Positions 1-64,000 of a stretch of DNA of 64,000 bases are shown here, piece after piece. Position 1 is the stretch's first letter, and each line of letters starts with the position of its first letter. The notes under the pieces are model-generated. The model ran no database searches and was not told the DNA's origin. It was given only the letters and a program-made list of their open reading frames with translations. The position numbers and the translations under genes were made by a program. The DNA is from an uncultured Candidatus Saccharibacteria bacterium (GTDB taxonomy: Bacteria; Patescibacteriota; Minisyncoccia; Phycocordibacterales; DATGWK01). The stretch lies in NCBI GenBank assembly GCA_964428845.1, contig CAYRZH010000003.1, positions 25,884-89,883 of the forward strand. Direction: 5' to 3'.

Positions 1-1072
1 TGTCTGGATAAAAAAGATCAGCGGAAATCCGTCTAAAGGAAAAATTATTAAAGTATTTACATTTGAAGGTCTGGTAAAAAAGGAAACTGACGAGGCTGTT
101 GCCGGAGATATCGTCATGATCGCAGGACTACCAGAAATATATATAGGTGACACAGTCTGTGAAAATGAAAACCAGGATGCCCTGCCCGCTATAAAGATCG
201 ACGAACCAACCATTTCTCTAAATTTCCTTGTAAACGACTCACCTTTTGCTGGCCGTGAGGGAAAGTTTGTTACTGGCAGGCAAATCCGTGAGAGGCTCAC
301 TAAAGAACTCGAGATAAACGTCGGACTAAAGGTGGATTTCTCGCGAGATGATTATTTTACTGTTTTTGGGCGAGGGGAACTTCATATCGCGATCTTGCTT
401 GAAAACATGAGGCGTGAGGGATATGAACTTCAGGTCTCCCAACCACTCGTCATTACGAGAGAGGAGAACGGGGTGCTTTTGGAACCATTTGAAGAAGTGG
501 TTATAGATATACCGGAAGAATACTCGAGCACAGTGATAAAGAAGCTCTCCGAGCGCAAAGGAATAATGATCGAGATGAAGCCGGAGCATAACGGACAACG
601 CATTATATTTGAAGTGCCTACGCGCGGGCTTCTCGGATACCGTGGACAATTTGTCATAGACACGAAAGGCGAAGGGATTATCTCTTCAAGATTTATAGGC
701 TTCAAAAACCACGTTGGGGAAATAAAAAAGCAGGCTTTTGGTTCCATGATCTCGATGACTTCCGGAAAATCGCTTGCCTTTGCACTGTGGAATCTCCAAG
801 ATCGCGGAACACTTTACATCGACCCCAATACAGAAGTATATGAAGGAATGGTAATCGGTAATACATCTAAGGGGGAAACTATGTTTGTAAACCCAACAAA
901 AGGCAAGCAACTGACAAACATGCGAGCCTCCGGATCAGACGAATCCATCTACATCACTCCTGCATTCAAACTAAGTATAGAAAGAGCCATGGAAATCATG
1001 GCCGCTGATGACTTCATCGAGATTACTCCGAAAAATGTTCGTTTAAGAAAAAGGAAAGAAAATAGTAGATGA
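1..1072 (+). CDS. typA: GTP-binding translational GTPase TypA/BipA, C-terminal part. The reading frame is open from base 2, so the 5' end lies outside the window.
   Basis: Translation (VWIKKISGNPSKGKIIKVFTFEGLVK...MIAGLPEIYIGDTVCE...) matches the BipA/TypA domain III-V region. No stop codon between base 2 and 1072. Confidence 0.8.
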   Translation, partial: VWIKKISGNPSKGKIIKVFTFEGLVKKETDEAVAGDIVMIAGLPEIYIGDTVCENENQDALPAIKIDEPTISLNFLVNDSPFAGREGKFVTGRQIRERLTKELEINVGLKVDFSRDDYFTVFGRGELHIAILLENMRREGYELQVSQPLVITREENGVLLEPFEEVVIDIPEEYSSTVIKKLSERKGIMIEMKPEHNGQRIIFEVPTRGLLGYRGQFVIDTKGEGIISSRFIGFKNHVGEIKKQAFGSMISMTSGKSLAFALWNLQDRGTLYIDPNTEVYEGMVIGNTSKGETMFVNPTKGKQLTNMRASGSDESIYITPAFKLSIERAMEIMAADDFIEITPKNVRLRKRKENSR

Positions 1073-1136
1073 TCGTTTGCTCCTTTCCAAAATAACTCTT
1101 GTCTCTCCCCCATATTTCAGATAGAATTTAGCCAAT

Positions 1137-2456
1137 ATGAAGGAAAAAGCGGCTGCCCGACTCTCTACCGAAAGTTATAAAGGTGTCCGGGATTTCTATC
1201 CCGAAGAGATGTTTGTCCAAAATTATATATTTGACGTGATGCGGAAAACCGCCGAGAGCTTCGGTTTCGTCGAATACGAGGCTTCAATTCTCGAACCTGC
1301 CGAGCTATACCGGGCAAAAACTGGCGAAGAAATAGTAAACGAGCAAACTTATACTTTTAAGGATCGCGGGGGGCGCGAAGTGACTCTTCGGCCAGAAATG
1401 ACTCCGACTGTGGCCCGAATGGTCGCAGCGAAGATGCGTGAGTTCCCAATGCCCCTGCGCTGGTATTCGATCCCAAACCTCTTTCGCTACGAGCAACCAC
1501 AGCGAGGCCGTCTACGAGAACATTGGCAATTAAATGCCGATATATTTGGGATCGACAATGAGCAAGCCGACGTAGAAATCATTGCTCTGGCCTATCAACT
1601 ATTTAAAAATTATGGGGCAAAGGACGAGGATTTTACGATCAAGATCAACGACCGCCGAATAATCAACGAACTCTTTGAACTATACGAAATTTCTCCTGAA
1701 AAAAGACAGAAGCTCTCAAAAATAATAGACAAAAAGGAAAAGATTAGCGGCGAAGCATTTAGAGATTCAGTCTCGGTACTCCTAGACGAGAAAGCAGAAA
1801 AGTTTATCGACTCGATAAGTTCTGGAAAAAAGCTTGTGGAGGCGCTCGGGGAAAAGAATGTAGAGACAAAAAGAGTAATGGAGTTGATTGATTCTCTTTC
1901 AAATATGGGAATAAGCAACGTGACCTTTGAGCCAACCCTTATGCGAGGCTTTGACTATTACACTGGCACGGTTTTTGAGGGTTTTGACTCAAACGAGAAG
2001 AACAAACGCTCACTTTTTGGCGGTGGCCGCTATGACGACCTGCTGTCAGTTTTTGGCAATGAAAAACTTCCGGCGGTTGGTTTCGGCACAGGAGATGTCA
2101 CAATCCAGGATTTCCTAGAAACCCACGCCCTTCTTCCTTCTTACAAAACAAAGACAGATCTCTATCTTTGCATTATGGACGAGACATATGGCTTCGGAAG
2201 TGACTTAGCCAAGAAGCTACGAGAGTTGGGTCTAAACGTAGTATGCGATTATACAGATAAAACTGTCGGAGATAAGATAAAAAAGGCTGTCAAAGATCAT
2301 GTTCCCTATCTGGCTGTAGTTGGAAATAACGAAGAAAAATCCCAATCAATAACAATAAAAAACCTCTCTTCACGCAAAGAAAAGCAATTTAAGATTGATG
2401 ATAGCGGGATTCCTAAAATAGCTGAAGAATTTAAAACGGGAAAGATGGTTGAGTAA
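1137..2456 (+). CDS. hisS: Histidyl-tRNA synthetase (class II)
   Basis: HisRS motifs: FRYEQPQRGRLREHWQLNADIFG (motif 2) and GGGRYDDL (motif 3). 439 aa, a short form. Confidence 0.9.
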   Translation: MKEKAAARLSTESYKGVRDFYPEEMFVQNYIFDVMRKTAESFGFVEYEASILEPAELYRAKTGEEIVNEQTYTFKDRGGREVTLRPEMTPTVARMVAAKMREFPMPLRWYSIPNLFRYEQPQRGRLREHWQLNADIFGIDNEQADVEIIALAYQLFKNYGAKDEDFTIKINDRRIINELFELYEISPEKRQKLSKIIDKKEKISGEAFRDSVSVLLDEKAEKFIDSISSGKKLVEALGEKNVETKRVMELIDSLSNMGISNVTFEPTLMRGFDYYTGTVFEGFDSNEKNKRSLFGGGRYDDLLSVFGNEKLPAVGFGTGDVTIQDFLETHALLPSYKTKTDLYLCIMDETYGFGSDLAKKLRELGLNVVCDYTDKTVGDKIKKAVKDHVPYLAVVGNNEEKSQSITIKNLSSRKEKQFKIDDSGIPKIAEEFKTGKMVE

Positions 2457-2481
2457 GTGGTGTCCACCCCAAATCCAGTTT

Positions 2482-3057
2482 ATGAAAAAAGTTGTTTTTG
2501 ATATTGAAACAAGCAATATTTTCTCTGATGTTGGCAAGAACGACCCAGCTCTTTTAGATATATCTGTAGTTGGAATTTATGAATATGATAAAGATAAATA
2601 CACCTGCTTTGTAGAGGAAGAGTTCAAAAAACTTTGGCCGATTTTAGAAAAAACAGACCTTCTTATCGGTTTCAACTCCGAACATTTCGACCTTCCACTT
2701 CTCAACAAATATTATTCTGGCGATCTTTCAAAGATTGATCACCTGGATATACTCAAAGAAATCAAAAACTCCTTTGGTCGGAGGATGAAACTTGACCAGA
2801 TCGCCGAGGGGACACTTGGCTTGAAAAAAATTGGTCATGGACTGCAGGCTACAAACTGGTGGAGGAAGGGAGAGTACGAAAAAGTAAAAAATTATTGTCT
2901 AGACGACGTAAAGATCACCAAAGAAATATATGAATTTGCTCTAGCCAACAAAAAAGTGAGGTTTGCCGAGGGGGGAAGTATTATCGATGTACCACTAAAT
3001 ACAGATAGCTGGAGCAAAGATCGCGGCAATAGCATCACATTTACCTTGCCTTTTTAA
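2482..3057 (+). CDS. DEDD-family 3'-5' exonuclease (RNase H-like fold, DnaQ/RNase T-like). The likely start is the internal MKKVVFDIETS; the ORF track starts at 2449, overlapping hisS.
   Basis: N-terminal FDIETS Exo I motif and a later FNSEHFDLPLL motif, typical of DEDDh exonucleases. Confidence 0.6.
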   Translation: MKKVVFDIETSNIFSDVGKNDPALLDISVVGIYEYDKDKYTCFVEEEFKKLWPILEKTDLLIGFNSEHFDLPLLNKYYSGDLSKIDHLDILKEIKNSFGRRMKLDQIAEGTLGLKKIGHGLQATNWWRKGEYEKVKNYCLDDVKITKEIYEFALANKKVRFAEGGSIIDVPLNTDSWSKDRGNSITFTLPF

Positions 3058-3076
3058 GACCCGTCGGGGAATATCT

Positions 3077-3895
3077 ATGCTACAATTGAGCCCTATGAAA
3101 ACAAACAAAGGCTCACTCGCCGTTCCAATTGCCATCGTTATAGCTGGTGCCCTTATCGCCGTTGCGGTTTATTTTTCCGGATCTAAAGTAGGCCCAGCCC
3201 CGACGACAAATACCAACGGTCCAGCGCCAGCTGGTATTTTGACTGGTGATATCAAGGTGCCTCTAGTAGGATCGAATGATCATATTCTCGGCAATCCCAA
3301 TGCTCCGATTATTTTCGTCGAATATTCAGATACAGAATGTCCATTCTGTAAGCAATTCCACGCAACAATGCACAAAGTTATGGATAAATACGGTAAAGAT
3401 GGCCGGGTGGCGTGGGCTTACCGCCACTTTCCGATTGATACACTACACAAGAAAGCTCGTGGTGAGGCACAAGCAACAGAGTGTGCGGCCAAACTCGGCG
3501 GCAACGAAAAGTTCTGGAGCTACATAGATCGCTTACTTGAAGTCACAACCTCGAATGACACTCTTGACCCAGCCGAGCTACCGAAAATAGCCAAAGATGT
3601 TGGTCTTGATACCAAAGCCTTTACAAGCTGTCTCTCCGCAGGATCTGAAGCAGGCAAAATCGAAGAACAATATCAGGAAGCAGTTGCCGCTGGAGGAAGT
3701 GGTACCCCGTTCAGTGTCATATTGCTAAAAGACAAGTTTGATGGCAAAAAGATAAAAGAATTTGTCACTGGCCTCATTCAGAAATACCGATTGCCACCAG
3801 ATTTGATCGTAATATCAAATGATGAAAAGAAAATTTCCGTGGGTGGAGCAATGCCTTACGAAATCATAGAGCAGTTTATTACTGCCCTACAATAG
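3077..3895 (+). CDS. Membrane-anchored DsbA-family thiol:disulfide oxidoreductase (thioredoxin fold)
   Basis: N-terminal TM helix (LAVPIAIVIAGALIAVAVYF) and a CPFC active-site motif (YSDTECPFCKQFH). Confidence 0.75.
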   Translation: MLQLSPMKTNKGSLAVPIAIVIAGALIAVAVYFSGSKVGPAPTTNTNGPAPAGILTGDIKVPLVGSNDHILGNPNAPIIFVEYSDTECPFCKQFHATMHKVMDKYGKDGRVAWAYRHFPIDTLHKKARGEAQATECAAKLGGNEKFWSYIDRLLEVTTSNDTLDPAELPKIAKDVGLDTKAFTSCLSAGSEAGKIEEQYQEAVAAGGSGTPFSVILLKDKFDGKKIKEFVTGLIQKYRLPPDLIVISNDEKKISVGGAMPYEIIEQFITALQ

Positions 3896-6800
3896 TCTCC
3901 CTTAGACGACAAAATTCACAAGAGGAGTCATCACATTTTTTATTCCAAAACTTTAGGTCAAAAATTTCTGCAGCGATAGAAGAAATTTCCTTTCTCAAGG
4001 CATCTGCATCCTCTACCGTAATTTCAAACAATTCCTTTCTATATTTACCAGATTTGTCGGGCTCAACAAAGTCCACAACTCCCTTCCCTACCTTAAGTTG
4101 GCCACTGTCAAATTCGTCCAAAAGAATTTTGTAGAAAACGAGCTGTCTTTTGTAATTACCATCAGAGCTCTTGGTACCACCCTCTATCTCCCTTCTGCTT
4201 TTTGGATTTCCAGTCTTGTAGTCCACAACTGTGACAGAGTCCCCCAAGTCCGGTTCGATCTTATCGATTTTTCCTTTTAGGAGCAGACTCTCTTTACTTC
4301 CCGCCTGACTCGTAAACGGCAAGAAGGTTCCTACTACGTTTAGCTCATTTACAATTGGCTTCGGCCAAGTATTTTTATATGCCTCGAAATATCCCGATAG
4401 AGATTTTGTTCCTTTCTCGAGAAATAACTTGAAATCGTCTTCAGAAAGAGCTTTTTTGTTAAGAAAATTTTCAAAAAGTGAGAGGAAATTTTTCTTGGAC
4501 ATTAGCCTGCCGTTCCGATATTCATCAAAGAAAACCTTGAGAGTTTCATGAATGGCCGTGCCGTAAAGCTGATATCTTTCTTCGGCCTTCGGTACCCTGA
4601 TAAGATTCAAAAAGAAAAATTTCCAAGGGCAATCTATATAATTATTGAGAGCGCTTACCGATATGCCTTCTTCAAGAAAAACCTTTCTCAAATAATTCTT
4701 GTCCCTGATCGATGGAGTAACCTTAGGGCGACGATCAGAGGTTACCCGCCCCGCTTTTCCAATAGGAACTTTGATATCTATTTTTTTAATCTTACTTGGA
4801 TCAATTTCTTCCAAGAATTGACTAGGTAAAAGTTCCTTTTGAGAATTATCCTTTTTTGAATATGAAAGAGTCACCTCCTTACGGGCTCGGGTTAAGGCAA
4901 CATAGAGCAGGCGTCTCTCGTCTTCCACTCCACCGTCATCTACTTCACTTAGACTGCTTAGAGGCAGGAAATAACTGGGCATCCTCCTATTCCCCCAATG
5001 CCCATCGTTCATACCAACACAAAAAACATAATCAAACTCCAAACCCTTGGATTTATGCGCCGTCATAAGATTTACTTTTCCCGGTGCAACAGAAAAACCT
5101 TGAGTGCGGATTGAGACATCGTGCCTCGATAGAGTATTCAAAAAAATAATGTAGTCCTTGAGAGTGTAATATTTATGACGCTCAAGAAGACCTACCGCCT
5201 GACTTAGCAAGGTATTTAGAAGTGAAAGTTTCTCGGTTCCGCTTTCTCCAAGCATCAAGTAAGAGATGAAACCCATATTGTGCATAACAGCTTCAAGCGT
5301 CTCCGAAAGATTTTTCTTCTTCGCCGCGAGGCTTAGCTTGTGCAACTTCGAATAAAGATCACTGAATTTATTTACATCTTTTATACCAGCCGCCTTAAGG
5401 TCAGATGGCTTTCTTAAAGAATCGTAGATGGATATTTTGTTTTTTCTCGAAGCCCTGACCAGTTTGAAAACATCCAGATGATCCAGGCCTAAAAAATCGA
5501 AGAAAAGCACTGGAACAATAAGTTCGTCATTTCCAAAATCATTTATAGCATAAAGCACGGCGATAAAGGCTCTTATGTCTTCGTCAGCAAAAAGATCTGT
5601 CTCGGAATGTATTACGTAAGGTACCCCAGCTGACTCGAATACTTGTCTAAGAGGCAGAGCATCTTTATTGTCTCTGTATAAAACTGCAATGGAAGGCGCA
5701 TCTACCCCACCAGCGATCTTCATCTTGATTTTGGAGACAACCCACTCGTACTCAAGCCTTTGACTTGGAAGTTCTGCAAGGAAAATCGATGGCCCTGCGG
5801 TGGATCGTGATGAGACCAGCCGTGGTCGCATATCGTCTAGGGCCAGAATATTTTTTGAAATCAGACTATGGGAAGCATCGAGAATGGCTTGTGGTGATCG
5901 GTAATTTTTCTTTAGAGTAATAAGTTTTGCCTCCTTGAATCTCTTTTTAAAATAAAGAAAGTTTTCGAGTGAAGCGCCTTGGAAACGGAAAATAGCCTGC
6001 TTCTCGTCCCCGACGATGAATAGATTGGGGTTCTTGTGGAAGCCAGAAAGCAGTTCTAGAAGCTTATTTTGGGCGTTATTTGCGTCCTGGTGCTCGTCGG
6101 CCAGGATGTATTGGTAATTTTCTTGGAGTTCAAGGAGAAGGTTCTTATTTGCTCTCAATTCTTTCAGAACTTCTATAATCATATCCTCATAGTCATAGAG
6201 TCTCTTTTTATCAAGCGACTCCTGATATTTTTCGTAAACTAAAAAAAGTTCCTCGCTATTTTGGATTCTTCTTTCTGTTGGCTTCCACTTTGCTTTCATC
6301 TCACCCTTATAGGCTCCACTTTGATGATACAGGTCTTCGTTTGACTCGAAACGCTTCCTCTCGTCTGCCAGTATTTTTTTAAAATTTTTTGGGTCGATAT
6401 CGTCTCGCTTCAGTTCCTTTATTTGAGAAATTATTGATTTTAAATAGAAAAAAGGATTACCATAAGGTTTAAGATTTTTGAGTTTGGTCTTGGAAATTAT
6501 TTCTTCGAGAATTTTTATCTGATCAAGGTCACTCATGTTTTGAGCGCCAATGATTCGAGGAAATTCTTGAGGATAGCGTTTTATTATCTCATTACAGAAG
6601 CTATGGAATGTGTGAATGTTGGCTCTATAGCCTGTTGGGCCAACGATCTCCACGAGCTTTTTTCTTATGGAGTGAACCCCCGATTCGGTAAAAGTGAGCG
6701 CAAGAATACTTGAGACCGATGCATCTGTTTTTCGTAAGATATTTGCGATCCGCAGAGTAAGAATGGAGGTCTTCCCCGTACCTGGGCCAGCGATGACCAT

Positions 6801-6908
6801 GACTGGACCTTCTATTTCGTCCACGGCTTCTCTCTGCTCGGGGTTAAGGGCTCGATAGAGCTTTTCGAAGTGTGTTTCTAATTTTTCTCGATCTGGAGTT
6901 CTTCCCAT
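3879..6908 (-). CDS. UvrD/PcrA-type ATP-dependent DNA helicase fused to a C-terminal PD-(D/E)XK nuclease with Cas4/AddB-like cysteines (single-chain helicase-nuclease)
   Basis: Walker A AGPGTGKTS near the N-terminus. UvrD motifs (ILADEHQDAN, TAHKSKGLEFD). C-terminal VDYKTG...QLVFYKIL nuclease core flanked by CPW...CDDSSCEFC cysteines. Confidence 0.8.
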   Translation of the reverse strand: MGRTPDREKLETHFEKLYRALNPEQREAVDEIEGPVMVIAGPGTGKTSILTLRIANILRKTDASVSSILALTFTESGVHSIRKKLVEIVGPTGYRANIHTFHSFCNEIIKRYPQEFPRIIGAQNMSDLDQIKILEEIISKTKLKNLKPYGNPFFYLKSIISQIKELKRDDIDPKNFKKILADERKRFESNEDLYHQSGAYKGEMKAKWKPTERRIQNSEELFLVYEKYQESLDKKRLYDYEDMIIEVLKELRANKNLLLELQENYQYILADEHQDANNAQNKLLELLSGFHKNPNLFIVGDEKQAIFRFQGASLENFLYFKKRFKEAKLITLKKNYRSPQAILDASHSLISKNILALDDMRPRLVSSRSTAGPSIFLAELPSQRLEYEWVVSKIKMKIAGGVDAPSIAVLYRDNKDALPLRQVFESAGVPYVIHSETDLFADEDIRAFIAVLYAINDFGNDELIVPVLFFDFLGLDHLDVFKLVRASRKNKISIYDSLRKPSDLKAAGIKDVNKFSDLYSKLHKLSLAAKKKNLSETLEAVMHNMGFISYLMLGESGTEKLSLLNTLLSQAVGLLERHKYYTLKDYIIFLNTLSRHDVSIRTQGFSVAPGKVNLMTAHKSKGLEFDYVFCVGMNDGHWGNRRMPSYFLPLSSLSEVDDGGVEDERRLLYVALTRARKEVTLSYSKKDNSQKELLPSQFLEEIDPSKIKKIDIKVPIGKAGRVTSDRRPKVTPSIRDKNYLRKVFLEEGISVSALNNYIDCPWKFFFLNLIRVPKAEERYQLYGTAIHETLKVFFDEYRNGRLMSKKNFLSLFENFLNKKALSEDDFKLFLEKGTKSLSGYFEAYKNTWPKPIVNELNVVGTFLPFTSQAGSKESLLLKGKIDKIEPDLGDSVTVVDYKTGNPKSRREIEGGTKSSDGNYKRQLVFYKILLDEFDSGQLKVGKGVVDFVEPDKSGKYRKELFEITVEDADALRKEISSIAAEIFDLKFWNKKCDDSSCEFCRLRETIVGQ

Positions 6909-6920
6909 TTGGGGCAGACA

Positions 6921-8138
6921 TTAATAATTCCTCAAACGATTGATGTTTTCGTGCTGCCTGATTTTTTCATGGGCCTTGGCCTCGATCTGGCGGATACGTT
7001 CGCGGGTGACACCAAACTCTTTGCCGACTTCTTCGAGGGTGTGGGTGATACCATCCACAAGACCGTGCCTCATTTCGAGTATCTTTCTCTCTTTGGGCGG
7101 TAGATCTCCCAAAATTTCTCTGACTTGGTCAGAAATAATCCTTCGGGAAGACTCTTGGTCTGGCGAAAGAATCTTTTCATCGGCAATAAAATCACCGAGG
7201 GTAGACTTGCCATCATCTCCATCGTCTCCAACAGGGCTTTCGAGTGAGACTGTATTTTGGTCTATTTTCTCGATTTGATAGACCTTATCAACGTCCATGT
7301 TCATTTCTACAGCGACTTCTTCTGGTAGTGGATCACGACCAAGGTCTTGAGAAAGACGGCGCACCACCTGCTTGTATTTGGCAATAGTTTCAACCATATG
7401 GACCGGCACGCGGATAGTACGACTCTGATCTGCGAGAGCTCTGGTTATAGCCTGACGAATCCACCATGTGGCGTATGTAGAAAACTTGTACCCCTTAGTC
7501 CAATCAAATTTATCAACAGCTTTAAAAAGACCCAGATTCCCCTCTTGAATCAGGTCAAGGAGTGTAAGGTCAGGGCTTCGACCGACATATTTCTTGGCAA
7601 TGGAAACCACGAGTCGGAGATTGGCTCTGGCTAGGAGATTCTTCGCTTCTATATCACCTGCTTCAATCCTTTTTGCAAGCTCTTTTTCTTGGGTACCAGA
7701 AATGAGGGGGTATTGGCCAATTTCCTTAAGGTACATCTGTATGGAGTCATAAGACGAACTATCAGAGCCGTAGGCAAGTTTTTTTACTAGAGTTTCTTCT
7801 GTGCCAGCATCAAGCAGACCTCCCCCTTCAAGAATGTCTATACCTGCCTCGTGAACTCTGGCATACAAATCATCCAAAAAGACGATATCTTCTTCGATGG
7901 TTGGAAATTCTTTAAGGATTTCGTCATACGTAATAAATCCTCGTTTTTTACCCTTACCGAGCAAGATAACCATACTTGCTTCGAGTTTTTGAGCCTTTTT
8001 GGTAAGTTTACCCTTTTCAGGAATTTGTTCCTTGCCAGAAGTGATTTTTTTTACTACTCGAGTTTTCTTCGAGATTTTCTTTGCCTTTTTTACCTTAACA
8101 TTCTTTTTCCCTTTGGCCTTTTTTTTGTTTTTCTTCAT
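6921..8138 (-). CDS. rpoD: RNA polymerase sigma-70 factor RpoD with a lysine-rich N-terminal extension
   Basis: Region 2.4 ([18 protein letters not shown]) and region 4.2 ([22 protein letters not shown]) are present. Located immediately downstream of dnaG. Confidence 0.9.
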
Positions 8139-8151
8139 TTTAATTTTGTTT

Positions 8152-9867
8152 TTATACTTTGTGCTTTATTGCGGAAAGCTTGGTGCTGATCTCCTGACAG
8201 TGTTCCAGAAGTTGTCTTGCTAGATTTGCGTCATTACCTTTTTCTGCCACCCTCATCGCTGTTATGGTTTCGGCAAGTTCGTCTTTGAGTTTTTCTTCCG
8301 TAAGTCTTTCGAATAATTCTTCGATGTGATCCTCTAAACTATCACTCCCCTCAAAGTACTGCTCGATCTCAAAGATTAGTTTATCCTTATCGGGATAGAG
8401 CTCTGATCGGAGTTTTTCTAGCCTTTCTTTGCCAATAAGTTCTTCGAGACGCTTCAGTATATCAGGAACCTTTACAGAAGTATTTCTTACGGTCTCTTGC
8501 CAGAAAACTAGACCGAGTATCGAACGGGCAACGGTGTGTCTCTTTAATTCTCCATTTTGGTTACTAAATTTTGGATTTCTTATCTCCGGACGAATCTGCT
8601 TTGACAGAGCTTTTAGATCATCCCAAATCGCCTCTTCTTTTATGTTTGTTTTTTCTGAAATGCTTTTTACAAAATGAGATCTCTCAATAGCGCTCGAAAC
8701 CAATAGAACAAAAGGTAATACTTTTTCTTTTATCTGTTTTGAAATATTCCGCCCACTTATGCCAGAAGCAATTAGGGAATCAGTGTAGAAATCCACAATG
8801 TGTTTCGAGGTAGAGACCAGATCTCGCCACATCTTTGGGTTCTTTAGAATAAGAGAGGCCGGGTCATCGCCTTCGGGCAGACTCACAATTTTTACCTCCA
8901 TTCCTAGAGAAAGTGCTAGGGTGGCGCTTCTTTCTACCGCCACAAACCCCGCGCTATCTCCATCGAAAGCAAACATAATCCTGTTTGAAAGACTTTGAAG
9001 TTTCTTTATGTGCCGATCACTAAAGGCAGTGCCCGAGGAAGCTACAGTATTGAGAAAACCCGCCTGGTGCGACATTATCAGGTCAAACTGACCTTCTACT
9101 ACGATGGAGTAATCCTGCTTTCTAATGGCCATTTTGGCCCTATCCAGACCATATAGGAACTCTGACTTATTGAAGAATTTCGTTTCTGGGCTGTTCAAAT
9201 ACTTAGGTGATTTTTCATCAGGAGTAAAGATTCGACCAGAAAAACCGACGACCGTCCCTTTCTGATCAAAAAGTGGAAACATGATTCTGTCGCGGAATGT
9301 ATCGTAGTACGGTTCACCACTCCCCTTCTCGTTCTTTTTTATAAGACCAACGGAGAACATCTGCTCTGCGGTAACGCCCTTCTCGAGAAGGAAACTGTAG
9401 AGGGATCGCCATTCATTTGGGGCGTAGCCGATCTGCCAAGTCTCAATCGTACCCTCCGTCAGACCCCTCTTCTTCAGATACGACACCACCTCATCTTTTT
9501 GTGCTAGCCTGTCAACAAAAAACTCTACCGAATCCTCCAAAAGATTTAGTAAATTTTTGTTTTCATCTCTAACCTCTTTTTTCTCCGGGATAAGTTCGAC
9601 ACCGGCTCGCAAGGCCAACATCGAGAGCGCTTCTTTAAATTCTACGCCCTCAAACTCTTGAACAAAGCTGAAGATGTCACCTTTCGCTCCACATCCAAAA
9701 CAATAATATGTGCCGCGGTCTGGTGAGATGAAAAAAGAGGCTGTCTTTTCGTTGTGGAATGGACACTTGGCCTTGAAGTTTGCCCCCGCCTTCTCTATCT
9801 TTAGGTACGACGAAACTACTTCCGAGATACCAAGACGCTCCTTGATTTTTTCTACATGGGAAGACAT
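8152..9867 (-). CDS. dnaG: DNA primase
   Basis: Zinc-ribbon [11 protein letters not shown]...CFGCGAKGD, a Toprim region, and a conserved dnaG-rpoD arrangement. Confidence 0.9.
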
Positions 9868-9885
9868 AAACCCAAGTAAGAAGAG

Positions 9886-12800
9886 TTAACTTAAATTTCG
9901 CTTTCTCAAATCTTCAATCATCTTTGCCTTCGAACTTCCCTTAAAACCGGTACCGGCCGGAATCAAATTTCCAATAATGACGTTTTCTTTGAGACCAATT
10001 AGATGGTCCTCGTGACATTTCAAAGCTCCGCTGATAAGAACTCTCGTCGTGTGCTGGAAAGAAGCAGCAGATAGGAAGCTTCGCCTCGAAAGGGAAATCT
10101 CTGTGATGCCCATGATCACGGCTTCCCCCTTGGACTCATCGAGGTTTCTCTCCTTAGCAATTTTATTTGCCTCAAGAAACTCCGTGAGTTCGACCAGATC
10201 TCCGACAGAGAATTCTGTGCCACCCTCGTCTTTTATCCTGCGCCTACTGAACATTTGTCTAACGATAACTTCGATATGCTTCCTTGAAACAGGCGAGCCT
10301 TGCAGTTCGTAGAGTTTACTGATTTCGTGAATGACATATTGCTCGGTTTTCTCGCGGCCAGCATAGCGGAAAAGTTCATCCAAATCTGCAGATCCATCGG
10401 TAATCAAATCTCCTTTTTTGACCTGCTCCCCAACCTTAACAGAAATCATTCTGTTGTAGTTCACAGAATAATCTGAACTAGCTTTCGTCTTTGCTTTTGA
10501 TTTATCTGATACATCCGGCAAGATACTGATGAGTTTCTCACCGGCAGAGTTTTTGATTTCTGTTACAACACCATCCACATGGCTAATGACAGCGGGGTTT
10601 TTTGGCTTTCTTTTTTCAAAAACTTCTTCGACACGAGGTAGACCACGAGTAATATCACCACCGACAGAGGCAGTACCACCGGCATGGAAGGTTCTCATGG
10701 TTAGCTGGGTTCCTGGCTCACCGATAGCTTGAGCAGCAACTGTGCCGACTGCTTCTCCGAGCTCAATGACTTTATTTTTTCCTAAGTCGTAACCGTAGCA
10801 TTTTACACAGATTCCACGCAGACTCTTGCAAGAGAGTGGTGAACGGACCAGAACTTCGCTTATTCCTGCCTGCTCGATAGCGCGGGCCATTTCCTTTGTA
10901 ATACACTCTCCCTTTTTTGCTATCACTTCACCCTTACTGTCAATGCTGTCTTCGGCAAGAAATCTACCTTTAATGTTTTGAGACAGAGGAACTTCAATAC
11001 CAGAAGCACTTTCCTTTCTCAATACGATTCCTTCCTTGCTTCCACAATCTTCTTCTCCAACCACAACGTCTTGAGCCACATCGAAGAGACGCCTAGTGAG
11101 GTACCCAGCCTTGGCAGTATTGAGAGCGGTATCAGTGAGACCTTTACGCGAACCGTGAGTGGTAATGAAATACTCTAGAGGGCTCAATCCTTCTTTACTA
11201 CAAGACAGAATCGGAAACTCGATCGTTTCACCGGCTGTGTTCTGGATAAGACCTTTCATGCCGACCATCTGGGTGATCTGGCTAAATGAACCTCGGGCTC
11301 CGGAGTAGACCATGTCATAGACAGAGTCTTTTTTGCCCAAGGTCGTTGGCATTAGTTTCTCGACTTCTCCCTTGGCGCCGTGCCAGATTTCGATATTCTT
11401 TCTGATGCGCTCCTCTTCAGAGATAAGACCGTCTTTGTACTGTGTGAGGATCCCTTCGGCTTTTTGTTTTGCCTTTGCAATGACCGCATTCTTTTCTGTT
11501 GGAATTTTAACATCATCTATACCCCACGTTGTTCCAGAATACGTAGCGTATCGGAATCCGAAATCTTTTATTTTATCCATGACCGCCGGGATGTTTTCTA
11601 TCCCATATTTTTCGATGAGACTGTCGATGAGTTGCCCCATTTTCTTTCTATCGACTTCCGCATTTATAAATGGGTAGTCCAGCGGCAAGACGCTATTGAA
11701 GAGAATTCTACCCACAGTGGTTTCGAAAATCCCTCCATTAAATTCCTTGTATTTTGTTGTATCGTCGGCGAGAACCTTTATTTTTGCGCGGAAATCCAAT
11801 TCACCAAAATTATGCGCTGTAATAGCGCTATTTGGTTCTTCGAAATATTTGCCTTCTCCCTTTTCACCATCGATAGACTTGGTCATCCAGAAACAACCCA
11901 AGATGATATCGAGCTTATCGATAGACGCGACGAGATTACCACTTCCCGGCTTCAGGATGTTTTTGTCAGAGGCCATTATCTCACGAGCTTCTTCTTGTGC
12001 CTCTATAGACAACGGAACATGAACCGCCATCTGGTCACCGTCGAAGTCAGCGTTAAATGCAGTACAAACTAGAGGATGGACCCGGACAGCATCTCCTTCA
12101 ACAAGAATCGGTTTGAAGGCCTGGATACCTAGTCGATGCAAAGTTGGAGCACGATTTAGAAGGACAAATCTATTCTTGATGATTTCTTCGAGAATCGCCC
12201 AAACTTCTGGAATCCCATCTTCGATGAGCCTACTTGCTCCACGGATGTTATAAGCTAATTCTTTTTTTAGAAGGCCTGAGATTACAAAAGGTTTGAAGAG
12301 TTCCAGGGCCATATGTTTTGGCAAACCACACTGGTTGAGCTTAAGTTCTGGACCAACGACGATTACGGATCGTCCCGAGTAGTCAACACGCTTACCCAAG
12401 AGATTGGCCCTAAAGAGACCTCGTTTGCCCTTCAAATTGTCAGAAAGCGACTTGAGTGGTCGACGTTGAGATTGGTTGAGAGCAGAACCAGGAGAGTTTC
12501 CATGTCTGATGGTGTTATCTATAAGGGAATCCACTGCTTCCTGAAGGATTCTTTTTTCGTTTCGCAAGATCACTTCCGGAGCATTTATTTCTTTGAGTTT
12601 CTTTAGTCTATTGTTTCTGTTTATGACACGACGATATAGATCGTTGACGTCCGAGGTGGCATATCTACCTCCATCGAGCGGAACCATAGGACGAAGTGCT
12701 GGTGGGATGACAGGTACACGACTGATGAACATCCACTCTGGGCGGATATTGTTTCTGATCATTGAACGCACAAGCGATAGACGTTTTTGAATTTTATCGA

Positions 12801-13551
12801 GTTCGATAGCGCTAGCTTTTTCGAGAGATTGTTTCAAACTTTCTTCAAGTTTTTTGAGATCAACTTTTTTAAAAATATTGTATATAGCTTCGGCACCGAT
12901 CCCCGCCTCAAAGAGGGTCCCGTATTTGAGAGAAAAGCTGTGGTATTCAACTTCGTCAAAAACCTTGCCCATTTCTACGCTCTCTATCTCCTTTTTGGCG
13001 TTTGAAAGCATTTCCTTGATAGCTTCTTTGGTCTTGTCATCGGAAACTGCCTTGATCTTGGCTTTAAATTCGCTGTCCAGATCTTTGAGAATACGAGCCC
13101 GGGCTTCTTCTGAAACATTGGTAACAATGTAGCCAGCAAAGTATATAACCTTTTCGATATCACCAGCAGGAATACCCATTATGAGACTGAAACGAGATGG
13201 CATACTTCTTAAAAACCAAATATGCGAAACTGGGGTGGCAAGTTCGATATGACCCATACGCTCCCTGCGAACTATGGAGCGGGTAATTTCTACACCACAT
13301 TTTTCACAGACAATTCCTTTATATCTGATACCTCGGTATTTTCCGCAATAACATTCGTAGTCCTTGTCTGGACCGAAGATCTTCTCGTCAAAGAGGCCAT
13401 TCCTCTCGCTTCTCTGGGTTCTGTAGTTTATAGTTTCTGGTTTTGTTACTTCGCCGAAAGACCATTCCTTTATCCTTTCTGGGGAAGCGAGTTTGAGTAC
13501 GATGGTGTCGAAGTCATTCATTGATCCTTGTTTTGCTTTTGTTGGGTTCAT
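9886..13551 (-). CDS. rpoC: DNA-directed RNA polymerase beta' subunit
   Basis: NADFDGDQMAVH catalytic motif, N-terminal zinc-binding cysteines, 1221 aa. Confidence 0.95.
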   Translation of the reverse strand: MNPTKAKQGSMNDFDTIVLKLASPERIKEWSFGEVTKPETINYRTQRSERNGLFDEKIFGPDKDYECYCGKYRGIRYKGIVCEKCGVEITRSIVRRERMGHIELATPVSHIWFLRSMPSRFSLIMGIPAGDIEKVIYFAGYIVTNVSEEARARILKDLDSEFKAKIKAVSDDKTKEAIKEMLSNAKKEIESVEMGKVFDEVEYHSFSLKYGTLFEAGIGAEAIYNIFKKVDLKKLEESLKQSLEKASAIELDKIQKRLSLVRSMIRNNIRPEWMFISRVPVIPPALRPMVPLDGGRYATSDVNDLYRRVINRNNRLKKLKEINAPEVILRNEKRILQEAVDSLIDNTIRHGNSPGSALNQSQRRPLKSLSDNLKGKRGLFRANLLGKRVDYSGRSVIVVGPELKLNQCGLPKHMALELFKPFVISGLLKKELAYNIRGASRLIEDGIPEVWAILEEIIKNRFVLLNRAPTLHRLGIQAFKPILVEGDAVRVHPLVCTAFNADFDGDQMAVHVPLSIEAQEEAREIMASDKNILKPGSGNLVASIDKLDIILGCFWMTKSIDGEKGEGKYFEEPNSAITAHNFGELDFRAKIKVLADDTTKYKEFNGGIFETTVGRILFNSVLPLDYPFINAEVDRKKMGQLIDSLIEKYGIENIPAVMDKIKDFGFRYATYSGTTWGIDDVKIPTEKNAVIAKAKQKAEGILTQYKDGLISEEERIRKNIEIWHGAKGEVEKLMPTTLGKKDSVYDMVYSGARGSFSQITQMVGMKGLIQNTAGETIEFPILSCSKEGLSPLEYFITTHGSRKGLTDTALNTAKAGYLTRRLFDVAQDVVVGEEDCGSKEGIVLRKESASGIEVPLSQNIKGRFLAEDSIDSKGEVIAKKGECITKEMARAIEQAGISEVLVRSPLSCKSLRGICVKCYGYDLGKNKVIELGEAVGTVAAQAIGEPGTQLTMRTFHAGGTASVGGDITRGLPRVEEVFEKRKPKNPAVISHVDGVVTEIKNSAGEKLISILPDVSDKSKAKTKASSDYSVNYNRMISVKVGEQVKKGDLITDGSADLDELFRYAGREKTEQYVIHEISKLYELQGSPVSRKHIEVIVRQMFSRRRIKDEGGTEFSVGDLVELTEFLEANKIAKERNLDESKGEAVIMGITEISLSRRSFLSAASFQHTTRVLISGALKCHEDHLIGLKENVIIGNLIPAGTGFKGSSKAKMIEDLRKRNLS

Positions 13552-13569
13552 GATTTTTTGTTTTTATCT

Positions 13570-16500
13570 TTAGTTATTTTCTCCATCGTCCTCATTGTTC
13601 GACCTACTTGTCTTTTTGAGCTCGATATCAAGACCGAGCCCACGCAAGTTGTTTAAAAGCACATTGAACGACGCCGGAATATTGAGCTCACGAATCGGTT
13701 CATCTTTTATAATTGCATCGAAAGCACTCGATCGTCCGACGATATCATCTGACTTTATGGTAAGCATTTCGCGAAGTGTGTAAGCCACACCATGACCGAG
13801 AAGCGCCCAGACTTCCATTTCTCCAAATCTTTGTCCACCGCCTTGAGCCTTTCCACCAAGTGGTTGTTGGGTAATAAGGGAGTATGGTCCGATGGAACGC
13901 ATATGGATCTTGTCTTCAACCATGTGGTGAAGTTTCATTATGTACATATAGCCGATGGCAATCTTCTGACTAAACGGCTCACCTGTCCGGCCATCAAACA
14001 ACTCTGCTTTACCATCTTCGTCGAAACCAGCAGCTTTGAGTTCTGCTTTTATCTCACTGTCCGTCGCACCCGCAAACGGAGGAACCACCGCCTGATAACC
14101 AAGCGTATGGGCAGCAAGACCAAGATGTAGCTCAAGGATCTGACCTAGATTCATACGAGACGGAACTCCAAGTGGGGTAAGGATAACATCGATCGGCGTT
14201 CCGTCCTTCATGTACGGCATATCTTCCTCCGGTAGGATTTTTGAAATAACACCCTTGTTACCATGGCGGCCAGCAAGCTTGTCACCGACAGAAACATTTC
14301 GAAGTTGGGCGACTTCTATATGAATACGCTTTATGATCCCGCTTTCAAGCTTGTCCCCTTTTTCTCGAGAAAATACCTGGACGTTTATGATTCGACCTCG
14401 TTTTCCACCTTCCATCCTTTTTGATGTGTCTTTGACATCGCGAGCCTTCTCTCCAAAAAGTGATCGGAGAAGGCGCTCTTCTGGAGTAAGCTGTGTTTCG
14501 CCCTTTGGAGTGATCTTTCCGACAAGAATATCGCCGGGACGAACTTCTGCACCGATTCGCACAACTCCATCTTCGGCCAAATTCTTGAGTTTCATTTCAC
14601 CGACATTTGGGATATCACATGTTGTGACTTCGGGTCCGAGCTTCGTATCACGGACGTTTACAATAAACTCCTCGATATGAATACTTGTAAATTTACTATT
14701 TTTTACTAAACGTTCAGAGAGAATGATGGCGTCTTCATAGTTTGAACCTGACCACGACATGAAAGCTACTAGAACATTTTGACCAAGCGCCATTTCACCA
14801 CGATCGCTAGAGGATGTATCGGCAAGAGCATCTCCCTTCTTAATTTTGTCCCCTACATTTACACTCGGTCTCTGATGAAAACAAGTAAAACCGTTTGTGC
14901 GAGAAAAATTAATAAGCTTATATTCTTTATCTTTTCCCTTGCTAGATTTTACAATCACCTTTTCCGCATCGGCATGCGTAACTACCCCCTCTTCTTCCGC
15001 GAGCATGAGACGACCAGTGTCTTTGATAGCTCTACCTTCGATACCAGTAGAGACAAGGGGTGCCTCCGGCACAATACAAGGAGTAGCCTGCTTTTGCATG
15101 TTTGATCCCATAAGTGCACGGCTGGCATCATCGTGATTTAGAAACGGAATCATTGATGTAGCGACAGAAAAAGCTTGGCTAGTATCAACATCTATGAGGT
15201 CTACTTTGTCTTTGGCGACAAGGCCGGGTCGCCCATTTATTCGAATTTCAACAGCTTCCTCGAGAATATCACCCTCTGGATTGGTACGAGTTGCGGCATG
15301 AGCAATCTTGTATGATTCCTCTTCGAGGGCATTCATATAGACGATTTCGTTTGTCACTTTGCCGTCTTTGACACGAGCGTACGGCGTCTCAATCATTCCG
15401 AACTCATTGAGTCTAGCGTAGAGCCCAAGGCGAAGGATAAGACCGATATTGGGACCTTCGGGAGTGTGGATCGGACAGAGCCTGCCGTAGTGGGATGGAT
15501 GGACGTCACGAACTTCAAAGCCTGCACGAGCTCTATTGAGACCGCCAGGACCGAGAGCGGAAAGTGTTCGAAGGTGTTCGATTTCAGAAAGAGCGTTCTC
15601 CTGCTGCATAAACTGGGATAGCTGATTGGTAGTAAAAAATTCTTTTATACGAGCTTGGAGTGGCTTGGGCGAAATAAACTGCACCGGCAGAGTCACGTCG
15701 CTATCGATCGTAGACATTCTGTTTTGAATGTTTCTCTTGATTTGTGCCATACCCACTCGGATCTTTTGCTGAAACATTTCTCCAACGTATCGAACACGTC
15801 TACTACCAAGGTGGTCGATATCATCTTCCATGGCACCAGGAGTAGTATTTAAGGTCGCAATATTTGAAATGATAGTTATGACATCATCGAGTGAGATTGT
15901 CTTTTTATTTAACTCCGTTTCGGTTAGTTTCTTGTCGAAGCGCTTATTGAATCTAAATCGGCCAACTCGAGAGAGATCGTAGCGCTCTTCGCTGAAAATG
16001 GCGTTTATAAATTCTTTGGCATTTTCGGCTGTTGCCAAGTCTCCATCTCGCAGTCTCTTGTGGATTTCAATAAAAGCAGCATCTGTAGTCTTGGCATGAT
16101 CTTTAGATAGAGATTTTTCGAGGAATGGCTTAAGTGCTGGGTTTTCTTTAGAGAGAGCTAGGATACTTTTGTCATCAGCGGCACCAAGAACACGGAGTAG
16201 CGAGGTCACTGGGAACTTCCTTTTTCTATCGATGCGAACATAAATGACATTGTCAGCGTCTGTCTCTATCTCTATCCATGCGCCACGGGCAGGAATGATC
16301 TTGGCACCGAAGAGATTCTTCCCTTTGACCTCTTGAGAAGTGAAGAAAACACCGAAAGAACGAGCCAGTTGGGGAACAATGACACGCTCGACTCCGCTGA
16401 TAATGAAAGTGCCATGATTTGTCATCAGTGGGAAATCAGCCATGAAAATCTCTTGCTCTTTGGTTGTACCCAAAGTGAGATTTTTGAGTCTTACTGTGAC

Positions 16501-16767
16501 TTTGAGAGGTGCTTCATAGGAAATTTTATTATTTTTTGCAAAATACTCATCGTATTTTGGTTCTGCCAATTCAAAATTAAGAAAATCAAGTTGAAATTTC
16601 TTACCAAAATAATCTTTTATTGATGTAAATTCATCGAAAACATCCTTGAGCCCTTTGTCTATAAGCCATTTGTAAGAATCGATCTGTGAAGCCACGAGGT
16701 TGGGTATCGGAGCTAGGGCCTTTTTGTATTTACCAAAATATTTCTTTTGAATTTTTGTGGATGACAT
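13570..16767 (-). CDS. rpoB: DNA-directed RNA polymerase beta subunit
   Basis: 1065 aa with canonical beta-subunit blocks (GEMALGQNVLVAFMSWSGSNYEDAI, GRHGNKGVISKILP). Directly upstream of rpoC. Confidence 0.95.
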   Translation of the reverse strand: MSSTKIQKKYFGKYKKALAPIPNLVASQIDSYKWLIDKGLKDVFDEFTSIKDYFGKKFQLDFLNFELAEPKYDEYFAKNNKISYEAPLKVTVRLKNLTLGTTKEQEIFMADFPLMTNHGTFIISGVERVIVPQLARSFGVFFTSQEVKGKNLFGAKIIPARGAWIEIETDADNVIYVRIDRKRKFPVTSLLRVLGAADDKSILALSKENPALKPFLEKSLSKDHAKTTDAAFIEIHKRLRDGDLATAENAKEFINAIFSEERYDLSRVGRFRFNKRFDKKLTETELNKKTISLDDVITIISNIATLNTTPGAMEDDIDHLGSRRVRYVGEMFQQKIRVGMAQIKRNIQNRMSTIDSDVTLPVQFISPKPLQARIKEFFTTNQLSQFMQQENALSEIEHLRTLSALGPGGLNRARAGFEVRDVHPSHYGRLCPIHTPEGPNIGLILRLGLYARLNEFGMIETPYARVKDGKVTNEIVYMNALEEESYKIAHAATRTNPEGDILEEAVEIRINGRPGLVAKDKVDLIDVDTSQAFSVATSMIPFLNHDDASRALMGSNMQKQATPCIVPEAPLVSTGIEGRAIKDTGRLMLAEEEGVVTHADAEKVIVKSSKGKDKEYKLINFSRTNGFTCFHQRPSVNVGDKIKKGDALADTSSSDRGEMALGQNVLVAFMSWSGSNYEDAIILSERLVKNSKFTSIHIEEFIVNVRDTKLGPEVTTCDIPNVGEMKLKNLAEDGVVRIGAEVRPGDILVGKITPKGETQLTPEERLLRSLFGEKARDVKDTSKRMEGGKRGRIINVQVFSREKGDKLESGIIKRIHIEVAQLRNVSVGDKLAGRHGNKGVISKILPEEDMPYMKDGTPIDVILTPLGVPSRMNLGQILELHLGLAAHTLGYQAVVPPFAGATDSEIKAELKAAGFDEDGKAELFDGRTGEPFSQKIAIGYMYIMKLHHMVEDKIHMRSIGPYSLITQQPLGGKAQGGGQRFGEMEVWALLGHGVAYTLREMLTIKSDDIVGRSSAFDAIIKDEPIRELNIPASFNVLLNNLRGLGLDIELKKTSRSNNEDDGENN

Positions 16768-17002
16768 GATTCTAGTATCGTGCTACGCCTTTGATAATTT
16801 TTGTCACTTTCGCATATAAAAAACGCCTCAAAAGAAAAAGCTGCCCTTGTGGATAAAGGGTTTGCTTGAAACTTTTTTGTTTATCTATTTTTTAGAGGCA
16901 ATTTCACTTAAAGGACCAATAAGCCTTGTAATCCTTCATTTTCCAGCCATAACTCAATCGTTTTGAAGTAGAGCCAAAGTATAGACGAGGCTGTTTTACC
17001 TG

Positions 17003-17665
17003 TCAAGCCGCTTTTCCACTGCTAGATCTTTTATTTCTCCAGATCTCAATTTTTTTGTGATTTCCAGAAAGAAGAACTTTAGGCACTCTGTACGTTCTTT
17101 TTTTGTAGACAAATGTCTCTGGTCTTGTGTAGACATCTCCACTGGCCACCCGTGATTCTTCAAGTGATGAGATGTTACCCAAAACTCCCGGCAACCTCCG
17201 AGCCACGGCATCTATGATGATCATCGCTGGTAATTCTCCTCCAGTGAGAACAAATGGCCCAATCGAAATCTCTTCCGCTTTAAATATTTTCTTTACCCTG
17301 GCATCAATCCCTTCGTAACGACCAGAAATGATGACAATATCTGTGTATTTTTTTACCACCAGGTCAGCGTATTTGTTTGTGAATTGTTTTCCGCCCGGCG
17401 AAAGAAAAATTATTTTCGCTTTTCCCTTTTTGCATTGACCCAGAGCTTTCTCGATAGCTTTTATCACGGGTTCTGGCCTTAGTACCATACCCGGTCCCCC
17501 ACCATAGGGTTTGTCGTCGATTCTCTTTTTTTTATTATTTTCAAAATTCTTTGGATCGTAGAATTTTATTTTAATTTTTTTGCTGACCTGGGCACGAGCA
17601 ATGAGCGACTCGGCCAAGTAAGAGCTAAACGCATCCGGGAATAATGTAATGATGTGAAAAGTCAT
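17003..17665 (-). CDS. trmD: tRNA (guanine37-N1)-methyltransferase
   Basis: MTFHIITLFPD N-terminus and an SPOUT-fold TrmD signature (GGGPGMVL, ISIGPFVLTGGELPAMIIIDA). Confidence 0.9.
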   Translation of the reverse strand: MTFHIITLFPDAFSSYLAESLIARAQVSKKIKIKFYDPKNFENNKKKRIDDKPYGGGPGMVLRPEPVIKAIEKALGQCKKGKAKIIFLSPGGKQFTNKYADLVVKKYTDIVIISGRYEGIDARVKKIFKAEEISIGPFVLTGGELPAMIIIDAVARRLPGVLGNISSLEESRVASGDVYTRPETFVYKKRTYRVPKVLLSGNHKKIEIWRNKRSSSGKAA

Positions 17666-17723
17666 GGTCTGTTGCGAAAACTGCCGCGAGAGCGGCAGTT
17701 TTCCTCTTCTATATAGAAATTAT

Positions 17724-18032
17724 CTAGAGTTTTAGGTCTGCCATCGCTTCGTCTACTGTTTTTGAGGCCTTTTCCATCCTCGCTCCTCCTTCTGGTTCAT
17801 TTATTTTCAAATTGACTCGGGCGTTATTTTTCATGCCGACAACCCGCAGAAGGGTTCTGATAGCTTTCGCTGTGTTGCCTTCGCGACCGATAATCTTACC
17901 CATGTCTGCAGGATTAACATCGAGTGTCATAAGGACCCCCATCTCATCGACTGTCCTTTTGATCTTTACATCACTTGGATTGTCGACCAGAGACTTTACT
18001 ACAAACTCCAAAAACTGTGTATCTTGTTCCAT
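17724..18032 (-). CDS. KH-domain RNA-binding protein (YlqC/UPF0109-like) of the rpsP operon
   Basis: GKIIGREGNTAKAIRTLL KH GXXG motif. Located between rpsP and trmD. Confidence 0.75.
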   Translation of the reverse strand: MEQDTQFLEFVVKSLVDNPSDVKIKRTVDEMGVLMTLDVNPADMGKIIGREGNTAKAIRTLLRVVGMKNNARVNLKINEPEGGARMEKASKTVDEAMADLKL

Positions 18033-18128
18033 GCTAATTCGTGAATTCTTATTACTTAATTACTTTTCGTGCAGTATATGTTTCGACTATAGTGCTCTCT
18101 TGGAGCTTACTGCCTGTCTTAAAGAATA

Positions 18129-18560
18129 CTAAGCTGGCTTGGAGGCGTCAACGGCGGCATCAACAGTTGTGACTGGCTCTGCTTCTGTTTTGGTTGAAGT
18201 CTCTGCGGTAGCCGGCGGTGGAGTAGTGGTGGAAGTAGCGGCAGAAGCAGCGGCAGCCGGAGCCTCACCTTGTTCTTTCTTGATAGGTCTCTTTTTAGGG
18301 AGGACATTTATTTTCTTACCGTCAATAATCTTTCTGCCAACCAGGAGGTTATGCATAGTTTCTGAAGGTTTCGCACCTTTCGATATCCAATGTTTTATTC
18401 GCTCTTGGTTCACAACTGCCTCCTCCGCTCTGCGAGAATCAAACGAACCTAAAACTTCCAGGGATTTACCACTCTTAGGGCCATTTTTCGAATCAGTCAA
18501 AACAACCCGAAATGTCGGTTCGTTTTTGCGGCCCACTCTTTGCAGTCTGATACTTAGCAT
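18129..18560 (-). CDS. rpsP: 30S ribosomal protein S16 with an Ala/Pro/Thr-rich C-terminal tail
   Basis: MLSIRLQRVGRKNEPTFRVVLTDSK is the canonical S16 N-terminus. Confidence 0.9.
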   Translation of the reverse strand: MLSIRLQRVGRKNEPTFRVVLTDSKNGPKSGKSLEVLGSFDSRRAEEAVVNQERIKHWISKGAKPSETMHNLLVGRKIIDGKKINVLPKKRPIKKEQGEAPAAAASAATSTTTPPPATAETSTKTEAEPVTTVDAAVDASKPA

Positions 18561-18582
18561 TGGCGTATCTTAACAGATGATT

Positions 18583-18611
18583 GCTGGGGGGTCAATTAGG
18601 AGAGCAGGGGG
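18583..18611 (-). promoter_or_regulatory. Sigma-70-like promoter for rpsP (TTGACC-N17-TAAGAT on the minus strand)
   Basis: Reverse complement reads ttgacc ccccagcaatcatctgt taagat, ending about 15 nt before the rpsP ATG. Confidence 0.5.
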
Positions 18612-18623
18612 TCTGCTCTCACG

Positions 18624-18734
18624 GGGTCTTGAATAGATGCCTCGTCGAGCACGGATAAATTTTTGCTAAAATTTTCCTCGAGCTCGCGCCGTCGCGCTCG
18701 CTAGTCTCGCCTCGGCATCTATTCAAGACCCCCT
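18624..18734. repeat. Hairpin element copy 1: a roughly 110-nt element with 21-nt terminal inverted arms (gggtcttgaatagatgcctcg ... cgaggcatctattcaagaccc) and a conserved GC-rich core
   Basis: Aligns end to end with copies at 26265-26373 and 54584-54690. The arms are reverse complements of each other. Confidence 0.8.
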
Positions 18735-18883
18735 ATGTATAAATCTTCTTGCGGACTCCCCTCGAGTGATCTCTGTGGCGGACAGGCAGGCCGGTAAGGC
18801 AGAGTATTCAAGTATTCAAAATCCATTGGGCAAACCTCGACAAGATGGGCTCCAAAAAAACATCTTGGACAATTGCAGAAACG

Positions 18884-18912
18884 AAAAACCCCCCAGAAAA
18901 ACCTGGGGGGCT
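18884..18912 (-). terminator. Rho-independent terminator downstream of the island-1 gene
   Basis: Minus strand: ccccccagg ttttt ctgggggg followed by TTTTT. Confidence 0.7.
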
Positions 18913-18941
18913 GGATTGTTTACATGAACTAGACTTGACCT

Positions 18942-19649
18942 CTAGGTGGCTTGAGGGACGGCAACTGGTGTATGAGAACCGACTTGCGACACAGCGAACG
19001 CGAACCCGCGGTCACGAAGCCTCCCGCCGCCAGGCCTGCCGCTGCACGCGTTGAGCCAGCGACCACCGCCGACACGGTCCGCGCAGAGCAAGCGCGGATC
19101 GCCGACGGAGTCGTTGATGGGTTCGTGCATGGCAACGATGTACCACAGACCCATCGCTTCGATCTCCTTGTCCGTGAACTTCTCACGGATGAGGCAGGCC
19201 AGTTCGGCGTTCGGCTTCGAGAGCTTGCGTCTGTCGGCCTCGGCGCGGATCTTCTTCGTGGTCCGGTCGTTGTCCTCGAAGAGCATGCCCTTGAGAACGG
19301 CGACTTCGGTCGTCACGCCGCTCGTCGGCTTGAAGTCAGGGCTTCGGAGCACCTGCTTGGCGTAGTCACCCACACGGAGGCCTCTGCTTTTGAGTCGAGT
19401 GATCCAGGCTTTACCGGTCGTGCCGTCGCTCGTAACCCAGAAGTAGATGACGCCGCCTTCCTCGTGCCAACGCTTGGGGGGGTTGGAGAGCGGGAACGGA
19501 CCACGAATCGCGTCGGCAATTCTCACCTGCTCTACCACAGATGCGCCTCGAAATCTCTGCAGATCCGCTCGAGTGACACCCCTGACATCCAAGATCTCCA
19601 ATGTGGCCATGGCTTCCGAAATAGGTATTTCACTGACAAGGCTCCCCAT
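18942..19649 (-). CDS. High-GC island gene 1: hypothetical protein of an unrecognised family (paralog of 50662-51318 and 26555-27223)
   Basis: About 63% GC against an approximately 40% host. Strong SD (GGAAGGAGAcccaaATG). Shares a 331-bp identical block with 50803-51133. C-terminal motif AMHEPINDS...GGGRWL..C.GRP shared with the two other island genes. Confidence 0.7.
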   Translation of the reverse strand: MGSLVSEIPISEAMATLEILDVRGVTRADLQRFRGASVVEQVRIADAIRGPFPLSNPPKRWHEEGGVIYFWVTSDGTTGKAWITRLKSRGLRVGDYAKQVLRSPDFKPTSGVTTEVAVLKGMLFEDNDRTTKKIRAEADRRKLSKPNAELACLIREKFTDKEIEAMGLWYIVAMHEPINDSVGDPRLLCADRVGGGRWLNACSGRPGGGRLRDRGFAFAVSQVGSHTPVAVPQAT

Positions 19650-19764
19650 TTGGGTCTCCTTCCTTCTTTTGGGCTCTCTTGCTTGCGCAAGCTCGCCGTG
19701 AATCTGATCAGCTAGAGGACCACTACGTCGTGGCCATAGCTATTTAAAAGAACGATTCAGTAGG

Positions 19765-19793
19765 ATTCTACGTCTCCAATAGCTAAACGTCAA
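19765..19793 (-). promoter_or_regulatory. Near-consensus sigma-70 promoter for island gene 1 (TTGACG-N17-TAGAAT)
   Basis: Reverse complement reads ttgacg tttagctattggagacg tagaat. Confidence 0.55.
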
Positions 19794-19867
19794 GGTCGGC
19801 ACGCGAACCAACCTCAATCTCAAACCAATTTCCGCACCTTCGTTTTTCTGCTATAGTTCCCTAATAA

Positions 19868-21814
19868 ATGGATAAAAAAGACAAGAAATACCACGGAACA
19901 ATCACGGTAAGCTCCAGAGGGATAGGTTTCGTAGACATAGACGGCTTCGAAGAAGACATAGAAATAGAGAGTCAGTTTCTCAACACTGCCCTACATGATG
20001 ACGAGGTAGAGGTAGCGCTTTTGCCCCCAGTAAAAGGCGAGCGACAGAGGGGCAAGGTGGTGGAAATAACCAAGCGGGCCAAGACACAGTTTGTTGGCAC
20101 ACTCGACGCTGGCGCGCCGGGTAAAAATGACGAGTTTTTCCTTGTTCCAGATGATCGGCGCCTATACCGAGACATTCTTGTCCCAAAAAGTAAATCTATG
20201 GGAGCAGAGGTTGGCAATAAGGTCCTTGTAAAAATGGAGGATTGGACTGATCCTAAAAAAAGTCCAGTTGGCGAGGTTATTCGGATCATAGGAAAAAGAG
20301 GTGAGCACAATACAGAGATGGAATCCATCGTGCTCGAAAGTGGATTTGAGATTGGATTCCCTGCTGAAGTTGAGCGTGATGCCGAGGAGGTGGCGGCTCG
20401 GGAAAAAGCACGATTCGAAGATGAGATAAAATTACGGAAGGATTTTAGGCAAACCTTTACCTGCACCATAGATCCTTTCGACGCCAAGGACTTCGATGAC
20501 GCCATTTCATTCAAAGAACTTGGTGTCGAGAAGGGGGTTAAAACTTACGAGATCGGGGTTCATATTGCTGACGTATCACATTATGTAAAAGAAGGAAGTG
20601 CTCTCGATATAGAAGCGAGGAAGCGCGGGCTTTCGGTGTATTTGGTAGATCGCACCATACCCATGCTTCCGGAAATCCTCTCAAACGACCTCTGTAGCCT
20701 CAACCCAAACGAAGATAAAATGGCATTTGCAGCAGTTTTTACTATTACTGAAAATGCCGAGGTAAAAAGTAGGTGGTTCGGAAAGACAGTAATAAATTCC
20801 GACAAGCGCTTCACATATGAGGATGCGCAGGGTGTTCTCAACTCAAAAAGTGGTCAGTATTTCAAGGAGTTAAATATTTTAAATGAGATAGCAAAAAAAT
20901 TTCAGGCTGAAAAGTTTAAGCAGGGCGCGATTGACTTTGAGACAGAAGAAGTAAAGTTTCGTCTCGATGATAAAGGGGTACCGATCGAGGTATACAGAAA
21001 AGAGCGCCTAGATACCCACAAGCTAGTAGAAGAATTTATGCTTCTCGCCAATCGTGAAGTAGCTGAGTTCCTTTCCAAAGATTCCAAGCAGAAAAAGGCT
21101 ACGGGGATTTATAGAATTCACGACAATCCAGATCCAGAAAAGATTCTCGATCTTTCGATTTTTCTTAAGGCTCTTGGCTACGACCTCAAGAGTCATGAAG
21201 GGAAAATTTCTTCTGCGGAAATAAATAATCTTCTAAAGAAGGTCGAAGGCACGCCACACGAATCGCTCATAAAGACGGCTGCTATTCGCTCTATGTCAAA
21301 AGCTGTTTACTCTACAAAAAATATCGGGCACTTTGGCCTGGCATTTAAATACTACACGCACTTTACCTCCCCTATTCGCCGCTACCCGGACCTGATCGTC
21401 CATCGGATGTTGGAAAATAATCTCGAGGGTCACCCGGTTCCGCAAGATGAATTTGCCAAATACGAGAAGCTCGCGATCGACGCCTCAGAGCGCGAGATAG
21501 TAGCGGCCGAGGCTGAAAGAGCTTCTATAAAATACAAACAGGTTGAATATATGGAGAAGCACATTGGTGAAATTTTTTCCGGCGCAATTTGCGGAGTTGC
21601 GGAATGGGGTATCTATGTCGAGGAAGAAAATACAAAATGTGAGGGTATGGTAAAACTCCGAGACCTCGGTGGCGATTTCTACACTCTAGACAAGAAAAAT
21701 TACTCGATAGTTGGCGAGCGAACAAAAAGAAAATTTTCTCTTGGTGACAAGGTGAGGTTTAAGGTAGTAGCGGCGGACAGGGACAAAAGAACGCTGGATT
21801 ACGTCTTTGTGTAA
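19868..21814 (+). CDS. rnr: Ribonuclease R (RNase II/R family 3'-5' exoribonuclease)
   Basis: HFGLAFKYYTHFTSPIRRYPDLIVHR RNB catalytic motif, an N-terminal cold-shock-like region and a C-terminal S1 domain. Confidence 0.9.
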   Translation: MDKKDKKYHGTITVSSRGIGFVDIDGFEEDIEIESQFLNTALHDDEVEVALLPPVKGERQRGKVVEITKRAKTQFVGTLDAGAPGKNDEFFLVPDDRRLYRDILVPKSKSMGAEVGNKVLVKMEDWTDPKKSPVGEVIRIIGKRGEHNTEMESIVLESGFEIGFPAEVERDAEEVAAREKARFEDEIKLRKDFRQTFTCTIDPFDAKDFDDAISFKELGVEKGVKTYEIGVHIADVSHYVKEGSALDIEARKRGLSVYLVDRTIPMLPEILSNDLCSLNPNEDKMAFAAVFTITENAEVKSRWFGKTVINSDKRFTYEDAQGVLNSKSGQYFKELNILNEIAKKFQAEKFKQGAIDFETEEVKFRLDDKGVPIEVYRKERLDTHKLVEEFMLLANREVAEFLSKDSKQKKATGIYRIHDNPDPEKILDLSIFLKALGYDLKSHEGKISSAEINNLLKKVEGTPHESLIKTAAIRSMSKAVYSTKNIGHFGLAFKYYTHFTSPIRRYPDLIVHRMLENNLEGHPVPQDEFAKYEKLAIDASEREIVAAEAERASIKYKQVEYMEKHIGEIFSGAICGVAEWGIYVEEENTKCEGMVKLRDLGGDFYTLDKKNYSIVGERTKRKFSLGDKVRFKVVAADRDKRTLDYVFV

Positions 21815-21998
21815 TGAATTCCAGTGGAAATATCGCCACGAGAGGGTGCACAGGCCGGTTTGCATGGTTTTGTCAAATTTGGTCAGTCACTCAGGTAAGT
21901 ATCTGACAAATTTGACAAAAAACTGGCCGAGCACTAGTGAGCAGCCTCGCTGGAGGCTGCGAACGCCCTCGAGGGGCAATATTTCCACTGGAATTCAC

Positions 21999-24308
21999 CT
22001 ACTTCGCCACTGTCACCGCCTCCTCAAATTTTATTGAAAGGATCTTTGAGACGCCTCCTATCATGGTGACTCCGTAGAGGATGCCGGCGCGCGACATCGT
22101 TTCCCTATTGTGAGTAATAAGAATGAGCTGAGAGAGCTTAGCAAGATTTTCGATCATATCTCCATACTTCTTTGAGTTGGCCTCATCGAGAGCCGCGTCT
22201 GTTTCGTCCAAAATGATAAATGGTGGTGGGTTTACCTGGGAAATCGCAAAGATAAGAGCGATTGAGGTAAGCGCTCTCTCACCGCCCGAAAGCATCATTA
22301 ATCCTTTGATTTTCTTGCGCGGCAAACTTACAGAAATATCAACCCCCTCTTCTTCCCCCTCGATTGTTTCTGAATTCTCGCCCTCTGGAACAACATCGAT
22401 GTCTGGGCCTTCCTCGAGGAGACTCGAGATGTCGGTGTCTGATCTAGGGCGGCGTTTTTCCTTTACGATTTCGAGTGAGGCACTCCCACCACCAAACATA
22501 AGGGAGAAAAATTCTTCGAATTGTCTGTTTATTTTATCAATGCCTGTCTTAAATTCGGTGTTGATCTTTTGTTCCAGATCACCAATAAGTTTACGGAGAG
22601 ACAGGGCAGATTTTTCCAAATCCGAAAGTTCGCTTGCAAGAAAGGCGTCTCGATCCGAGACATCCTTGTACTCCTTTAGAGTTTCGTCACTCGAAAGGGC
22701 TCCGCTGTCCTCTATCCTGATTTTAATCTTTTCTATTTCACGACGACGATTTTCCTGGAAACTACGATTTTCGCGGGCAATCTCTTTTGTATCGAGCTTG
22801 ACGCTATCTTCTGAAAGGACTTCGAATCTTTCAAAATCCAAAACTTCCCGTCCGATAAGGACACCAGCCTCACCAAGCTCCCTCTTGAAATTCTCTTCCT
22901 CAAGGCGAATTTTATCAGCCAAACTTTTAGAGATATTTAATCTTGAGATGGCTTCATTTTGGAGAGACATTATCTCAAAGACTTTCTTTTCTGCATCTCT
23001 GTTGGTATCTTTTTCTTTTTCTATGTCTCTCTCAAGAATTTTGTACTGCTCATAGGATTCCTTATCTTCTCTGTCAATATTTTTTATCTCTTTTTCAATA
23101 GATGATTTTTCGTGTCGCAACTTTTCTAAATCACTTTCTATTTCACCAAGTGAACCATCGGATGATTTTGACTTATGTTTATGAACAAAAGAATGCAACA
23201 AATCTTTTATCTCATCTAAAATCTTTTGTAGGAAAGTTGGGTTGTCATTTTTTGCGATCTTTTCTACCTCGAACTCTACCTTTTCTATGAGCTCCTCTAC
23301 ATCAGCTATCGCCACTGCTTTGTCTGGAAGCGTGTGGGAAAGCTCTTTTTGTCTTTTAAGCAACCGCTCGCCAGACGATATCTCTCCCTCGATACGGCCC
23401 AGATCGCGCATGAGCTTGTCCTTCTCGATTCTTATTTTCCGTATTTTTTCCTCCAATTCCACGATTTTTGAGCTTTTGGAGTCATGATTCGCGGATTTTC
23501 TAAGAATCTCTTTGGCATGAGAAAGTCCGGCCTCTAGATCTTTAAGTTCTTTGTCTATAGGCCGCCTTTCATTTTCTATCTCCTGTTTTTTTGTAGAAAG
23601 ATAGATACTTTCGCGTTTCAAATATTCTTTGTAAAGCGACAGCAACCTATTCTTCATCTCAAGGGCTTTCTCTACTTTTTCCACTTGCTTCTTGAGGAAT
23701 TTGAGATGAGGCAATATTTCACGACGAAGTGACTCGACAGATTTGATATTTTCTTCGGTTTTAGCAAGTTTGCGCTCACTCTCCTCTCTTTTGTATTGGT
23801 AGACCTTGAGACCAAGCGCACCCTCGATCATTGATTTGCGCTCCTTTGTGTTGGCATTTAGGATCCGATCTGCCTCACCTTGGGAGATAATATGGTGCCC
23901 AGAGGAGCTTATATGAGCACCGGCCATCAGTTCTAGTACGTCACGGAGTCTCACTGCACTGCCGTTTATGAGATACTCGTTTATTCCATCGCGATAGACA
24001 ACTCGTTCCAAGGAGACTTCGTCGAAGTCAAGATCGAGAAAGCGCTTACTATTATCAAATACAATTTTTACAGAAGCACGGTTGGCCCGACCGACGTCTC
24101 CCCCGCCGTTAAAGATAAGGTCTTCACCTTTTTTGCCACGGAGAGACTTGATAGACTGCTCTCCCAGAACAAATCTAAACGCTTCGGCAATATTTGATTT
24201 TCCCGATCCGTTTGGACCAACTATGGCTGAAATCGCTGTACCGAAAGAGAGTTCACATTTTTTAGCAAAAGACTTGAAGCCGGAAAGTTCGAGACTTTTT
24301 AGATACAT
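21999..24308 (-). CDS. smc: SMC-family chromosome segregation ATPase, short form (769 aa)
   Basis: N-terminal FKSF...GPNGSGKSN Walker A. A long charged coiled-coil. C-terminal LSGGERALTSIAL signature and ILDETDAALD Walker B. Confidence 0.8.
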   Translation of the reverse strand: MYLKSLELSGFKSFAKKCELSFGTAISAIVGPNGSGKSNIAEAFRFVLGEQSIKSLRGKKGEDLIFNGGGDVGRANRASVKIVFDNSKRFLDLDFDEVSLERVVYRDGINEYLINGSAVRLRDVLELMAGAHISSSGHHIISQGEADRILNANTKERKSMIEGALGLKVYQYKREESERKLAKTEENIKSVESLRREILPHLKFLKKQVEKVEKALEMKNRLLSLYKEYLKRESIYLSTKKQEIENERRPIDKELKDLEAGLSHAKEILRKSANHDSKSSKIVELEEKIRKIRIEKDKLMRDLGRIEGEISSGERLLKRQKELSHTLPDKAVAIADVEELIEKVEFEVEKIAKNDNPTFLQKILDEIKDLLHSFVHKHKSKSSDGSLGEIESDLEKLRHEKSSIEKEIKNIDREDKESYEQYKILERDIEKEKDTNRDAEKKVFEIMSLQNEAISRLNISKSLADKIRLEEENFKRELGEAGVLIGREVLDFERFEVLSEDSVKLDTKEIARENRSFQENRRREIEKIKIRIEDSGALSSDETLKEYKDVSDRDAFLASELSDLEKSALSLRKLIGDLEQKINTEFKTGIDKINRQFEEFFSLMFGGGSASLEIVKEKRRPRSDTDISSLLEEGPDIDVVPEGENSETIEGEEEGVDISVSLPRKKIKGLMMLSGGERALTSIALIFAISQVNPPPFIILDETDAALDEANSKKYGDMIENLAKLSQLILITHNRETMSRAGILYGVTMIGGVSKILSIKFEEAVTVAK

Positions 24309-24327
24309 AGAAATAAGGATAACATTT

Positions 24328-25026
24328 CTATTTCCAACTCTTAACCTTCAGAGCGTTACGAGCGGCTTCTTGCTCGGCGTCTTGTTTGGACTTGCCAAAG
24401 CCGGTTGCGACAAGCTCTCTGCCTAGGTAGACACCGACGGTAAATTGTTTGTCATGGTCTGGACCGGTTTCCTTGCTGGTTTTGTATGCTGGAGTAACAC
24501 CTTCCATATCTTGGGCACGCTCTTGAAAAAGGCTCTTGGCATCAATCCATGAACCCTTTTCGACGATTTCGTCGATCAGGGGTGAGACATTGTCTAGGAC
24601 AAAAATTTTGGCTTTCTCGTACCCTTGGTCTAGAAAAATGGCGCCGATGATGGATTCGAGGGTATTGGCGAGGATGTATTGACGGGCCCGTCCAGTATCT
24701 TTCATCTCACCGCGAGAAAGAAGTAGGAAATCATTTACCCCAAGCTTGGTAGCTACTTCGGAACAAGTAGTGGCGTTGACCAGAGCAGATCTGTAGGCAG
24801 TCAAATCACCTTCGGTTTTGTCTTTATACTTCTTATACAAATAATCTGTGACGATAAGCTCAAGCACTGCGTCCCCGAGAAACTCCAAGCGCTCATTGTG
24901 TTCTAGGTTAAAGTCCTTGTTTTCATTTATATATGAACGGTGAACAAAGGCCTGTTTTAGAAGGTCCTTGTTTTTAAATGTGACAGCGATCTTTTTTTCA
25001 AAAATTGAAAAATCTGGAATAGACAT
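24328..25026 (-). CDS. rnc: Ribonuclease III
   Basis: ERLEFLGDAVLELIV RNase III signature and a C-terminal dsRBD. Confidence 0.9.
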   Translation of the reverse strand: MSIPDFSIFEKKIAVTFKNKDLLKQAFVHRSYINENKDFNLEHNERLEFLGDAVLELIVTDYLYKKYKDKTEGDLTAYRSALVNATTCSEVATKLGVNDFLLLSRGEMKDTGRARQYILANTLESIIGAIFLDQGYEKAKIFVLDNVSPLIDEIVEKGSWIDAKSLFQERAQDMEGVTPAYKTSKETGPDHDKQFTVGVYLGRELVATGFGKSKQDAEQEAARNALKVKSWK

Positions 25027-25043
25027 GGTGGGCTTTCTAGAAA

Positions 25044-25985
25044 TTATTTCTTAAGCAAGATATTGATAGCTTTTGTAACAATAGGAAGGATATCGTTGTA
25101 GAAGTTCAGATCAAGGATATCAGCCAATTTGAACCATTTGGCGTCATCGAGACCGCCGTTTCCCTCTTCGAGCTTCAGATCTTTAAACTTCGCTTCGGCA
25201 AGAAAATATACAACCTGTTTTTTCTTTTTGCCATTTTCGGGATGATAGGCAATGTATTCGTTTTCGCCCAGTTTCTCCTTGGGGACTACATCTACGCCTA
25301 TCTCTTCTTTGGCTTTTCTTACAATACCATCAGCATACTCTTCTTCTGGGCCAATTTTCCCTTTGGTAAGGGTCCAGTGGCCGAAGACATCGTGGACAAG
25401 TGCAAGATAGATATCTCCCTTGTGGTGGGAGTAAACTACGGCACCACAGAGTTTTTCTACCGGGATCTTGTCTGCGGGGATATCTTTATTTGGCTTTTTT
25501 TTTGAGGTTTCGTTTTTGCCCGGCTCCCCCATTTCTTTGTACACCGCCCCCAAAACCCCGTTTACAAATTTGCTGCTAGTGTCACCGCCAAATGTTTTGG
25601 CTAGTTCGATAGCTTCGTTGATGGCGACTTTTGGTGGTACCTCGTCTCGATTGCCAAAGATGAGCTCGTAGAGGCCAATTCTTAAAATGTTTCTATCGAC
25701 GACAGATATTTTCTCAAGTGGCCAGTCTGGTGCTGCCTTTACGATTATGTTATCGAGATCTTTTTCTTTCTTGAGCACATTTTTCATAAGTGACTCCATA
25801 AACGAAAAATCTCCTATACCAGGAGCAAATTCTTCTGCATTTCTACGGAAAATTTCCATGGCCTCCTTCTCACTCTTTTTTCCAAAGTCTACTTCAAAGA
25901 GTGACTGCACGACTATTGATCTCGATAGGTGTCTGTTTGCCATATTCTCTATTTGCAAGAACTGTTCACCTTTACTATAACCCAA
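25044..25985 (-). CDS. nusB: Fusion protein: NusB antitermination factor (N-terminal) plus NUDIX hydrolase (C-terminal)
   Basis: N-terminal half resembles NusB (LFEVDF..., VDRNILRIGLYELIF). C-terminal half carries a Nudix box GKIGPEEEYADGIVRKAKEEIGV. Confidence 0.7.
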   Translation of the reverse strand: MGYSKGEQFLQIENMANRHLSRSIVVQSLFEVDFGKKSEKEAMEIFRRNAEEFAPGIGDFSFMESLMKNVLKKEKDLDNIIVKAAPDWPLEKISVVDRNILRIGLYELIFGNRDEVPPKVAINEAIELAKTFGGDTSSKFVNGVLGAVYKEMGEPGKNETSKKKPNKDIPADKIPVEKLCGAVVYSHHKGDIYLALVHDVFGHWTLTKGKIGPEEEYADGIVRKAKEEIGVDVVPKEKLGENEYIAYHPENGKKKKQVVYFLAEAKFKDLKLEEGNGGLDDAKWFKLADILDLNFYNDILPIVTKAINILLKK

Positions 25986-25999
25986 ACAGATATTTTTTT

Positions 26000-26221
26000 C
26001 TATTTCTTTTCCTTCTGCGCCTGTTTTTTGGCCTTCTTTTTGAGCTGTCCCTCGAGATTTATGACTATTTTACCTTTATATTTGCCACAATTCATACAAA
26101 CGGCATGTTTGAGCTTTGAAGATCCACAGTCTTTGCAAAGAGAAAGAGATCGCGCTTTTAGAGCGTGATGAGACCGGCGATTGCCGGTGTGAGAGCGGGT
26201 GCTGCGCATTCGGACTACCAT
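26000..26221 (-). CDS. rpmF: 50S ribosomal protein L32
   Basis: [22 protein letters not shown] is the canonical L32 N-terminus. Zinc-ribbon CKDCG...CMNCG. Confidence 0.85.
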
Positions 26222-26227
26222 GGGTGG

Positions 26228-26258
26228 GTATTATACATGGCAGTGGCGGGAAATCAAT
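26228..26258 (-). promoter_or_regulatory. Sigma-70-like promoter for rpmF (TTGATT-N16-TATAAT)
   Basis: Reverse complement reads ttgatt tcccgccactgccatg tataat acccaccc ATG. Confidence 0.5.
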
Positions 26259-26264
26259 AGAGGT

Positions 26265-26373
26265 GGGTTTTGAATAGCATACCTCGTCGAGCACGGATAA
26301 ATTTCTGCTGAAATTTTCCTCGAGCTCGCGCCGTCGCGCTCGCTAGTCTCGCCTCGGCATCTATTCAAAACCC
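26265..26373. repeat. Hairpin element copy 2
   Basis: Full-length alignment to copy 1. The core ctcgtcgagcacggataaattt.tgct.aaattttcctcgagctcgcgccgtcgcgctcgctagtctcgcctcgg is identical except for 2 nt. Lies immediately upstream of the rpmF promoter. Confidence 0.8.
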
Positions 26374-26483
26374 TGATAGATACGCAAATCTTCCTGCGCA
26401 GTCTCCTCGTGCAATCTCCAAGCCAGACACCAGACGCCATCTCGCTCCGGAACCTATTAAAGATCGCAAAGATTGACTTACCT

Positions 26484-26510
26484 ACACCTATGAAAAAGCC
26501 CCGGAGACGC
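26484..26510 (-). terminator. Rho-independent terminator downstream of island gene 2
   Basis: gccccg gagacg cggggc hairpin with an A-run on the plus strand, giving a T-run on the minus strand. Confidence 0.65.
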
Positions 26511-26554
26511 GGGGCTCGAAGAGTCTAAAACGGAAGATGACCAATACTCAAGAA

Positions 26555-27223
26555 CTACTTACGACGGACAAACACCAAGCGGTGGCCAGGACCCCAGACG
26601 CTGAGAGGGCGGCCGTCGCAAGTACGGAGCCACCGCCCACCACAGACGTCGCATCCGACAGAGAACACGTCGAGGTCGCTGTACGAGTCCCAAATGGGAT
26701 GCATCGCGATAGCGACACACTCGTCGTTGGGTTGGTCGATGTACTGCAAGCGCAGTTGCGGACCGGCTTCTGCTGGACAGAGACCAAGTCCGAGCTTGTC
26801 GGCCTCGGCACAGATGTTATAGAAGGCCGTACTGTGCTTGAAGCCGAGTTCAGCTACTGTAACAAGCACGAGGTCGAGTTCTATCGGCTCCTTGCTCACG
26901 ATAAACTCGGGCTTGTCGAGGATGTCGCCCGCCGCCAGGTCGTCGATTTTCATTTTCGCGGACTTGATGGCCCTTCGGAAACCCGCGCCATCCTTGATGC
27001 CGGTGCCGAGCTTGATGGTTTTCCATGTCGACCAGGCCCTAATAGGCTCGGCTCTTGCCCTGCCACCATTGCGGAGAAACTCCGTGAACCGAACCCCCGC
27101 ATTGTGCGGACTGTCGATCAGTGCCTGGACGCCACTTGGGCTAAGCACTTCCCAGTTGGTGTTTGCCCCCAACTTGGCAAGCAACTCGAATCTCTGCTCG
27201 ACGCAGATTGTCTTGGCAGCCAT
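26555..27223 (-). CDS. High-GC island gene 2: hypothetical protein, a divergent paralog of island genes 1 and 3
   Basis: High GC. SD AAAGGAGGtagccaATG. Shared blocks with the island-1/3 proteins: GTGIKDGAG vs DGTTGKAW, ICAEADKLGL vs IRAEADRRKL, AIAMHPIWDS vs IVAMHEPINDS, CGGRWLRTCDGRP vs GGGRWLNACSGRP. Confidence 0.6.
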   Translation of the reverse strand: MAAKTICVEQRFELLAKLGANTNWEVLSPSGVQALIDSPHNAGVRFTEFLRNGGRARAEPIRAWSTWKTIKLGTGIKDGAGFRRAIKSAKMKIDDLAAGDILDKPEFIVSKEPIELDLVLVTVAELGFKHSTAFYNICAEADKLGLGLCPAEAGPQLRLQYIDQPNDECVAIAMHPIWDSYSDLDVFSVGCDVCGGRWLRTCDGRPLSVWGPGHRLVFVRRK

Positions 27224-27302
27224 TGGCTACCTCCTTTTCTGTGCAGCTTACCTCCCTCGCAACATGCGAAGAAAGCTAACCGCCACTCAAAGAACTCTCC
27301 AG

Positions 27303-27331
27303 ATTGTACATTTACTAGCCAGGCTTGTCAA
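27303..27331 (-). promoter_or_regulatory. Consensus sigma-70 promoter for island gene 2 (TTGACA-N17-TACAAT)
   Basis: Reverse complement reads ttgaca agcctggctagtaaatg tacaat. Confidence 0.6.
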
Positions 27332-27360
27332 TATCGATGACTTGACCTATACATATTGAC

Positions 27361-27984
27361 TCAATTTAAAATATTTCCAATAAAACTCCTCCTATGTATC
27401 TCACACGGCCCGAGTTTTCTAATAAGCGAAATGTGGCGCTTAGTGCCATACCCCTTATGCACATGGAAATCAAAACCCGGGTACGCAAGCGACAGACGTT
27501 CCATCCGGCGATCACGCATCACTTTGGCAGCAATAGACGCAAGACCAATGATCGGCTCTTTTTCATCCCCGCCGATGATAGTCTTTTGATACAAAAACTC
27601 TCTCGGTGCCTTGAGACCACCATCGAGAAGTATGAAGGACTCTTCAGGATTTATTCCAAGCTTAGAAAGAGATCTTTTGATAGCAAGCCGCGTCACTCTA
27701 CTGATCCCTAGATTGTCGACAAGTCTCGAACTCACGAATGAAACCCGATACTCAAGAATGGCCTCCCGCCGCGCCGCCTTTATTTTCTCAAACCAGATTG
27801 CCCGACCTAGAGGGGTGAGATCTTTTGAGTCACGCACGTCGCGGAAAAAACTTTTAGGAAAATCATTCTTCACAAGCACCGCCCCAACAGCAATAGGCCC
27901 CGCCAAAGGACCGCGTCCTACTTCATCGATTCCCACTATGTATTTGATAGAGGGTAATTTTTGTGCCGTACGAAAATAATGCAT
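27361..27984 (-). CDS. rnhB: Ribonuclease HII
   Basis: IVGIDEVGRGPLAGPIAVGAVLV N-terminal catalytic motif. Confidence 0.9.
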   Translation of the reverse strand: MHYFRTAQKLPSIKYIVGIDEVGRGPLAGPIAVGAVLVKNDFPKSFFRDVRDSKDLTPLGRAIWFEKIKAARREAILEYRVSFVSSRLVDNLGISRVTRLAIKRSLSKLGINPEESFILLDGGLKAPREFLYQKTIIGGDEKEPIIGLASIAAKVMRDRRMERLSLAYPGFDFHVHKGYGTKRHISLIRKLGPCEIHRRSFIGNILN

Positions 27985-28007
27985 GCCTGCTTTGATATAA
28001 TTCTAAC

Positions 28008-31000
28008 ATGTCGAAATTCGTCCATCTGCACGTCCATAGCCACTACAGTCTCCTCAATGCATTACCAAAAATTCCAGATCTAGTGGCAACAGCCAAGAAG
28101 TTTGAGATGCCAGCACTAGCTCTTACCGACAATAGCAATCTCTACGGCACGATAGAATTTTATAAGGAATGCAAAAAAGCAGGTATAAAAGCGATTATCG
28201 GTATAGATGCGTATGTGGCAATCCGCACCCGCCACAACAAAGAAGCTCGTGTCGACAGTGTTCGCAACAGACTCGTTCTTCTCGCCCAAAACGAAAACGG
28301 GTACAAGAGCCTTATAAAACTCGTAACTCTGGCCCACCTCGAGGGCTTCTACTACAAACCAAGAATCGACAAAGAACTTATCGAGAAATATTCGGACGGT
28401 TTACTTGCCATTTCGCCTTCATTTAGTGGTGATATCGCGGTAGCAGTTTCCAATGACGATCAGGAAAAAGCTAAAGACCTCATAGCTTGGTACAAAAAGA
28501 TTTTTGGAGCGGATCGATTCTATATAGAAATAACCCATCACCCAGAAATCGAAGGTCATGAAGAGAAGATGCGGAGTCTGGTTGACATCGCCAAAGAAAC
28601 CAAAACTCCTATCGTCGCGGCCCACGATGTCTACTATCTCGATAGGAAAGATCGCCGAGCGAGAGATACGCTGGTTTCGATACAAAATATTGATTTTAGC
28701 GAAAGAAATACCGGTGGCATCGGCGAAAGCAAAGAAGATTTTTCTTTTATATCTCAAGGTGAGGCGGAAAAGTTTTTCAAAGCACTGCCCGAGGCTTTGG
28801 AAAATAGTCTAAAAATTTCTGAAATGTGCAATCTGGAGTTGCCCCTCGGCAAGTGGCTTTTCCCAAACTTCATCGTGGAAAGCGGTTTGAGTCACGATGA
28901 AGAACTTCGTCGTTTGGTCTTCGAGGGAATGAAAATTCGTGGTATCAAAGAGGCACCCGAGGTCCTAGAACGCATCGAGTACGAGCTTAAGGTGATCAAG
29001 GATAAAGGCTACGCACCATACTTCCTCGTCGTTGAAGATCTCCTAAACTACGCACATGAGCACAATATTCTGACCACGATTCGTGGCTCGGTTGCGGGCT
29101 CCCTAGTCACGTACCTCGCGCGTATCACAAATGTGAATCCTCTGACATACAAGCTTCCGTTCGAACGATTTCTAAATGCCGAGAGACCGTCCGCGCCAGA
29201 TATCGACATGGACTTTGCTGACAACCGACGCGACGAAGTCATCGACTATGCCAAAAGAAAATATGGCGCAGACAAAGTGGCCCAGATCGGTACATTCGGT
29301 ACGATGATGGCCCGCGGCGCGGTAAGAGACGTGACACGAGCGCTAGGATACCCATATCCCCTAGGAGACAAGATCGCCAAGCTAATCCCGATAGGCGCTC
29401 AAGGTTTTCCGATGACCATCAATCGAGCTTTTGACGAAGTACCGGAGCTGAAAGAGCTTTACAAGGCAGACAAAGATGTTCAGGAGATCATAGATATGGC
29501 CAAAAAAATCGAGGGTTGTGCCCGCCATATTTCTGTCCACGCTGCAGGTGTAGTCATATCCCCCATTCCACTCACAGAGGTGGTACCGCTACAGTTCGAT
29601 ACAAAAGAAACCGGGAATATCATAACCCAATACGACATGCACTCAATCGACGAGAATAATGCTGGGTTATTGAAGTTTGATTTCCTCGGGATAAAGAATC
29701 TTGCAATCCTTGCTGATGCCGTTTCTTTAGTAGGAAAACTTGAAGGAATATCGATCGACATCGAAAATATTCCCGTTGATGATAAAAGAACATTTGAGAT
29801 GCTTGCACGTGGTGAGACCATAGGACTTTTCCAATTGAACGGGTCTGGGATGACCCGTTTTCTTAAAGATTTGAAACCCTCAACGATTTTTGATATCAAC
29901 GCCATGGTCGCACTCTATCGTCCCGGCCCGATAGAATCGATTCCACAGTACATTGAACGAAAACATAATCCAGCCCTAGTCACATTTCTTGATCCACGGA
30001 TGAAAGACATTCTGTCGCAGTCATACGGGGTCATTACTTACCAAGACGACGTGATGCTTATCGCAATCGAGCTCGCTGGCTATTCTTGGCTTGAAGCCGA
30101 CAAACTTCGTAAAGCCATGGGAAAGAAAATTCCAGAGGAGATGCAGGCCCAAAAAGAAAAACTTCTTAATGGTCTCATAAAAAAAGGAATGTCAAAGGAA
30201 AAATCTGAAAAACTCTGGAAGCTCATTGAACCTTTTGCCGCTTACGGCTTCAACAAAGCTCATGCCGCAAGCTATGGGAAGGTCGCGTACCAGACGGCAT
30301 ACATGAAAGCCAATTTCCCCACCATTTATATGTCAGCGGTGCTTACCGCCGACTCCGGTGACGTCGAGAAGATCGCTGAAATCATCGCCGAGTGCAAGCG
30401 TATGGGCATTGCCGTCCTTGCCCCAAGCATAAATGAAAGTTTCGGTGGGTTTACGGTAGTAAGAGATAGTGAGGTTACCAGGGGCGTTGCCGACAAAACA
30501 ACCGACTCCACCGCTGAAAAAATTCGTTTCGGTCTCCATACCATCAAAAACCTCGGGGAAGGTATCGCGGACACTATTATTTCCGAGAGAAAAAAGAACG
30601 GAAGGTTCAAATCACTCGCCGACTTCCTGGATCGGATAAAGGATAAAAACTTAAACAAAAAATCCCTCGAAGCTTTGATAAAATCCGGAGCGATGGATGA
30701 GCTTGGAGAAAGAGGAGAAATGCTTGGAAACATTGATCAGATCCTTGAGTATAATAAAGAAAAGAATAAATCACCGGAAGGTCAGGACTCGCTTTTTGGT
30801 CTTTTCAGTGACACGTCAAGCGTGCCACAACTCAAACTTTCTCCGGTCAGAGCAGCCACCCAAGAAGAGAAACTCGCCTGGGAGAGAGAACTTCTGGGTC
30901 TATATATTTCTGGTCACCCTCTTGATCGGTTCAAAGAGAAACTCGTAAGCCGTGATTCCAATATTTCAAAGACAAAAGAAACCGCCAAAGAAGGGATGAC

Positions 31001-31238
31001 TGTTGTGATCGGAGGTCTCATCGAGGAGGTCAAGGAAATAAACACAAAAAACGGTGATGTGATGGTTTTTTTAAAAATCACCGATCTTGGTGGTAATATC
31101 GAAGCCGTAGCTTTCCCTCGTACCTTGACCGAGTACAAAAATATTTTGGTGCCAGAACAGTGTGTAGCTATCAAAGGAAAAATTTCTCACAGAAATGGCG
31201 CCGTGAGTATCATTGTGGAGAAAGCAAAGGTGTTGTGA
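28008..31238 (+). CDS. dnaE: DNA polymerase III alpha subunit
   Basis: PHP domain HLHVHSHYSLL, a polymerase core (GLLKFDFLGIKNL) and a C-terminal OB fold. 1076 aa. Confidence 0.9.
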   Translation: MSKFVHLHVHSHYSLLNALPKIPDLVATAKKFEMPALALTDNSNLYGTIEFYKECKKAGIKAIIGIDAYVAIRTRHNKEARVDSVRNRLVLLAQNENGYKSLIKLVTLAHLEGFYYKPRIDKELIEKYSDGLLAISPSFSGDIAVAVSNDDQEKAKDLIAWYKKIFGADRFYIEITHHPEIEGHEEKMRSLVDIAKETKTPIVAAHDVYYLDRKDRRARDTLVSIQNIDFSERNTGGIGESKEDFSFISQGEAEKFFKALPEALENSLKISEMCNLELPLGKWLFPNFIVESGLSHDEELRRLVFEGMKIRGIKEAPEVLERIEYELKVIKDKGYAPYFLVVEDLLNYAHEHNILTTIRGSVAGSLVTYLARITNVNPLTYKLPFERFLNAERPSAPDIDMDFADNRRDEVIDYAKRKYGADKVAQIGTFGTMMARGAVRDVTRALGYPYPLGDKIAKLIPIGAQGFPMTINRAFDEVPELKELYKADKDVQEIIDMAKKIEGCARHISVHAAGVVISPIPLTEVVPLQFDTKETGNIITQYDMHSIDENNAGLLKFDFLGIKNLAILADAVSLVGKLEGISIDIENIPVDDKRTFEMLARGETIGLFQLNGSGMTRFLKDLKPSTIFDINAMVALYRPGPIESIPQYIERKHNPALVTFLDPRMKDILSQSYGVITYQDDVMLIAIELAGYSWLEADKLRKAMGKKIPEEMQAQKEKLLNGLIKKGMSKEKSEKLWKLIEPFAAYGFNKAHAASYGKVAYQTAYMKANFPTIYMSAVLTADSGDVEKIAEIIAECKRMGIAVLAPSINESFGGFTVVRDSEVTRGVADKTTDSTAEKIRFGLHTIKNLGEGIADTIISERKKNGRFKSLADFLDRIKDKNLNKKSLEALIKSGAMDELGERGEMLGNIDQILEYNKEKNKSPEGQDSLFGLFSDTSSVPQLKLSPVRAATQEEKLAWERELLGLYISGHPLDRFKEKLVSRDSNISKTKETAKEGMTVVIGGLIEEVKEINTKNGDVMVFLKITDLGGNIEAVAFPRTLTEYKNILVPEQCVAIKGKISHRNGAVSIIVEKAKVL

Positions 31239-31315
31239 TTTTGATAAAAAACACTCTTTATAATTTTTAATTTTCCTTTTGCCAAACAGACTCAAAAAAA
31301 GCTATAATTTGCCTC

Positions 31316-33061
31316 ATGGATAAACACAGTGATCTAGGGGTGATGCGTCACTCCCTCGCCCACCTCCTCGCCGCCGCCGTCTTGGAGCTCTGGCCAGAGG
31401 CAAAGCCGACAGTCGGTCCGGCGATTGATACTGGTTTTTACTATGATTTTGACCTACCGACCCCCCTCTCCGATAAAGATCTCCCGAAAATAGAGACGCA
31501 GATGCGCAAAATTCTTCCCTCTTGGACTGCCTTCACCCGCAAGGAAGTTACTGAAAAAGAGTCGCGAAAACTTTTCAAAAAAAACCCGTACAAGCTCGAG
31601 CTCATAGACGACATTATAAAAAGTGGCGAGAAAATTACTCTCTACACTTCGGGAGACTTCACTGACCTATGTCGCGGCGGACATGTAGAAAATCCGGCAA
31701 AAGATATCAATCCAGAGAGTTTTAAACTAGAGCGTGTCGCTGGTGCCTATTGGCGCGGTGATGAGAAAAATAAAATGCTAACGCGTATTTATGGCTTGGC
31801 CTTTGGTAGCAAAAAAGAACTCGATGATTTTATCGCCCAAAGAGAAGAAGCAAAAAAACGTGATCACAAAAAGCTCGGCAAAGAGCTAGGCCTCTTCGTT
31901 TTCTCGGAGCTGGTAGGGCCAGGCCTCCCTCTCTGGACTCCGAAAGGCACCATTATCCGCGAGCTTCTGAACGACTACGTTTGGCAGTTGCGCAAAGAAA
32001 AGGGGTACATGAAGGTGGCAATCCCCCACATCACAAAGAAGGGACTCTATGAAATCTCTGGACACTGGACAAAGTTTGCCAACGAACTCTTCAAGATCAC
32101 CACCCGCGAGAACCACCTCTTTGCCATGAAGCCGATGAATTGCCCGCACCACACCCAAATATTTGCAAGCTCACCCAAGAGTTACCGCGACATGCCGCAG
32201 AGATATTGCGAGACCACCATGGTTTACCGCGACGAACAGTCTGGAGAACTTTCGGGTCTCTCGCGTGTCCTCTCTATCACCCAAGATGACGCCCACGTAT
32301 TTTGCAGGAAAAATCAGATCGAAGAAGAAGTTTTTGCCGTTTGGGATATTATTGACAAGTTCTACGGAGCCTTTGGCTTCGAACTTTCGGTACGCTTTTC
32401 AAAACACGATGACAAACATTTTGAGAAATACATCGGCACTCCAGAGATTTGGAAGAGCTCCGAAGAGCAGCTCCAGAGTCTTATAGAGAAGCGCGGTGTG
32501 GAGTGGGTAGACGGTGCGGGTGAAGCAGCTCTTTACGGACCAAAGATAGACTTTATGACCAAGGATTCAATAGGTAGAACTCTGCAGATCGCCACGATCC
32601 AGCTCGACTTCAATACCCCAAAAAGCTTTGACTTGGTCTGTGTAAATGAAAAGGGTGAGCGTGAACAGGTGGTGATGATCCATGCCGCCATCATGGGTTC
32701 GATAGAGAGATTTATGGGAACTTTGATCGAGCACTATGCTGGCGCGTTTCCAGTTTGGCTTTCCCCTGTTCAGATAAAGATTCTACCAGTCAGTGAAAAC
32801 CAATTTACCCTTGGAAAGGAAATTTTAAATGAATTTAAAAAACATGATATTCGCGCAGAGCTTGATCTCGACAACGAAGGACTTGGTAAGAAAGTCCGCA
32901 ACGCGAAAGTAGAAAAAGTGCCATACTTCATCGTCGTCGGAGAAAAAGAGGCTCAATCAAAAAGATTCAATCTTGAAAAGCGTGAGGGTGAGAAAACCGA
33001 GGGTTTGGAAATAGAAAATGTTGTAGGAAAACTTCTCGAGGAGATTATCAGCAAAAAATAA
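31316..33061 (+). CDS. thrS: Threonyl-tRNA synthetase, short form lacking the N-terminal TGS/editing extension
   Basis: MRHSLAHLLAAAV N-terminus, class II motifs, and an anticodon-binding C-terminus. Confidence 0.85.
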   Translation: MDKHSDLGVMRHSLAHLLAAAVLELWPEAKPTVGPAIDTGFYYDFDLPTPLSDKDLPKIETQMRKILPSWTAFTRKEVTEKESRKLFKKNPYKLELIDDIIKSGEKITLYTSGDFTDLCRGGHVENPAKDINPESFKLERVAGAYWRGDEKNKMLTRIYGLAFGSKKELDDFIAQREEAKKRDHKKLGKELGLFVFSELVGPGLPLWTPKGTIIRELLNDYVWQLRKEKGYMKVAIPHITKKGLYEISGHWTKFANELFKITTRENHLFAMKPMNCPHHTQIFASSPKSYRDMPQRYCETTMVYRDEQSGELSGLSRVLSITQDDAHVFCRKNQIEEEVFAVWDIIDKFYGAFGFELSVRFSKHDDKHFEKYIGTPEIWKSSEEQLQSLIEKRGVEWVDGAGEAALYGPKIDFMTKDSIGRTLQIATIQLDFNTPKSFDLVCVNEKGEREQVVMIHAAIMGSIERFMGTLIEHYAGAFPVWLSPVQIKILPVSENQFTLGKEILNEFKKHDIRAELDLDNEGLGKKVRNAKVEKVPYFIVVGEKEAQSKRFNLEKREGEKTEGLEIENVVGKLLEEIISKK

Positions 33062-33067
33062 TAAAAA

Positions 33068-33130
33068 AAGAACCCGCCCTGCCGACAGAGCGGGTTCCGA
33101 ATCCGCAGAACACCCACGGATTCTTCTTCG
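33068..33130. terminator. Tandem GC hairpins after thrS. A-run on the 5' side and T-rich 3' side, so it can terminate in both directions.
   Basis: gaacccgccctgccgacagagcgggttc and gaatccgcagaacacccacggattc stems. The minus-strand reading ends in TTTTTTT. Confidence 0.55.
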
Positions 33131-33303
33131 CCAAATCAGAATTGTATTTTTTAGTGCTCCTTAAGTCAAGACCCTACCAATCAAGAAAAACCCGCCCCGG
33201 ACCCTCCGCGAAGGAGGACGGAAGCGGGTTCCCACGATAGGCGACGATCGCCCACGTGTGCAAAAAATATCGTATTACATCTTTCGACCCAGATCAATCT
33301 CAT

Positions 33304-33442
33304 AAAAAAATGGGGCCCGCTCGCGCGAAGCGCAAACGGGCCCCGGGGGCGGGGGCTCTGTAATCCCCCCTGGCTACAGCCACCACCGCCTACCCCCCAA
33401 CGGTCCATCGGCATATTAAACTGAACACATTTTTTTGTCAAA
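33304..33442 (-). ncRNA. Candidate small RNA unit: a consensus promoter (TTGACA-N17-TAATAT at 33408-33442), about 95 nt of GC-rich structured sequence, then a terminator (ggggcccg...cgggcccc + T7 at 33304-33350)
   Basis: Promoter and terminator both read on the minus strand. No RBS-plus-ORF that avoids the terminator. Family unknown. Confidence 0.35.
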
Positions 33443-33490
33443 TGCTAGAAACGACCCGAGCATGCAGCACATTATCAAAAATTTAGATCA

Positions 33491-33523
33491 AAAAGGCCTG
33501 CCCACGCCATCGTGGACAGGCCG
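33491..33523 (-). terminator. Likely gyrB terminator
   Basis: ggcctgcccacg...cgtggacaggcc stem with T5 on the minus strand, 108 nt past the gyrB stop. Confidence 0.6.
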
Positions 33524-33630
33524 ATCTAGCCGACGGGCTCGCGGCACTTGGTCTAACGGCCCACCAAGCACTCACGTACACCCGCGGCAGATCCCCCCCG
33601 ATATAAAAAATACATTGTCCGCGACAAATG

Positions 33631-35736
<2,106 letters not shown>

Positions 35737-35891
35737 CTATCTGTAGCGCGAATCCGCCTATTACAGGCGGATGGTACTATCAAAAAAGCCTTATAATATA
35801 TGGTTATTTATTCATCAATTGTATCAAAGCCTCACCTTAAAAACAAGCCTAAAATGGCCTAAAATATGGGGGGTTGTGGGTAACTTTCTTG

Positions 35892-35919
35892 CTTGACAAA
35901 AAAATATTTAGGTGTATAA
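35892..35919 (+). promoter_or_regulatory. Consensus sigma-70 promoter (TTGACA-N16-TATAAT)
   Basis: cttgacaaaaaaatatttaggtgtataatg. Confidence 0.6.
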
Positions 35920-35996
35920 TGATGTCTAGAGATGCTGGAGAAGAGGCCCAATGGGGGCAGCACCAGCATCTTTGGCTCCTTTTAGGGGAGATGTCC

Positions 35997-36173
35997 CATG
36001 AGGCTTCGCATCGAGGGTGGCATGGTCTACGGCCCGAACGATCACAAGACGTTCGAGGATCTCCGTGAGGACGGGTTCTCCGAGAACCCGCCCGTCAGGG
36101 TGATCCGGCCGCGGACGAAGGCGAAGCGGTCTTCCGGGAATTCCCGGGTGACCAACGGCAAGCGGCAGCGCTA
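35997..36173 (+). CDS. High-GC small ORF (58 aa, MRLRIEGGMVYGPNDHKTFEDLREDGFSENPPVRVIRPRTKAKRSSGNSRVTNGKRQR) with a strongly basic C-terminus
   Basis: SD AGGGGAG 7 nt upstream. A consensus promoter lies 80 nt upstream and a strong terminator 47 nt downstream. Missed by the ORF track's 60-aa cutoff. The region could alternatively be a noncoding RNA. Confidence 0.4.
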
Positions 36174-36220
36174 GCCGGCCCAGGGGGGGACATCTACTGA
36201 CCTTTTGTTTCGGTCGGGAA

Positions 36221-36254
36221 AGGCTCGCGCTTGTTTGCGAGCCTTTTGTTTTTG
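36221..36254 (+). terminator. Rho-independent terminator
   Basis: aggctcgc gcttgttt gcgagcct followed by tttgttttt. Confidence 0.7.
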
Positions 36255-36262
36255 TAAAAAAA

Positions 36263-38224
36263 CTATCTAGTTTGCCAACCTGATTCCGAATTGAAACTTT
36301 TTGTAATCCTATCCATAATTTCATTTACTTCGACGTCTGTGAGTGTTCGTTCCTCCGATTGGAACACTAGTCGAAAGGCATAGGATATCTTTTCTACCCC
36401 ATCTGGGGATTTTTTTGTAAAAGTATCAAAGAGAAAATGGTTTACAAGAAGAGGACTTTTTGTCTTTAGAATCTTTTTTAACACCTTATCTCCTGAAACT
36501 TTGATCGGTACAAAAACAGCAATGTCTCGAACTACAAATGGGTATGGGGACGGTTTTTTGTATTGGGCAATATTTCTGAAAGATTCTTCTGGGTCAGGGC
36601 CAACGGGGTCCGGAAGATGAGCAATCAGTTTCGTTAGGTCAACCTCGGCGACTCCATTGCCCGAAAACCCGATTATATCTGTTGGCAAGGTTTCTTCAGA
36701 AAGCTCCCTAAAGACTTTCTTCAAGATTTCGTCCGGAGATGTTAGCAGGTCCGCCCTTTTATTGGGCTGTCTACCCCTGACACCAATGCCGAGCGACAGG
36801 TGCTCCCCCGCCTGGCTAAAAATATTTCCTATCTCAAAAACTTTTACTTGGGAAATACCTAGAAGATCAACCAGACTGATGTTGTGGCTTAAGACCTTCT
36901 CGATAGCTGGAGCAAGTGAGTTGCGCAGAAATCCTTTATCCGAAGCAATAGGGTTAGCCACTTCCACTTCCCCATTCTTCTGGAAGGCATATGTGTATAC
37001 TTCACAAAAACCCTGGCCGACTAGAATTTTTCTTATCTTTTCCTGGTAGTAGAAAATCTTATTTACTGCCGCCCTCTGACCTTCGCCGAGAGAGGCACTT
37101 CCGATATTTTCATAACCAAAAAAACGTCCGAATTCCTCGACAAGATCTTCCTTAATTCTCAAATCCAACCTTTCCGATGGAATCTCAACTACAAATTTCT
37201 TATCTTCCTTAATAACACTAGAAACGTAATCCCATCGGAATCCGGCCTTGGTAAAAATATCTGAAACCTTTCTTAGATTTGTTTTTATACCTAGACAATT
37301 TTCTATATCTTCAAGTGAGATACTTATACTATGCCTTTCTTCTTTTTTAGGATATATATCCAAAATATCAATCGAGATTTTACCACCAGCAGTTTTTTCG
37401 ATAAAACTTGAGAGAAGTTCTACGGCTTCAGGAACAATCTCGGCTGTTATGCCGTTTTCGAAACGGATAGAGGCGTCGGTTCGGAGACCGAGGGTTTTGG
37501 ATGTTTTGCGTATTGAGATGGGATCGAAATTGCAAGCAGAGATAAGAACATTCTTTGTATTCTCATCAATCGCCGAGGATATCCCTCCTTTAATACCTGC
37601 AATATCGAGAGCTTTGATCTCGTCGCTTATGACGAGTGCTTCGCTCGAAAGAGTATATGTTTTGCCGTCGAGACATCCTAGAGTTTCCCCATCCTTAGCA
37701 TTTCTTATCTTTAATTTTTTCTTCTGCTCGCCGGAGATTTTATCAAGATCAAATGTATGTACCGGCTGGCCAGTTTCAAGCATCACAAAGTTGGCAGAGT
37801 CGACGATGTTGTTTATCGACTTTTGACCGACGGCATTTAGATATTTCTTGAGCCAGTCTGGTGACTCCCCCACTTTTACACCGACCACAACCCTTTTGGC
37901 GGCACGATAACACTTCGCGCCGCTCTCGATCTCAAGAGAAATAAAGTCAGCTGTTTTTATAGCTGGATCTGTCTTCGAACGTTCGGGTTCATAAGAAAGT
38001 TTTCTTGACAGTAGAGCTGAAATTTCACGAGCAATGCCTTTTTCGGAAAGACAATCATGACTCCGGTTTGGTAAAACTTTTACATCAAGCACACTGTCGT
38101 CCGAGATCGACTCGATAGATTCGACCTCGAAAGCGTGCATAGTCAGTAGTTCTGATATTTTCTTGGGAGCAGGCAGGCTTTTACTAAAAAATCTATCGTT
38201 TAGCCAGTTGTAGGAAATTTTCAT
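36263..38224 (-). CDS. pheT: Phenylalanyl-tRNA synthetase beta subunit (short, 653 aa)
   Basis: B3/4 and B5 domain blocks and a C-terminal FDBD-like region. Directly downstream of pheS. Confidence 0.8.
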   Translation of the reverse strand: MKISYNWLNDRFFSKSLPAPKKISELLTMHAFEVESIESISDDSVLDVKVLPNRSHDCLSEKGIAREISALLSRKLSYEPERSKTDPAIKTADFISLEIESGAKCYRAAKRVVVGVKVGESPDWLKKYLNAVGQKSINNIVDSANFVMLETGQPVHTFDLDKISGEQKKKLKIRNAKDGETLGCLDGKTYTLSSEALVISDEIKALDIAGIKGGISSAIDENTKNVLISACNFDPISIRKTSKTLGLRTDASIRFENGITAEIVPEAVELLSSFIEKTAGGKISIDILDIYPKKEERHSISISLEDIENCLGIKTNLRKVSDIFTKAGFRWDYVSSVIKEDKKFVVEIPSERLDLRIKEDLVEEFGRFFGYENIGSASLGEGQRAAVNKIFYYQEKIRKILVGQGFCEVYTYAFQKNGEVEVANPIASDKGFLRNSLAPAIEKVLSHNISLVDLLGISQVKVFEIGNIFSQAGEHLSLGIGVRGRQPNKRADLLTSPDEILKKVFRELSEETLPTDIIGFSGNGVAEVDLTKLIAHLPDPVGPDPEESFRNIAQYKKPSPYPFVVRDIAVFVPIKVSGDKVLKKILKTKSPLLVNHFLFDTFTKKSPDGVEKISYAFRLVFQSEERTLTDVEVNEIMDRITKSFNSESGWQTR

Positions 38225-38229
38225 AAAAT

Positions 38230-38991
38230 TTAAAACTGCGACACTAGACGCAAATCACCATTGTAGAGTTCGCGAACGTCACCAATAGAGTACTTGAGCA
38301 TTGCCAGCCGATCTATACCACAACCAAATGCAAATCCTTGATATTTTTCTGGATCAATGTTGACTCCCTCAAGAACTTTTGGGTGAACCATCCCCGCACC
38401 CATAATTTCGATCCAGCCTGTTCCTTTGCAGACAGGGCAGGTAGTCTCTTTTCCACGGCATTTGAAACACGACATATCTACCTCAACTCCGGGTTCAACA
38501 AATGGAAAGTAACTCGGACGCATCCGGACATTGGCCTTTTTACCAAAAAACTCACTGAAGAATTTCTCCAAAACCCACTTCAAGTTGGCAAGAGAAATGT
38601 TGGCGTCTATGGCTAGTCCTTCGATTTGAAAAAATTGAGCTTCGTGTGTGGCATCTGTAGCTTCATGCCGGAAAACCTTTCCAGGAGAAATAATGCGAAT
38701 GGGTGGAGTATGAGACTCCATGTATCGGATCTGAACGGGAGAGGTATGAGTACGCAGTAGACGACGGGTATTCTCCGGTTTAAGCCAAAAGGTGTCCCAC
38801 ATATCACGCGCTGGGTGGTAAGCCGGTATGTTTAAGGCGTCAAAGTTGTAATGCTCGGTTTCGATCTCTGGACCTTCTGCGTACCCAAATCCAAGATTGT
38901 AAAATATTTGATTGCACTCCGAAATAATCTGCGAGAGCGGATGTTTGTGTCCCAATTTCTCTTTATCATCAGCCCAGTTTTTCTCCCCCAT
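38230..38991 (-). CDS. pheS: Phenylalanyl-tRNA synthetase alpha subunit (catalytic core only)
   Basis: Class II motifs (FRHEATDATHEAQFFQIEG, SYFPFVEPGVEVD, GAGMVHPKVLE). Confidence 0.85.
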   Translation of the reverse strand: MGEKNWADDKEKLGHKHPLSQIISECNQIFYNLGFGYAEGPEIETEHYNFDALNIPAYHPARDMWDTFWLKPENTRRLLRTHTSPVQIRYMESHTPPIRIISPGKVFRHEATDATHEAQFFQIEGLAIDANISLANLKWVLEKFFSEFFGKKANVRMRPSYFPFVEPGVEVDMSCFKCRGKETTCPVCKGTGWIEIMGAGMVHPKVLEGVNIDPEKYQGFAFGCGIDRLAMLKYSIGDVRELYNGDLRLVSQF

Positions 38992-39002
38992 ATTTCTAAA
39001 AT

Positions 39003-39863
39003 TTATTCTAAATCTATTGAATAGAAACGGTTACTGTCTTTTATATAAACCACCTCTTTGTCGACCCTAAAGTCAGGGTCTTCGCCCTTAAAGAGTGGGT
39101 AGAAATTGTGATAAGTTCGGTTGTCGATCTCCATGGCATAGATACTGCGATCGAGTGTTAACATAATAACATCATCCCGCCGAGGGTAGAAATCAATCTG
39201 GCCGATTGGAGAGTAGGCTGTGAACACTTTCAGAGTTTTCGAACAAGGTTTTGTTGGGCAAAAATATGGTGGGGTTCGGTCTTCAGGGCCAAGCCACGAA
39301 GCAAAGATCAAGTTGTCATCTTTCCAAACTTTTATGTTTTTGTTGGCAATCGTCACCAGACCTTGTTTTTCGACCAAACCATCATCTGTTTCGGTCGAAG
39401 CTCCAGCCAGAGTACCAGCGAGACTCTTGGGTTTTGTAAAAAACAGGTTTTGCAAATCCTTGTAGATTTCATTTGTTCGAAAGATTTCTTTAACAGGAAG
39501 CGATCGTGGAATAAGAAGCGGATAAAGAGCTGATACTTCGCCTTGTAGAACAGGCACAATTTTGGCCCAAGGCCAAAATGCATCATTACCTGTAAGCACC
39601 AAATATTCTTTTGGTTTGAGATTTTTTACCAAAACCTCTCTTTGGAAAAGACTGGTAGTACGTTTGAGTTCATTGCCAATGTAAACATCTATGTCTGGCT
39701 TTGCTACAGAGACATATATACCACCACGACCATAAAAGCCGTTGGTAAGATCAATGGAATAACCCATCGAATAAAAAATGAGTATTGGTATGCAAAAAAC
39801 AAAGAATAAAACAAAAACAATAAAATATATGATTCTCTTTCTTTGGGATGCTGTTTTGGGCAT
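39003..39863 (-). CDS. Hypothetical membrane-anchored extracytoplasmic protein next to the GT2 synthase
   Basis: Single N-terminal TM (IIYFIVFVLFFVFCIPILIFY). No recognisable domain. Confidence 0.4.
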   Translation of the reverse strand: MPKTASQRKRIIYFIVFVLFFVFCIPILIFYSMGYSIDLTNGFYGRGGIYVSVAKPDIDVYIGNELKRTTSLFQREVLVKNLKPKEYLVLTGNDAFWPWAKIVPVLQGEVSALYPLLIPRSLPVKEIFRTNEIYKDLQNLFFTKPKSLAGTLAGASTETDDGLVEKQGLVTIANKNIKVWKDDNLIFASWLGPEDRTPPYFCPTKPCSKTLKVFTAYSPIGQIDFYPRRDDVIMLTLDRSIYAMEIDNRTYHNFYPLFKGEDPDFRVDKEVVYIKDSNRFYSIDLE

Positions 39864-39890
39864 GTTTAATCTGTATAGTATAACAACAAA

Positions 39891-41438
39891 CTATTTTGCG
39901 TTGACTCTATGTTTTGGAGTAATCCAGAACCCCATATACCTTCCAAACATCAGTCTGGTTTGTGCCTCAAGTCCGGGTATAGAACCAAAAAGGGTGATGG
40001 TGATCGGCACCAAGATCCACTGGATAATCATAAGCGGTCTCGTATAGATTTTTTTGTGTTTAGGAATTTTTGGAAGAAAACTCATTGATATTATGGCCGA
40101 AAAAATGAGACCGCTCATGGCAAGAAGCATCAGATCTCTTGTCATCACTGGTAGATTGTACGAGAGTATCGTGGCGTTGAAAGCCGCACCACCAAGCCAG
40201 AGTGGGGCCCACCCAAGTAAAAAAATAATTATGGGATTTGTGGAAAGAGACCAAAAACCCTCGATTTGCACGAAGATCACCTTGATCTTCTTCCACAGCT
40301 TTATTTTTTTATTTTTTACAGCGCAAAAAATTATATATGGAACGTTCTCTACTCCCCAACCCCAGCGACGCTGCTGCTTGTATATATTTTTCATAGTTTG
40401 CCAAAAGGTTGGGGCCAGATTGGCATCCATTGAAACCGGATACGAAAGCGGAGTCACGGCATAGTCACCATTGTAGGCGATAAAGGCGTTCCAGAATATT
40501 CTGGAATCTTCCGAAACCATATTTTTCTGCCAATATCCGATCTCGTAGAGAGTCTGAAAACTGACTGAATGTGATGAAAAGGTTGCAAGCTTTTCTGGTC
40601 TTTCTTGCTGGATCATCTGCCAGAAAGTACCCGATGTAGCGACGACCCGCGAAAGTGCTGGGGCATCCCAAATGTTGTTGTTGTAAAGCGGAACAGGTTG
40701 AAAAGATGTGCGGAATGGTCTATCGGAAGTAAGAAAGTTCCACGTCACACAGGAGAAATAATCTTTGTAGACAACCGTGTCTACGTCGAAAGCAGAGACG
40801 ACAACATTCTCATAAGGTATTGTTTTGACGTTAAGAATTTTCTTACGGGCCTCTTCGATTGCATGAGTGATATTTGAACCCTTACCGTTCATTTCTCCGG
40901 GAATCCCAGACGGGTGAGAAGTTATAAGAAACGCCCCAAAACTTTCGTTGAACTGACGACTCATTTCCTCTGCCACACGACGAGCAGGCTCCCCCACCCG
41001 TGCTTCGGCGGCGAGAACCACCAAAATCCTCTTCTTGTCGTAGTTTGATGCAATGAGAGACTCGATGCATTTGGATATTACTTTACTATCTTCATTAAAA
41101 AATGGCAGAAGGACTAAATGGTAGATGTGTTCGTATTTTAGGTTTGAGAGCATTTTTGACCAATCGACAGACTGATTGTGCCTCATGCGGCGCCAGTTTT
41201 GGCGTAGGTAGATTGAAAAGTAGAGAGTCTTGAGAAGCCAATAGAAATCAAAAATGATGATAAAAATGGCAGCATAAAAAGGACTAAAATATGAAATAGC
41301 CAGACAGCCGATAATCGTGCCCCAGGCAAGAAAGCCAGGCACAATCTCCAGTAAACGATAAAAAACCCTGTCTTTCCCAGTGAGTTCGCTGGCTCGGCCT
41401 ATATGTGGCGGCTTCTTGTATCCAAGCTCTCGCGGCAT
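39891..41438 (-). CDS. Processive family-2 glycosyltransferase, integral membrane (cellulose/chitin/hyaluronan-synthase-like)
   Basis: Multiple TM segments at both ends. A cytoplasmic GT-A domain with DxD-like motifs and a QQRRWGWG (QxxRW) processivity motif. Confidence 0.7.
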   Translation of the reverse strand: MPRELGYKKPPHIGRASELTGKDRVFYRLLEIVPGFLAWGTIIGCLAISYFSPFYAAIFIIIFDFYWLLKTLYFSIYLRQNWRRMRHNQSVDWSKMLSNLKYEHIYHLVLLPFFNEDSKVISKCIESLIASNYDKKRILVVLAAEARVGEPARRVAEEMSRQFNESFGAFLITSHPSGIPGEMNGKGSNITHAIEEARKKILNVKTIPYENVVVSAFDVDTVVYKDYFSCVTWNFLTSDRPFRTSFQPVPLYNNNIWDAPALSRVVATSGTFWQMIQQERPEKLATFSSHSVSFQTLYEIGYWQKNMVSEDSRIFWNAFIAYNGDYAVTPLSYPVSMDANLAPTFWQTMKNIYKQQRRWGWGVENVPYIIFCAVKNKKIKLWKKIKVIFVQIEGFWSLSTNPIIIFLLGWAPLWLGGAAFNATILSYNLPVMTRDLMLLAMSGLIFSAIISMSFLPKIPKHKKIYTRPLMIIQWILVPITITLFGSIPGLEAQTRLMFGRYMGFWITPKHRVNAK

Positions 41439-41493
41439 AAAGTATGAGGATAATACCCCGCAAGTAGAAGATTTACAACAAAAGAATCTGCTC

Positions 41494-41569
41494 TGGAGCC
41501 ACCTCCCGGGCTTGAACCGGGGACCTATAGTTTACAAAACTATTGCTCTACCAACTGAGCTAAGGTGGC
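41494..41569 (-). tRNA. tRNA-Thr (anticodon UGU)
   Basis: Reverse complement GCCACCT-TA-GCTCAGTTGGTAGAGC-A-ATAGT-TTTGTAA-ACTAT-AGGTC-CCCGGTTCAAGCCCGGG-AGGTGGC-T-CCA folds as a cloverleaf with 7-bp acceptor, D, anticodon and T arms. CCA is encoded. Confidence 0.85.
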
Positions 41570-41626
41570 ACACACGGCACACAAACAATAACTTATCACA
41601 ATTCCTCCCCAAACTGTAGGGAGGCG

Positions 41627-41995
41627 CTATCTTTTGTCATCCTTTGAACCGAGGTTGCGCATAAATGGCGACACATCTCCCCCATGATCTAGCGTTTGTT
41701 TACCCCTCATCTTGACTGACATTTGGCGGTACTTATCATGAGCCCTCTTTTTGAGTCTAGCAAAAAATAATTCTATGCGCTCTGGTAAATGGACCAGAAA
41801 GAAGAATATCGTTCTGTGTTTATTGTCATGAAAAGAATCTTCTGCGGCTACTTTTACCTTAAAGAGATGGGTATCTCCGCGAGCAAGGAATTTGCTTAGA
41901 AACATTTTTCGCTGCTTCTTCTGTTCCCAAACCTTGATCAAAACAAATACGATCGTCAAAAAAAGGGAAGCTAAAAAGATATTCAGTGTCGTCAT
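41627..41995 (-). CDS. Hypothetical small membrane protein
   Basis: N-terminal TM (IFLASLFLTIVFVLI) followed by a basic region. No recognisable family. Confidence 0.35.
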   Translation of the reverse strand: MTTLNIFLASLFLTIVFVLIKVWEQKKQRKMFLSKFLARGDTHLFKVKVAAEDSFHDNKHRTIFFFLVHLPERIELFFARLKKRAHDKYRQMSVKMRGKQTLDHGGDVSPFMRNLGSKDDKR

Positions 41996-42012
41996 ATAAG
42001 TTCGCGTCTAGA

Positions 42013-42603
42013 CTATGAGCGTGAAATTTCAAAACGAACAAATCTTCCGATTTCAATTTTTTCTCCAAACTTTTGTATAGCAGACTCAATAACCTGGGAA
42101 ACAGTAATTTCTCCATTTTTGAAAAATGGTTGGGAGGTAAAAATCTTCTCTCCGAAAAATGCATCTAGCTTACCATCCAAGATTTTCTGTTTAATATTTT
42201 CTGGTTTACCTTCCACATCTTTTACGAAGACTTCCATAGCTCTTTTCTTCTCTTCTTCGGTAATATCTTCTTTCCTCAAAAACTGGGGGTTGATGGCCGC
42301 CGCATGCATGGCGAGCTCTCGGGCAAGATTCTTGAATTCTTCGTTTTTAGCTACAAAATCTGTCTCGCAGAGGAGTTCGACCATAGAACCCACAGTACCG
42401 GCACCGTGAATATATGACTGGATTACGCCCGCCCCGAGCTTTCTGTCGGATTTCTTAGAGGCAATAGATTTGCTATTTTTCTCAAGAATAATGATAGCTT
42501 TGTCCATATCGCCCCCGGCTTCGATAAGAGCCTTACGACATTGCATTATCGAAATGCCAGTTTTGTCCCGTAGATTTTTTACACTTTCTGTTGTAATTTC
42601 CAT
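42013..42603 (-). CDS. tsf: Elongation factor Ts
   Basis: N-terminal UBA-like LRDKTGISIMQCRKALIEAGGDMDKAI. Downstream of rpsB. Confidence 0.9.
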   Translation of the reverse strand: MEITTESVKNLRDKTGISIMQCRKALIEAGGDMDKAIIILEKNSKSIASKKSDRKLGAGVIQSYIHGAGTVGSMVELLCETDFVAKNEEFKNLARELAMHAAAINPQFLRKEDITEEEKKRAMEVFVKDVEGKPENIKQKILDGKLDAFFGEKIFTSQPFFKNGEITVSQVIESAIQKFGEKIEIGRFVRFEISRS

Positions 42604-42617
42604 GCTTTTACTAATCT

Positions 42618-43334
42618 CTATTTCTTGCTTCCAATTCTCTTACCTTCATTATAAGCTTCTACAATTTTATTTACAAAAAGAGCGACACTTCTTTTGGATG
42701 AGTCATTTGCCGGGATTGGGAAATTGACCTCATTTAAATTGCAGTCCGACCCACATAGTCCGACGACTGGAATATTTTTATCTTGGGCTTCCTTCACAGC
42801 AATCTCTTCGTTCTTCGAGTCAATAACAAAAATGGCTTTTGGCAGTTCCTTCATGGGGACCAGACCTTCAAAAAATTGCTTAAGTCTTTCGATCTCTCTG
42901 TCGATAAGCAAACGTTCCTTTTTAGTATATTTAGAAAGTTCTCCTTTTTCTCGATCGGAGAGAAGCTGCTCGAGCTTCATTGTCCTTTTCCTGATTTCGG
43001 GAAAATTGGTAAGAGTACCACCGATCCATCGGCCGGCGACGTAGGGCATGCCGATTGATTCGGCACCTTTTTTTATAGCTTCCCTTGCCTCGTTCTTCCC
43101 ACCGACGAAAAGAATCTGGCTATTCCTCTCCCCTAGTTCTTTTATAAAACCCTCTGCAACTTTCAATAGTTCATTTGTCTTTTCTAGATCGAATATCTCA
43201 ATCTTATTCTTAACACCAAAAATATACGGTCTTGCTGAAGGATGACGTCTAGACTTGGTATAGCCAAAATGAGCGCCTACATCAAAGAGGTGCTCAATAG
43301 CTTTCTTGGTGTCGTTCTTCTTTGTTAGTTCCAT
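42618..43334 (-). CDS. rpsB: 30S ribosomal protein S2
   Basis: HFGYTKSRRHPSARPYIFG and IFVIDSKNEEIAVKEA blocks. Confidence 0.9.
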   Translation of the reverse strand: MELTKKNDTKKAIEHLFDVGAHFGYTKSRRHPSARPYIFGVKNKIEIFDLEKTNELLKVAEGFIKELGERNSQILFVGGKNEAREAIKKGAESIGMPYVAGRWIGGTLTNFPEIRKRTMKLEQLLSDREKGELSKYTKKERLLIDREIERLKQFFEGLVPMKELPKAIFVIDSKNEEIAVKEAQDKNIPVVGLCGSDCNLNEVNFPIPANDSSKRSVALFVNKIVEAYNEGKRIGSKK

Positions 43335-43386
43335 ATTAAATTACTTCGAGAGTCTAGCAAATTGGGACCTGGATTGCAAATAAGCC

Positions 43387-44340
43387 TTATTTACCAGGTT
43401 TTATGTCTCGAAAAGTTTCTATTATCGGGTCAAGATCACCTAAAAAGATTCTGGTAATGTTATGCCAAGATTCCTTTGCTCGGTGGTCGGTTATGCGGTC
43501 TTGGAGGATATTGTACGTGCGAATTTTCTCCGAACGATCGGCCGTACCCACGAGATCTCTTCTCTCTGCCGAGTTTTTCCTCGCTTCATTTTCCTCGTGG
43601 ATCACATCCAACTTGGCTTGTAGAATCTGCATGGCTTTCTGACGGTTGCTCCCTTGGCTTCTCTCTGAAGTTGAACGGACATCGATGCCAGTCGGCTTAT
43701 GAATGAGACGAACGGCCGATTCGACTTTATTGACGTTCTGCCCGCCCTTACCTCCAGCTCGAGAAAACTCCACTTCCAGATCGGCTGGATTTATCTCAAA
43801 CTTTACTTTTTTTCGAATAGGTAAAACTGCCACAGAAGCGGTAGAGGTATGTACTCGACCCATCTTCTCTGTAGCTGGTACACGCTGGACTCTATGTACT
43901 CCGGACTCAAAACGGAGGTCTTTGTATACATCTTTTCCTTTTACCTCAAATACTACTTCTTTGTAACCTCCAAGCTCGGATCGGGATTCACTAAGAAGTC
44001 TCGTTCCCCACCCACGCTTGGCAGCATATTTCTGGTACATAAGAGCAAGCTCTTCGGCAAAAAGTGCGGCCTCGTCACCGCCGGCTCCAGCTCTCACTTC
44101 GATTATAATTTCATTGGGAAATTCTTCTGTTCCTTCCTCGAGAGCGAGAATTTCCTCCATCTGTTTCAGAATAGTTTCCCTCTGAAGTTTCAAGTTGGAC
44201 AACTCTTCGGTAGCGAGATCAGACAAAGTCTTATCAAGAGAAGAGAGGGATAGGATTTCAGCCTCCTCTTTTTCAAGCTTTTTATAGAGATCCGCAAGGT
44301 ATGCGGTTTTCTCGTTTTGTCTGAATTTTTCTAAATCCAT
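43387..44340 (-). CDS. prfA: Peptide chain release factor 1
   Basis: GGQ motif ([13 protein letters not shown]) and a PAT tripeptide (RVPATE) diagnostic of RF1 rather than RF2. Confidence 0.85.
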
Positions 44341-44349
44341 TAGGTCTAT

Positions 44350-44613
44350 CTAAGACTTTTTTACAGCCTTACTTTTGACTTCACTAGATTTGGCACGTCT
44401 GTTTTTGAACCTTTCAACTCGTCCGGCCGTATCCAATACTTTTTCTGCCCCAGTGTAGAGTGGATGGCAGTTGCTGCAGATTTCCACCTTTAAACTCTCT
44501 TTGGTCGAACCGGTGGTAAATTTGTTACCACAGGCGCAAACCACAGAGGCTTCGGGGAAATATTTAGGATGTATATCCTTTTTCATGGCGGTACTATACC
44601 AATGGTGACTCAA
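44350..44613 (-). CDS. rpmE: 50S ribosomal protein L31
   Basis: MKKDIHPKY...CxCG...CSNCHP zinc-ribbon form of L31. Confidence 0.85.
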
Positions 44614-44651
44614 TTTTGCAAGAAAAAGTGGCGGCTGGGAGGTTTTGTAAT

Positions 44652-46037
44652 CTAGAGATTCTGAAGTGGATCAATCATATTTTCCTGTATATTTTTTGCT
44701 TTAGCCATCACCTCATTGCCGTAAAAAGCATTCTTGGAGCTGCTCCAGGCACCACCGGCATAATACTTGAGGGCAGCGGTACGTTCAGCAGTGTATGTAT
44801 TGGCACCCGCCCCGAGGTCTTTCAAATATAGACCTGATGCCATAAAAGCATCCTGTGGTTCCCAAGGGCTGACCAATCTTTTGCCAAGAGCGCTAGCGAT
44901 ACTGCTTTTCTTTGATTCCCAGGTTGTCGGTATAAATTGGGATGGCCCCATTGCCCCTCCCCATCCTCCTTGCCACGGACAAGATAGTGGCATCGAATCC
45001 GGATCAAGCCCCAACTCACTCGTGATACGCAAATACGCGGCTTGGTCGTTTCTCTTCGACTTCTTGCTCGCGATAGCTTCTGGACCCGGCATTATTGCTT
45101 TCCAGAGTTTCGAAGGAGGATCGCCAGGGCGATTACATGTTCCTATGTTTTCCCCTAGATTTGATTCTTGAGTAAGGATAGCGAGGAGAAAGGCCGGTCT
45201 GACCCCGGTTTTTTGAGAGACAGCGATAGCATAATTTAGAGCCGTCCCAAAAGGAATAGCAGCTGTGTCTCGGAGAGCAAAGAGAGCGGAACGGATTTCG
45301 GCAGCTTTCTTTTGTCGATCTTTCAAGACCTGTTCATAAGTTTTTTCCTGGGTTTTGCTGATTCTTAAGAGCTCTTTCTTTTCGGCTTCATTTTTTTCAA
45401 CTTTTCTTTTTTCAGCTTCTACCACCTGCTTTATATCTGTCTCCTGGTTTTTCTTCTTCTCTAGCCCGATTTTTTCTGTTTCGGTGGTCTCTTTGGTAGT
45501 GCGAATTTCCTCAAAAAGCTCGTTTAAAGAACGCTTGATCGAAGAGAAAGAATCAACATCTTCAAAAAACTCGGAAATGTTTTGGTTGGAAAGCATGACC
45601 TCCGCCAGAGAAAACGAATCTATTTCGTTGCTTTTCCTGATGAGTTGGGCCAAGGACTCCTTGCTACGTTCGAGTTTGGCATTAAGGGTTTCGATAGTTT
45701 TCGTCTTTACTCCGATATCTTTGCCCAACCTTTCAATCGCGATGTTTCTTGCCCGGATTACTAGTTTAGCCTCCTCGATTTTCGCGTTTAAAATGGCCGC
45801 ATCACGTTCTATCGAAGCAGTTTCTTTCTGTTTATTTGTGAGGATCGTCCTCCATTGTTCGATCTGTTTTTCTGTAACTTCGAGTTCGGCTCGGAGGCGG
45901 GCTTCACGTTCGGCGATTGATTCATTGATACTCTGGGCTAGAGCAGTTGGTAAATATGAAAAAGACTGACCAGATAAAAAGAAAATAAAAATGGCAATAA
46001 AAAAGAAATATGAAAACCGCTGGATTTCGTTTTTCAT
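44652..46037 (-). CDS. Secreted coiled-coil protein with a C-terminal lytic-transglycosylase-like (SLT/muramidase) domain
   Basis: Signal/TM N-terminus. A long heptad-rich segment. C-terminal [10 protein letters not shown] (catalytic Glu-Ser context) and [13 protein letters not shown]. Confidence 0.5.
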
Positions 46038-46090
46038 GACAATTTAACTATAACACACAGACGAGAGCGTCTTTTGAAGCTTACAAATCT

Positions 46091-46786
46091 TTATTTTTTC
46101 TCGGCTTTTTCTGACTTTGGAGCAGGGGCCGGTTCACCAGCGGCTGGAGCTCCTTCTTCTTCTTTCTTACCCTTCTTCTCAACTTCTATTGCAGAAAGAT
46201 CCACAGGAGCAGCTACTTCCTCGATCACCTCTTCTTTGGCTTCTGTTACTAGAGCTACGACGTCGTTATGCCCTTGGCCAAGAACCACACCAGCCGGCAA
46301 TACTATATCTTTACCAAGAATCTGACTTTCAAAATTGACTAGAGAAGAAATATCTACTTTTAGTTCGTGAGGAAGATCCTTCGGCAATGCCTCTACTTCG
46401 ATATCGTGACGCACTTTTATTAGTACCCCACCTAGATCTTTCACCGCCGGTGACACACCAACGAATTCGACAGGAACTTTGATTTTAATCTTCTGGCCTT
46501 TTTCGAAGACATAAAAGTCGGCATGACGAGGAGTCTCGGTAACGGGATCTAGATCTACTTCATGGACCAGAGCTTCGAGCTCGTCTCCATCTTTCGTTTT
46601 AAGGGTAACGACAGATGATTCGCCAGCAGTTTCCCAGACTTTAACAAAATCAGCTAGTCTGACTGTAATAGGGGTGGATTTTTCTTTCCTGCCATAAAAA
46701 ACAGCTGGAATGAAGCCTTTTATCCTTAATTTCTCTAGATTGTCCTTGACCTCTCGTTTTTCAACATTAAGGGAAACCATCCGCAC
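46091..46786 (-). CDS. rplY: 50S ribosomal protein L25 / general stress protein Ctc form
   Basis: Canonical L25 N-terminus (RxxxGKxxxRxLRxxGxIPAVxYG pattern) plus an acidic/Lys-rich C-terminal tail. Confidence 0.8.
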   Translation of the reverse strand: MRMVSLNVEKREVKDNLEKLRIKGFIPAVFYGRKEKSTPITVRLADFVKVWETAGESSVVTLKTKDGDELEALVHEVDLDPVTETPRHADFYVFEKGQKIKIKVPVEFVGVSPAVKDLGGVLIKVRHDIEVEALPKDLPHELKVDISSLVNFESQILGKDIVLPAGVVLGQGHNDVVALVTEAKEEVIEEVAAPVDLSAIEVEKKGKKEEEGAPAAGEPAPAPKSEKAEKK

Positions 46787-46821
46787 ATTATATCTGTAGC
46801 TTTCAAAAAATCAAGATTTGA

Positions 46822-48546
46822 TCAAGATTTCGCAAGATGTGACTCCATGTACTCGATCGAGCCACCGACTTTTTTGCCAGGATTGAATATGTTCTGTGGA
46901 TCAAAAATCTTCTTCGTTTTTTCAAATAATGTATAAACCTCGGGACCATACATCTTCTTTATATACGGTGTACGAATGATTCCATCGTTGTGCTCGCCAG
47001 TGATAGAACCATGATACTCGGCAACCAAATCATAGATCTTGTCCGAAACTTCTCTGATAGCGGAGCGATTCTTTGGGTCTGCCATATTCATGAGAGGAAT
47101 AATATGAAAGTTGCCATTTCCAGCGTGACCAGCAATAGTATAGACAAGCTTGTAATCATCTAGAATTTTTCTCATCTTCGGCAGAAACTCCGGCATATGT
47201 TCCGGGCGCACTACTACATCATCCACAAAAGGCGCGGTCCGTGCTCCATGTATATGCTTACGCAAGAGACTGAAACTCTCTCGCCTGATAGCCCAATATT
47301 TTTCGGACTCGTTTGTCGAACGGGTCACCCGACTCACCAAACCAAAATGAGCAATTTTCTTCTTGAGAGCACTCATTTTTTTGTCTATTTCTTTTTCATC
47401 ATCACTCGAAAATTCAACCAGCAGAATAAGCTTTGGGATACCGCCAGAGAGCATCATGAAAACTTCTGGGATAAAACTAAAAATCATTTTGAAAAAATGC
47501 TTGGTCTTCATAGATCTCAACATGCCCGGGAGAAACTTTACCGCGAGCTTCATAGTGCTATCGTCATAAGACTCAAGACTTTCGGGTTTAAATTCGAGTA
47601 TCTCATTTACAATATCGCCGAGACGCTTTAGATCCTTCATAAAAATCACAAAAAGCTTTGATTTCTTTTTGACCGGAACTAGTTTTAGCTTTATGTCCGT
47701 AACGATACCTAGAGTCCCCTGCGAGCCGACGATGAGTTTTGTGAGGTCAAAAGTGGTACCATCCCAGACATTCCATAGGTAGTAGCCCGCCGAGTTTTTA
47801 GACACATTCGGTCTGGCACGGGTGATGAGTTCGCGGTTCGCCTCGATCAGATCGAAGATTTGTTTGTATATATTTCCCTCAAAATCACCCTGACCCATCT
47901 TTACGTCAAGTTCACTTCGGGTTAGAGGCTTTAGAGTGTATTCGTTTCCGTCGGTGAAAACCACCTTAAGTTTCTTTATATAGCTCTCCATTTTTCCATA
48001 CTGAAGTGTCTTTTCTCCCGCCGCATTATTTCCCACCATACCGCCGACGGCACACATGTTTTTCGAAGCAGTGTAGCAGGGCAAAATCACACCCTTTTTG
48101 AGTGTCTCAACCTCAAAATCTCGATAAAAAGTGCCAGGGAGGACTTCGGCCTCAGCTCCTGTCCCCCGCCCATCTTCAGCCAAAGAAATAGACTTGATGC
48201 CTGTAATATGTTTTGTAAAGTCCACAATGATCGACTCGTTCAAGGATCCGCCAGACATACACGAGCCAGCGGCACGAGCGGTGATAGAGAGCGTCGGGTC
48301 ACTCGCCTTGTGCTCGCCCACATAAGAAACAAGTTGTTTTATATCCTCCGCATCTTTAGGGAAAAGCACGAGCTTCGGGGAGACTTCAAAAAGACTGGCG
48401 TCGCGGCTGTATGCATCGAGAGTTTTTTTGTCGTCAAAAACTTCTCCCTTGAAAAATTTTTGAATATCTTCCTTGAGCGGCATCAGCAAAGTATTAAATA
48501 TTGTTAAATAGTTTGAGTTTTGCCTCAACGACTTTCTCGACAGCAA
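46822..48546 (-). CDS. FAD-linked oxidoreductase (GlcD/D-lactate dehydrogenase family)
   Basis: FAD-binding PCMH-type block (RAAGSCMSGGS, GTLGIVTDIKLKLVP) and a C-terminal FAD-oxidase domain. Confidence 0.7.
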   Translation of the reverse strand: MLSRKSLRQNSNYLTIFNTLLMPLKEDIQKFFKGEVFDDKKTLDAYSRDASLFEVSPKLVLFPKDAEDIKQLVSYVGEHKASDPTLSITARAAGSCMSGGSLNESIIVDFTKHITGIKSISLAEDGRGTGAEAEVLPGTFYRDFEVETLKKGVILPCYTASKNMCAVGGMVGNNAAGEKTLQYGKMESYIKKLKVVFTDGNEYTLKPLTRSELDVKMGQGDFEGNIYKQIFDLIEANRELITRARPNVSKNSAGYYLWNVWDGTTFDLTKLIVGSQGTLGIVTDIKLKLVPVKKKSKLFVIFMKDLKRLGDIVNEILEFKPESLESYDDSTMKLAVKFLPGMLRSMKTKHFFKMIFSFIPEVFMMLSGGIPKLILLVEFSSDDEKEIDKKMSALKKKIAHFGLVSRVTRSTNESEKYWAIRRESFSLLRKHIHGARTAPFVDDVVVRPEHMPEFLPKMRKILDDYKLVYTIAGHAGNGNFHIIPLMNMADPKNRSAIREVSDKIYDLVAEYHGSITGEHNDGIIRTPYIKKMYGPEVYTLFEKTKKIFDPQNIFNPGKKVGGSIEYMESHLAKS

Positions 48547-49372
48547 GCATGGCCGGTTTAAGAAGCTTGTATGGAGCTACTTCATCAGGATTTTCTTGAA
48601 GAAACTTTCGGAGAGCGTCTCTATAGGCGACGCGGATTTCGGTATTTATATGGACAACAGAAACGCCGGCGGCGATAGCAGCGCTAAAATCATCAGCAGA
48701 GTTACCCGAGCCACCGTGTAGCACTAAAGGAACGCCGGCGGCTTTTTTAATCTCCTCTACTCGCTCGATATTTAGCTTCGGGTCCACGCCACCGCGGAGC
48801 ATGCCGTGTATGTTACCGACCGCCGGGGCAAGAAGGTCCACGCCCGTCTCGGCAACAAATCTTGCCGCGTCCTGTGGATTTGTAAGTGACTCTGGCGAGA
48901 GCTCGACACCCTCTGGGATCTCGTCTAGAACTTTTGAAGATTGGCCGATGTAGCCAAGCTCTCCTTCGACGAGAACTTCCTGACCTGTTTTGCTCACCGC
49001 TTTCTTTGCATATTCCACACATTCTTTGGTCAGTTTTATATTTTCTTCAAGTGGCAGCTTGGCTCCGTCGAAAATCACAGAGTCGTAGCCAGCGTCGATC
49101 GCCTCTTTTACCTTTTCTACAGAATAAGTGTGGTCGGCATTGAGAAAAATCGGATAGTCGAACTCTTCTCGAAGACTTTTTACCAAAGCCGCAGTTTGTT
49201 TTACTCCTATAAAATCCCTCTCTCCTTCTGAAGTACCGATGATCACTGGCACGTTTAGCGCGCGAGCGGCATTGAAAATTCCCCACAACGCTTCAAGGTT
49301 CGAGATGTTGAAGTGGCCGATCGCCACCTTTTTTGCTGCCGCATCTCGTATGTATTCGCGAAGTGTTTTCAT
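48494..49372 (-). CDS. fba: Class II fructose/tagatose-bisphosphate aldolase
   Basis: HFNISNLEAL, VPVIIGTSEGE, LNADHT and HGGSG metal-binding blocks. Confidence 0.85.
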   Translation of the reverse strand: MKTLREYIRDAAAKKVAIGHFNISNLEALWGIFNAARALNVPVIIGTSEGERDFIGVKQTAALVKSLREEFDYPIFLNADHTYSVEKVKEAIDAGYDSVIFDGAKLPLEENIKLTKECVEYAKKAVSKTGQEVLVEGELGYIGQSSKVLDEIPEGVELSPESLTNPQDAARFVAETGVDLLAPAVGNIHGMLRGGVDPKLNIERVEEIKKAAGVPLVLHGGSGNSADDFSAAIAAGVSVVHINTEIRVAYRDALRKFLQENPDEVAPYKLLKPAMLAVEKVVEAKLKLFNNI

Positions 49373-49433
49373 GGGGATATTTTAACATAAAAATCCTGGC
49401 GATTGCCGACAACTGGTTGTGCTACAATTGTCT

Positions 49434-50445
49434 CATGGCAAAATTTGATTTTTTGGCTCTCGGAGATATCACCACCGACGCATTTATCCGGCTCAAGGAC
49501 GCCTCGGTCCACTGCAATCTAGATCGCGAAAAGTGCGAACTCTGCCTGCGATTTGCTGATAAAGTTCCTTATGAATTTGTTGAGATCATCCGTGCTGTGG
49601 GCAACAGTGCCAATGCGGCCGTAAGCGCCGCCCGCCTAGGTCTCAAATCCGCATTTATGACAAATCTCGGCGCGGATCAAAACGGTCGTGAATGCTTGGC
49701 AGAACTCAAAAAAAATGGAGTTTCGACAAAACTTGTCACCATCCACCGGAAAAAAGAAACAAATTATCACTATGTTTTATGGTTTGAAGATGAGCGAACG
49801 ATTTTAATAAAACACCAGCAGTATGAATACAAGTTTGTAGCGCCAGCGCGAGCACCAGGTTGGCTTTACTTGAGCTCACTTGCCGAAAATTCTCTCCCCT
49901 ATCATCTGGAGATAATTGAATACCTTAAGAAACATCCGGAAACAAAGCTGGCGTTTCAGCCTGGGACATTTCAGATGAGGCTTGGGCGAGAAAAACTTTC
50001 TGATTTATATAAGCTATCTCACGTTTTTATTTGCAACACAGACGAAGCAAAAAGGGTTTTGGAAATTTCGGAAGAGACAACGGGAAATGAGATCGATATT
50101 CCAGAGCTTCCTAAAAAAATACACGCGCTCGGGCCAAAAATTGCTGTGATCACCGACGGTCCAAAAGGGGCGTATGTCTTTGACGGGACAACTACTTGGT
50201 TTATGCCGCCGTATCCAGATCCGAAGCCACCGTACGAGCGCACTGGCGCAGGCGATGCTTTCGCGTCTACTTTTGTTTCTGCCCTAGCGCTCGGCAAAAG
50301 TATCGAGGAAGCACTTATGTGGGCACCGATAAACTCAATGTCAGTGGTGCAAGATATAGGGGCACAAAGAGGACTCTTGAAACGCGAGAAACTTGAGGAG
50401 TATTTAAAACAAGCGCCGGGGGATTATAAGCCGAGGAGGATTTAA
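49434..50445 (+). CDS. PfkB-family carbohydrate/nucleoside kinase (ribokinase-like). Start chosen at MAKFDFLALGD; the track's 49333 start overlaps fba.
   Basis: N-terminal GD..D glycine motif and a C-terminal TGAGDAF anion-hole motif. Confidence 0.75.
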
Positions 50446-50454
50446 ATATTTATC

Positions 50455-50492
50455 AAAAGAAAAAAGCCCCGCAACCACGCGAGGCCTCCATG
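50455..50492 (-). terminator. Repeat A: terminator-like 38-mer (aaaagaaaaaagccccgcaaccacgcgaggcctccatg), repeated at 51897-51935
   Basis: Minus-strand reading gives an imperfect GC stem followed by T6. A second, 37-bp copy lies at 51897-51935, with a 1-nt indel and a few substitutions. Confidence 0.5.
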
Positions 50493-50585
50493 TTTACGTC
50501 TGGAATACGTTGCGACAATTTGCCGCGAGCAAAGGTCTAAAGTCAAAGGGTTCTACTGCCGATATAGGTATAACTGGTTTTATAT

Positions 50586-50625
50586 AAAAAATTCAGCCCT
50601 GCTCCGACGGATCGGAACAGGGCTA
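50586..50625 (-). terminator. Rho-independent terminator of island gene 3
   Basis: agccctg...cagggct stem and T-run on the minus strand. Confidence 0.65.
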
Positions 50626-50661
50626 AGGGCTAAGGCCAAAGGGACTGAAGTCCCGAGGGTC

Positions 50662-51318
50662 TTAGGATTGAGAACCAACTTGCGGGACAACGAACGCGAA
50701 CCCCCCACCACCATCCCACCTGCGGTCAGGCCCGCCGCCGCGCGCGCGGAGCCAGTCACCACCGTCGCACCGGTCCACGGAGAGCAAGCCCGGAACACCA
50801 CAGGAGTCGTTGATGGGTTCGTGCATGGCAACGATGTACCACAGACCCATCGCTTCGATCTCCTTGTCCGTGAACTTCTCACGGATGAGGCAGGCCAGTT
50901 CGGCGTTCGGCTTCGAGAGCTTGCGTCTGTCGGCCTCGGCGCGGATCTTCTTCGTGGTCCGGTCGTTGTCCTCGAAGAGCATGCCCTTGAGAACGGCGAC
51001 TTCGGTCGTCACGCCGCTCGTCGGCTTGAAGTCAGGGCTTCGGAGCACCTGCTTGGCGTAGTCACCCACACGGAGGCCTCTGCTTTTGAGTCGAGTGATC
51101 CAGGCTTTACCGGTCGTGCCGTCGCTCGTAACCGAGAAGTAGATGACGCCGCCTTCTTCGCGCCACGAACGGGTCGGCTTTGAAACAACCCATTCACCCG
51201 AATTGACGAGTCTGATCGCTTCATTCGGGTCGGTCGAGCCGGTCTGACGCATGATGTTCTTCACCAGTGCGTTCAGCTTGCCGGGTAGCACGTCTGCGAT
51301 TGCGAATTTTGTGCTCAT
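50662..51318 (-). CDS. High-GC island gene 3: hypothetical protein, a close paralog of island gene 1
   Basis: The 331-bp block 50803-51133 is identical to 19108-19438 by manual comparison. SD AAGGAGatacaatcATG. The protein shares EEGGVIYF...GLWYIVAMHEPINDS with island gene 1. Confidence 0.7.
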   Translation of the reverse strand: MSTKFAIADVLPGKLNALVKNIMRQTGSTDPNEAIRLVNSGEWVVSKPTRSWREEGGVIYFSVTSDGTTGKAWITRLKSRGLRVGDYAKQVLRSPDFKPTSGVTTEVAVLKGMLFEDNDRTTKKIRAEADRRKLSKPNAELACLIREKFTDKEIEAMGLWYIVAMHEPINDSCGVPGLLSVDRCDGGDWLRARGGGPDRRWDGGGGFAFVVPQVGSQS

Positions 51319-51470
51319 GATTGTATCTCCTTGGGCTAATTTGCCCGTTTCGTTTTCCTCTAATCCGAGGAGGAACCATGGCCTATGTGGTCATAGCGAG
51401 GAATGGCCTAGTTTTAAGCCACTTTTCGCTATGACCACTTACAAGTAGTTCAATGTTCAGTCTGCGGCTC

Positions 51471-51499
51471 ATTTTACACCCTTTCTTGGTATAAGTCAA
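51471..51499 (-). promoter_or_regulatory. Near-consensus sigma-70 promoter for island gene 3 (TTGACT-N17-TAAAAT)
   Basis: Reverse complement reads ttgact tataccaagaaagggtg taaaat. The 150-nt leader contains the hairpin gtggtcatagcg...cgctatgaccac. Confidence 0.55.
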
Positions 51500-51511
51500 T
51501 ACCTCGTCGTT

Positions 51512-51808
51512 TTATGATTTTTTTAGATATCTAACAAGTTTCTTACCAGTAAAAGGACCTATTGATTCACCTCGAGTATATTCTTCTCTTGCCTCTCGTA
51601 TGATTTTTGCTAGGTATGGAGTTGGCACTAGCTCGTTAGCAGATAGTACTAGTTTCTTCTCCCGAACAAATTGCTTCAGGAAAGCATTGATCGCGGTGCT
51701 CAATGGTACACCAAGCTCTTCGGCTGTTTCCTTGGCCGCCTTTTTTAAATCCTTCTCCGTTTTTATATTTAATATTGTTTTGGTATTCATATACCAAAGT
51801 ATATACAA
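51512..51808 (-). CDS. Ribbon-helix-helix RelB/DinJ-family antitoxin-like protein, with no RelE-like toxin partner adjacent
   Basis: Length and the TAINAFLKQFVREKKLVL pattern match DinJ/RelB antitoxins. The downstream gene on the same strand is island gene 3. Confidence 0.55.
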   Translation of the reverse strand: MYILWYMNTKTILNIKTEKDLKKAAKETAEELGVPLSTAINAFLKQFVREKKLVLSANELVPTPYLAKIIREAREEYTRGESIGPFTGKKLVRYLKKS

Positions 51809-51838
51809 TGGTATATTTAAGTCAATACTGCCTTACTT

Positions 51839-51881
51839 CCTCCCCACCACCTTCAAAACAGCTTTCTTTATAACTTCTACT
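51839..51881. repeat. Repeat B: a 43-bp duplicate of the 3' coding end of the transketolase C-subunit gene (true copy at 53603-53645)
   Basis: tccccaccaccttcaaaacagct(t/c)tctttata(a/g)cttctactc. The minus-strand translation ...VEVIKKAVLKVVGRK* mirrors the tkt C-terminus ...VEAIKRAVLKVVGRK*. Confidence 0.8.
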
Positions 51882-51936
51882 CTCTCGAAAAAAATTGAAA
51901 AGAAAAAGCCCCGCACCGCGCGAGGCCTCCATGCTA

Positions 51937-52650
51937 TCAACTCAACGATTCGCTTAGACCTACCCCCATCTCGCTGTAGAACTCATCAAGAGGAGCTTTG
52001 ATCAATCCTAGTTGCTTGAGGGTAAAGTATTTCCCCTTTAGTGTCTCGACTTCTCTTTTCACCTGCCCCTCATCCAGAGTCTCGCCCTCGCCCAGCTCAC
52101 CTTTCAACTGCAGGATTTTGACGACTTGCTGAGCCATAATCTCATTCGCAATACCCTCTAGCTCGGCAAGGTTTAGCCCACAGAGATCTTTCAGATCAGT
52201 GACACCTGTTTCCCTGATAAAGTCCGATAAACAAACTCGGAATAGGTAGAACTTCGGAGATATGAGGTTGGTTAGAAACCTCCCAACCGCAGAGAGGACC
52301 ATTCCAAAAACACAGAGAACAAGGCCGATTTCTATGGCGATCGATATCCACATAGACACGACGGCCTGACACAGAGCCAATAAGGTATTGGGGGTTATGA
52401 AGACAGTGCTCAACAGAAGGGTAAGAAAACAAAACCCCACTAATAGGGCCAGAGCCAGTATAAGATACAGATAGCCCCACATCACACCCTCGATGAACCG
52501 TATCGCCCTCGCGACTCTTAGAAAATCCTTTCCAGTTCTTTCTCTCCATAGGTTGAGAATAGCTTCTGGAATTTGCTTTCTCTTTACGACCACCACCCAA
52601 TCCTTCGTACTCCAGCCATGGATACTATTCAGTTTACGGACAGTGCTCAT
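51937..52650 (-). CDS. Hypothetical integral membrane protein (3 TM plus a C-terminal coiled/acidic cytoplasmic domain). Start chosen at MSTVRKLNS, which has an SD ACAGGAGAcagagaATG.
   Basis: TM segments (WGYLYLILALALLVGFCFLTLLL, LLALCQAVVSMWISIAIEIGLVLCVFGMVL). The track ORF extends to 52761, but the promoter at 52752-52785 argues for the shorter start. Confidence 0.45.
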   Translation of the reverse strand: MSTVRKLNSIHGWSTKDWVVVVKRKQIPEAILNLWRERTGKDFLRVARAIRFIEGVMWGYLYLILALALLVGFCFLTLLLSTVFITPNTLLALCQAVVSMWISIAIEIGLVLCVFGMVLSAVGRFLTNLISPKFYLFRVCLSDFIRETGVTDLKDLCGLNLAELEGIANEIMAQQVVKILQLKGELGEGETLDEGQVKREVETLKGKYFTLKQLGLIKAPLDEFYSEMGVGLSESLS

Positions 52651-52751
52651 TCTCTGTCTCCTGTGTTTTATTAGAAAATGGCCCTGTTTCGCACATTTTC
52701 TACCAGTTATCGATTCTTTTTGCCCGCTACCAAAGAACATCTTCCCGCGAG

Positions 52752-52785
52752 AACAATACAACTTTTTAGTACTGAGTCAATCACG
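52752..52785 (-). promoter_or_regulatory. Sigma-70-like promoter (TTGACT-N16-TATTGT)
   Basis: Reverse complement reads ttgact cagtactaaaaagttg tattgt. Confidence 0.45.
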
Positions 52786-52821
52786 CCATAGTTACAAGAT
52801 GATCTCGCAGGGCAAAGGAAA

Positions 52822-52850
52822 AGCCCGCGACGATTGTCGCGGGCTTTGAA
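52822..52850 (-). terminator. Rho-independent terminator of the 52861-53397 gene
   Basis: Perfect 10-bp stem agcccgcgac/gtcgcgggct followed by TTTTCCTTT on the minus strand. Confidence 0.7.
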
Positions 52851-52860
52851 AACTTGAAAT

Positions 52861-53397
52861 TCAACTTGCGAGAACCGGAGTGGGGGCAGAGGCGGTCCAC
52901 TGTCCTTCCGTGCGACCTTCTAGATAAGCCTGATCGCAGAAAGGATCCCAATGCTCATCCCAGGAGAGACGGAGAACGAACTCCCCAATGCCATCCTGGA
53001 AGATGGTACCCCAGAAGCAGAGATCGGTCCTTTTCCCAAGACGATCTCTCTTCCATCTTGCGGGAATGAGTTTGGGGTTCTGCTTCAGAACAGAGAGGAC
53101 CGTGGCAGGCAAAGCCTTACCCCTGATCTGGAAACGGAACTTGGAACCAGGGACCGCCTTACCCGCCAACTGGTCGGGAGAGAGGAAGAGTTCGATCTTC
53201 TCACCGTTGGCAAAAAGATCGTCTCCCACACGGGTGAGCTTGAGCTCTCCCATGTCAGTGTGCTGCTTGATCGACCAGCCGTCTTCGAGCTGTGCCGGAT
53301 CGAGGTGACGTGGAACGTCGAACTCGGTCGGCAGTCCAACGTCGAGCCCCAGCTCATTGTTATTGCCAGCCATTTGAGTCTCCTTTCTGGTTTGCAA
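52861..53397 (-). CDS. High-GC hypothetical protein (178 aa), unrelated in sequence to island genes 1-3
   Basis: High GC against the local background. Minus-strand ORF with a strong terminator. No recognisable domain. Confidence 0.45.
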   Translation of the reverse strand: MQTRKETQMAGNNNELGLDVGLPTEFDVPRHLDPAQLEDGWSIKQHTDMGELKLTRVGDDLFANGEKIELFLSPDQLAGKAVPGSKFRFQIRGKALPATVLSVLKQNPKLIPARWKRDRLGKRTDLCFWGTIFQDGIGEFVLRLSWDEHWDPFCDQAYLEGRTEGQWTASAPTPVLAS

Positions 53398-53595
53398 CAG
53401 CGTTCTTTCGAACTGCGTTGCTTTTACTCTGTTTTGCTTACCACATTGGTTTGCCCCAGCATAGAAAGCCCTTTTGGGCCCTCTACGCTAAGGCAAACTC
53501 GCAAGTTTGTTAACGTGCTATCTGCGTATATTATACCACCATTCAAATAATAAGTCAAGCTAATCTGTTAGGTAACACACTCCCAAATTAATAGC

Positions 53596-54573
53596 CTATT
53601 TTCTCCCCACCACCTTCAAAACAGCTCTCTTTATAGCTTCTACTCCCATGCCGTAATGCTCGATGAGCTCGTCTGGCTTGCCTGATTGACCAAACTCGTC
53701 TTTTACGCCGAGAAATTCTATTGGTACTGGAAAATTTGAGGCTAGGCATTCTGCAACGGCGCTACCCATTCCACCCGCGATCTGATGTTCCTCTAGGGTC
53801 ACTATTGCGCCAGTTTCTTTGGCCGCATCTACAATAGCTTTCTCGTCGAGCGGTTTTATGGTTGCCAGATTTATAACATTCACATTTGTGCCAGCGGTTT
53901 CAAGATCGTGCGCCGCCTGCATGGCTCGGTAGACAAGCGCGCCGGTTGCGATGATTGTGGCGACCGGCGTATTCTTCGGTTCAAAAAATGTTGCCGCCTT
54001 CCCTATTTCAAAAGGAGTATCTTCGGTTGTGATAACTGGAGTCTTTTCTCGTCCAAGACGAATGTAAACCGGAGTATCTGTCTTTGCGGCCGCGATCGTA
54101 GCTTTGCGCGCTTCGATGGCGTCGCAGGGTGAGATCACCACCATACGCGGGATGACTCGCATGATAGCAATGTCCTCGATCGCTTGATGTGTGCCGCCGT
54201 CGGGCCCTACAGAAATACCCGCATGCGACCCGATGATCTTCACAGGACGATCGTTGTAGCAAATAGTGGTCCGGATTTGTTCCCAGTTTCTTCCTGGAGA
54301 AAACATAGCGTAAGAAGTAATGAAAGGAATTTTGCCCATGGCCGCCATACCGGAGCCAACTCCAGCAAGATTTTGCTCGGCAACTCCGATCTGCACAAAT
54401 CTTTCCGGAAATTTTTTGGCAAAAAGGTGGGCTTGGGCAGACTCTGTAAGGTCGGCACAGAGAGCTACCACTCGCGAGTCGGCTTCACCAGCAGCTAAAA
54501 GCCCTTCGCCATATCCTTTTCGGATCGGCACCTGCTCGATGTCAGCGGAAAAAAGTTTGGGGTTCAGGTTCAT
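53596..54573 (-). CDS. tkt: Transketolase C-terminal section (pyrimidine-binding and C-terminal domains) of a split transketolase
   Basis: 325 aa matching the transketolase C-half (GVAEQNLAGVGSGMAAMG, GPDGGTHQAIEDIAIMR). Confidence 0.85.
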   Translation of the reverse strand: MNLNPKLFSADIEQVPIRKGYGEGLLAAGEADSRVVALCADLTESAQAHLFAKKFPERFVQIGVAEQNLAGVGSGMAAMGKIPFITSYAMFSPGRNWEQIRTTICYNDRPVKIIGSHAGISVGPDGGTHQAIEDIAIMRVIPRMVVISPCDAIEARKATIAAAKTDTPVYIRLGREKTPVITTEDTPFEIGKAATFFEPKNTPVATIIATGALVYRAMQAAHDLETAGTNVNVINLATIKPLDEKAIVDAAKETGAIVTLEEHQIAGGMGSAVAECLASNFPVPIEFLGVKDEFGQSGKPDELIEHYGMGVEAIKRAVLKVVGRK

Positions 54574-54583
54574 TATGGATATG

Positions 54584-54690
54584 GAGTTTAAATAAATACC
54601 TCGTCTCGCACGATAAAATTCTCGCTGAAATTTTCCTCGTGCTCGCGCCGTCGCGCTCGCAAGGCTTCACCTCGGTACTTATTTAAACTC
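54584..54690. repeat. Hairpin element copy 3
   Basis: Arms ggagtttaaataaatacctcg / cgaggtacttatttaaactcc pair perfectly. They differ from copies 1 and 2 at several positions on both arms simultaneously. Core ...aaattttcctcg.gctcgcgccgtcgcgctcgc is conserved. Lies 11 nt upstream of the tkt C-section ATG. Confidence 0.75.
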
Positions 54691-54715
54691 CAGTTATTTC
54701 TTTTAATAGATTTAT

Positions 54716-55066
54716 TCATTTTCGTTTCCTAGCCCAGCCCCAGATCGAGCCGAGGATTGCACCTATTAAAAAAACAATGATTAGAGAAACAGCTTCTGCA
54801 GCAATAATACCAATTACATAATCATTGAGTGAAACCCCTGGCATCCCCCCGCCTGGAATATGAGAATAAACAAAGTCGCTGTCAAGAAGTACTAGCGAAG
54901 GAAAAACCAAAAAACCAAAAATTAGGATCCAAAAAAAACTAATATCAAAACCGACACTTTGTCGCACCTTTACAGCAAGAAAGATTACCGAAATTAAGTG
55001 AACAAGCGAGAGGATTAACCCGCCCTTGACCCAATAAGGTAAAATTTTCCAGCTTACTTTATTCAT
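54716..55066 (-). CDS. Small hypothetical membrane protein (116 aa, 3-4 TM) inserted between the two transketolase halves
   Basis: Hydrophobic segments throughout. No recognised family. Confidence 0.4.
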   Translation of the reverse strand: MNKVSWKILPYWVKGGLILSLVHLISVIFLAVKVRQSVGFDISFFWILIFGFLVFPSLVLLDSDFVYSHIPGGGMPGVSLNDYVIGIIAAEAVSLIIVFLIGAILGSIWGWARKRK

Positions 55067-55079
55067 CTATGTTTGCATA

Positions 55080-55943
55080 TTATTTATTTTTAATGCTCAT
55101 CTCAACCTCCCGCAGTGCCGCGAGTGCCATCGCTGCCTCTTCTTTGTTTGGCGGCTTGCCATGCCATTCAAACTTGCGCTCGAACGCAGGCACACCCTTG
55201 CCTGGAATATTGTGAGAAATAATCACCGACGGTTTTTCAAAAATCGCTTTTGCCTGGCCCACCGCGTCTACAATTTCTTCAAAATTGTGCCCATTGATTT
55301 CCTGCACGTGCCAGTTCCACGCTTCCCATTTGGCTCGAAGCGGCTCGAGCGGCATGATGTCCTCGGTGAAGCCGTCTATTTGGATGTTGTTGCGATCGAT
55401 GATGGCGATGACATTTCGCAGCTTATTTTTCCCCGCAAGCATAGCGGCCTCCCAAGTCATACCGGAGTCGAGCTCACCGTCGCTCAAAAGTGCGTAAATA
55501 TATCGCTCGCTTGAAATGCCCTTATCTATCCTATCTGCCAGAGCCATACCCACTGCCTGTGAAAGACCACAGCCAAGCGGGCCGGAGCTAGTCTCAACCA
55601 TCGGCAAGAACTCGCGATGAGGATGACCCTGCAAGCGCGAGCCAAATTTTCTTAAAGTTTTGAGTTCTTTCAGGGGAAAATATCCGGCATATGCCATCGT
55701 GGTATAAAGGACTGGGCAAATGTGGCCGTTTGAAAGCACCAGACGGTCGCGCTCTGGCCAGTCTGGTTTTTTAGGGTCATGTTTTAAAAGGTGAAAATAG
55801 AGCGCAGTAAAAATGTCGGCCATACCGAGTGGCCCGGCGGTGTGTCCAGACCCAGCCTCAAGTAGCGTCTCAATGATCGTCTGTCTGATCTTGTTCGCCT
55901 GAAGCTCAAGCTCCTTTATTTTTTTATCTGTGAGTTCGGTCAT
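55080..55943 (-). CDS. tkt: Transketolase N-terminal section (TPP-binding domain)
   Basis: GHTAGPLGMADIF and GDGELDSGMTWEAAM (TPP-binding GDG motif). 287 aa. Confidence 0.85.
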   Translation of the reverse strand: MTELTDKKIKELELQANKIRQTIIETLLEAGSGHTAGPLGMADIFTALYFHLLKHDPKKPDWPERDRLVLSNGHICPVLYTTMAYAGYFPLKELKTLRKFGSRLQGHPHREFLPMVETSSGPLGCGLSQAVGMALADRIDKGISSERYIYALLSDGELDSGMTWEAAMLAGKNKLRNVIAIIDRNNIQIDGFTEDIMPLEPLRAKWEAWNWHVQEINGHNFEEIVDAVGQAKAIFEKPSVIISHNIPGKGVPAFERKFEWHGKPPNKEEAAMALAALREVEMSIKNK

Positions 55944-56669
55944 TTAGTTTTCTTCGTTTACCTCCGCGCCACCCGCTAGATTTTGCAATTCCTCAAGTGC
56001 CTCCGCAACATTCTCACTTGAAAATATTGCGGAGCCGGCAACGAGCCTTTCGGCGCCTGCCGATATTAGCTCGTGGGCGTTCTTCTTACTCACCCCCCCG
56101 TCAACGCTAATTGTAACGTCAGGAAATTTGCGGCGCAAATCCGATATTTTTTCTAAAACACGATTGTCAAAGGGTTCGCCCTGAAAACCAATCTTGGCAA
56201 TGCCCATAAATTGGATAAGGTCTACCTCCGGAACGATTTCATAAATTTTTTCATTCGGTGTGTCGACGTTCAAAGCCACCCCGATGTCGACATGAAGAAA
56301 CGACTCGCCGCTTGGAATGTTCTCTCTCATAGTTTTGACCAGTGAAAGCGGATTGCTCGCAGACTCAAAATGAATAATTATGCGGTTGGCACCAGCTATA
56401 AGCCAATCCCTCCAAATGTTTTCGGGGTTCGAAACCATAAGATCGACTTCAAAATCGAGACTTTCCCAAAAAGGGAATCCTTTTTCTTCTTTAAGGATAG
56501 CGGTAAGATCCGGATCGGGAATTTTTTTGTACGGCCAGGATTTTTCTCCCACAAAAACACCGTCACATACATCGACCTGGACCTGCGTTACAAGGCCGGA
56601 AACTGCTGACATTTTTTCTTCCAAATCAGAAAAGTTCTGCGGAATGATGGCGGGAATTATCTCGATCAT
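55944..56669 (-). CDS. rpe: Ribulose-phosphate 3-epimerase. Start chosen at MIEIIPAIIP; the track ORF extends to 56792 over rpiB.
   Basis: VDVCDGVFV metal-binding block and C-terminal ISVDGGVSKKNAHELISAGAERLVAGSAIF. Confidence 0.75.
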   Translation of the reverse strand: MIEIIPAIIPQNFSDLEEKMSAVSGLVTQVQVDVCDGVFVGEKSWPYKKIPDPDLTAILKEEKGFPFWESLDFEVDLMVSNPENIWRDWLIAGANRIIIHFESASNPLSLVKTMRENIPSGESFLHVDIGVALNVDTPNEKIYEIVPEVDLIQFMGIAKIGFQGEPFDNRVLEKISDLRRKFPDVTISVDGGVSKKNAHELISAGAERLVAGSAIFSSENVAEALEELQNLAGGAEVNEEN

Positions 56670-56685
56670 TTTATTTTTAGGATTT

Positions 56686-57216
56686 TTAATGACCCACATG
56701 CCCGCGCTGATCGGCGCCGTGTTGGCCGCCACGCTGACTGACGTGAAGGCCATCGATCTTTTCAAGCCGGCGAACGTGCCGAACATCACCACTAAACGGT
56801 GTGGTGAGCCACTGTTTGACTGCTTCTTTGGCGTCCTTTATAGAGAGAAAGCGGGCGCCGAGGGAAAGAACATTGGCGTCATTGTGCTCACGGGCAGTGG
56901 CAATTTCATGGGGAATTACCCGACCGTCGACAGGCTTGTATTGACCATTAAAAACAGCGGCCCGGACGTGAGGAAAGCGATTGGCCACTATTGCTTCTCC
57001 CTGCCCCGTTCCACCGATGATTATTCCCCGCTTCGTGCCACCACTCTCCGAAACTTCGCGCGCAAGTGGAGCGATAAAGTCCGGATAGTCGTCTTCGGCA
57101 TTAAATTCATATGAGCCAAAGTCTCTCACCGCATAGCCAAGGTCGCGCAAAAATGGCACGAGTTCGCGCTTGAGCTCGAAGCCGGCATGATCATTGGCGA
57201 TGAGGAGAGTTTCCAT
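56686..57216 (-). CDS. rpiB: Ribose-5-phosphate isomerase B (RpiB/LacAB family)
   Basis: IANDHAGFELK N-terminal signature. 176 aa. Confidence 0.85.
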   Translation of the reverse strand: METLLIANDHAGFELKRELVPFLRDLGYAVRDFGSYEFNAEDDYPDFIAPLAREVSESGGTKRGIIIGGTGQGEAIVANRFPHVRAAVFNGQYKPVDGRVIPHEIATAREHNDANVLSLGARFLSIKDAKEAVKQWLTTPFSGDVRHVRRLEKIDGLHVSQRGGQHGADQRGHVGH

Positions 57217-57223
57217 AAAAAAA

Positions 57224-58018
57224 TTATTCTACACCTCTCTCTGGCCCTTTAAGTAAAGAATTTAGAAAATTTCTTGTAAGCGGTCCAAAGAAACCAGTAC
57301 CTGTCGTAATCCCAAGTTTTACCTTGTGGGTTTCCTGAAATTTAATCAGAGCTGTTTTAGTAAGTGGTCCAAAGTATGTTGATTCATTTCCTGGTGATCC
57401 AGTTCCAGAAACGGAAACAGTGAACTTGTTTAAATTTAAAATCTCTTGAAGAACTTTTACATCACTTCCGGCTGAACCAATTTGGAGATCCCTATAAAAA
57501 AGAAAGTGGCCCCATAAAGGTTGAGGAACTTTAACAGGTGGAATTTCTAGTTTGAATGGATTTTCAGTATCAACAGGAATCTGGGAGTTCCCTAGTTGCT
57601 CTATCGCCGTACCCGAATCTTCAATAAAAGCTGTGCCGGAACAGGCTCCTGTTATATATGATCCATTTTCGAGTTTATTAGCATAAACAAGATAAGTTTT
57701 GTCGAGCTGTGGAATTCCAAAACCACACATTGCATCGGCATTTGTTTTAAGTTCTACATACTTAAGGAGTGTTTTAGGTTTCCAAAACTTCGAGATCTCT
57801 AGAATTGTATTCGCACTAGAGCCCAATGTAACGGATTGATTATACGGATTAGGTGTGACTTTGACAGATATCGCCTTACCGACAAACACTGCATCAGATT
57901 GAGCCAGTCTTTCGATTGGGGTCGTAAGCATACACGAACAAGCGTTGACATCTTTCGGAATAAATAAAATCGAGAGCGAGAAAGCGGTAATGAGAGAGGA
58001 AGTTACGAGTTTATTCAT
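57224..58018 (-). CDS. Secreted protein with a C-terminal peptidoglycan-binding (PG_binding_1-like) domain
   Basis: Signal peptide and Cys-rich N-terminus. C-terminal VKVLQEILN...GPLTKTALIKFQ pattern typical of PGBD. Confidence 0.55.
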   Translation of the reverse strand: MNKLVTSSLITAFSLSILFIPKDVNACSCMLTTPIERLAQSDAVFVGKAISVKVTPNPYNQSVTLGSSANTILEISKFWKPKTLLKYVELKTNADAMCGFGIPQLDKTYLVYANKLENGSYITGACSGTAFIEDSGTAIEQLGNSQIPVDTENPFKLEIPPVKVPQPLWGHFLFYRDLQIGSAGSDVKVLQEILNLNKFTVSVSGTGSPGNESTYFGPLTKTALIKFQETHKVKLGITTGTGFFGPLTRNFLNSLLKGPERGVE

Positions 58019-58173
58019 GTTAGATGAATGTTTTCACTGATAATATTATCAATATTCATTATACCAACTCATAAACCCGAGCGAAACAAGTTGACAGCCT
58101 TTTATGAGTTGCTACAATGGCGATGTCATACCTTCCCCTTAACGGGGGAATTTTCATTTCTCTACCAGATTAC

Positions 58174-58683
58174 TTATAATCGTGAAATTTCACCTTTAAG
58201 TTTCTTAAGGTTTACATATTTTGCTCTGTCTAAAAGTTCCTTAGAAACATGACCTTTTGTAGAAATCACTATTACTCGTTTTCCGTGGTTTTTGACGACA
58301 TCGAGCAAGGCGGCAAAATCACTGTCGCCAGACATAAGAATAAGTGAGTCAAATTTGGGAATGTTCTCTAAAATATCGATGGTAAGCTCAACATCGAGGT
58401 CCCCCTTCCATTCAAAAGTATTATTCTTTAGTCTGATTCGTTTTACCTCTTTTGCCTTGACTATATAACCCAGATTTTTAAGTTTCTCGAGAAAAGAATT
58501 TTGTTTTTCATTATCACCAACTCGACCAGTATGAAAGTAAATTTTTAAAAGATCGCATTCTTTTTCGAAATATTTCTTTAACTTTTCATAATCAACTTTC
58601 CAGCCAAGGCTCTGTTGAGAGTAAAGTATATTGGCAGCATCAACAAATACAAATACCCTACCACTTACTAGATTCCTTATCAT
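58174..58683 (-). CDS. NYN-domain (LabA/DUF88-like) predicted RNase
   Basis: VFVFVDAANI...LILMSGDSDF...VIVIS acidic-residue pattern of NYN/PIN-like nucleases. Confidence 0.65.
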   Translation of the reverse strand: MIRNLVSGRVFVFVDAANILYSQQSLGWKVDYEKLKKYFEKECDLLKIYFHTGRVGDNEKQNSFLEKLKNLGYIVKAKEVKRIRLKNNTFEWKGDLDVELTIDILENIPKFDSLILMSGDSDFAALLDVVKNHGKRVIVISTKGHVSKELLDRAKYVNLKKLKGEISRL

Positions 58684-58816
58684 GATATTTACCCCTAAAT
58701 ATATAATTATCGGGGGGTGAACATCATTTATTTATAAATTTTTATTAAAATCCAGTTCTTGATTCTCCCCATCCACACCACCGCAAGACAGAGTTTCCGT
58801 ATTAGAATAGAGAGCA

Positions 58817-60283
58817 ATGGATTACCCGGATCACGACTTTGACTGGAAAGGTTTTGGCTTTGCTTTTAGATGGAGTGCGCTCTGCCTTCTCCTCGGCATC
58901 GCAGCGTATCAAGGCCCCCTTCTTCTTATTCACTACTACCCCACAACAGGACCGGCTTCTGCTGTGACTACGAAAAACAGCGACACTTATTCATCCCCCA
59001 CCCTCACGGCAAGTCCTTCTAGCGTCATCACCAAAAGAGAGATCAATTCTCTTGCTATAGCCGACGTCATTCCCAATGAAGGCAAGCTTATAGTGGCAAA
59101 TCTGGCAGACATGCGGATTTCTCTCTATGACGGAAGTACTGTCGTAGCCGAGTACCCCATCGTCACCAAAGGAAAACCCGGCACACCATGGGAAACCCCG
59201 TCTGGATTTTACGAGATAGAGACAAAGGAGAGAGATCATTACTCGACCATAGGACATGTGTTTATGCCTTACAGTATGCAATTTTACGGAAACTACTTCA
59301 TCCATGGCCGCACTTACTACCCAGACGGGACTCTCACATCGGCAACTTTTTCTGGTGGATGTATCAAGCTAAGTACCGAGGACGCCAAGGAAATTTTCAA
59401 TTTTGCTGAAATCGGTACCAAAGTCTTTGTCTATGACCCAAAGACTAGAGCTGATCTACCGACTCTCAATCTTGGGAAAAAGGATCTACCGGCGATCACA
59501 ACAAGCTCGTACCTGATCGCGGATATAGACACGGGAGACGTCTATGCGGAGCAGGATGCGCAAGTAGTGCGACCGATAGCCTCGATCACAAAGCTCATGA
59601 CCGCGCTTGTAGCAAACGAGACGATAAGTTTCAATAAAAAAATCGAAGTTTCTAGGGGCGGTCTCGAAAACCCTCCAGACACAGAATCATCTTTGAAAAA
59701 AATATTTGTCGTTGGCGACCTTTTCTATCCTTTACTTATGCAATCAAGCAACTCTGTCGCAGATTCTCTAGCTTATTATTATGGAAAAAGTGGTTTTATC
59801 GACTGGATGAATACCACAGCCAAAGCCCTGGGAATGAACTCCACCGTATACGCTGACGCCAGTGGTGCCTCGTCCGGAAACATTTCCACCCCGGACGATC
59901 TCTTCCGTCTTGCCGCCTATCTTGCAGACAAGAAGTCCTTCATTTTCAACATCACACATACCCCAGAGAAAAAAATAGTGGCTATTGATGGATCCATATA
60001 CAACATGAGAAATCTGAACGCCCCTGTAGACACCGAACCATTTATCGGTGGCAAAGCGGGACACACAACCCTCGCCAAGGATACCATGCTCTCTGTTCTT
60101 TCTTTAAAAATCGGCGACCAGACACGCCGAGTAGCGATAATAGTCCTCGGCTCGGACGATCGAGTGGCGGACACCTCTCGTCTCGCAGAATGGATCACTG
60201 CGTCAGCAAAAAGTACGGCGACTCTCACTGCTTGTGCATCCTGTGCAAAACCCTCGTATCGTAAGATTGAGTTGCCGTATTAG
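58817..60283 (+). CDS. Fusion: L,D-transpeptidase (YkuD) domain plus D-alanyl-D-alanine carboxypeptidase (S11/PBP5-like) domain
   Basis: YkuD catalytic HG...SGGCIKL. The downstream half has SITKLMTA (SxxK), SSN and KAG-like (GGKAGHT) motifs. Confidence 0.7.
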   Translation: MDYPDHDFDWKGFGFAFRWSALCLLLGIAAYQGPLLLIHYYPTTGPASAVTTKNSDTYSSPTLTASPSSVITKREINSLAIADVIPNEGKLIVANLADMRISLYDGSTVVAEYPIVTKGKPGTPWETPSGFYEIETKERDHYSTIGHVFMPYSMQFYGNYFIHGRTYYPDGTLTSATFSGGCIKLSTEDAKEIFNFAEIGTKVFVYDPKTRADLPTLNLGKKDLPAITTSSYLIADIDTGDVYAEQDAQVVRPIASITKLMTALVANETISFNKKIEVSRGGLENPPDTESSLKKIFVVGDLFYPLLMQSSNSVADSLAYYYGKSGFIDWMNTTAKALGMNSTVYADASGASSGNISTPDDLFRLAAYLADKKSFIFNITHTPEKKIVAIDGSIYNMRNLNAPVDTEPFIGGKAGHTTLAKDTMLSVLSLKIGDQTRRVAIIVLGSDDRVADTSRLAEWITASAKSTATLTACASCAKPSYRKIELPY

Positions 60284-60299
60284 GAGAAGAGTAGACAAG

Positions 60300-61334
60300 C
60301 TATTTTATAAACCCTCCAGTTTTTACAACATGCTCCACCAGCGTATGTGTATACCCCATCTCGTTGTCGTACCAAGCCATGACTTTCACAAGGTTTCCAT
60401 CAACGACGCGGGTAAAAGCGAGGTCGGCGATCGAGGCAAAGCGGCTACCAACAATATCAGATGAGACAAGCGGCTCTTCGGTGACAGAGAAAATCTTCTG
60501 CCAACGTTTCTCCTTGGCAGCCTTCTTTAAAATTGAATTTACTTCTTGGGTAGTGGTGTCTCTCTTTGCAATAAAAGTGACGTCCACGATCGATCCCACC
60601 ACTACTGGTACTCGAGTGGAAATACCATCAAACTTACCAGCGAGACCACTGAAGGCTTTGGTGACAGCGATCGCTGCCCCGGTAGAAGACGGTACGATGT
60701 TTTGGGCGGCCGCGCGTCCTTCTCTAAAATCTTTCTTGTTGGGAGCGTCTACCAGAGCCTGACTCGCGGTATATCCATGCACAGTATTCAAAACAGCCTT
60801 CTCGATCCCCACAGCTTCGTCGAGAATAGCAATGAGTGGACTGCCAGCATTTGTAGTGCAAGAAGCGTTCGAGGTGATGCTGCACGTCTTGAGTTTCTCT
60901 TCGTTGATGCCAAGAAGGACGGTCGCTCCCGCCACGCCCGCCCCTGGCTCATCTTTCATCGGCGCTGTCACCACTACTTTCTTTGCCCCGGCATCGAGAT
61001 GAACTTTGGAGGATTCGTATGAAGTGTATAGACCGGTGGACTCTACTACCACGTCTATATTGAGAGCCTTCCAAGGAAGTTTGGTCGGATCTTTTTCCGA
61101 AACAAACTTAACTTCTTTCCCATCGATGAGAATAGCTGATTTGTCGTTTTTCACCTCGATTGGAAACTGGCTGACACCGTACGCCGTGTCGTACTTTAAA
61201 AGGTAGGCAATATTTTCTACGTTGCCGATGTCGTTTACTGCCACAAGCTCGATCTCGCTGCGCTCGCGAGCTACTTTTATAAAAGCTCGACCGATCCTAC
61301 CGGCACCATTTACCGCCACCCTAATTGTTTTCAT
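60300..61334 (-). CDS. gap: Glyceraldehyde-3-phosphate dehydrogenase
   Basis: NGAGRIGR Rossmann motif and the active-site ASCTTNA block. Confidence 0.9.
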   Translation of the reverse strand: MKTIRVAVNGAGRIGRAFIKVARERSEIELVAVNDIGNVENIAYLLKYDTAYGVSQFPIEVKNDKSAILIDGKEVKFVSEKDPTKLPWKALNIDVVVESTGLYTSYESSKVHLDAGAKKVVVTAPMKDEPGAGVAGATVLLGINEEKLKTCSITSNASCTTNAGSPLIAILDEAVGIEKAVLNTVHGYTASQALVDAPNKKDFREGRAAAQNIVPSSTGAAIAVTKAFSGLAGKFDGISTRVPVVVGSIVDVTFIAKRDTTTQEVNSILKKAAKEKRWQKIFSVTEEPLVSSDIVGSRFASIADLAFTRVVDGNLVKVMAWYDNEMGYTHTLVEHVVKTGGFIK

Positions 61335-61411
61335 GGGAATTATTATTTTATATTATCTCTTCATTATACCAGAGAGCGAGCACCGAGGTCGCAAGGAAGA
61401 GAGTGAGCAAA

Positions 61412-62434
61412 TTATTCCTCTGTAGAAACCTTTTCCTTCTTCTCCTTAGGAGTAGCAGCATGAGCGCGGCCGTCTACTTCGTAGCTTGTATTTTGAGCTT
61501 CAAAAAAGTTCACCAGTTCAAACACATCTGTGGCGGCGCTCATCCACTTAGCAGGATTTTTGGCGTTATAGTGCTTTGGAAGACCGAGCTCTTCTAGTCT
61601 GCGGTCGGCAACATACTGCACATACTGGTTCACATAATCAGCATTGAGACCCAAAATTCCATTTGGAAAAAGATCTCTATTGTAATCAGTCTCGAGATTC
61701 ACACCCTCTATCACGATGTCACGAATTTCGTTGGCGTAATCTTCGGTTAGGAGTTCTTGGTTTTCCTCCAGAATATTGTGAATAAGATTGATACCAAACT
61801 GCAGATGAAGACTTTCGTCGCGCAGGACCCAGTTGATCATAGAGCCGAAGTTTCGCAGCTTGTTTCGCTGACGAAAAGAAAGAGCCACCATGAAGCCACT
61901 GTAGAACCAGACTCCTTCCATAACGATATTTGTGGCGACAAGATTGCGAATAAAATCCTTCTTTCCTTCGATGGTGGAGATGTCGAGCGTAGTTTCAGTC
62001 ATTCTCCTCATGTATTTGTTTATATAGTCCTCCTTGGCCTTCATCGAAGGAACATTGAGATGAAGATCGAAAATATGTTCGCGGTCAAATGGAAATGTTT
62101 CTAGGACGTATTCAAAGGCCACACAATGGTTGGCCTCTTCCCACATCTGCTTGGCCAAGTAGAGGTGACACTCGGGAGACTTGAGGTATGGATAAATGCC
62201 GAGAGAGATAGAGCGGTTGACGATAAGTTCGGCTGGATTAAAAAAGGCCATGAGAAACTTTACAGCATGACGCTCATCGTCCGTCATTTTTTCAAAATCA
62301 TCAAGATCTTCCTTGAGAGCGATCTCGTGTGGAAACCATGTGTTTCTAACTGCCTGATTGTACAGATCGTATGCCCACTTGTACTTCAGTGGGTGCAAAT
62401 TCATATCATCCGGCGAGGCTTTTCCTATAAGCAT
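61412..62434 (-). CDS. nrdB: Ribonucleotide reductase class I beta (R2) subunit
   Basis: Ferritin-like diiron ligands (EANHCVAF, VMEGVWFYSGF). Confidence 0.85.
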   Translation of the reverse strand: MLIGKASPDDMNLHPLKYKWAYDLYNQAVRNTWFPHEIALKEDLDDFEKMTDDERHAVKFLMAFFNPAELIVNRSISLGIYPYLKSPECHLYLAKQMWEEANHCVAFEYVLETFPFDREHIFDLHLNVPSMKAKEDYINKYMRRMTETTLDISTIEGKKDFIRNLVATNIVMEGVWFYSGFMVALSFRQRNKLRNFGSMINWVLRDESLHLQFGINLIHNILEENQELLTEDYANEIRDIVIEGVNLETDYNRDLFPNGILGLNADYVNQYVQYVADRRLEELGLPKHYNAKNPAKWMSAATDVFELVNFFEAQNTSYEVDGRAHAATPKEKKEKVSTEE

Positions 62435-62443
62435 ATTTTGTTT

Positions 62444-64000
62444 TTACTGACAGCTATCGCAAATAAATTGTTCTTGAGGATCCGTCGGGCCATGCACCTT
62501 TATACCACTTATACCACTACCATTCTCTTGTGGAGAGACGATATCCGTGGTCGGTTTGGAGAAAACTGCCGGAGTAACCGCGACTGGCACCAAACTTGTT
62601 TTTTGTACGGCCTGAACTTCTTGCACAGAGAGAGCTACGGGCATATCTTCTAGATTTATGGCAGTTGGACCAGAAACCACCGGTCGAGAGACTGGAGTCT
62701 CGACGGCCGGCGCCGAAGAGGTAGCCGTAGGAATAGTCGTTTGGAGAGGCATACCGAAAGCTCTCTTCTCCTTTTCTTCATTGGTTTTCTTCCCCAATGA
62801 AGCAATAGCGGCAAACCCAACTTTCCCTATCTTTTTGGCCTTGTTGACGTCCACAGTACTCTGCTCTGCCGTGTGTCGAGGCTTCATGTGTAGATAGTAT
62901 GTAGTTTTTACTCCCTTTTCCCAGGCAGTGCTGTAGATTTTCATCATATCGTCAATATCGCGTGTCTCAAGATACATGTTTCTCGAGAGAGCTTGGTCAA
63001 CCCATTTTTGAGCTCGTGCCGCAACTTCGATATACGCGTATGGATTTGTGGTAAACGAGGTTTTATAAATATTTTTTATATGTTGGGGAATATCATCGAT
63101 ATTTGAGATATCTCCCTGGTTTTCGATGATGGAATTTTTGTTCTTCTCCCAGATACCCATATTCTTCAAATCCTTCACGAGATTGTGGTTTAGATCGAGA
63201 TATTTACCAGAAATTTTGTTCCTAGAAAAGACTTGGGCAAAACGAGGGTCGATCCCTGGGGTTGTCGCCGCAACCAAACCAATATTTGCGTTGGGAGCAA
63301 CAGCCATGAGTGTAGCATTTCTCATGCCCTTCTTTACTTTGGCACGGAGGAGATCCCAATTGAGACCTCGGTGTTTACTTTCTTTAGAAACAGTGAGTGG
63401 TGCACCGCGGTCTTCTTCGAGGGTTTTGATAGTGTCGATTGGCACTTTCCCTTTGGACCATTCTGACCCTAGATAATTTTTGTAGCTTCCGCGTTCGGCT
63501 GCAAGGTTGGCACTTTCGTCGATCGCGATGTAGCTTATAAATTCAAAAATCCTGTCTGCAAAATCCCAAGCATGCTGACTATCGTAAGGCATGCCAAGTT
63601 GCTCGATGGTGTCAGAGAAACCCATAACACCAAGCCCGACGGCTCGATTTTCCTTGTCGGATTTGGCTGCCTCTGGGATCGGTAGAGTATTGATGTCGAT
63701 CAGATTGTCGAGCTGACGAACTGCAAAACGAACGCTTTCTTCGAGTCTAGCCCAATTAATCTCTTTGTTGTTTATATGGGCGGCGAGATTGAGTGATGCG
63801 AGATTGCATACGGCTACATTTTCTTTGTCTTGCGGCAGACAAATCTCTGTGCAGAGATTGGACATGTGAATAGTACCGGTGTTGTTGTTCAGAGCTCTAA
63901 GATTGATCGGATCCTTCCAGGTAAGCCACGGATGTGAGGTGGTCTGGAGAGCCACCAGAATCTGCCTAAATTGCTCACGAGCTGGAACTTTCTTGTACAC
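62444..64000 (-). CDS. nrdA: Ribonucleotide reductase class I alpha subunit, C-terminal 518 aa. The N-terminus lies beyond the window end. Has a Pro/Thr/Val-rich linker before the C-terminal Cys pair.
   Basis: SNLCTEI active-site block, a C-terminal CDSCQ redox-shuttle cysteine pair, and an open frame to position 64000. Confidence 0.85.
   Translation of the reverse strand: MYKKVPAREQFRQILVALQTTSHPWLTWKDPINLRALNNNTGTIHMSNLCTEICLPQDKENVAVCNLASLNLAAHINNKEINWARLEESVRFAVRQLDNLIDINTLPIPEAAKSDKENRAVGLGVMGFSDTIEQLGMPYDSQHAWDFADRIFEFISYIAIDESANLAAERGSYKNYLGSEWSKGKVPIDTIKTLEEDRGAPLTVSKESKHRGLNWDLLRAKVKKGMRNATLMAVAPNANIGLVAATTPGIDPRFAQVFSRNKISGKYLDLNHNLVKDLKNMGIWEKNKNSIIENQGDISNIDDIPQHIKNIYKTSFTTNPYAYIEVAARAQKWVDQALSRNMYLETRDIDDMMKIYSTAWEKGVKTTYYLHMKPRHTAEQSTVDVNKAKKIGKVGFAAIASLGKKTNEEKEKRAFGMPLQTTIPTATSSAPAVETPVSRPVVSGPTAINLEDMPVALSVQEVQAVQKTSLVPVAVTPAVFSKPTTDIVSPQENGSGISGIKVHGPTDPQEQFICDSCQ

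What the first reader, a model, noticed from the sequence alone, without database searches (positions are those of the whole stretch)
35892..36254. Strong promoter and terminator framing a high-GC 58-aa ORF or small RNA between gyrB and pheT
- TTGACA-N16-TATAAT at 35892-35919 is followed by about 300 nt of high-GC sequence.
- That sequence ends in a perfect 8-bp stem plus T-run (36221-36254).
- An SD-preceded ORF (35997-36173) encodes a 58-aa protein with an Arg/Lys-rich tail.
- The protein falls below the track's cutoff and matches no ribosomal or small protein I recognise.
- Composition and signal strength resemble the other GC islands, suggesting the same class of inserted module.
Basis: seen in the sequence. 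Interest (0 to 1): 0.55.

Follow-up and report, generated by a model that had tools for sequence, protein, structure and literature searches.

The report
Structured small-ORF transcript beside gyrB
A short, self-contained, tightly folded transcript in an uncultured Patescibacteria genome, most likely the mRNA of a 58-residue basic protein, belongs to a previously undescribed family kept at the same spot in six related genomes; its function is unknown.

Summary
Window 35893-36258 (+) holds the only 12/12 sigma-70 promoter in the window, a ~71-nt leader, an SD-preceded 58-codon ORF (35998-36174) and a strong terminator.

No Rfam, Pfam, NCBIfam, PADLOC or PDB match exists, and there are no convincing protein homologues. 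Six related Patescibacteria carry one or two units of the same design at the same place, between pheT and gyrB on the opposite strand.

- **Conservation:** among the three close relatives, leader and 3'UTR are conserved while the ORF body is near-randomised.
- **For coding (window copy):** GGAG sits 6-9 nt before the start in all ten units, although host genes lack SD sequences. GC3 is 0.88 against 0.58 and 0.47 (p<=5e-5).
- **For structure:** MFE z is -6.7, and -5.7 for the ORF alone. The ribosome-binding region is locked by an anti-SD hairpin and a perfect 9-bp helix to the 3'UTR.

Best reading is a stable, translationally gated mRNA for a small, disordered, basic protein. A purely non-coding or dual-function RNA is not excluded.

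"Inserted GC island" is only partly right. The unit shares promoter, SD and terminator style with other GC-rich orphan genes in the window, but it is unrelated to them and is syntenically conserved.

The parts
35893..35898 (+). -35 hexamer TTGACA (preceded by conserved TGC)
   Evidence: TGCTTGACA is shared with the homologous units in L081, L085, L087 and L089 (L089 read).
35915..35920 (+). -10 hexamer TATAAT, 16-nt spacer; inferred transcription start near 35927
   Evidence: It is the only 12/12 promoter match in the window. The start site is inferred, not measured.
35927..35974 (+). 5'-terminal two-tier hairpin: P1 35927-35938 / 35963-35974 (perfect 9-bp core 35930-35938 / 35963-35971) and P2 GCCC 35946-35949 / GGGC 35955-35958
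   Evidence: All ten family leaders form the same geometry and fold better than shuffles, z -1.3 to -4.4. Covariation on the leader alignment scores 0.343 against 0.232 in shuffles, reached by 3 of 500.
35976..35988 (+). Anti-SD hairpin: CUCCU 35976-35980 pairs with AGGGG 35984-35988, covering most of the SD
   Evidence: MFE and centroid structures. The MFE folds also draw anti-SD/SD hairpins in M84, M87, M89 and B85.
35985..35990 (+). Shine-Dalgarno GGGGAG, 7 nt before the ATG
   Evidence: GGAG lies 6-9 nt before the start in 10 of 10 units. Host genes lack SD: 5 of 46 in the window and 1 of 32 in relatives.
35989..35997 (+). 5' arm (AGAUGUCCC) of the long-range closing helix; covers the SD-to-AUG spacer
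   Evidence: Perfect 9-bp inverted repeat with 36187-36195, present in the MFE and centroid folds. RNAalifold on the four A-type units keeps leader-to-3'UTR helices around the ORF.
35998..36174 (+). 58-codon ORF MRLRIEGGMVYGPNDHKTFEDLREDGFSENPPVRVIRPRTKAKRSSGNSRVTNGKRQR (net charge +7, pI 11.2). Two internal near-palindromic hairpins lie at 36069-36093 and 36128-36153.
   Evidence: GC1/2/3 is 0.58/0.47/0.88, with permutation p<=5e-5. MFE z for the ORF alone is -5.7. The AlphaFold model is mostly disordered (pLDDT 63, pTM 0.16, one helix at 19-25).
36187..36195 (+). 3' arm (GGGACAUCU) of the closing helix, within a G-run 13 nt after the stop codon
   Evidence: The homologous G-run (GGGGnGGGG) in A81, A85 and A88 pairs with a C-tract in their leaders.
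36197..36217 (+). 3'UTR hairpin CUGACC-UUUUGUUUC-GGUCGG; the UUUGUUU loop is invariant in the four A-type units
   Evidence: invariant columns TTTGTTT.
36218..36258 (+). Intrinsic terminator (12-pair stem, T-rich tail). It ends 5 nt before the stop codon of the convergent pheT gene, so it could serve both genes (inferred, not tested).

Best explanation
The region is an autonomous, strongly promoted, intrinsically terminated monocistronic unit of about 330 nt. Its product is a compactly folded, probably long-lived mRNA for a 58-aa, highly basic, mostly disordered protein.

The RNA starts with a 5'-terminal hairpin, which is inferred to protect against 5'-end-dependent decay. Its ribosome-binding region is closed twice. 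An upstream CUCCU pairs with the SD, and the SD-to-AUG spacer pairs with a G-rich segment just after the stop codon. Translation would therefore need the fold to open, for example co-transcriptionally, after 3' trimming, with temperature, or through a helicase or other factor.

The unit belongs to a small, fast-evolving family fixed at the pheT-gyrB spacer of one Patescibacteria sub-clade. In the three close relatives the UTR architecture is maintained while the peptide sequence drifts.

Shown: the signals, the predicted fold and its statistics, synteny, the conservation pattern, and the frame-specific codon periodicity. Inferred: that the unit is transcribed, that the ORF is translated, that translation is gated, and any cellular role of the peptide.
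For: **Signals**
- Only 12/12 promoter in the window, plus a strong terminator.

**Family and synteny**
- Units of the same design lie at the same locus in L081/L082, L084, L085, L087, L088 and L089. Leaders are 65-78 nt long.
- A promoter-plus-leader pattern found nothing comparable in about 1 Mb of other loci.

**Translation**
- GGAG lies 6-9 nt before ATG/GTG in 10 of 10 units, in a clade whose ordinary genes lack SD.
- GC3 periodicity falls in exactly the SD/ATG-defined frame. Permutation p is <=5e-5 for W, B81 and B85, 2e-4 for M89, and 0.02-0.04 for M84 and M87.
- In-frame peptide similarity exceeds all other frames for W-A85 (36 vs <=24), A81-A85 (37 vs <=29) and B81-B85 (75 vs <=47).
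- Conservative replacements arise through multi-base codon changes, and pN<pS.

**RNA fold**
- MFE z is -6.6 to -6.7 for the whole RNA and -5.7 for the ORF alone.
- Perfect 9-bp P1 and closing helices.
- Mean unpaired probability of the initiation region is 0.20. For 46 host genes the mean is 0.51 and the minimum 0.24.
- RNAalifold keeps leader-to-3'UTR helices in all four A-type units.
- Leader hairpin covariation.
Against: - **ORF length:** it is not significant in this GC-rich context (Fisher p 0.10).
- **Peptide conservation:** across all 45 pairs the ORF frame is only marginally more conserved than the other five frames (23.1 vs 19.5-21.4).
- **Closest relatives:** A81, A85 and A88 show no codon periodicity. 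Their ORF bodies are near-random relative to each other (0.51-0.59 identity vs 0.44 shuffled), while leaders reach 0.73-0.78 against 0.29 shuffled.
- **No homologues:** none found among billions of predicted proteins. No gene with this product is on record in the collection, although the identical neighbouring pheT protein is listed there.
- **No fold:** the predicted protein has no stable fold.
- **No expression data:** none are available.
Confidence: 0.5

Rival explanations
1. A structured non-coding small RNA, or one whose RNA is the main effector. The conserved 5' and 3' parts and the GC-rich folded core are the functional entity, and the ORF is incidental or only translated in passing.
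For: - Among A81, A85 and A88, UTRs are far better conserved than the ORF body.
- The ORF region alone folds much better than shuffles in all four A-type units (z -2.5 to -5.7).
- ORF openness is not significant.
- A81, A85 and A88 show no codon periodicity.
- No protein homologues exist.
- GC-rich intergenic islands in AT-richer genomes are a recognised signature of structured ncRNAs (PMC8723152, PMC6429828).
Against: - GGAG plus ATG/GTG at correct spacing occurs in 10 of 10 units, despite an SD-less host background.
- W, B81, B85 and M89 show strong frame-specific GC3 periodicity.
- In-frame similarity exceeds off-frame similarity for several pairs.
- No Rfam family matches.
- No complementarity above shuffles to the neighbouring small units or between paired units.
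Confidence: 0.22
2. A type-I-toxin-like stored mRNA. The inert, stable transcript would become translatable after processing, and its small basic peptide would be harmful, for example by binding nucleic acid.
For: The RNA design matches hok- and AapA1-type toxin mRNAs as known from the literature (my knowledge, not tested here). It has a 5'-3' closing helix, a sequestered SD and a very negative folding z-score. Fast peptide evolution with a conserved mRNA architecture also fits.
Against: - No hydrophobic segment: the highest 15-residue Kyte-Doolittle mean is -0.49 in W and at most 1.07 in the family.
- No antisense promoter scoring 9/12 or better inside any unit.
- No complementary partner RNA nearby.
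- No PADLOC hit.
Confidence: 0.08
3. A moron-like foreign cassette: a horizontally acquired gene carrying its own promoter, SD and terminator, of the same class as the window's other GC-rich orphan genes.
For: - Composition and GC3 are outliers: 0.88 against 0.39-0.52 for housekeeping genes.
- The window's GC-rich orphan genes share an own SD and elevated GC; two (26555-27223, 52861-53372) were checked for an 11/12 promoter and a terminator, and GC3 was measured for three.
- Host genes lack SD.
Against: - The unit occupies the same spacer in six genomes whose pheT is only 50-61% identical to the window's. Any acquisition would therefore be old, and the high GC would have to be actively maintained.
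- There is no homology to the other islands.
- There are no phage, plasmid or viral-contig relatives.
- No flanking repeats were found.
Confidence: 0.1

Closest known systems
Type I toxin mRNAs (hok/Sok of plasmid R1; AapA1/IsoA1 of Helicobacter pylori) - recalled from the literature, not tested here
   Same: Short autonomous transcript, very stable compact fold, 5'-3' long-range pairing, SD sequestered so the primary transcript is translationally inert, small ORF, and a peptide sequence that evolves faster than the mRNA architecture.
   Different: The peptide is hydrophilic and basic with no membrane helix. No antisense or partner RNA was found.
Dual-function small RNAs with an embedded small ORF (S. 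aureus RNAIII/hld, SgrS/SgrT, SR1/SR1P) - recalled from the literature
   Same: A structured RNA of a few hundred nt with its own promoter and terminator that carries a short ORF. In RNAIII, the 3' part of the RNA delays translation of the ORF.
   Different: No sequence or Rfam relationship. No target-pairing region could be identified. Here the ORF occupies more than half of the RNA.
SD-led rpsU (bS21) in SD-blind Bacteroidia (PMC9976891, PMC13000453, PMC7797042)
   Same: A lineage whose ordinary genes lack SD, yet a small basic protein gene carries a strong SD. This implies special, conditional translation.
   Different: No S21 homology. The peptides are far too variable for a ribosomal protein. 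Whether these ribosomes hide their anti-SD is unknown, because the 16S rRNA is not in the window.
Phage 'morons' (autonomous promoter-gene-terminator insertions with deviant composition) - recalled from the literature
   Same: Own sigma-70 promoter, own terminator and deviant GC, wedged between two unrelated genes.
   Different: Located between chromosomal housekeeping genes, not in a prophage. Syntenically conserved across a clade. No viral relatives.
GC-rich intergenic structured ncRNA candidates (GC-IGR/DIMPL searches; PMC8723152, PMC6429828, PMC5737381)
   Same: A long GC-rich intergenic region in a lower-GC genome with a strongly non-random fold.
   Different: It matches no described motif. 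It also carries translation signals and codon periodicity.

Membership tests
Any Rfam RNA family | Covariance-model score at or above the family's gathering threshold | tested here: not met
   The whole window at gathering threshold gives only a tRNA at 41497-41569. Region 35700-36300 at E<=10 gives only sub-threshold noise, best 21.7 bits against a 41-bit threshold, on the wrong strand. The six related loci give only tRNAs.
Type I toxin-antitoxin (hok/Sok-like, AapA/IsoA-like) | Small hydrophobic, membrane-active peptide | tested here: not met
   GRAVY is -1.32 and the highest 15-residue hydropathy is -0.49 in W. The family maximum is 1.07.
Type I toxin-antitoxin (hok/Sok-like, AapA/IsoA-like) | Antisense or nearby complementary antitoxin RNA | tested here: not met
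   The best antisense promoter score inside any unit is 7-8 of 12. Duplex energies to neighbouring small units and between A/B pairs do not beat shuffles (z -1.3 to +1.4). Promoter-independent antisense transcription cannot be excluded.
Type I toxin-antitoxin (hok/Sok-like, AapA/IsoA-like) | Toxin mRNA folded so that 5'-3' pairing and an anti-SD block translation | tested here: met
   A 9-bp closing helix (35989-35997 / 36187-36195) and a CUCCU/AGGGG hairpin. Unpaired probability of the initiation region is 0.20, against a host mean of 0.51. These are predictions only.
Known protein families (Pfam, NCBIfam, PADLOC, PDB sequences) | Significant profile or sequence match | tested here: not met
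   W gave no hit in Pfam, NCBIfam or PADLOC and only E 0.083 in the PDB search; the nine other peptides gave only sub-threshold hits in the profile libraries (E 0.009-0.19) and were not run against the PDB.
Ribosomal protein bS21 (SD-autoregulated rpsU model) | Homology to Ribosomal_S21 | tested here: not met
   No Pfam hit at E<=10 for any of the ten peptides. Peptide lengths of 24-79 aa and near-random divergence are incompatible with a ribosomal protein.
Ribosomal protein bS21 (SD-autoregulated rpsU model) | Strong SD on a small basic protein gene in a lineage that otherwise lacks SD | tested here: met
   10 of 10 units carry GGAG. Host genes: 5 of 46 in the window, three of them GC-island genes, and 1 of 32 in relatives.
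Phage moron / horizontally inserted cassette | Own promoter and terminator with deviant base composition | tested here: met
Phage moron / horizontally inserted cassette | Residence in a prophage or mobile element, or patchy presence indicating recent insertion | tested here: not met
   The flanks are thrS, gyrB, pheT and pheS. The same locus is occupied in six related genomes. No phage, plasmid or viral relatives.
Dual-function sRNA | Structured RNA with an embedded translated small ORF | tested here: inconclusive
   Structure and coding signatures are both present in W. Translation is not demonstrated.
Dual-function sRNA | Base-pairing regulation of target mRNAs | not testable with these tools
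   The whole genome and expression data are not available.

The most novel reading that the evidence does not exclude
In a Patescibacteria lineage whose ordinary genes have no Shine-Dalgarno sequence, this unit and the few other SD-led, GC-rich, self-contained genes form a separate translation class. Their expression would depend on conditional access to the ribosome's anti-SD, comparable to rpsU in Bacteroidia. The W-type RNA would be a dual-function molecule whose conserved 5' and 3' structure, rather than its drifting peptide, carries the main function. Its conserved position back-to-back with the gyrB promoter might link it to gyrB control.
Probability: 0.12. Interest if true: 0.75.

Novelty: new variant of a known kind. 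Interest (0 to 1): 0.45.

Why it matters
- **Almost nothing is known here.** Little is known about small proteins, small RNAs or translational control in Patescibacteria, which cannot be grown alone.
- **A concrete object to test.** This is a conserved-position family of highly structured small-ORF transcripts with canonical SD sequences, in a clade that otherwise does not use them. The RNA architecture resembles stored toxin mRNAs, but the peptide is hydrophilic.
- **It touches two open questions.** How do SD-less bacteria use the few SD-led messages they keep? How much 'dark' small-gene content does annotation miss? No gene with this product is on record in the collection, although the identical neighbouring pheT protein is listed in it.
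- **Limits.** The family is small (seven genomes) and its function is unknown, so the immediate significance is moderate.

Tried and rejected
- **Known RNA:** Rfam at gathering and permissive thresholds, plus ARAGORN, found nothing at the locus.
- **Known protein:** Pfam, NCBIfam, PADLOC and PDB gave nothing. The single phmmer hit is a 2037-aa RHS/repeat protein (E 3.9e-4, summed over 5 repeats). I judged it a chance or compositional match, because I saw no counterpart of that segment in the relatives' peptides.
- **Repeat of the other GC islands:** rejected. There is no shared sequence.
- **Source contig or close strains:** the identical pheT protein is listed in the collection, but its contig is not retrievable. 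The nearest relatives are only 49-61% identical in pheT.
- **More family members:**
  - The GTDB genome scan gave only distant loci without the unit.
  - The one metagenome scan, with an A-type leader pattern, returned 5 chance hits in high-GC DNA.
  - A profile search with the peptides found only its own inputs.
  - Viral contigs gave none.
- **ORF length as evidence for coding:** rejected, not significant.
- **A motif shared by all ten peptides (P-x-[ND]-x-x-T-h-x-[DE]-h):** I saw one by eye, but the six-frame control shows most pairs are at noise level. I claim homology only for W-A85, A81-A85 and B81-B85.
- **Trans-pairing partner:** none found among the four small promoter-terminator units in the thrS-gyrB spacer, or between tandem A and B units.
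- **RNAalifold on the ten MAFFT-aligned leaders:** gave no consensus because of register errors. I used a stated structure and pair counts instead.
- **Vector contamination:** suggested by CCGGGAATTCCCGG in the ORF. There is no plasmid match, and the homologous flanks in relatives argue against it.
- **Structure prediction:** low confidence, so no fold search was attempted.

Full report

Yes. The window is 44.8% GC. Between the start of gyrB (33631-35727, - strand) and the end of pheT (36263-38224, - strand) lies a + strand unit with these parts.

- TTGACA at 35893-35898, a 16-nt spacer, and TATAAT at 35915-35920.
- GGGGAG at 35985-35990 and a 58-codon ORF at 35998-36174.
- A terminator stem at 36218-36247, with a perfect 10-bp core and a T-rich tail.

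The promoter is the only 12/12 match on either strand of the window, and the next best score 11. The ORF is 64% GC. Its length, however, is not evidence. Stop-free runs of similar size occur in all six frames, and 38% of dinucleotide shuffles stay open as long.

**2. Known families**

- Rfam gives nothing at the gathering threshold and only noise at E<=10.
- The peptide has no Pfam, NCBIfam or PADLOC hit, and its best PDB match is E 0.083.
- It has no word-sharing homologue among 5.8 billion proteins.
- It has one marginal phmmer hit among 1.84 billion representatives. That hit is a 2037-aa repeat protein whose score is summed over five repeats, and I regard it as spurious.
- There is no DNA or protein similarity in phage, plasmid or viral-contig collections.

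**3. Organism and relatives**

pheT places the window in Patescibacteria (Paceibacteria-like). The best match among GTDB species representatives is 41% identical. The identical pheT protein exists in the protein collection, on an NCBI contig of 96,776 nt. Neither it nor the 58-aa product can be looked up as a gene, and no gene with the 58-aa product is on record. The nearest other organisms have pheT 49-61% identical to the window's, mostly with an inserted NlpC/P60 domain.

**4. A syntenic family**

I fetched the contigs of those nearest relatives. Six independent genomes keep the order pheS-pheT-[spacer]-gyrB: L081/L082, L084, L085, L086/L087, L088 and L089. L086 breaks off inside the spacer, so L087 supplies that genome's sequence. 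Each carries one or two units of the same design in the spacer, on the strand opposite to pheT and gyrB. The shared design is as follows.

- A (TGC)TTGACA-N16/17-TAnnnT promoter.
- A 65-78-nt leader, starting (C)AGAA (or AGAU/UAGA) and folding into a two-tier 5' hairpin.
- GGAG 6-9 nt before an ATG or GTG.
- A GC-enriched ORF of 24-79 codons.
- A 3'UTR and a terminator.

A regular expression for promoter plus leader start found only these units in about 1 Mb of held sequence, plus one unrelated site in L037.

Three more distant relatives lack the unit: L090, L091 and L099, with pheT 50-52% identical to the window's. The family is therefore confined to a sub-clade.

By position next to gyrB, by leader and by 3'UTR, the window's unit (W) groups with the 'A-type' units A81, A85 and A88. 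The shared 3'UTR has a G-run followed by a hairpin with an invariant UUUGUUU loop. 'B-type' units lie between the A-type unit and pheT, or occur alone.

**5. What is conserved**

Among A81, A85 and A88 I measured identity per length against a shuffled baseline.

| Region | Observed identity | Shuffled baseline |
|---|---|---|
| Leader | 0.73-0.78 | 0.29 |
| 3'UTR | 0.48-0.66 | 0.22 |
| ORF body | 0.51-0.59 | 0.44 |
| First 450 nt of gyrB (aligned columns) | 0.81-0.86 | not computed |

The ends of the RNA are therefore under constraint, while the peptide-coding part drifts or is replaced.

**6. Coding or not?**

Evidence for coding:

- **(a) SD placement.** All ten units have GGAG at SD distance from a start codon, yet the clade's ordinary genes have none. 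In the window only 5 of 46 long ORFs have GGAG or GAGG before any candidate start in their first 40 codons, and three of those five are GC-rich orphan genes. The background is 5% per 11-nt window. In the relatives 1 of 32 called genes has even a weak match.
- **(b) Codon periodicity.** In the SD/ATG-defined frame W has GC1/2/3 of 0.58/0.47/0.88. A permutation test gives p<=5e-5. B81 and B85 also give p<=5e-5, M89 gives 2e-4, M87 gives 0.02 and M84 gives 0.04. Ribosomal and other housekeeping genes have GC3 of 0.39-0.52, so this is not expression-linked codon bias. The pattern fits protein constraint on codon positions 1 and 2, with pressure for G/C at free third positions.
- **(c) In-frame similarity.** It beats the five other frames for W-A85 (36 vs <=24), A81-A85 (37 vs <=29) and B81-B85 (75 vs <=47), and pN<pS.

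Evidence against coding:

- A81, A85, A88 and B88 show no periodicity.
- Over all 45 pairs the ORF frame is only marginally best (23.1 vs 19.5-21.4).
- ORF openness is not significant.
- The AlphaFold model is mostly disordered (pLDDT 63, pTM 0.16, one helix at residues 19-25).

I conclude that W is probably translated. The product would be a basic (net +7, pI 11.2), hydrophilic, largely disordered peptide.

**7. RNA structure**

- The W transcript folds far better than dinucleotide shuffles: MFE -173 kcal/mol with z -6.6, and z -6.7 in my own run.
- The ORF segment alone has z -5.7. The other A-type ORF segments give -2.5 to -4.1, whereas B-type ORF segments are near 0.
- All ten leaders fold better than shuffles (z -1.3 to -4.4) and into the same P1/P2 geometry.
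- I counted pairs for a stated P1/P2 structure on the uncurated MAFFT alignment. 64% of cells are paired, and 11 of 14 pairs show double changes. The covariation score is 0.343 against 0.232 in shuffles (reached by 3 of 500) and 0.08-0.25 in slid controls.

In W the initiation region is closed twice.

- CUCCU (35976-35980) pairs with AGGGG (35984-35988).
- AGAUGUCCC (35989-35997) forms a perfect 9-bp helix with GGGACAUCU (36187-36195), 13 nt after the stop codon.

The mean unpaired probability of positions -14 to +3 is 0.20. That is lower than for any of 46 host gene starts (mean 0.51, minimum 0.24). RNAalifold on the four A-type RNAs retains leader-to-3'UTR helices that enclose the ORF, plus the terminator. 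With only four very divergent sequences this counts as consistency, not proof.

**8. Mechanism**

The best-supported model is a strongly transcribed, decay-resistant, translationally gated mRNA for a small basic protein. The GC richness would be maintained by selection for RNA structure. That explains why the GC excess persists across genomes that diverged long ago.

In architecture the RNA works like type I toxin mRNAs or RNAIII-type dual-function RNAs. It fails the type I membership tests:

- there is no hydrophobic segment;
- there is no antisense promoter of 9/12 or better;
- there is no complementary partner.

A purely non-coding function of the conserved 5' and 3' structure remains a serious rival.

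**9. The 'GC island class'**

The window's other GC-rich islands are protein genes.

- 18942-19649 and 50662-51318 are 77% identical at the protein level.
- Both are about 30% identical to 26555-27223.
- 52861-53372 is a further GC-rich orphan gene.

Like W, all four carry a canonical SD. An 11/12 promoter and a terminator were seen for 26555-27223 and 52861-53372. GC3 was measured at 0.71-0.75 for the three paralogs. None has a Pfam match, and 50662-51318 has no viral relative.

W is nevertheless unrelated to them in sequence. It is also anciently resident at its locus rather than recently inserted.

**10. Verdict**

This is a real feature that is absent from the protein collection searched. 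It is the window's member of a small, previously undescribed family of structured small-ORF transcripts.

It is a new variant of a known kind: a structured, translationally gated small-gene mRNA or dual-function RNA. It is not categorically new. Interest is moderate, at 0.45. The most interesting open angle is the contrast between these SD-led units and an otherwise SD-less genome, for which the only precedent I found is rpsU in Bacteroidia (PMC9976891, PMC13000453).

Noticed in passing
window-wide (46 long ORFs); also L081, L084, L085, L087, L088, L089: Ordinary genes of this organism and its relatives essentially lack Shine-Dalgarno sequences: 5 of 46 in the window and 1 of 32 in relatives. 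The few SD-led genes are the GC-rich orphan genes and the small-ORF units.
   Followed up: partly
window 18942-19649 (-), 50662-51318 (-), 26555-27223 (-), 52861-53372 (-): GC-rich orphan protein genes. GC3 is 0.71-0.75 in the three measured, against 0.39-0.52 for host genes. All four have a canonical SD; an 11/12 promoter and terminator were seen for 26555-27223 and 52861-53372. The first two are 77% identical and both are about 30% identical to the third. No Pfam match; the one tested (50662-51318) has no viral-contig relative.
   Followed up: partly
window 18637-18731, 26279-26373, 54596-54690: A 95-nt repeat in three copies (72-96% identical), with inverted-repeat arms detected at the first two copies. 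Those two lie about 200 nt downstream of two of the paralogous orphan genes. It could be a miniature mobile element or a shared 3' element.
   Followed up: no
window 33060-33640 (- strand), thrS-gyrB spacer: Four tandem mini-units of about 70-115 nt. Each has a promoter-like site (three detected by the scan; the fourth, TTGATC-N17-TACGAT, read by eye) and a GC-rich terminator hairpin. I saw no SD-led ORF (by eye), and there is no Rfam match above noise. They are candidate small RNAs.
   Followed up: partly
window 35753-35771; also L081 ~11370-11392, L085 ~7020-7042, L084 ~6000-6022, L089 ~5928-5950: A hairpin (TCCGCC-loop-GGCGGA in the window, with variant stems in the relatives) lies just upstream of the gyrB start codon and recurs in the relatives. 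It is possibly a gyrB leader element.
   Followed up: no
window 36263-38224 (-) versus P0003-P0011: The window's pheT (653 aa) lacks the NlpC/P60 (C40 peptidase) domain. That domain is present in the ~760-830-aa pheT proteins of most of its closest relatives.
   Followed up: no
window 36134-36147: The perfect palindrome CCGGGAATTCCCGG (EcoRI site flanked by half SmaI sites) inside the ORF resembles a cloning polylinker. There is no plasmid match, and the homologous flanks in relatives argue against contamination.
   Followed up: yes
L084 8520-8780 (+): Downstream of gyrB in a relative there is a TTGACA promoter, a ~230-nt GC-rich segment and a terminator, with no called gene and no Rfam match. 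It is another candidate structured RNA.
   Followed up: no
L081 10400-10716 (-), L085 6165-6469 (-), L088 ~2720-3030 (-): Three relatives carry a second, 'B-type' unit in tandem with the A-type unit. Its 35-43-aa ORFs show clear coding signatures in B81 and B85 (GC3 0.73-0.81; B81-B85 in-frame score 75 against <=47 off-frame). A GGAGG-like element follows the stop codon in B85 and B88 (GAAGT in B81) and also in the single units M84, M87 and M89.
   Followed up: partly

Follow-up and report, generated by a model that had tools for sequence, protein, structure and literature searches.

A two-layer cassette stack with DGR-type cargo in the tktC-pfkB gap of a Candidatus Saccharibacteria genome

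INTRODUCTION

The target genes of the diversity-generating retroelements (DGRs) of Patescibacteria/CPR (clade 2 of Roux et al. 2021, PMC8144416; the 'CPR set' of Wu et al. 2018, PMC5758913) are the closest match to the cargo of the locus described here, and horizontal transfer and atypical GC content have been reported for DGRs (PMC5758913). GC3, one of the cargo genes, is like such targets in having a hairpin behind an IMH-like end (the IMH is where mutagenic homing begins, at the variable repeat 3′-end), a predicted fold of the C-type-lectin/FGE-like kind and a GC content that is atypically high. Unlike complete DGRs, the four target genes of the window, i.e. the whole 64-kb stretch of DNA analysed, are unaccompanied by a template repeat (TR) or reverse transcriptase (RT), and these DGR papers (PMC8144416, PMC5758913) give no account of host-tail duplications, cassette stacking or a shared structured leader.

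In its arrangement, the locus resembles the C-terminal displacement and orphan arrays of rhs, CDI and T6SS effector-immunity systems, which have been explained by homology-facilitated illegitimate recombination (Kirchberger et al. 2017, PMC5361080, citing Jackson et al. 2009). With those arrays it would share a conserved upstream gene as homology anchor with the new module added beside it, a previous module pushed downstream behind a short remnant of the anchor-gene 3′-end, and growth by repeated events without an integrase. However, the anchor here is a housekeeping gene (tktC, uvrB, dnaE and others) that belongs to no toxin system, and the modules lie outside it as complete expression cassettes. 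The displaced remnants, at 28-95 nt, are very short, and the window has a second copy of the terminator too.

Islands of tyrosine integrases at the 3′-ends of tRNA or protein genes are similar in their direct repeats of the target 3′-end, the tandem of two units and the restoring of the gene by an element-side copy; tandem accretion at one att site occurs in such islands and integrative elements. Unlike these, the present locus shows no integrase and its units are very small (1.4-1.7 kb), and related cassettes share no constant attachment site and vary in their ends. Integron arrays likewise consist of small, mostly one-gene cassettes in one orientation at one site, gaining new cassettes at the proximal end while older ones shift back, but no IntI, attI or attC sites are seen here, each cassette has its own promoter and terminator, and the repeats at the boundaries consist of sequence from the host gene and the terminator. 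New here is the placing of both high-GC cargo genes as DGR variable-protein genes.

RESULTS

The gene for the transketolase C-terminal subunit (tktC, 53596-54573, minus strand; Pfam Transket_pyr and Transketolase_C), the host gene with the duplicated 3′-end, is convergent with a pfkB-family kinase gene (49435-50445, plus strand) that forms the right-hand edge of an insertion hot spot, and the gap between them measures 3.15 kb here and holds two units framed by the repeat pairs B and A. Read on the minus strand, the order is tktC, B′, unit 2 (GC4 and a membrane-protein gene), A′, 15 nt, B, unit 1 (RelB and GC3), A and the pfkB stop, with GC4 bracketed by B′/B and GC3 by A′/A. A preliminary description of the locus had proposed two units bounded by the same repeat pair in just this order, and this holds: both pairs were recovered with essentially unchanged coordinates, and B proved to be a second copy of the tkt 3′-end, still in frame.

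The proximal copy inside the gene, B′ (53597-53645, minus strand), comprises the final 15 codons and stop of tktC, and B (51834-51882, minus strand) is the distal, displaced copy; the two match over 49 nt with 92% identity, share an uninterrupted identical block of 24 nt, and are lengthened by BLAST to 53 nt (51830-51882 versus 53594-53645, E = 5e-12). Translation yields VEVIKKAVLKVVGRK for B versus VEAIKRAVLKVVGRK for B′, each ending in a stop, with frame and stop intact in B; the differences between the copies comprise 3 synonymous and 3 non-synonymous ones (P = 0.2). A (50457-50492, minus strand) and A′ (51898-51933, minus strand) match over 36-38 nt with one indel (92%, E = 5e-7 by BLAST) and both fold as minus-strand intrinsic terminators, i.e. 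a 12-bp stem and then a T run. A, the resident terminator, lies 11 nt off the pfkB stop codon, and A′ ends unit 2, beginning 3 nt past the stop codon of the membrane-protein gene. Divergence is the same for both pairs (B/B′ ∼8%, A/A′ ∼8%). The 15-nt joint between A′ and B (51883-51897), a putative illegitimate junction, is novel, resembles neither the stretch following A nor the one preceding B′, and falls where right-hand (pfkB) homology would start.

Shuffles of the window gave 0.00 expected chance matches for either motif, and self-BLAST of the whole 64-kb window found no further copy of A or B. Because the cores of both are absent from all 168 other loci and from the rest of the window, A and B are not generic terminator or repeat sequence and are specific to this locus. 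The pairs are probably two versions of one ∼100-bp 'tkt tail - terminator' segment and not recombinase sites.

Unit 2, the tkt-proximal one, carries the GC4 cassette promoter (53530-53558, minus strand; TTGACT-17-TATAAT with extended TG), which aligns with the promoters of GC3-family cassettes, and a structured 5′ leader hairpin (53450-53497, minus strand) of the same type as in those cassettes, with compensatory changes at 19 of 30 pairs in a 10-sequence alignment. GC4 (52861-53373, minus strand; ∼55% GC) has its variable region in the last ∼40 codons and ends in the IMH-like motif CTCGCAAGTTGA, and a GC-rich hairpin (52820-52846, minus strand) lies directly 3′ of its stop codon. With a leader as in GC3 cassettes, a C-type-lectin fold and a family hypervariable at the C-terminus, GC4 is probably a DGR variable-protein gene of a second, remote type. 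The neighbouring gene (51937-52653, minus strand) has its own promoter (52753-52780) and encodes a 238-aa membrane protein with 3-4 predicted hydrophobic helices, for which Pfam, PHROG and NCBIfam gave no match.

In the distal unit 1, a relB promoter/operator (51798-51825, minus strand) starts 7 nt past the B stop codon and matches, at 87% identity across 46 nt, the promoter region of relBE in locus L022. The gene behind it (51512-51790, minus strand), previously described as an RHH protein, encodes an orphan RelB/DinJ-family antitoxin (Pfam RelB, TIGR02384) and is followed by no toxin gene; next downstream of its L022 homolog is a small ORF that reads RelE-like by eye. The GC3 cassette promoter (51471-51499, minus strand) begins 13 nt past the relB stop codon and precedes a conserved leader hairpin (51387-51437, minus strand; inverted repeat I1). 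GC3 itself (50662-51318, minus strand; 218 aa, 60% GC) has a predicted C-type lectin/FGE-like fold and a variable repeat (VR; 50669-50802, minus strand) with the IMH-like end CCCGCAAGTTGG. After it come a conserved hairpin/terminator (50593-50626, minus strand) and a DGR-region remnant (50553-50593, minus strand), a part that runs on into the TR transcript where the element is complete and here breaks off after GGCAGTAG.

GC3 is a DGR variable-protein (target) gene. More than 2000 homologs were found in Patescibacteria, many of them followed by a TR with adenine-only differences and an RT, and an RT lay at most 2.5 kb away in 10 of the 31 GC3-family loci having sufficient downstream sequence. 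This is exemplified by L081, where the homolog is 83% identical, its 134-nt VR and the TR differ at adenines only, and the RT carries the motif LGNLTSQ. Between GC3 and GC1, a paralogous variable-protein gene outside the gap (18942-19649, minus strand), the VRs differ at 34 of 134 nt, enriched at consensus TR adenines, and the adjoining 331 nt are 100% identical. A diverged gene of this kind, GC2 (26555-27223, minus strand), also lies outside the gap, and a GC2-like gene stands upstream of an RT in L155. The window thus holds four variable-protein genes (GC1, GC2, GC3 and GC4) and no RT or TR within its 64 kb, and the four are therefore orphan or remote targets. An undescribed small cassette system had been suggested earlier, when the DGR identity of these genes was missed; the high-GC cargo is instead a known kind of element. 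Each unit is a self-contained expression cassette, consisting of promoter, structured 5′ leader, hypervariable C-type-lectin-fold DGR gene and hairpin, and the membrane-protein gene beside GC4 and the orphan RelB antitoxin beside GC3 are passengers.

Among relatives, the synteny of tktN-tktC facing pfkB-fba is kept in 57 of 80 loci, and the closest tktC homolog is 81% identical, no same-species genome being present in the databases searched. The tktC-pfkB gap is an insertion hot spot because its length varies from -8 to 2772 nt: 14 relatives have a tight gap of -8 to 60 nt, in several of them with one hairpin terminator, and the larger gaps of others, up to 2772 nt, hold unrelated ORFs. The 3.15-kb gap is a two-layer cassette stack in this intergenic hot spot. 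Two earlier suggestions gain from the comparison, namely that A is terminator-like, a single terminator of this kind lying between tktC and pfkB in the tight-gap relatives, and that one site was entered repeatedly, the gap having been used again and again. Tail duplication accompanied DGR-type cargo in this gap in 2 of 2 cases versus 0 of 43 non-DGR inserts, which hints at something specific to these cassettes.

Direct repeats bracket the cassette in 7 of the 37 family loci having sufficient flanking sequence, versus 3 of 51 shifted controls, all of other repeat kinds. In 6 of those 7 loci (L088 tktC, L097 uvrB, L111 dnaE, L160 greA, L155 tmk and L104 tRNA-His) what is repeated is the 3′-end of the host gene lying upstream, either alone or together with its terminator, so that a duplicated gene 3′-end, taken earlier as the mark of acquisition, goes with such cargo in other genomes too. 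The seventh, L112, has a 23-nt match at the detection limit; L125, outside the 37 as its right flank is too short, has a 28-nt repeat near, not at, the upstream gene end. In L088, from a lineage sharing only 63% tktC identity with the window, a 74-nt tktC-tail duplication flanks a GC3-like gene. Differences between repeat copies were all synonymous in L097 (5/5, P = 0.0006), with a synonymous bias also in L111 (P = 0.018) and L088 (P = 0.03). Duplication and insertion are coupled, because the other loci have one insert placed exactly between two tail copies; L104 carries a like tandem array with three copies, which begins in the last 6 nt of tRNA-His, just downstream of an ORF that reads tyrosine recombinase-like by eye. 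Repeat lengths vary from 28 to about 90 nt, the left spacers of the inserts are unrelated to one another, and the right ends break the DGR at various points, namely past the hairpin, on either side of the TR or within the 3′-end of the RT; neither a fixed site nor conserved left or right termini were found across related cassettes. In all 7 cases examined, the cassette shares the orientation of the gene upstream, and in the window and L155 a terminator T run forms the end of the insert.

DISCUSSION

Two parts of the preliminary description find no support. A B-A site split twice by insertion cannot give the order B′-c2-A′-B-c1-A (c2 and c1, the cargoes of units 2 and 1) unless the site was duplicated first, and two insertions each with target duplication likewise cannot. 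Nor does anything indicate the integrase to which the scar had been ascribed; the host genes differ (tktC, uvrB, dnaE, greA, tmk, tRNA-His) and the termini are not conserved. That description had itself seen no integrase, and indeed the units contain none and none is evident in the 64-kb window, whose ∼55 ORFs were surveyed by eye from length and first residues, 8 of them being scanned with Pfam; attC-like sites were likewise not seen by eye. Models of the integrase, integron or transposon type do not pass the tests that define them.

The interleaved pattern requires an insert bearing its own homolog of the resident flank. With somewhat better than even confidence, we favour an incoming tkt-tail-cassette-terminator segment that recombined in tkt, joined illegitimately before the resident tail and displaced the older unit; which side was donor and which recipient, in what order this happened and by which recombination pathway we infer as follows. 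The resident chromosome would have been tkt-B-(RelB-GC3)-A-pfkB when DNA bearing the locus as it stood in a related lineage, tkt-B′-(GC4-membrane)-A′, came in. On the left side homologous recombination in tkt would have taken place, and on the right side a joint within 15 nt past A′, immediately 5′ of the resident B, would be illegitimate because the incoming DNA stopped short of any pfkB homology; the old tail and its cassette would have been moved downstream, not replaced. If the B′-c2-A′ segment was instead a circle taken in by one crossover of the Campbell type, an indistinguishable product would result. Displacement arrays at T6SS effector-immunity and rhs loci are ascribed to homology-facilitated illegitimate recombination (PMC5361080). 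Judging from L097, L111 and L088, and not from the copies in the window, the paired repeats have the look of orthologous tails that are both functional. In its classical form, this kind of recombination usually deletes recipient DNA and does not duplicate it. The position of the joint, 28-95 nt before the stop codon, is accounted for only by a stability-filter argument, and the uniform co-orientation with the upstream gene is not predicted by a purely random recombination model.

Duplication in place, i.e. tandem doubling of the ∼100-bp tkt-tail-terminator segment (or of an occupied B-cargo-A unit) followed by the uptake or exchange of differing cargo by the two copies, each at the same point past the stop codon and ahead of the terminator, is essentially the 'split twice' scenario minus the integrase, and appears unlikely. 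The equal ∼8% divergence of both pairs fits one duplication event, the point between tkt stop and terminator is insertion-prone in relatives, and the B/B′ differences of the window carry no significant synonymous bias; but three events would be needed, with two independent insertions at the same position of adjacent copies, whereas elsewhere duplication and insertion are coupled with one insert exactly between the tail copies, and the synonymous bias in L097, L111 and L088 favours orthologous tails over in-place decay. Duplication of a gene 3′-end is also the classical scar of site-specific (Campbell) integration, and the topology of the window is exactly what would result if a circle (c2-A′-15 nt-B) entered the tkt tail via an att core in B by means of a tyrosine or serine recombinase acting in trans. 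The 24-nt unbroken block of B/B′ and the L104 array with its recombinase-like ORF (by eye) agree with this, yet we consider it quite unlikely: a recombinase gene is in neither unit and none is evident in the 64-kb ORF survey, closely related cassettes stand behind unrelated host tails without a convincing common core, the repeats range from 28 to about 90 nt with variable truncations as right ends of the inserts, and A′ is homologous to the resident terminator, which an att-bearing element has no reason to carry.

A retroelement-driven insertion, in which the DGR RT (or another RT) would copy a tail-to-cassette read-through transcript and target- or homology-primed cDNA synthesis would duplicate the tail, would suit the company of tail duplications and DGR-type cargo (2/2 versus 0/43 at the gap; 7/37 family loci), the co-orientation in 7/7 examined cases and the transcript-like insert end at the T run in the window and L155. 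We regard it as very doubtful, since the window has neither RT nor TR, other inserts stop at non-transcript ends, even inside the RT gene, the 331-nt identical stretch of GC1/GC3 bears no adenine-specific scars, and a transcript from the same cell would remake the same cargo, not a different one; moreover, no insertion activity of this kind is known for DGR RTs, and the DGR reviews consulted do not mention one. It is highly improbable that the assembler joined two strain variants of the locus. The contig does come from a metagenome-assembled genome, and the units resemble alternative alleles of one locus with flanks diverged by ∼8%, but the 15-nt A′-B joint is novel sequence that no assembler can invent, the repeats are short (36-49 nt) and non-identical and therefore would create no graph ambiguity, and a like architecture recurs in independent assemblies of other studies (L088/L090, L097, L104, L111, L155 and L160).

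Two interleaved repeat pairs frame the units between tktC and pfkB

The interval behind the gene of the transketolase C-terminal subunit (tktC, 53596..54573, minus strand, assigned by Pfam) holds two pairs of direct repeats, and their placement at the tkt 3′-end in the preliminary description was borne out by coordinates, identity, E values and shuffles. In plus-strand coordinates, the displaced copy of the tktC 3′-end (B, 51834-51882) matches the in-gene copy (B′, 53597-53645) over 49 nt with 92% identity, a match that BLAST lengthens to 53 nt (E=5e-12), and the two terminator copies, A (50457-50492) and A′ (51898-51933), match over 36-38 nt with one indel (92% identity, E=5e-7). B′ consists of the final 15 codons and the stop of tktC, and B has kept both frame and stop, the translated tails reading VEVIKKAVLKVVGRK versus VEAIKRAVLKVVGRK, each followed by the stop; A and A′ are predicted to fold into intrinsic terminators of the minus strand. 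The chance expectation for an A or B motif was 0.00 in shuffled sequences, and no further copy of either was found in the window or in 168 other fetched loci, so the objection that these are generic terminator sequences scattered over unrelated loci does not hold.

Read along the minus strand, the layout is tktC, B′, the proximal unit (GC4, hairpin, membrane-protein gene), A′, 15 nt, B, the distal unit (relB, GC3, hairpin), A, 11 nt and the pfkB stop. GC4 is thus flanked by B′/B and GC3 by A′/A. The ∼60 nt at 50493-50552, between the truncated remnant of a diversity-generating retroelement (DGR) in the distal cassette and terminator A, matched nothing else compared.

The tktC-pfkB gap is an insertion hot spot

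A scan for tktC with one genome per species yielded 80 loci from Paceibacteria/Parcubacteria genomes (67-80% identity), and tktC and pfkB were convergent neighbours in 57 of them, all more distant than species level, on which the gap comparison rests. The distance between the two stop codons ranged from -8 to 2772 nt; it was at most 60 nt in 14 loci, several of which had one bidirectional hairpin terminator, and the bigger gaps carried unrelated small ORFs. The gap is thus an insertion hot spot, and that of the window, with 3150 nt, exceeds every other one seen. Because relatives have tight gaps with a single terminator, the ancestral arrangement is 'tkt stop - terminator - pfkB stop', just as had been proposed from the window alone. 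A direct duplication of the tkt tail was found in none of the 43 occupied gaps. The nearest tktC homologs in the genome collection and a set of 5.8 billion proteins are 78-81% identical, none exceeding the best value of 81%, and nucleotide BLAST of the region against the 80 tkt loci returned only the relB promoter (comparison locus L022) and the tkt tail (L005).

GC3 is a DGR variable-protein gene and GC4 probably another

The high-GC single-gene islands GC1 (18942-19649), GC2 (26555-27223), GC3 (50662-51318) and GC4 (52861-53373) have no match in Pfam, PHROGs or NCBIfam. GC3 has more than 2000 homologs with 65-83% identity, every one a hypothetical protein of Patescibacteria, and across the same groups it is better conserved than tktC. 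A DGR target was recognized by a 3′ variable repeat (VR) that is matched by a template repeat (TR) differing essentially only at TR adenines, and by a reverse transcriptase (RT) with the motif [LIV]GxxxSQ. Downstream of the homolog in locus L081 (83% identical) lies a second, 134-nt version of the gene's 3′-end; the pair differs only at adenines of the downstream copy, which is therefore the TR, and an RVT_1 reverse transcriptase with LGNLTSQ and YADD comes next. L081 is a canonical DGR. Among 31 metagenomic loci of the GC3 family (the Patescibacteria homologs with their cassettes) whose downstream sequence extends for 2.5 kb or more, an RT lies 0.5-1.1 kb downstream in 10 and a TR-like copy is present in 9, and 20 have neither nearby (L083-L162). 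Orphan or remote targets thus seem to be the rule, not the exception, in this family, and the 64-kb window likewise has neither an RT (tblastn) nor a TR. The GC3 VR ends in CCCGCAAGTTGG, which resembles the IMH site where mutagenic homing starts, and a GC-rich hairpin follows (50593-50626), both kept across the family; the AlphaFold model shows a C-type-lectin-type fold that carries the VR (pLDDT 79.6). GC3 is therefore certainly a DGR variable-protein gene.

Over 331 nt (50803-51133), GC1 and GC3 do not differ at all (100% identity), and the adjoining 134-nt VR (50669-50802) holds 34 differences, which fall preferentially on consensus TR adenines (Fisher p=2e-4). As read from the sequences, this pattern indicates that a stretch was recently converted or duplicated between the two genes and that DGR mutagenesis acted during or after this event. 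The two genes lie 31.7 kb apart and were compared over 18973-19469 (GC1) and 50669-51165 (GC3); their N-termini, promoters and flanks differ. DGR target genes also adjoin dnaE in several genomes (L111, L140, L154), as GC2 adjoins rnhB/dnaE in the window, and genes of the rpsP/trmD region in L159, as GC1 does in the window. The targets thus recur in the same housekeeping surroundings, which may reflect shared ancestry or repeated insertion.

GC4 represents a second, remote type. A word-based search with it matched only GC4 itself, and an exhaustive HMMER search retrieved 519 remote relatives, which have a block in common at the C-terminus. On one viral contig, three GC4-like paralogs differ mainly at NAC-type codons of this block and end in CTCGCAAGTTAG. 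GC4 itself ends in the IMH-like CTCGCAAGTTGA, followed by a GC-rich hairpin (52820-52846), an arrangement kept across its family, and its AlphaFold model again shows a C-type-lectin-type fold carrying the VR (pLDDT 86.6). In a profile-profile comparison, the variable regions of GC3 and GC4 aligned without significance (probability 8.6%), and PDB sequence searches with the profiles of both families returned nothing. GC4 is probably a DGR variable-protein gene.

Duplicated host-gene tails are a recurring footprint of the cassette family

By comparing 3.5 kb upstream with 3.5 kb downstream of each GC3-family member, we found direct repeats bracketing the cassette in 7 of the 37 loci with enough flank; at shifted control positions repeats appeared in 3 of 51 and were of other kinds. 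In six of the seven, a check showed the repeat to be the tail of the host gene upstream, which runs in the same direction as the cassette; some of these repeats also take in its terminator. These are the tails of tktC in L088 (74 nt, 77% identical), uvrB in L097 (51 nt, 90%, bracketing target, TR and RT together), dnaE in L111 (47 nt, 89%), greA in L160 (32 nt, 97%) and tmk with hairpins in L155 (65 nt, 95%), and in L104 a repeat that begins in the last 6 nt of tRNA-His and is present in three copies around two islands; the seventh locus, L112, has a 23-nt match at the detection limit. L125, with a 28-nt repeat near, not at, the end of the upstream gene, has too short a right flank and stands outside the count. 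L088 matters most, as a GC3-type cassette directly follows tktC there, together with a duplicated tkt tail, in an independent lineage whose tktC is 63% identical. Tail duplication is thus a recurring footprint of this cassette family. As a lead, nothing else from this locus is as useful as such duplicated host tails at CPR DGR cassettes.

The inserts themselves are heterogeneous. Their left spacers have no similarity to one another, their right ends cut the DGR at varying positions (just behind the hairpin, on either side of the TR or within the last codons of the RT), repeat length runs from 28 to about 90 nt, and no conserved element termini were found next to the repeats; there is therefore no defined end, fixed attachment site or fixed repeat length. 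Differences between repeat copies are biased to synonymous ones in L097 (5/5, P=0.0006), L111 (P=0.018) and L088 (P=0.03), and B and B′ of the window differ at three synonymous and three non-synonymous sites, without significant bias (P=0.2). On these substitution patterns, the repeats would be a pair of orthologous tails, both functional, and not a tail with a decaying duplicate.

Several further features were observed at these loci. The DGR RT ORF of L097 (7479-8687) is without its own last ∼12 codons and runs into the distal uvrB-tail copy, ending at the uvrB stop codon. In L104, the repeat copies (5437-5522, 8898-9110 and 11984-12194) set off two islands from each other, one a complete DGR with target, TR and RT and one with another high-GC gene, a tandem array resembling that of the window; ARAGORN and Rfam gave no support for a tmRNA-like gene in this repeat, and an ORF just upstream of the tRNAs (4003-4992) was read by eye as a tyrosine recombinase. 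A short core shared by every host-tail repeat was also looked for; GAAA(A)TAG is unconvincing in this role, as it occurs in four of them and amounts to a Lys codon plus amber stop.

Origin of the stack

The object in the window is most likely a displacement-type stack of DGR variable-protein cassettes. Since GC4 is bracketed by B′/B and GC3 by A′/A, the interleaving excludes two successive target-duplicating insertions, as well as att x att exchange at a single B-A site that was still undivided; the order needs either an insert with its own homolog of the resident flank or a prior duplication of the site. Displacement is the simplest account, and we infer its direction of transfer, order of events and pathway as follows. 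The incoming DNA would have been the tkt-pfkB locus of a related lineage (tkt...B′-GC4-membrane-A′) and would have paired with the resident tkt. It would have lacked pfkB homology at its right end, so that this joint would be illegitimate, formed within 15 nt after A′ and just 5′ of the resident tail B; as the resident pfkB stop lies 11 nt after A, the joint falls where right-hand homology would have begun. A segment reaching farther right would have entered by ordinary double crossover, the old cargo being replaced rather than stacked. The ∼8% divergence, similar in both repeat pairs, would fit a single event between two diverged alleles. Single crossover of a circularized B′-GC4-membrane-A′ segment could have given the same product.

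The prior duplication of the site that the interleaving also allows, taking place in situ and followed by two insertions, is unlikely: it needs more coincidences than displacement and leaves unexplained why duplication and insertion are coupled at other loci. The preliminary description had favoured an integrase-type insertion or small cassette system, which is only partly right: the direct repeats of a gene 3′-end (B′/B) stand, and no recombinase, fixed site or defined ends were found. No recombinase ORF is present in 50446-53645, none is evident among the ∼55 window ORFs on visual inspection of their lengths and first residues, and the cargo proteins match no recombinase in Pfam, NCBIfam or PHROG. 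A recombinase acting in trans would suit the topology, but neither a gene nor a shared site nor defined element ends speak for it, and we regard it as quite improbable. An RT-mediated route is suggested by the link between tail duplication and DGR cargo (2/2 cases versus 0/43 at the tktC-pfkB gap), by cassette and upstream gene running in one direction in all seven cases examined, and by a terminator T run at the end of two inserts. It is nevertheless very unlikely, as the other right ends contradict it, adenine scars are absent outside the VR, and the cargo differs between the two units. Least credible, and very unlikely, is a chimera of the assembly, against which speak the short and non-identical repeats, the novel sequence of the 15-nt joint, and the same architecture in independent assemblies.

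Going beyond displacement, Patescibacteria DGR cassettes (promoter, leader, C-type-lectin gene, hairpin, with or without TR/RT) could form a mobile class of their own with dedicated, integrase-free entry behind co-oriented housekeeping genes, the host tail being duplicated and integron-like stacks of hypervariable genes, built up by repeated events, being served in trans by one RT. We hold this doubtful; the mechanism might be assisted by RT/cDNA or proceed via excised circles.

Comparison with described systems

An integrative element at a gene 3′-end likewise leaves direct repeats of its target gene, as B′/B are, but the host tails here vary (tktC, uvrB, dnaE, greA, tmk, tRNA-His) and share no constant attachment site. 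In contrast to an integron array, the A′-15 nt-B boundary is a terminator hairpin plus coding sequence; no attC cores (RYYYAAC/GTTRRRY) or attC-like structure were seen in 51830-51940 when read by eye, and no intI-like ORF is evident in the window. Unlike transposons and IS elements, the units have no conserved termini and no transposase, and their repeats are long and diverged and have no constant length; successive target duplications, moreover, do not yield the interleaved B/A order. The closest described process to the stack, by analogy of architecture, would be 'C-terminal displacement', by which orphan arrays come about at rhs loci and at T6SS effector-immunity loci and which is attributed to homology-facilitated illegitimate recombination (PMC5361080). 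As there, the distal unit is preceded by an anchor remnant (B, 49 nt, in frame with the stop), and such remnants also occur in L088, L097, L111, L160, L155 and L104.

[quoted passage not shown] The DGR literature that we searched does not describe host-tail duplications around DGR cassettes, their stacking or a shared leader, which is no proof of novelty.

Programmed protein hypervariability in CPR bacteria, which are tiny and depend on hosts, arises as far as known mainly from DGR variable proteins, for which a role in attachment is assumed. To our knowledge, how their target genes spread, and how several targets come to be in one genome, has not yet been worked out. The locus shows target cassettes stacking behind conserved housekeeping genes, and acquisition leaves a readable footprint, the displaced host-gene tail, that is open to systematic search. 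Such a search could date and orient transfers, locate hot spots and separate plain host recombination from a retroelement-specific process. For annotation, a high-GC island of one gene with no Pfam match is likely to be a DGR target when it stands in a low-GC CPR genome, also where no reverse transcriptase is near.

Shared leader, passenger genes and a hairpin element

GC3-family genes have a common promoter and a ∼150-nt structured leader with a 21-bp hairpin and two small hairpins, and compensatory changes were found in 19 of 30 pairs in an alignment of 10 leader sequences. In the window, this leader/promoter region lies upstream of GC3 (51319-51470) and of GC4 (53374-53529), so the leader type is common to gene types that are otherwise unrelated; it also precedes the targets in L081, L088, L097, L104, L111, L125, L160 and L167. 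Neither the leader nor the terminators nor the hairpin element described below had a match in Rfam.

The passengers are a membrane protein, with no match in Pfam, PHROGs or NCBIfam, and an orphan RelB antitoxin. The promoter/operator of the relB region (51512-51825) is 87% identical to that of a relB locus in L022 (4745-5373), where a small ORF, RelE-like by eye, follows relB. In the window, no RelBE toxin ORF follows relB, and the GC3 promoter begins 13 nt past its stop codon; a complete type II RelBE module is thus ruled out, RelB and its operator being present and the toxin ORF missing.

A hairpin element of ∼105 nt occurs three times in the window (18624-18731, 26265-26373 and 54587-54675), each copy just upstream of a minus-strand gene (rpsP, rpmF and tktC, respectively). 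It was also detected in L018 (6753-6801), where it lies between tktN and tktC as in the window, L030 (10893-10949) and L046 (11665-11708). Its core reads CACGGATAAATTTTTGCTAAAATTTTCCTCG.GCTCGCGCCGTCGCGCTCGC, and the outer stem differs in sequence between copies with its pairing kept (folding z-scores -5 to -8); the element could be a structured RNA or a MITE-like repeat.

Follow-up and report, generated by a model that had tools for sequence, protein, structure and literature searches.

A conserved fusion of YkuD and Peptidase_S11 domains in the Patescibacteria and its possible role in peptidoglycan cross-linking

We describe a protein in which a YkuD L,D-transpeptidase domain and a class C penicillin-binding D,D-peptidase domain of the S11 type are joined in a single chain. 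The fusion is conserved and uncharacterised, and it represents a large family within the Patescibacteria, the only group in which it has been found so far. The two enzyme families are already known, as is the way in which they cooperate in trans; what is new is the covalent YkuD-S11 fusion with its linker of fixed length, together with a third S11 motif of the variant form K-[V/A/I]-G and clade-specific motifs at both ends of the chain. On balance, we lean toward the hypothesis that the protein makes its own tetrapeptides and then uses them to form 3-3 cross-links.

Architecture of the fusion protein

The gene is located in a window of 64,000 nucleotides, the whole stretch of DNA that was analysed, from an uncultured Candidatus Saccharibacteria bacterium. 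Its features are, from the N- to the C-terminus:

58817..60283, + strand: complete gene of the YkuD-Peptidase_S11 fusion, one unbroken open reading frame from ATG to TAG, 488 amino acids (from the list of open reading frames)
58829..58861, + strand: N-terminal cytoplasmic motif DHDFDWKGFGF, residues 5-15; family consensus HSFDWKGF, clade-specific
58865..58936, + strand: single transmembrane helix or signal anchor, residues 17-40, from hydropathy and AlphaFold2
58955..59026, + strand: disordered Ala/Pro/Thr/Ser-rich spacer between the membrane and the catalytic modules, residues 47-70, pLDDT <50
59072..59437, + strand: YkuD L,D-transpeptidase domain, residues 86-207; His163 at nucleotides 59303-59305, Cys182 within SGGCIKL at nucleotides 59351-59371
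59438..59488, + strand: interdomain linker, residues 208-224, variable in sequence and fixed in length
59489..60211, + strand: Peptidase_S11 class C penicillin-binding D,D-peptidase domain, residues 225-465; SITK at nucleotides 59582-59593, SSN at 59744-59752, KAGHT at 60053-60067
60230..60280, + strand: C-terminal tail ACASCAKPSYRKIELPY, residues 472-488, with a conserved CxxC followed by Y-R-K-I; clade-specific

The original prediction that the two domains are fused in one polypeptide is borne out by this single 488-residue reading frame, in which both Pfam domains score far above their cutoffs. YkuD (PF03734) was identified at residues 90-205 with 68.1 bits against a cutoff of 23.4 (E 1.7e-18, profile positions 2-146 of 146). 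The score of the second half exceeds the threshold of the penicillin-binding profile, with Peptidase_S11 (PF00768) matching residues 225-446 at 100.1 bits against a cutoff of 27.6 (E 1.8e-28, profile positions 8-237 of 239). The folds are those of the two families, a beta-sandwich in the YkuD half and a penicillin-binding, beta-lactamase-like fold in the S11 half.

A single peak stands out in the Kyte-Doolittle profile (19-residue window), at residues 20-38 with a mean of 1.87 and no second comparable segment, and the AlphaFold2 model places a helix at residues 10-40. The spacer that follows is 34-67 residues long, depending on the family member, and consists of 18% A, 16% P, 14% T and 13% S. 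The segment between D207 and Y232, which contains the interdomain linker, measures 25-27 residues in all of the best 120 of 1327 homologues and exactly 26 in 100 of them. The AlphaFold2 model, built from 120 sequences, has a mean pLDDT of 90.5 and a pTM of 0.82, and disorder is confined to the spacer at residues 47-70. Since this pTM was obtained despite a free helix and a disordered spacer, the model suggests that the two catalytic domains are packed in a defined arrangement.

Both ends of the chain are conserved in the same 120 homologues. At the N-terminus, F8 is kept in 103/120, D9 in 108/120, W10 in 96/120 and G12 in 100/120. The C-terminal tail of 17 residues follows the pattern A-C-x-x-C-(3-5)-Y-R-K-I-x-L, with C473 and C476 in 118/120, R482 in 115/120 and I484 in 116/120, and the chain ends two residues past I484 in 102/120. 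In the AlphaFold2 model the tail has a pLDDT of 71-87 and forms a short helix at residues 472-477.

Occurrence in the Patescibacteria and genomic surroundings

Among about 5.8 billion clustered proteins, 1327 matches were found, of which the best 120 are 450-527 amino acids long, share 51-62% identity over 85-100% of the query and all contain both PF03734 and PF00768. The assemblies behind these clusters are from NCBI, JGI, ENA and Logan. An exhaustive search with a profile, run on 1.84 billion representatives at 50% identity, identified 1399 proteins at E <= 1e-30; all of the best 150 of these span the junction in one stretch, and 136 of the 150 fully cover both domains. When one genome per GTDB species was scanned, 56 two-domain loci were found, every one in a Patescibacteria MAG and mostly of the Parcubacteria type, a lineage limit that applies to the cases found with the two peptide patterns on which the scan relied. 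The loci are labelled Parcubacteria, Paceibacterota, Adler-, Kaiser-, Nomura- or Liptonbacteria, or carry generic names. Outside these 56 loci, the same scan recovered single-domain matches only, to S11 in Actinobacteria and to YkuD in one proteobacterium.

The only reason to suspect that two adjacent genes have been joined by a frameshift or in a chimeric contig is the a priori chance of such errors in metagenome-assembled sequences. The reading frame has neither a stop nor a frameshift between the domains, the same continuous protein is present in more than 120 independent assemblies, and the architecture, with a linker of 26+/-1 residues, recurs in the best 120 clusters, in the 56 species-level genomes and in the best 150 representatives. 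The fusion is thus not an assembly artefact, an explanation that we reject as having a negligible probability given more than 150 diverse clusters with a fixed linker length.

The fusion was also predicted to be unusual, and this is true in comparison with the characterised bacteria and with the L,D-transpeptidases covered by a 2025 review, but not inside the Patescibacteria, where the family is large. A description of a YkuD-S11 fusion was not found in the literature searched, including that review, in which the accessory domains of L,D-transpeptidases are LysM, PG4 and endolysin/amidase only (PMC12729407). The databases do recognise the domains, as seen from the names of the homologues, which are “L,D-transpeptidase family protein” at NCBI and “D-alanyl-D-alanine carboxypeptidase” or “PBP7 endopeptidase,” sometimes with “/ErfK,” in IMG.

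The gene is monocistronic and is flanked by a divergent gene for a NYN-domain protein and a convergent gene for GAPDH, as identified by the Pfam annotation of the neighbours. No synteny is conserved around it among the 56 related loci: each of its neighbours in the window is common to at most 5 of the 56 loci, and any neighbour family occurs in at most 6. Gene context thus lends no support to a pathway assignment, and no operon or pathway context with recurring neighbours was found across the 56 loci. The neighbouring PG_binding_1 domain, sought across the related loci with local phmmer and HMM searches, gave no match, and scans for promoters, terminators and RNAs around the gene gave nothing notable. 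According to the Pfam annotation of 50 of the 51 predicted open reading frames, the window encodes housekeeping proteins, the exceptions being an SLT_2 lytic transglycosylase, a DsbA-like protein and a TIMP-like/PG_binding_1 protein. The gene set, which includes a split transketolase, RpiB, Rpe, GAPDH, RNR and RpoB/C, fits a reduced genome of the Parcubacteria type (cf. PMC4508563).

Active sites and possible functions

Both active sites are intact and conserved, and the motifs quoted in the original prediction (HG, SGGCIKL, SITK, SSN and KAGHT) were all found where expected. In the YkuD half, H163-G164 is followed by S179-G-G-C182-I-K-L, with 15 residues between the histidine and the serine, which conforms to the motif type [S/T]-x-G-C-[IVL]-[RK] with a cysteine nucleophile; the catalytic histidine and cysteine are each kept in 120/120 homologues. 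Sequence and fold searches alike relate this half to the bona fide L,D-transpeptidases 5bmq, 1zat and 2mtz.

The S11 half contains S256-I-T-K259, S310-S-N312 and K413-A-G-H-T417, the first two of which are regular SxxK and SxN motifs. Among the 120 homologues, the serine and lysine of SxxK are kept in 120 and 119, the serine and asparagine of SxN in 117 and 108, and K413 and G415 of motif 3 in 108 and 109. The residue between K413 and G415 is V in 62, A in 30, I in 15, T in 4 and S in 3, with Ala in the protein from the window, so that motif 3 of this clade is K-[V/A/I]-G and not K-T/S-G in 107/120 homologues. The PDB relatives aligned to the S11 half carry KTG, and a canonical motif 3 is presumably also present in mycobacterial DacB2; other subfamilies of the fusion have the canonical T/S. 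T417, which we take to be the counterpart of the threonine in KTGxT of PBP5, is retained in 112/120.

As to the type of D,D-peptidase, PBP7/PbpG-type D,D-endopeptidases rank first in single-sequence and profile searches alike (6azi, 77 bits with the single sequence and 115 bits with the profile, 30% identity). The score against the PbpG equivalog NF008668 of NCBIfam is 97.2 bits, under the cutoff of 294, so the S11 half is not a PbpG orthologue, although PbpG is its nearest characterised relative. Further relatives by sequence are B. subtilis DacB (96 bits), Listeria PBPD2 (86) and M. tuberculosis DacB2 (78), followed by E. coli PBP5/6 with about 50-56 bits; by fold, the half is equally near to M. 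tuberculosis DacB2/DacB1, PBPD2, DacB and PbpG. An identity as a PBP5-type carboxypeptidase was rejected, since the C-terminal beta domain is absent, with only about 23 residues beyond the penicillin-binding domain, and the NCBIfam scores for DacA (32.4 bits against a cutoff of 694) and DacD (42.6 against 610) are far under their cutoffs. These comparisons support a short D,D-peptidase of class C that may act as a carboxypeptidase, an endopeptidase or both. Of the predicted D,D-carboxypeptidase, the assignment to the S11 D,D-peptidases stands, but the carboxypeptidase activity is only one option, since the half is not of the PBP5 type and its nearest relatives by sequence are endopeptidases of the PbpG type.

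From the sequences and the model we infer the activities of the two domains, the direction in which a substrate would be handed over and the product that would be formed. The protein is predicted to be a bitopic membrane protein with a short cytoplasmic tail, one transmembrane helix and a flexible spacer that would position a rigid two-enzyme module at the peptidoglycan, outside the membrane. The S11 module could yield tetrapeptide stems by trimming pentapeptides as a D,D-carboxypeptidase, whereby the terminal D-Ala is removed, and/or by cleaving existing 4-3 cross-links as a D,D-endopeptidase, in the manner of PBP7 and mycobacterial DacB2. Tetrapeptide stems are the obligatory donors of L,D-transpeptidases, and either S11 activity would provide them. 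The Cys182/His163 pair of the YkuD module may then use these tetrapeptides as acyl donors for 3-3 cross-links. We propose that the covalent fusion keeps the supply of the substrate and L,D-transpeptidation in a fixed stoichiometry and in one place within a tiny cell whose genome is reduced.

The claim that L,D-transpeptidases receive their tetrapeptide donors from D,D-peptidases is well founded for enzymes acting in trans (PMC5089857; PMC6231781). In E. coli, PBP5 is necessary and sufficient for the supply of tetrapeptides to YcbB (PMC5089857). It has been proposed for the mycobacteria that D,D-endo/carboxypeptidases turn ageing 4-3 cross-links into substrates for L,D-transpeptidases, and DacB2 of M. 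smegmatis has both endopeptidase and carboxypeptidase activity (PMC6231781). FtsI (COG0768), a class A PBP (COG0744), MurF and MurJ all belong to the core genes tabulated for 17 Parcubacteria genomes, a list from which the COGs of the fusion are absent (PMC4508563 Table S1). With MurF in the core, pentapeptide precursors that need trimming are to be expected.

An alternative that we consider unlikely is that both domains trim the same stem in sequence, the S11 half as a D,D-carboxypeptidase (pentapeptide to tetrapeptide) and the YkuD half as an L,D-carboxypeptidase (tetrapeptide to tripeptide), which would limit cross-linking or ready the stems for recycling, with no 3-3 cross-links made. L,D-carboxypeptidases with a YkuD fold are exemplified by Csd6/Pgp2. 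The order of the domains and the fixed linker suit any two consecutive steps on one stem, and sequence alone does not separate the activities within the YkuD family, which comprise LD-TPase, LD-CPase or LD-EPase as well as protein anchoring (PMC12729407). Moreover, the L,D-transpeptidases of C. difficile give tripeptides through carboxypeptidase side reactions (PMC10980060). Yet the solved structures matched by sequence to the YkuD half (5bmq, 6fj1, 1zat, 2mtz and 3zg4) are all annotated as L,D-transpeptidase or ErfK family, and none at E <= 0.01 is an L,D-carboxypeptidase, which argues weakly against two successive trimming steps.

The YkuD domain might instead link another molecule to the peptidoglycan, such as a surface protein or non-canonical D-amino acids, with the S11 domain supplying the tetrapeptide. 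Attachment of surface proteins is known from the Lpp-anchoring L,D-transpeptidases of E. coli. Some homologues are named “lipoprotein-anchoring transpeptidase ErfK/SrfK” in IMG, PG_binding_1 proteins adjoin the fusion gene in the window and in one of the related loci (L080), and L,D-transpeptidases in several bacteria anchor proteins or insert non-canonical D-amino acids (PMC12729407). We nevertheless regard such a role as improbable, with no candidate acceptor protein conserved beside the gene in the 56 loci and with tiny scores for the E. coli L,D-transpeptidase equivalogs (NCBIfam LdtE, 21.6 bits against a cutoff of 480). Still less probable is a dual 4-3 and 3-3 cross-linker in which the S11 half is a D,D-transpeptidase like that of Streptomyces K15, since the similarity to K15 ranks under that to the PbpG, DacB, PBPD2 and DacB2 relatives and FtsI and the class A PBP already provide dedicated D,D-transpeptidases in the Parcubacteria core (PMC4508563).

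The preferred hypothesis of tetrapeptide supply and 3-3 cross-linking by one chain should also be viewed in light of the more distant family members. His, Cys, Ser and Lys are all retained in 84 of the 136 representatives that cover both domains. Another 23/136 have lost the YkuD cysteine and kept a canonical S11 site, and a further 23/136 have lost the S11 serine, mostly along with motif 3, and kept SGGC[IV]R; the two sets do not overlap, as confirmed by local inspection. A Kaiserbacteria-like branch of the clade to which the window protein belongs has lost the cysteine and has a deletion of ~23 residues at motif 3, and these catalytically dead relatives still carry the FDW and CxxC...YRKI tails. 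In 11 representatives of 750-800 amino acids, a third domain, PGA_cap (CapA-like), is present. Since the two-domain scaffold is kept when either site decays, and since the sets are disjoint, the domains seem to work as a unit. The reciprocal loss in about a third of the diverse representatives also means that a chain need not combine both activities. We argue that the upkeep of the scaffold despite the decay gives the pseudoenzyme forms a role, and the reciprocal decay points to pseudoenzyme roles in cell-wall remodelling, as does the K-[V/A/I]-G motif, which could in addition alter the reactivity toward beta-lactams.

One speculative hypothesis, to which we assign a low probability, is that the fusion is a dedicated “cross-link editing” machine. 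With the two sites in a fixed geometry, the PBP-like site would cut a 4-3 cross-link or trim a pentapeptide and the cysteine site would re-seal the stem as a 3-3 cross-link in one encounter, while the conserved cytoplasmic FDWKGF tail would tie the enzyme to the division or elongation machinery and the reciprocally inactive paralogues would serve as substrate-holding or regulatory subunits. If this is true, 3-3 cross-links would be a major built-in feature of the wall of these ultra-small bacteria.

Wall composition and comparison with known systems

The further claim that the fusion implies a wall built mainly by L,D-cross-linking is not supported in view of FtsI and the class A PBP in the Parcubacteria core, and YkuD enzymes may also be L,D-carboxypeptidases or L,D-endopeptidases. 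The window alone, in which almost all open reading frames are of the housekeeping type, says nothing either way. Cooperation in trans between D,D-peptidases and L,D-transpeptidases is well known: it underlies the bypass of beta-lactams in E. coli and E. faecium as well as the walls rich in 3-3 cross-links that mycobacteria and C. difficile build. Since PBPs and abundant 3-3 cross-links coexist in the latter two, a 3-3-rich wall is possible by analogy in the bacteria that carry the fusion, though the fusion by itself does not imply one.

A widespread natural fusion provides independent evolutionary evidence for the functional coupling of the D,D-peptidase and L,D-transpeptidase steps, and its ectodomain of about 400 residues offers a compact model for the hand-over of a substrate between both enzymes. 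It also leads to the prediction that L,D-cross-links are present in many CPR bacteria of the Parcubacteria type, the walls of which have never been chemically analysed.

A natural fusion is likewise seen in a protein from Clostridium (PDB 4xxt), which combines a predicted Zn-dependent amidase/peptidase of the cell wall hydrolase/DD-carboxypeptidase family with an ErfK-family domain, and its YkuD part matches residues 73-206 of the window protein. However, the partner there is a zinc metallopeptidase and not a serine S11 PBP, and the order of the domains and the group of organisms differ; to our knowledge, that fusion is functionally uncharacterised. PBP7/PbpG (PDB 6azi and 6muq; NF008668) is the best sequence match of the S11 half, with which it shares the short single-domain format, but unlike the window protein it is a soluble periplasmic protein with KTG that is never fused to YkuD.

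In the mycobacteria, DacB2 (MSMEG_2433/Rv2911), with an identity of about 25% to the S11 half, and the L,D-transpeptidases are separate proteins (Baranowski et al., 2018, PMC6231781). For E. faecium, the work of Sacco et al. (2010), as it is cited in PMC12729407 (see also PMC4161250), describes how tetrapeptides made by the D,D-carboxypeptidase DdcY activate L,D-transpeptidation by Ldtfm. DdcY is separate from Ldtfm, and it is a cytoplasmic, beta-lactam-insensitive metalloenzyme rather than an S11 PBP.

The same families and the same logic are encountered in the bypass formed by PBP5 (DacA) and LdtD/YcbB in E. coli, where an S11 D,D-peptidase feeds a YkuD enzyme (Hugonnet et al., 2016, PMC5089857). 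At about 50 bits, the S11 half shows little similarity to E. coli PBP5, an enzyme with an additional beta domain at its C-terminus and an amphipathic anchor; YcbB, for its part, is a large L,D-transpeptidase composed of multiple domains. The E. coli pair consists of two separate proteins, whereas in the fusion both minimal catalytic domains are part of one N-terminally anchored chain.

Loss of active sites and gain of a third domain among relatives

The relatives recovered by the profile search included 136 diverse representatives covering both the YkuD and the Peptidase_S11 domain, and two reciprocal pseudoenzyme forms were identified among them. The YkuD cysteine has been lost and the canonical S11 site kept in 23 representatives, while 23 others have lost the S11 serine, mostly together with motif 3, and kept the YkuD site, with no overlap between the two sets (examples are P0130, P0148 and P0152 versus P0141, P0171 and P0192). 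Five of the two-domain loci from our genome scan (L034, L036, L037, L040 and L049) are further examples of pseudoenzyme forms. Furthermore, one branch within the clade of the 488-aa fusion protein has lost both active sites, yet still retains the N- and C-terminal motifs.

Another modification is the addition of a PGA_cap domain (CapA-like, with a metallophosphatase fold). The resulting triple fusions number 11 among the 136 representatives, with PGA_cap scores of 216-244 bits. The domain order is YkuD, Peptidase_S11 and PGA_cap in P0129, P0145, P0159, P0170 and P0252 (765-800 aa), with P0235 as an exception in that PGA_cap is placed in front; locus L041 also belongs to this group.

Clade-specific motifs of the fusion protein

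Three short motifs of the fusion protein were considered, along with one gene located elsewhere in the window:

58829..58861, + strand, N-terminal cytoplasmic motif (family consensus HSFDWKGF) ahead of the membrane helix, clade-specific
60053..60067, + strand, S11 motif 3 as read from the sequence, K-A-G-H-T
60230..60280, + strand, C-terminal motif A-C-x-x-C...Y-R-K-I-x-L, clade-specific and with a constant spacing to the C-terminus
3077..3895, + strand, DsbA-like thioredoxin gene

The CxxC of the C-terminal motif could form a disulfide, and the DsbA-like thioredoxin is encoded in the same window as the fusion gene. At the middle position of motif 3, where T or S is canonical, 107 of the 120 clade homologues have V, A or I; T, S or N occurs there in other fusion subfamilies. 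Such a non-canonical residue may change the acylation of the enzyme by beta-lactams.

A TIMP-like neighbour of the fusion gene

The divergent neighbour upstream of the fusion gene encodes a protein with two modules indicated by the Pfam scan:

57224..58018, - strand, TIMP-like/PG_binding_1 protein, 264 aa

This protein looks secreted. Its N-terminal TIMP/netrin-like domain, which begins at a Cys-x-Cys, scored slightly below the Pfam cutoff (21.7 versus 23.1 bits), and PG_binding_1 forms the C-terminus (26.4 bits). A bacterial TIMP-like module, putatively tethered to peptidoglycan and encoded next to the gene for a cell-wall enzyme, is unusual. An 805-aa PG_binding_1 protein is also encoded upstream of the fusion gene at locus L080, and a local search across related loci identified no recurrent association between PG_binding_1 proteins and the fusion gene.

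Gene content of the window and organism labels

The following genes were identified by Pfam:

44652..46037, - strand, SLT_2 (MltB-like lytic transglycosylase) domain protein, 461 aa
25044..25985, - strand, single 313-aa ORF with NusB (113.5 bits) and NUDIX hydrolase (41.2 bits) domains
53596..54573, - strand, and 55080..55943, - strand, split transketolase with separate genes for the N-terminal (TPP-binding) and C-terminal (pyrimidine-binding plus C) parts

Among the ORFs of the window scanned with Pfam, only the SLT_2 protein is, besides the fusion protein, clearly a peptidoglycan-active enzyme. The NusB-NUDIX ORF represents another unusual fusion from the same genome. No Pfam match was obtained for three ORFs of 254-286 aa:

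18951..19715, + strand
26537..27340, + strand
39003..39863, - strand

The first two of these lie within the window's two most G+C-rich stretches (G+C content 0.51-0.52).

The organism labels on the related loci from the genome scan look unreliable. The loci L002 ("Woesebacteria") and L008 ("Parcubacteria group") both encode proteins of 479 aa with identical residues in every inspected motif segment, and many loci from "uncultured Candidatus Saccharibacteria" TPA MAGs fall among Parcubacteria-type sequences. For a finer taxonomy of the family, GTDB placement should be preferred to record titles. In the window, the two transketolase genes are separated by a 116-aa ORF that matched no known family and are followed by Rpe and RpiB, and this non-oxidative pentose-phosphate set is typical of Parcubacteria (PMC4508563).
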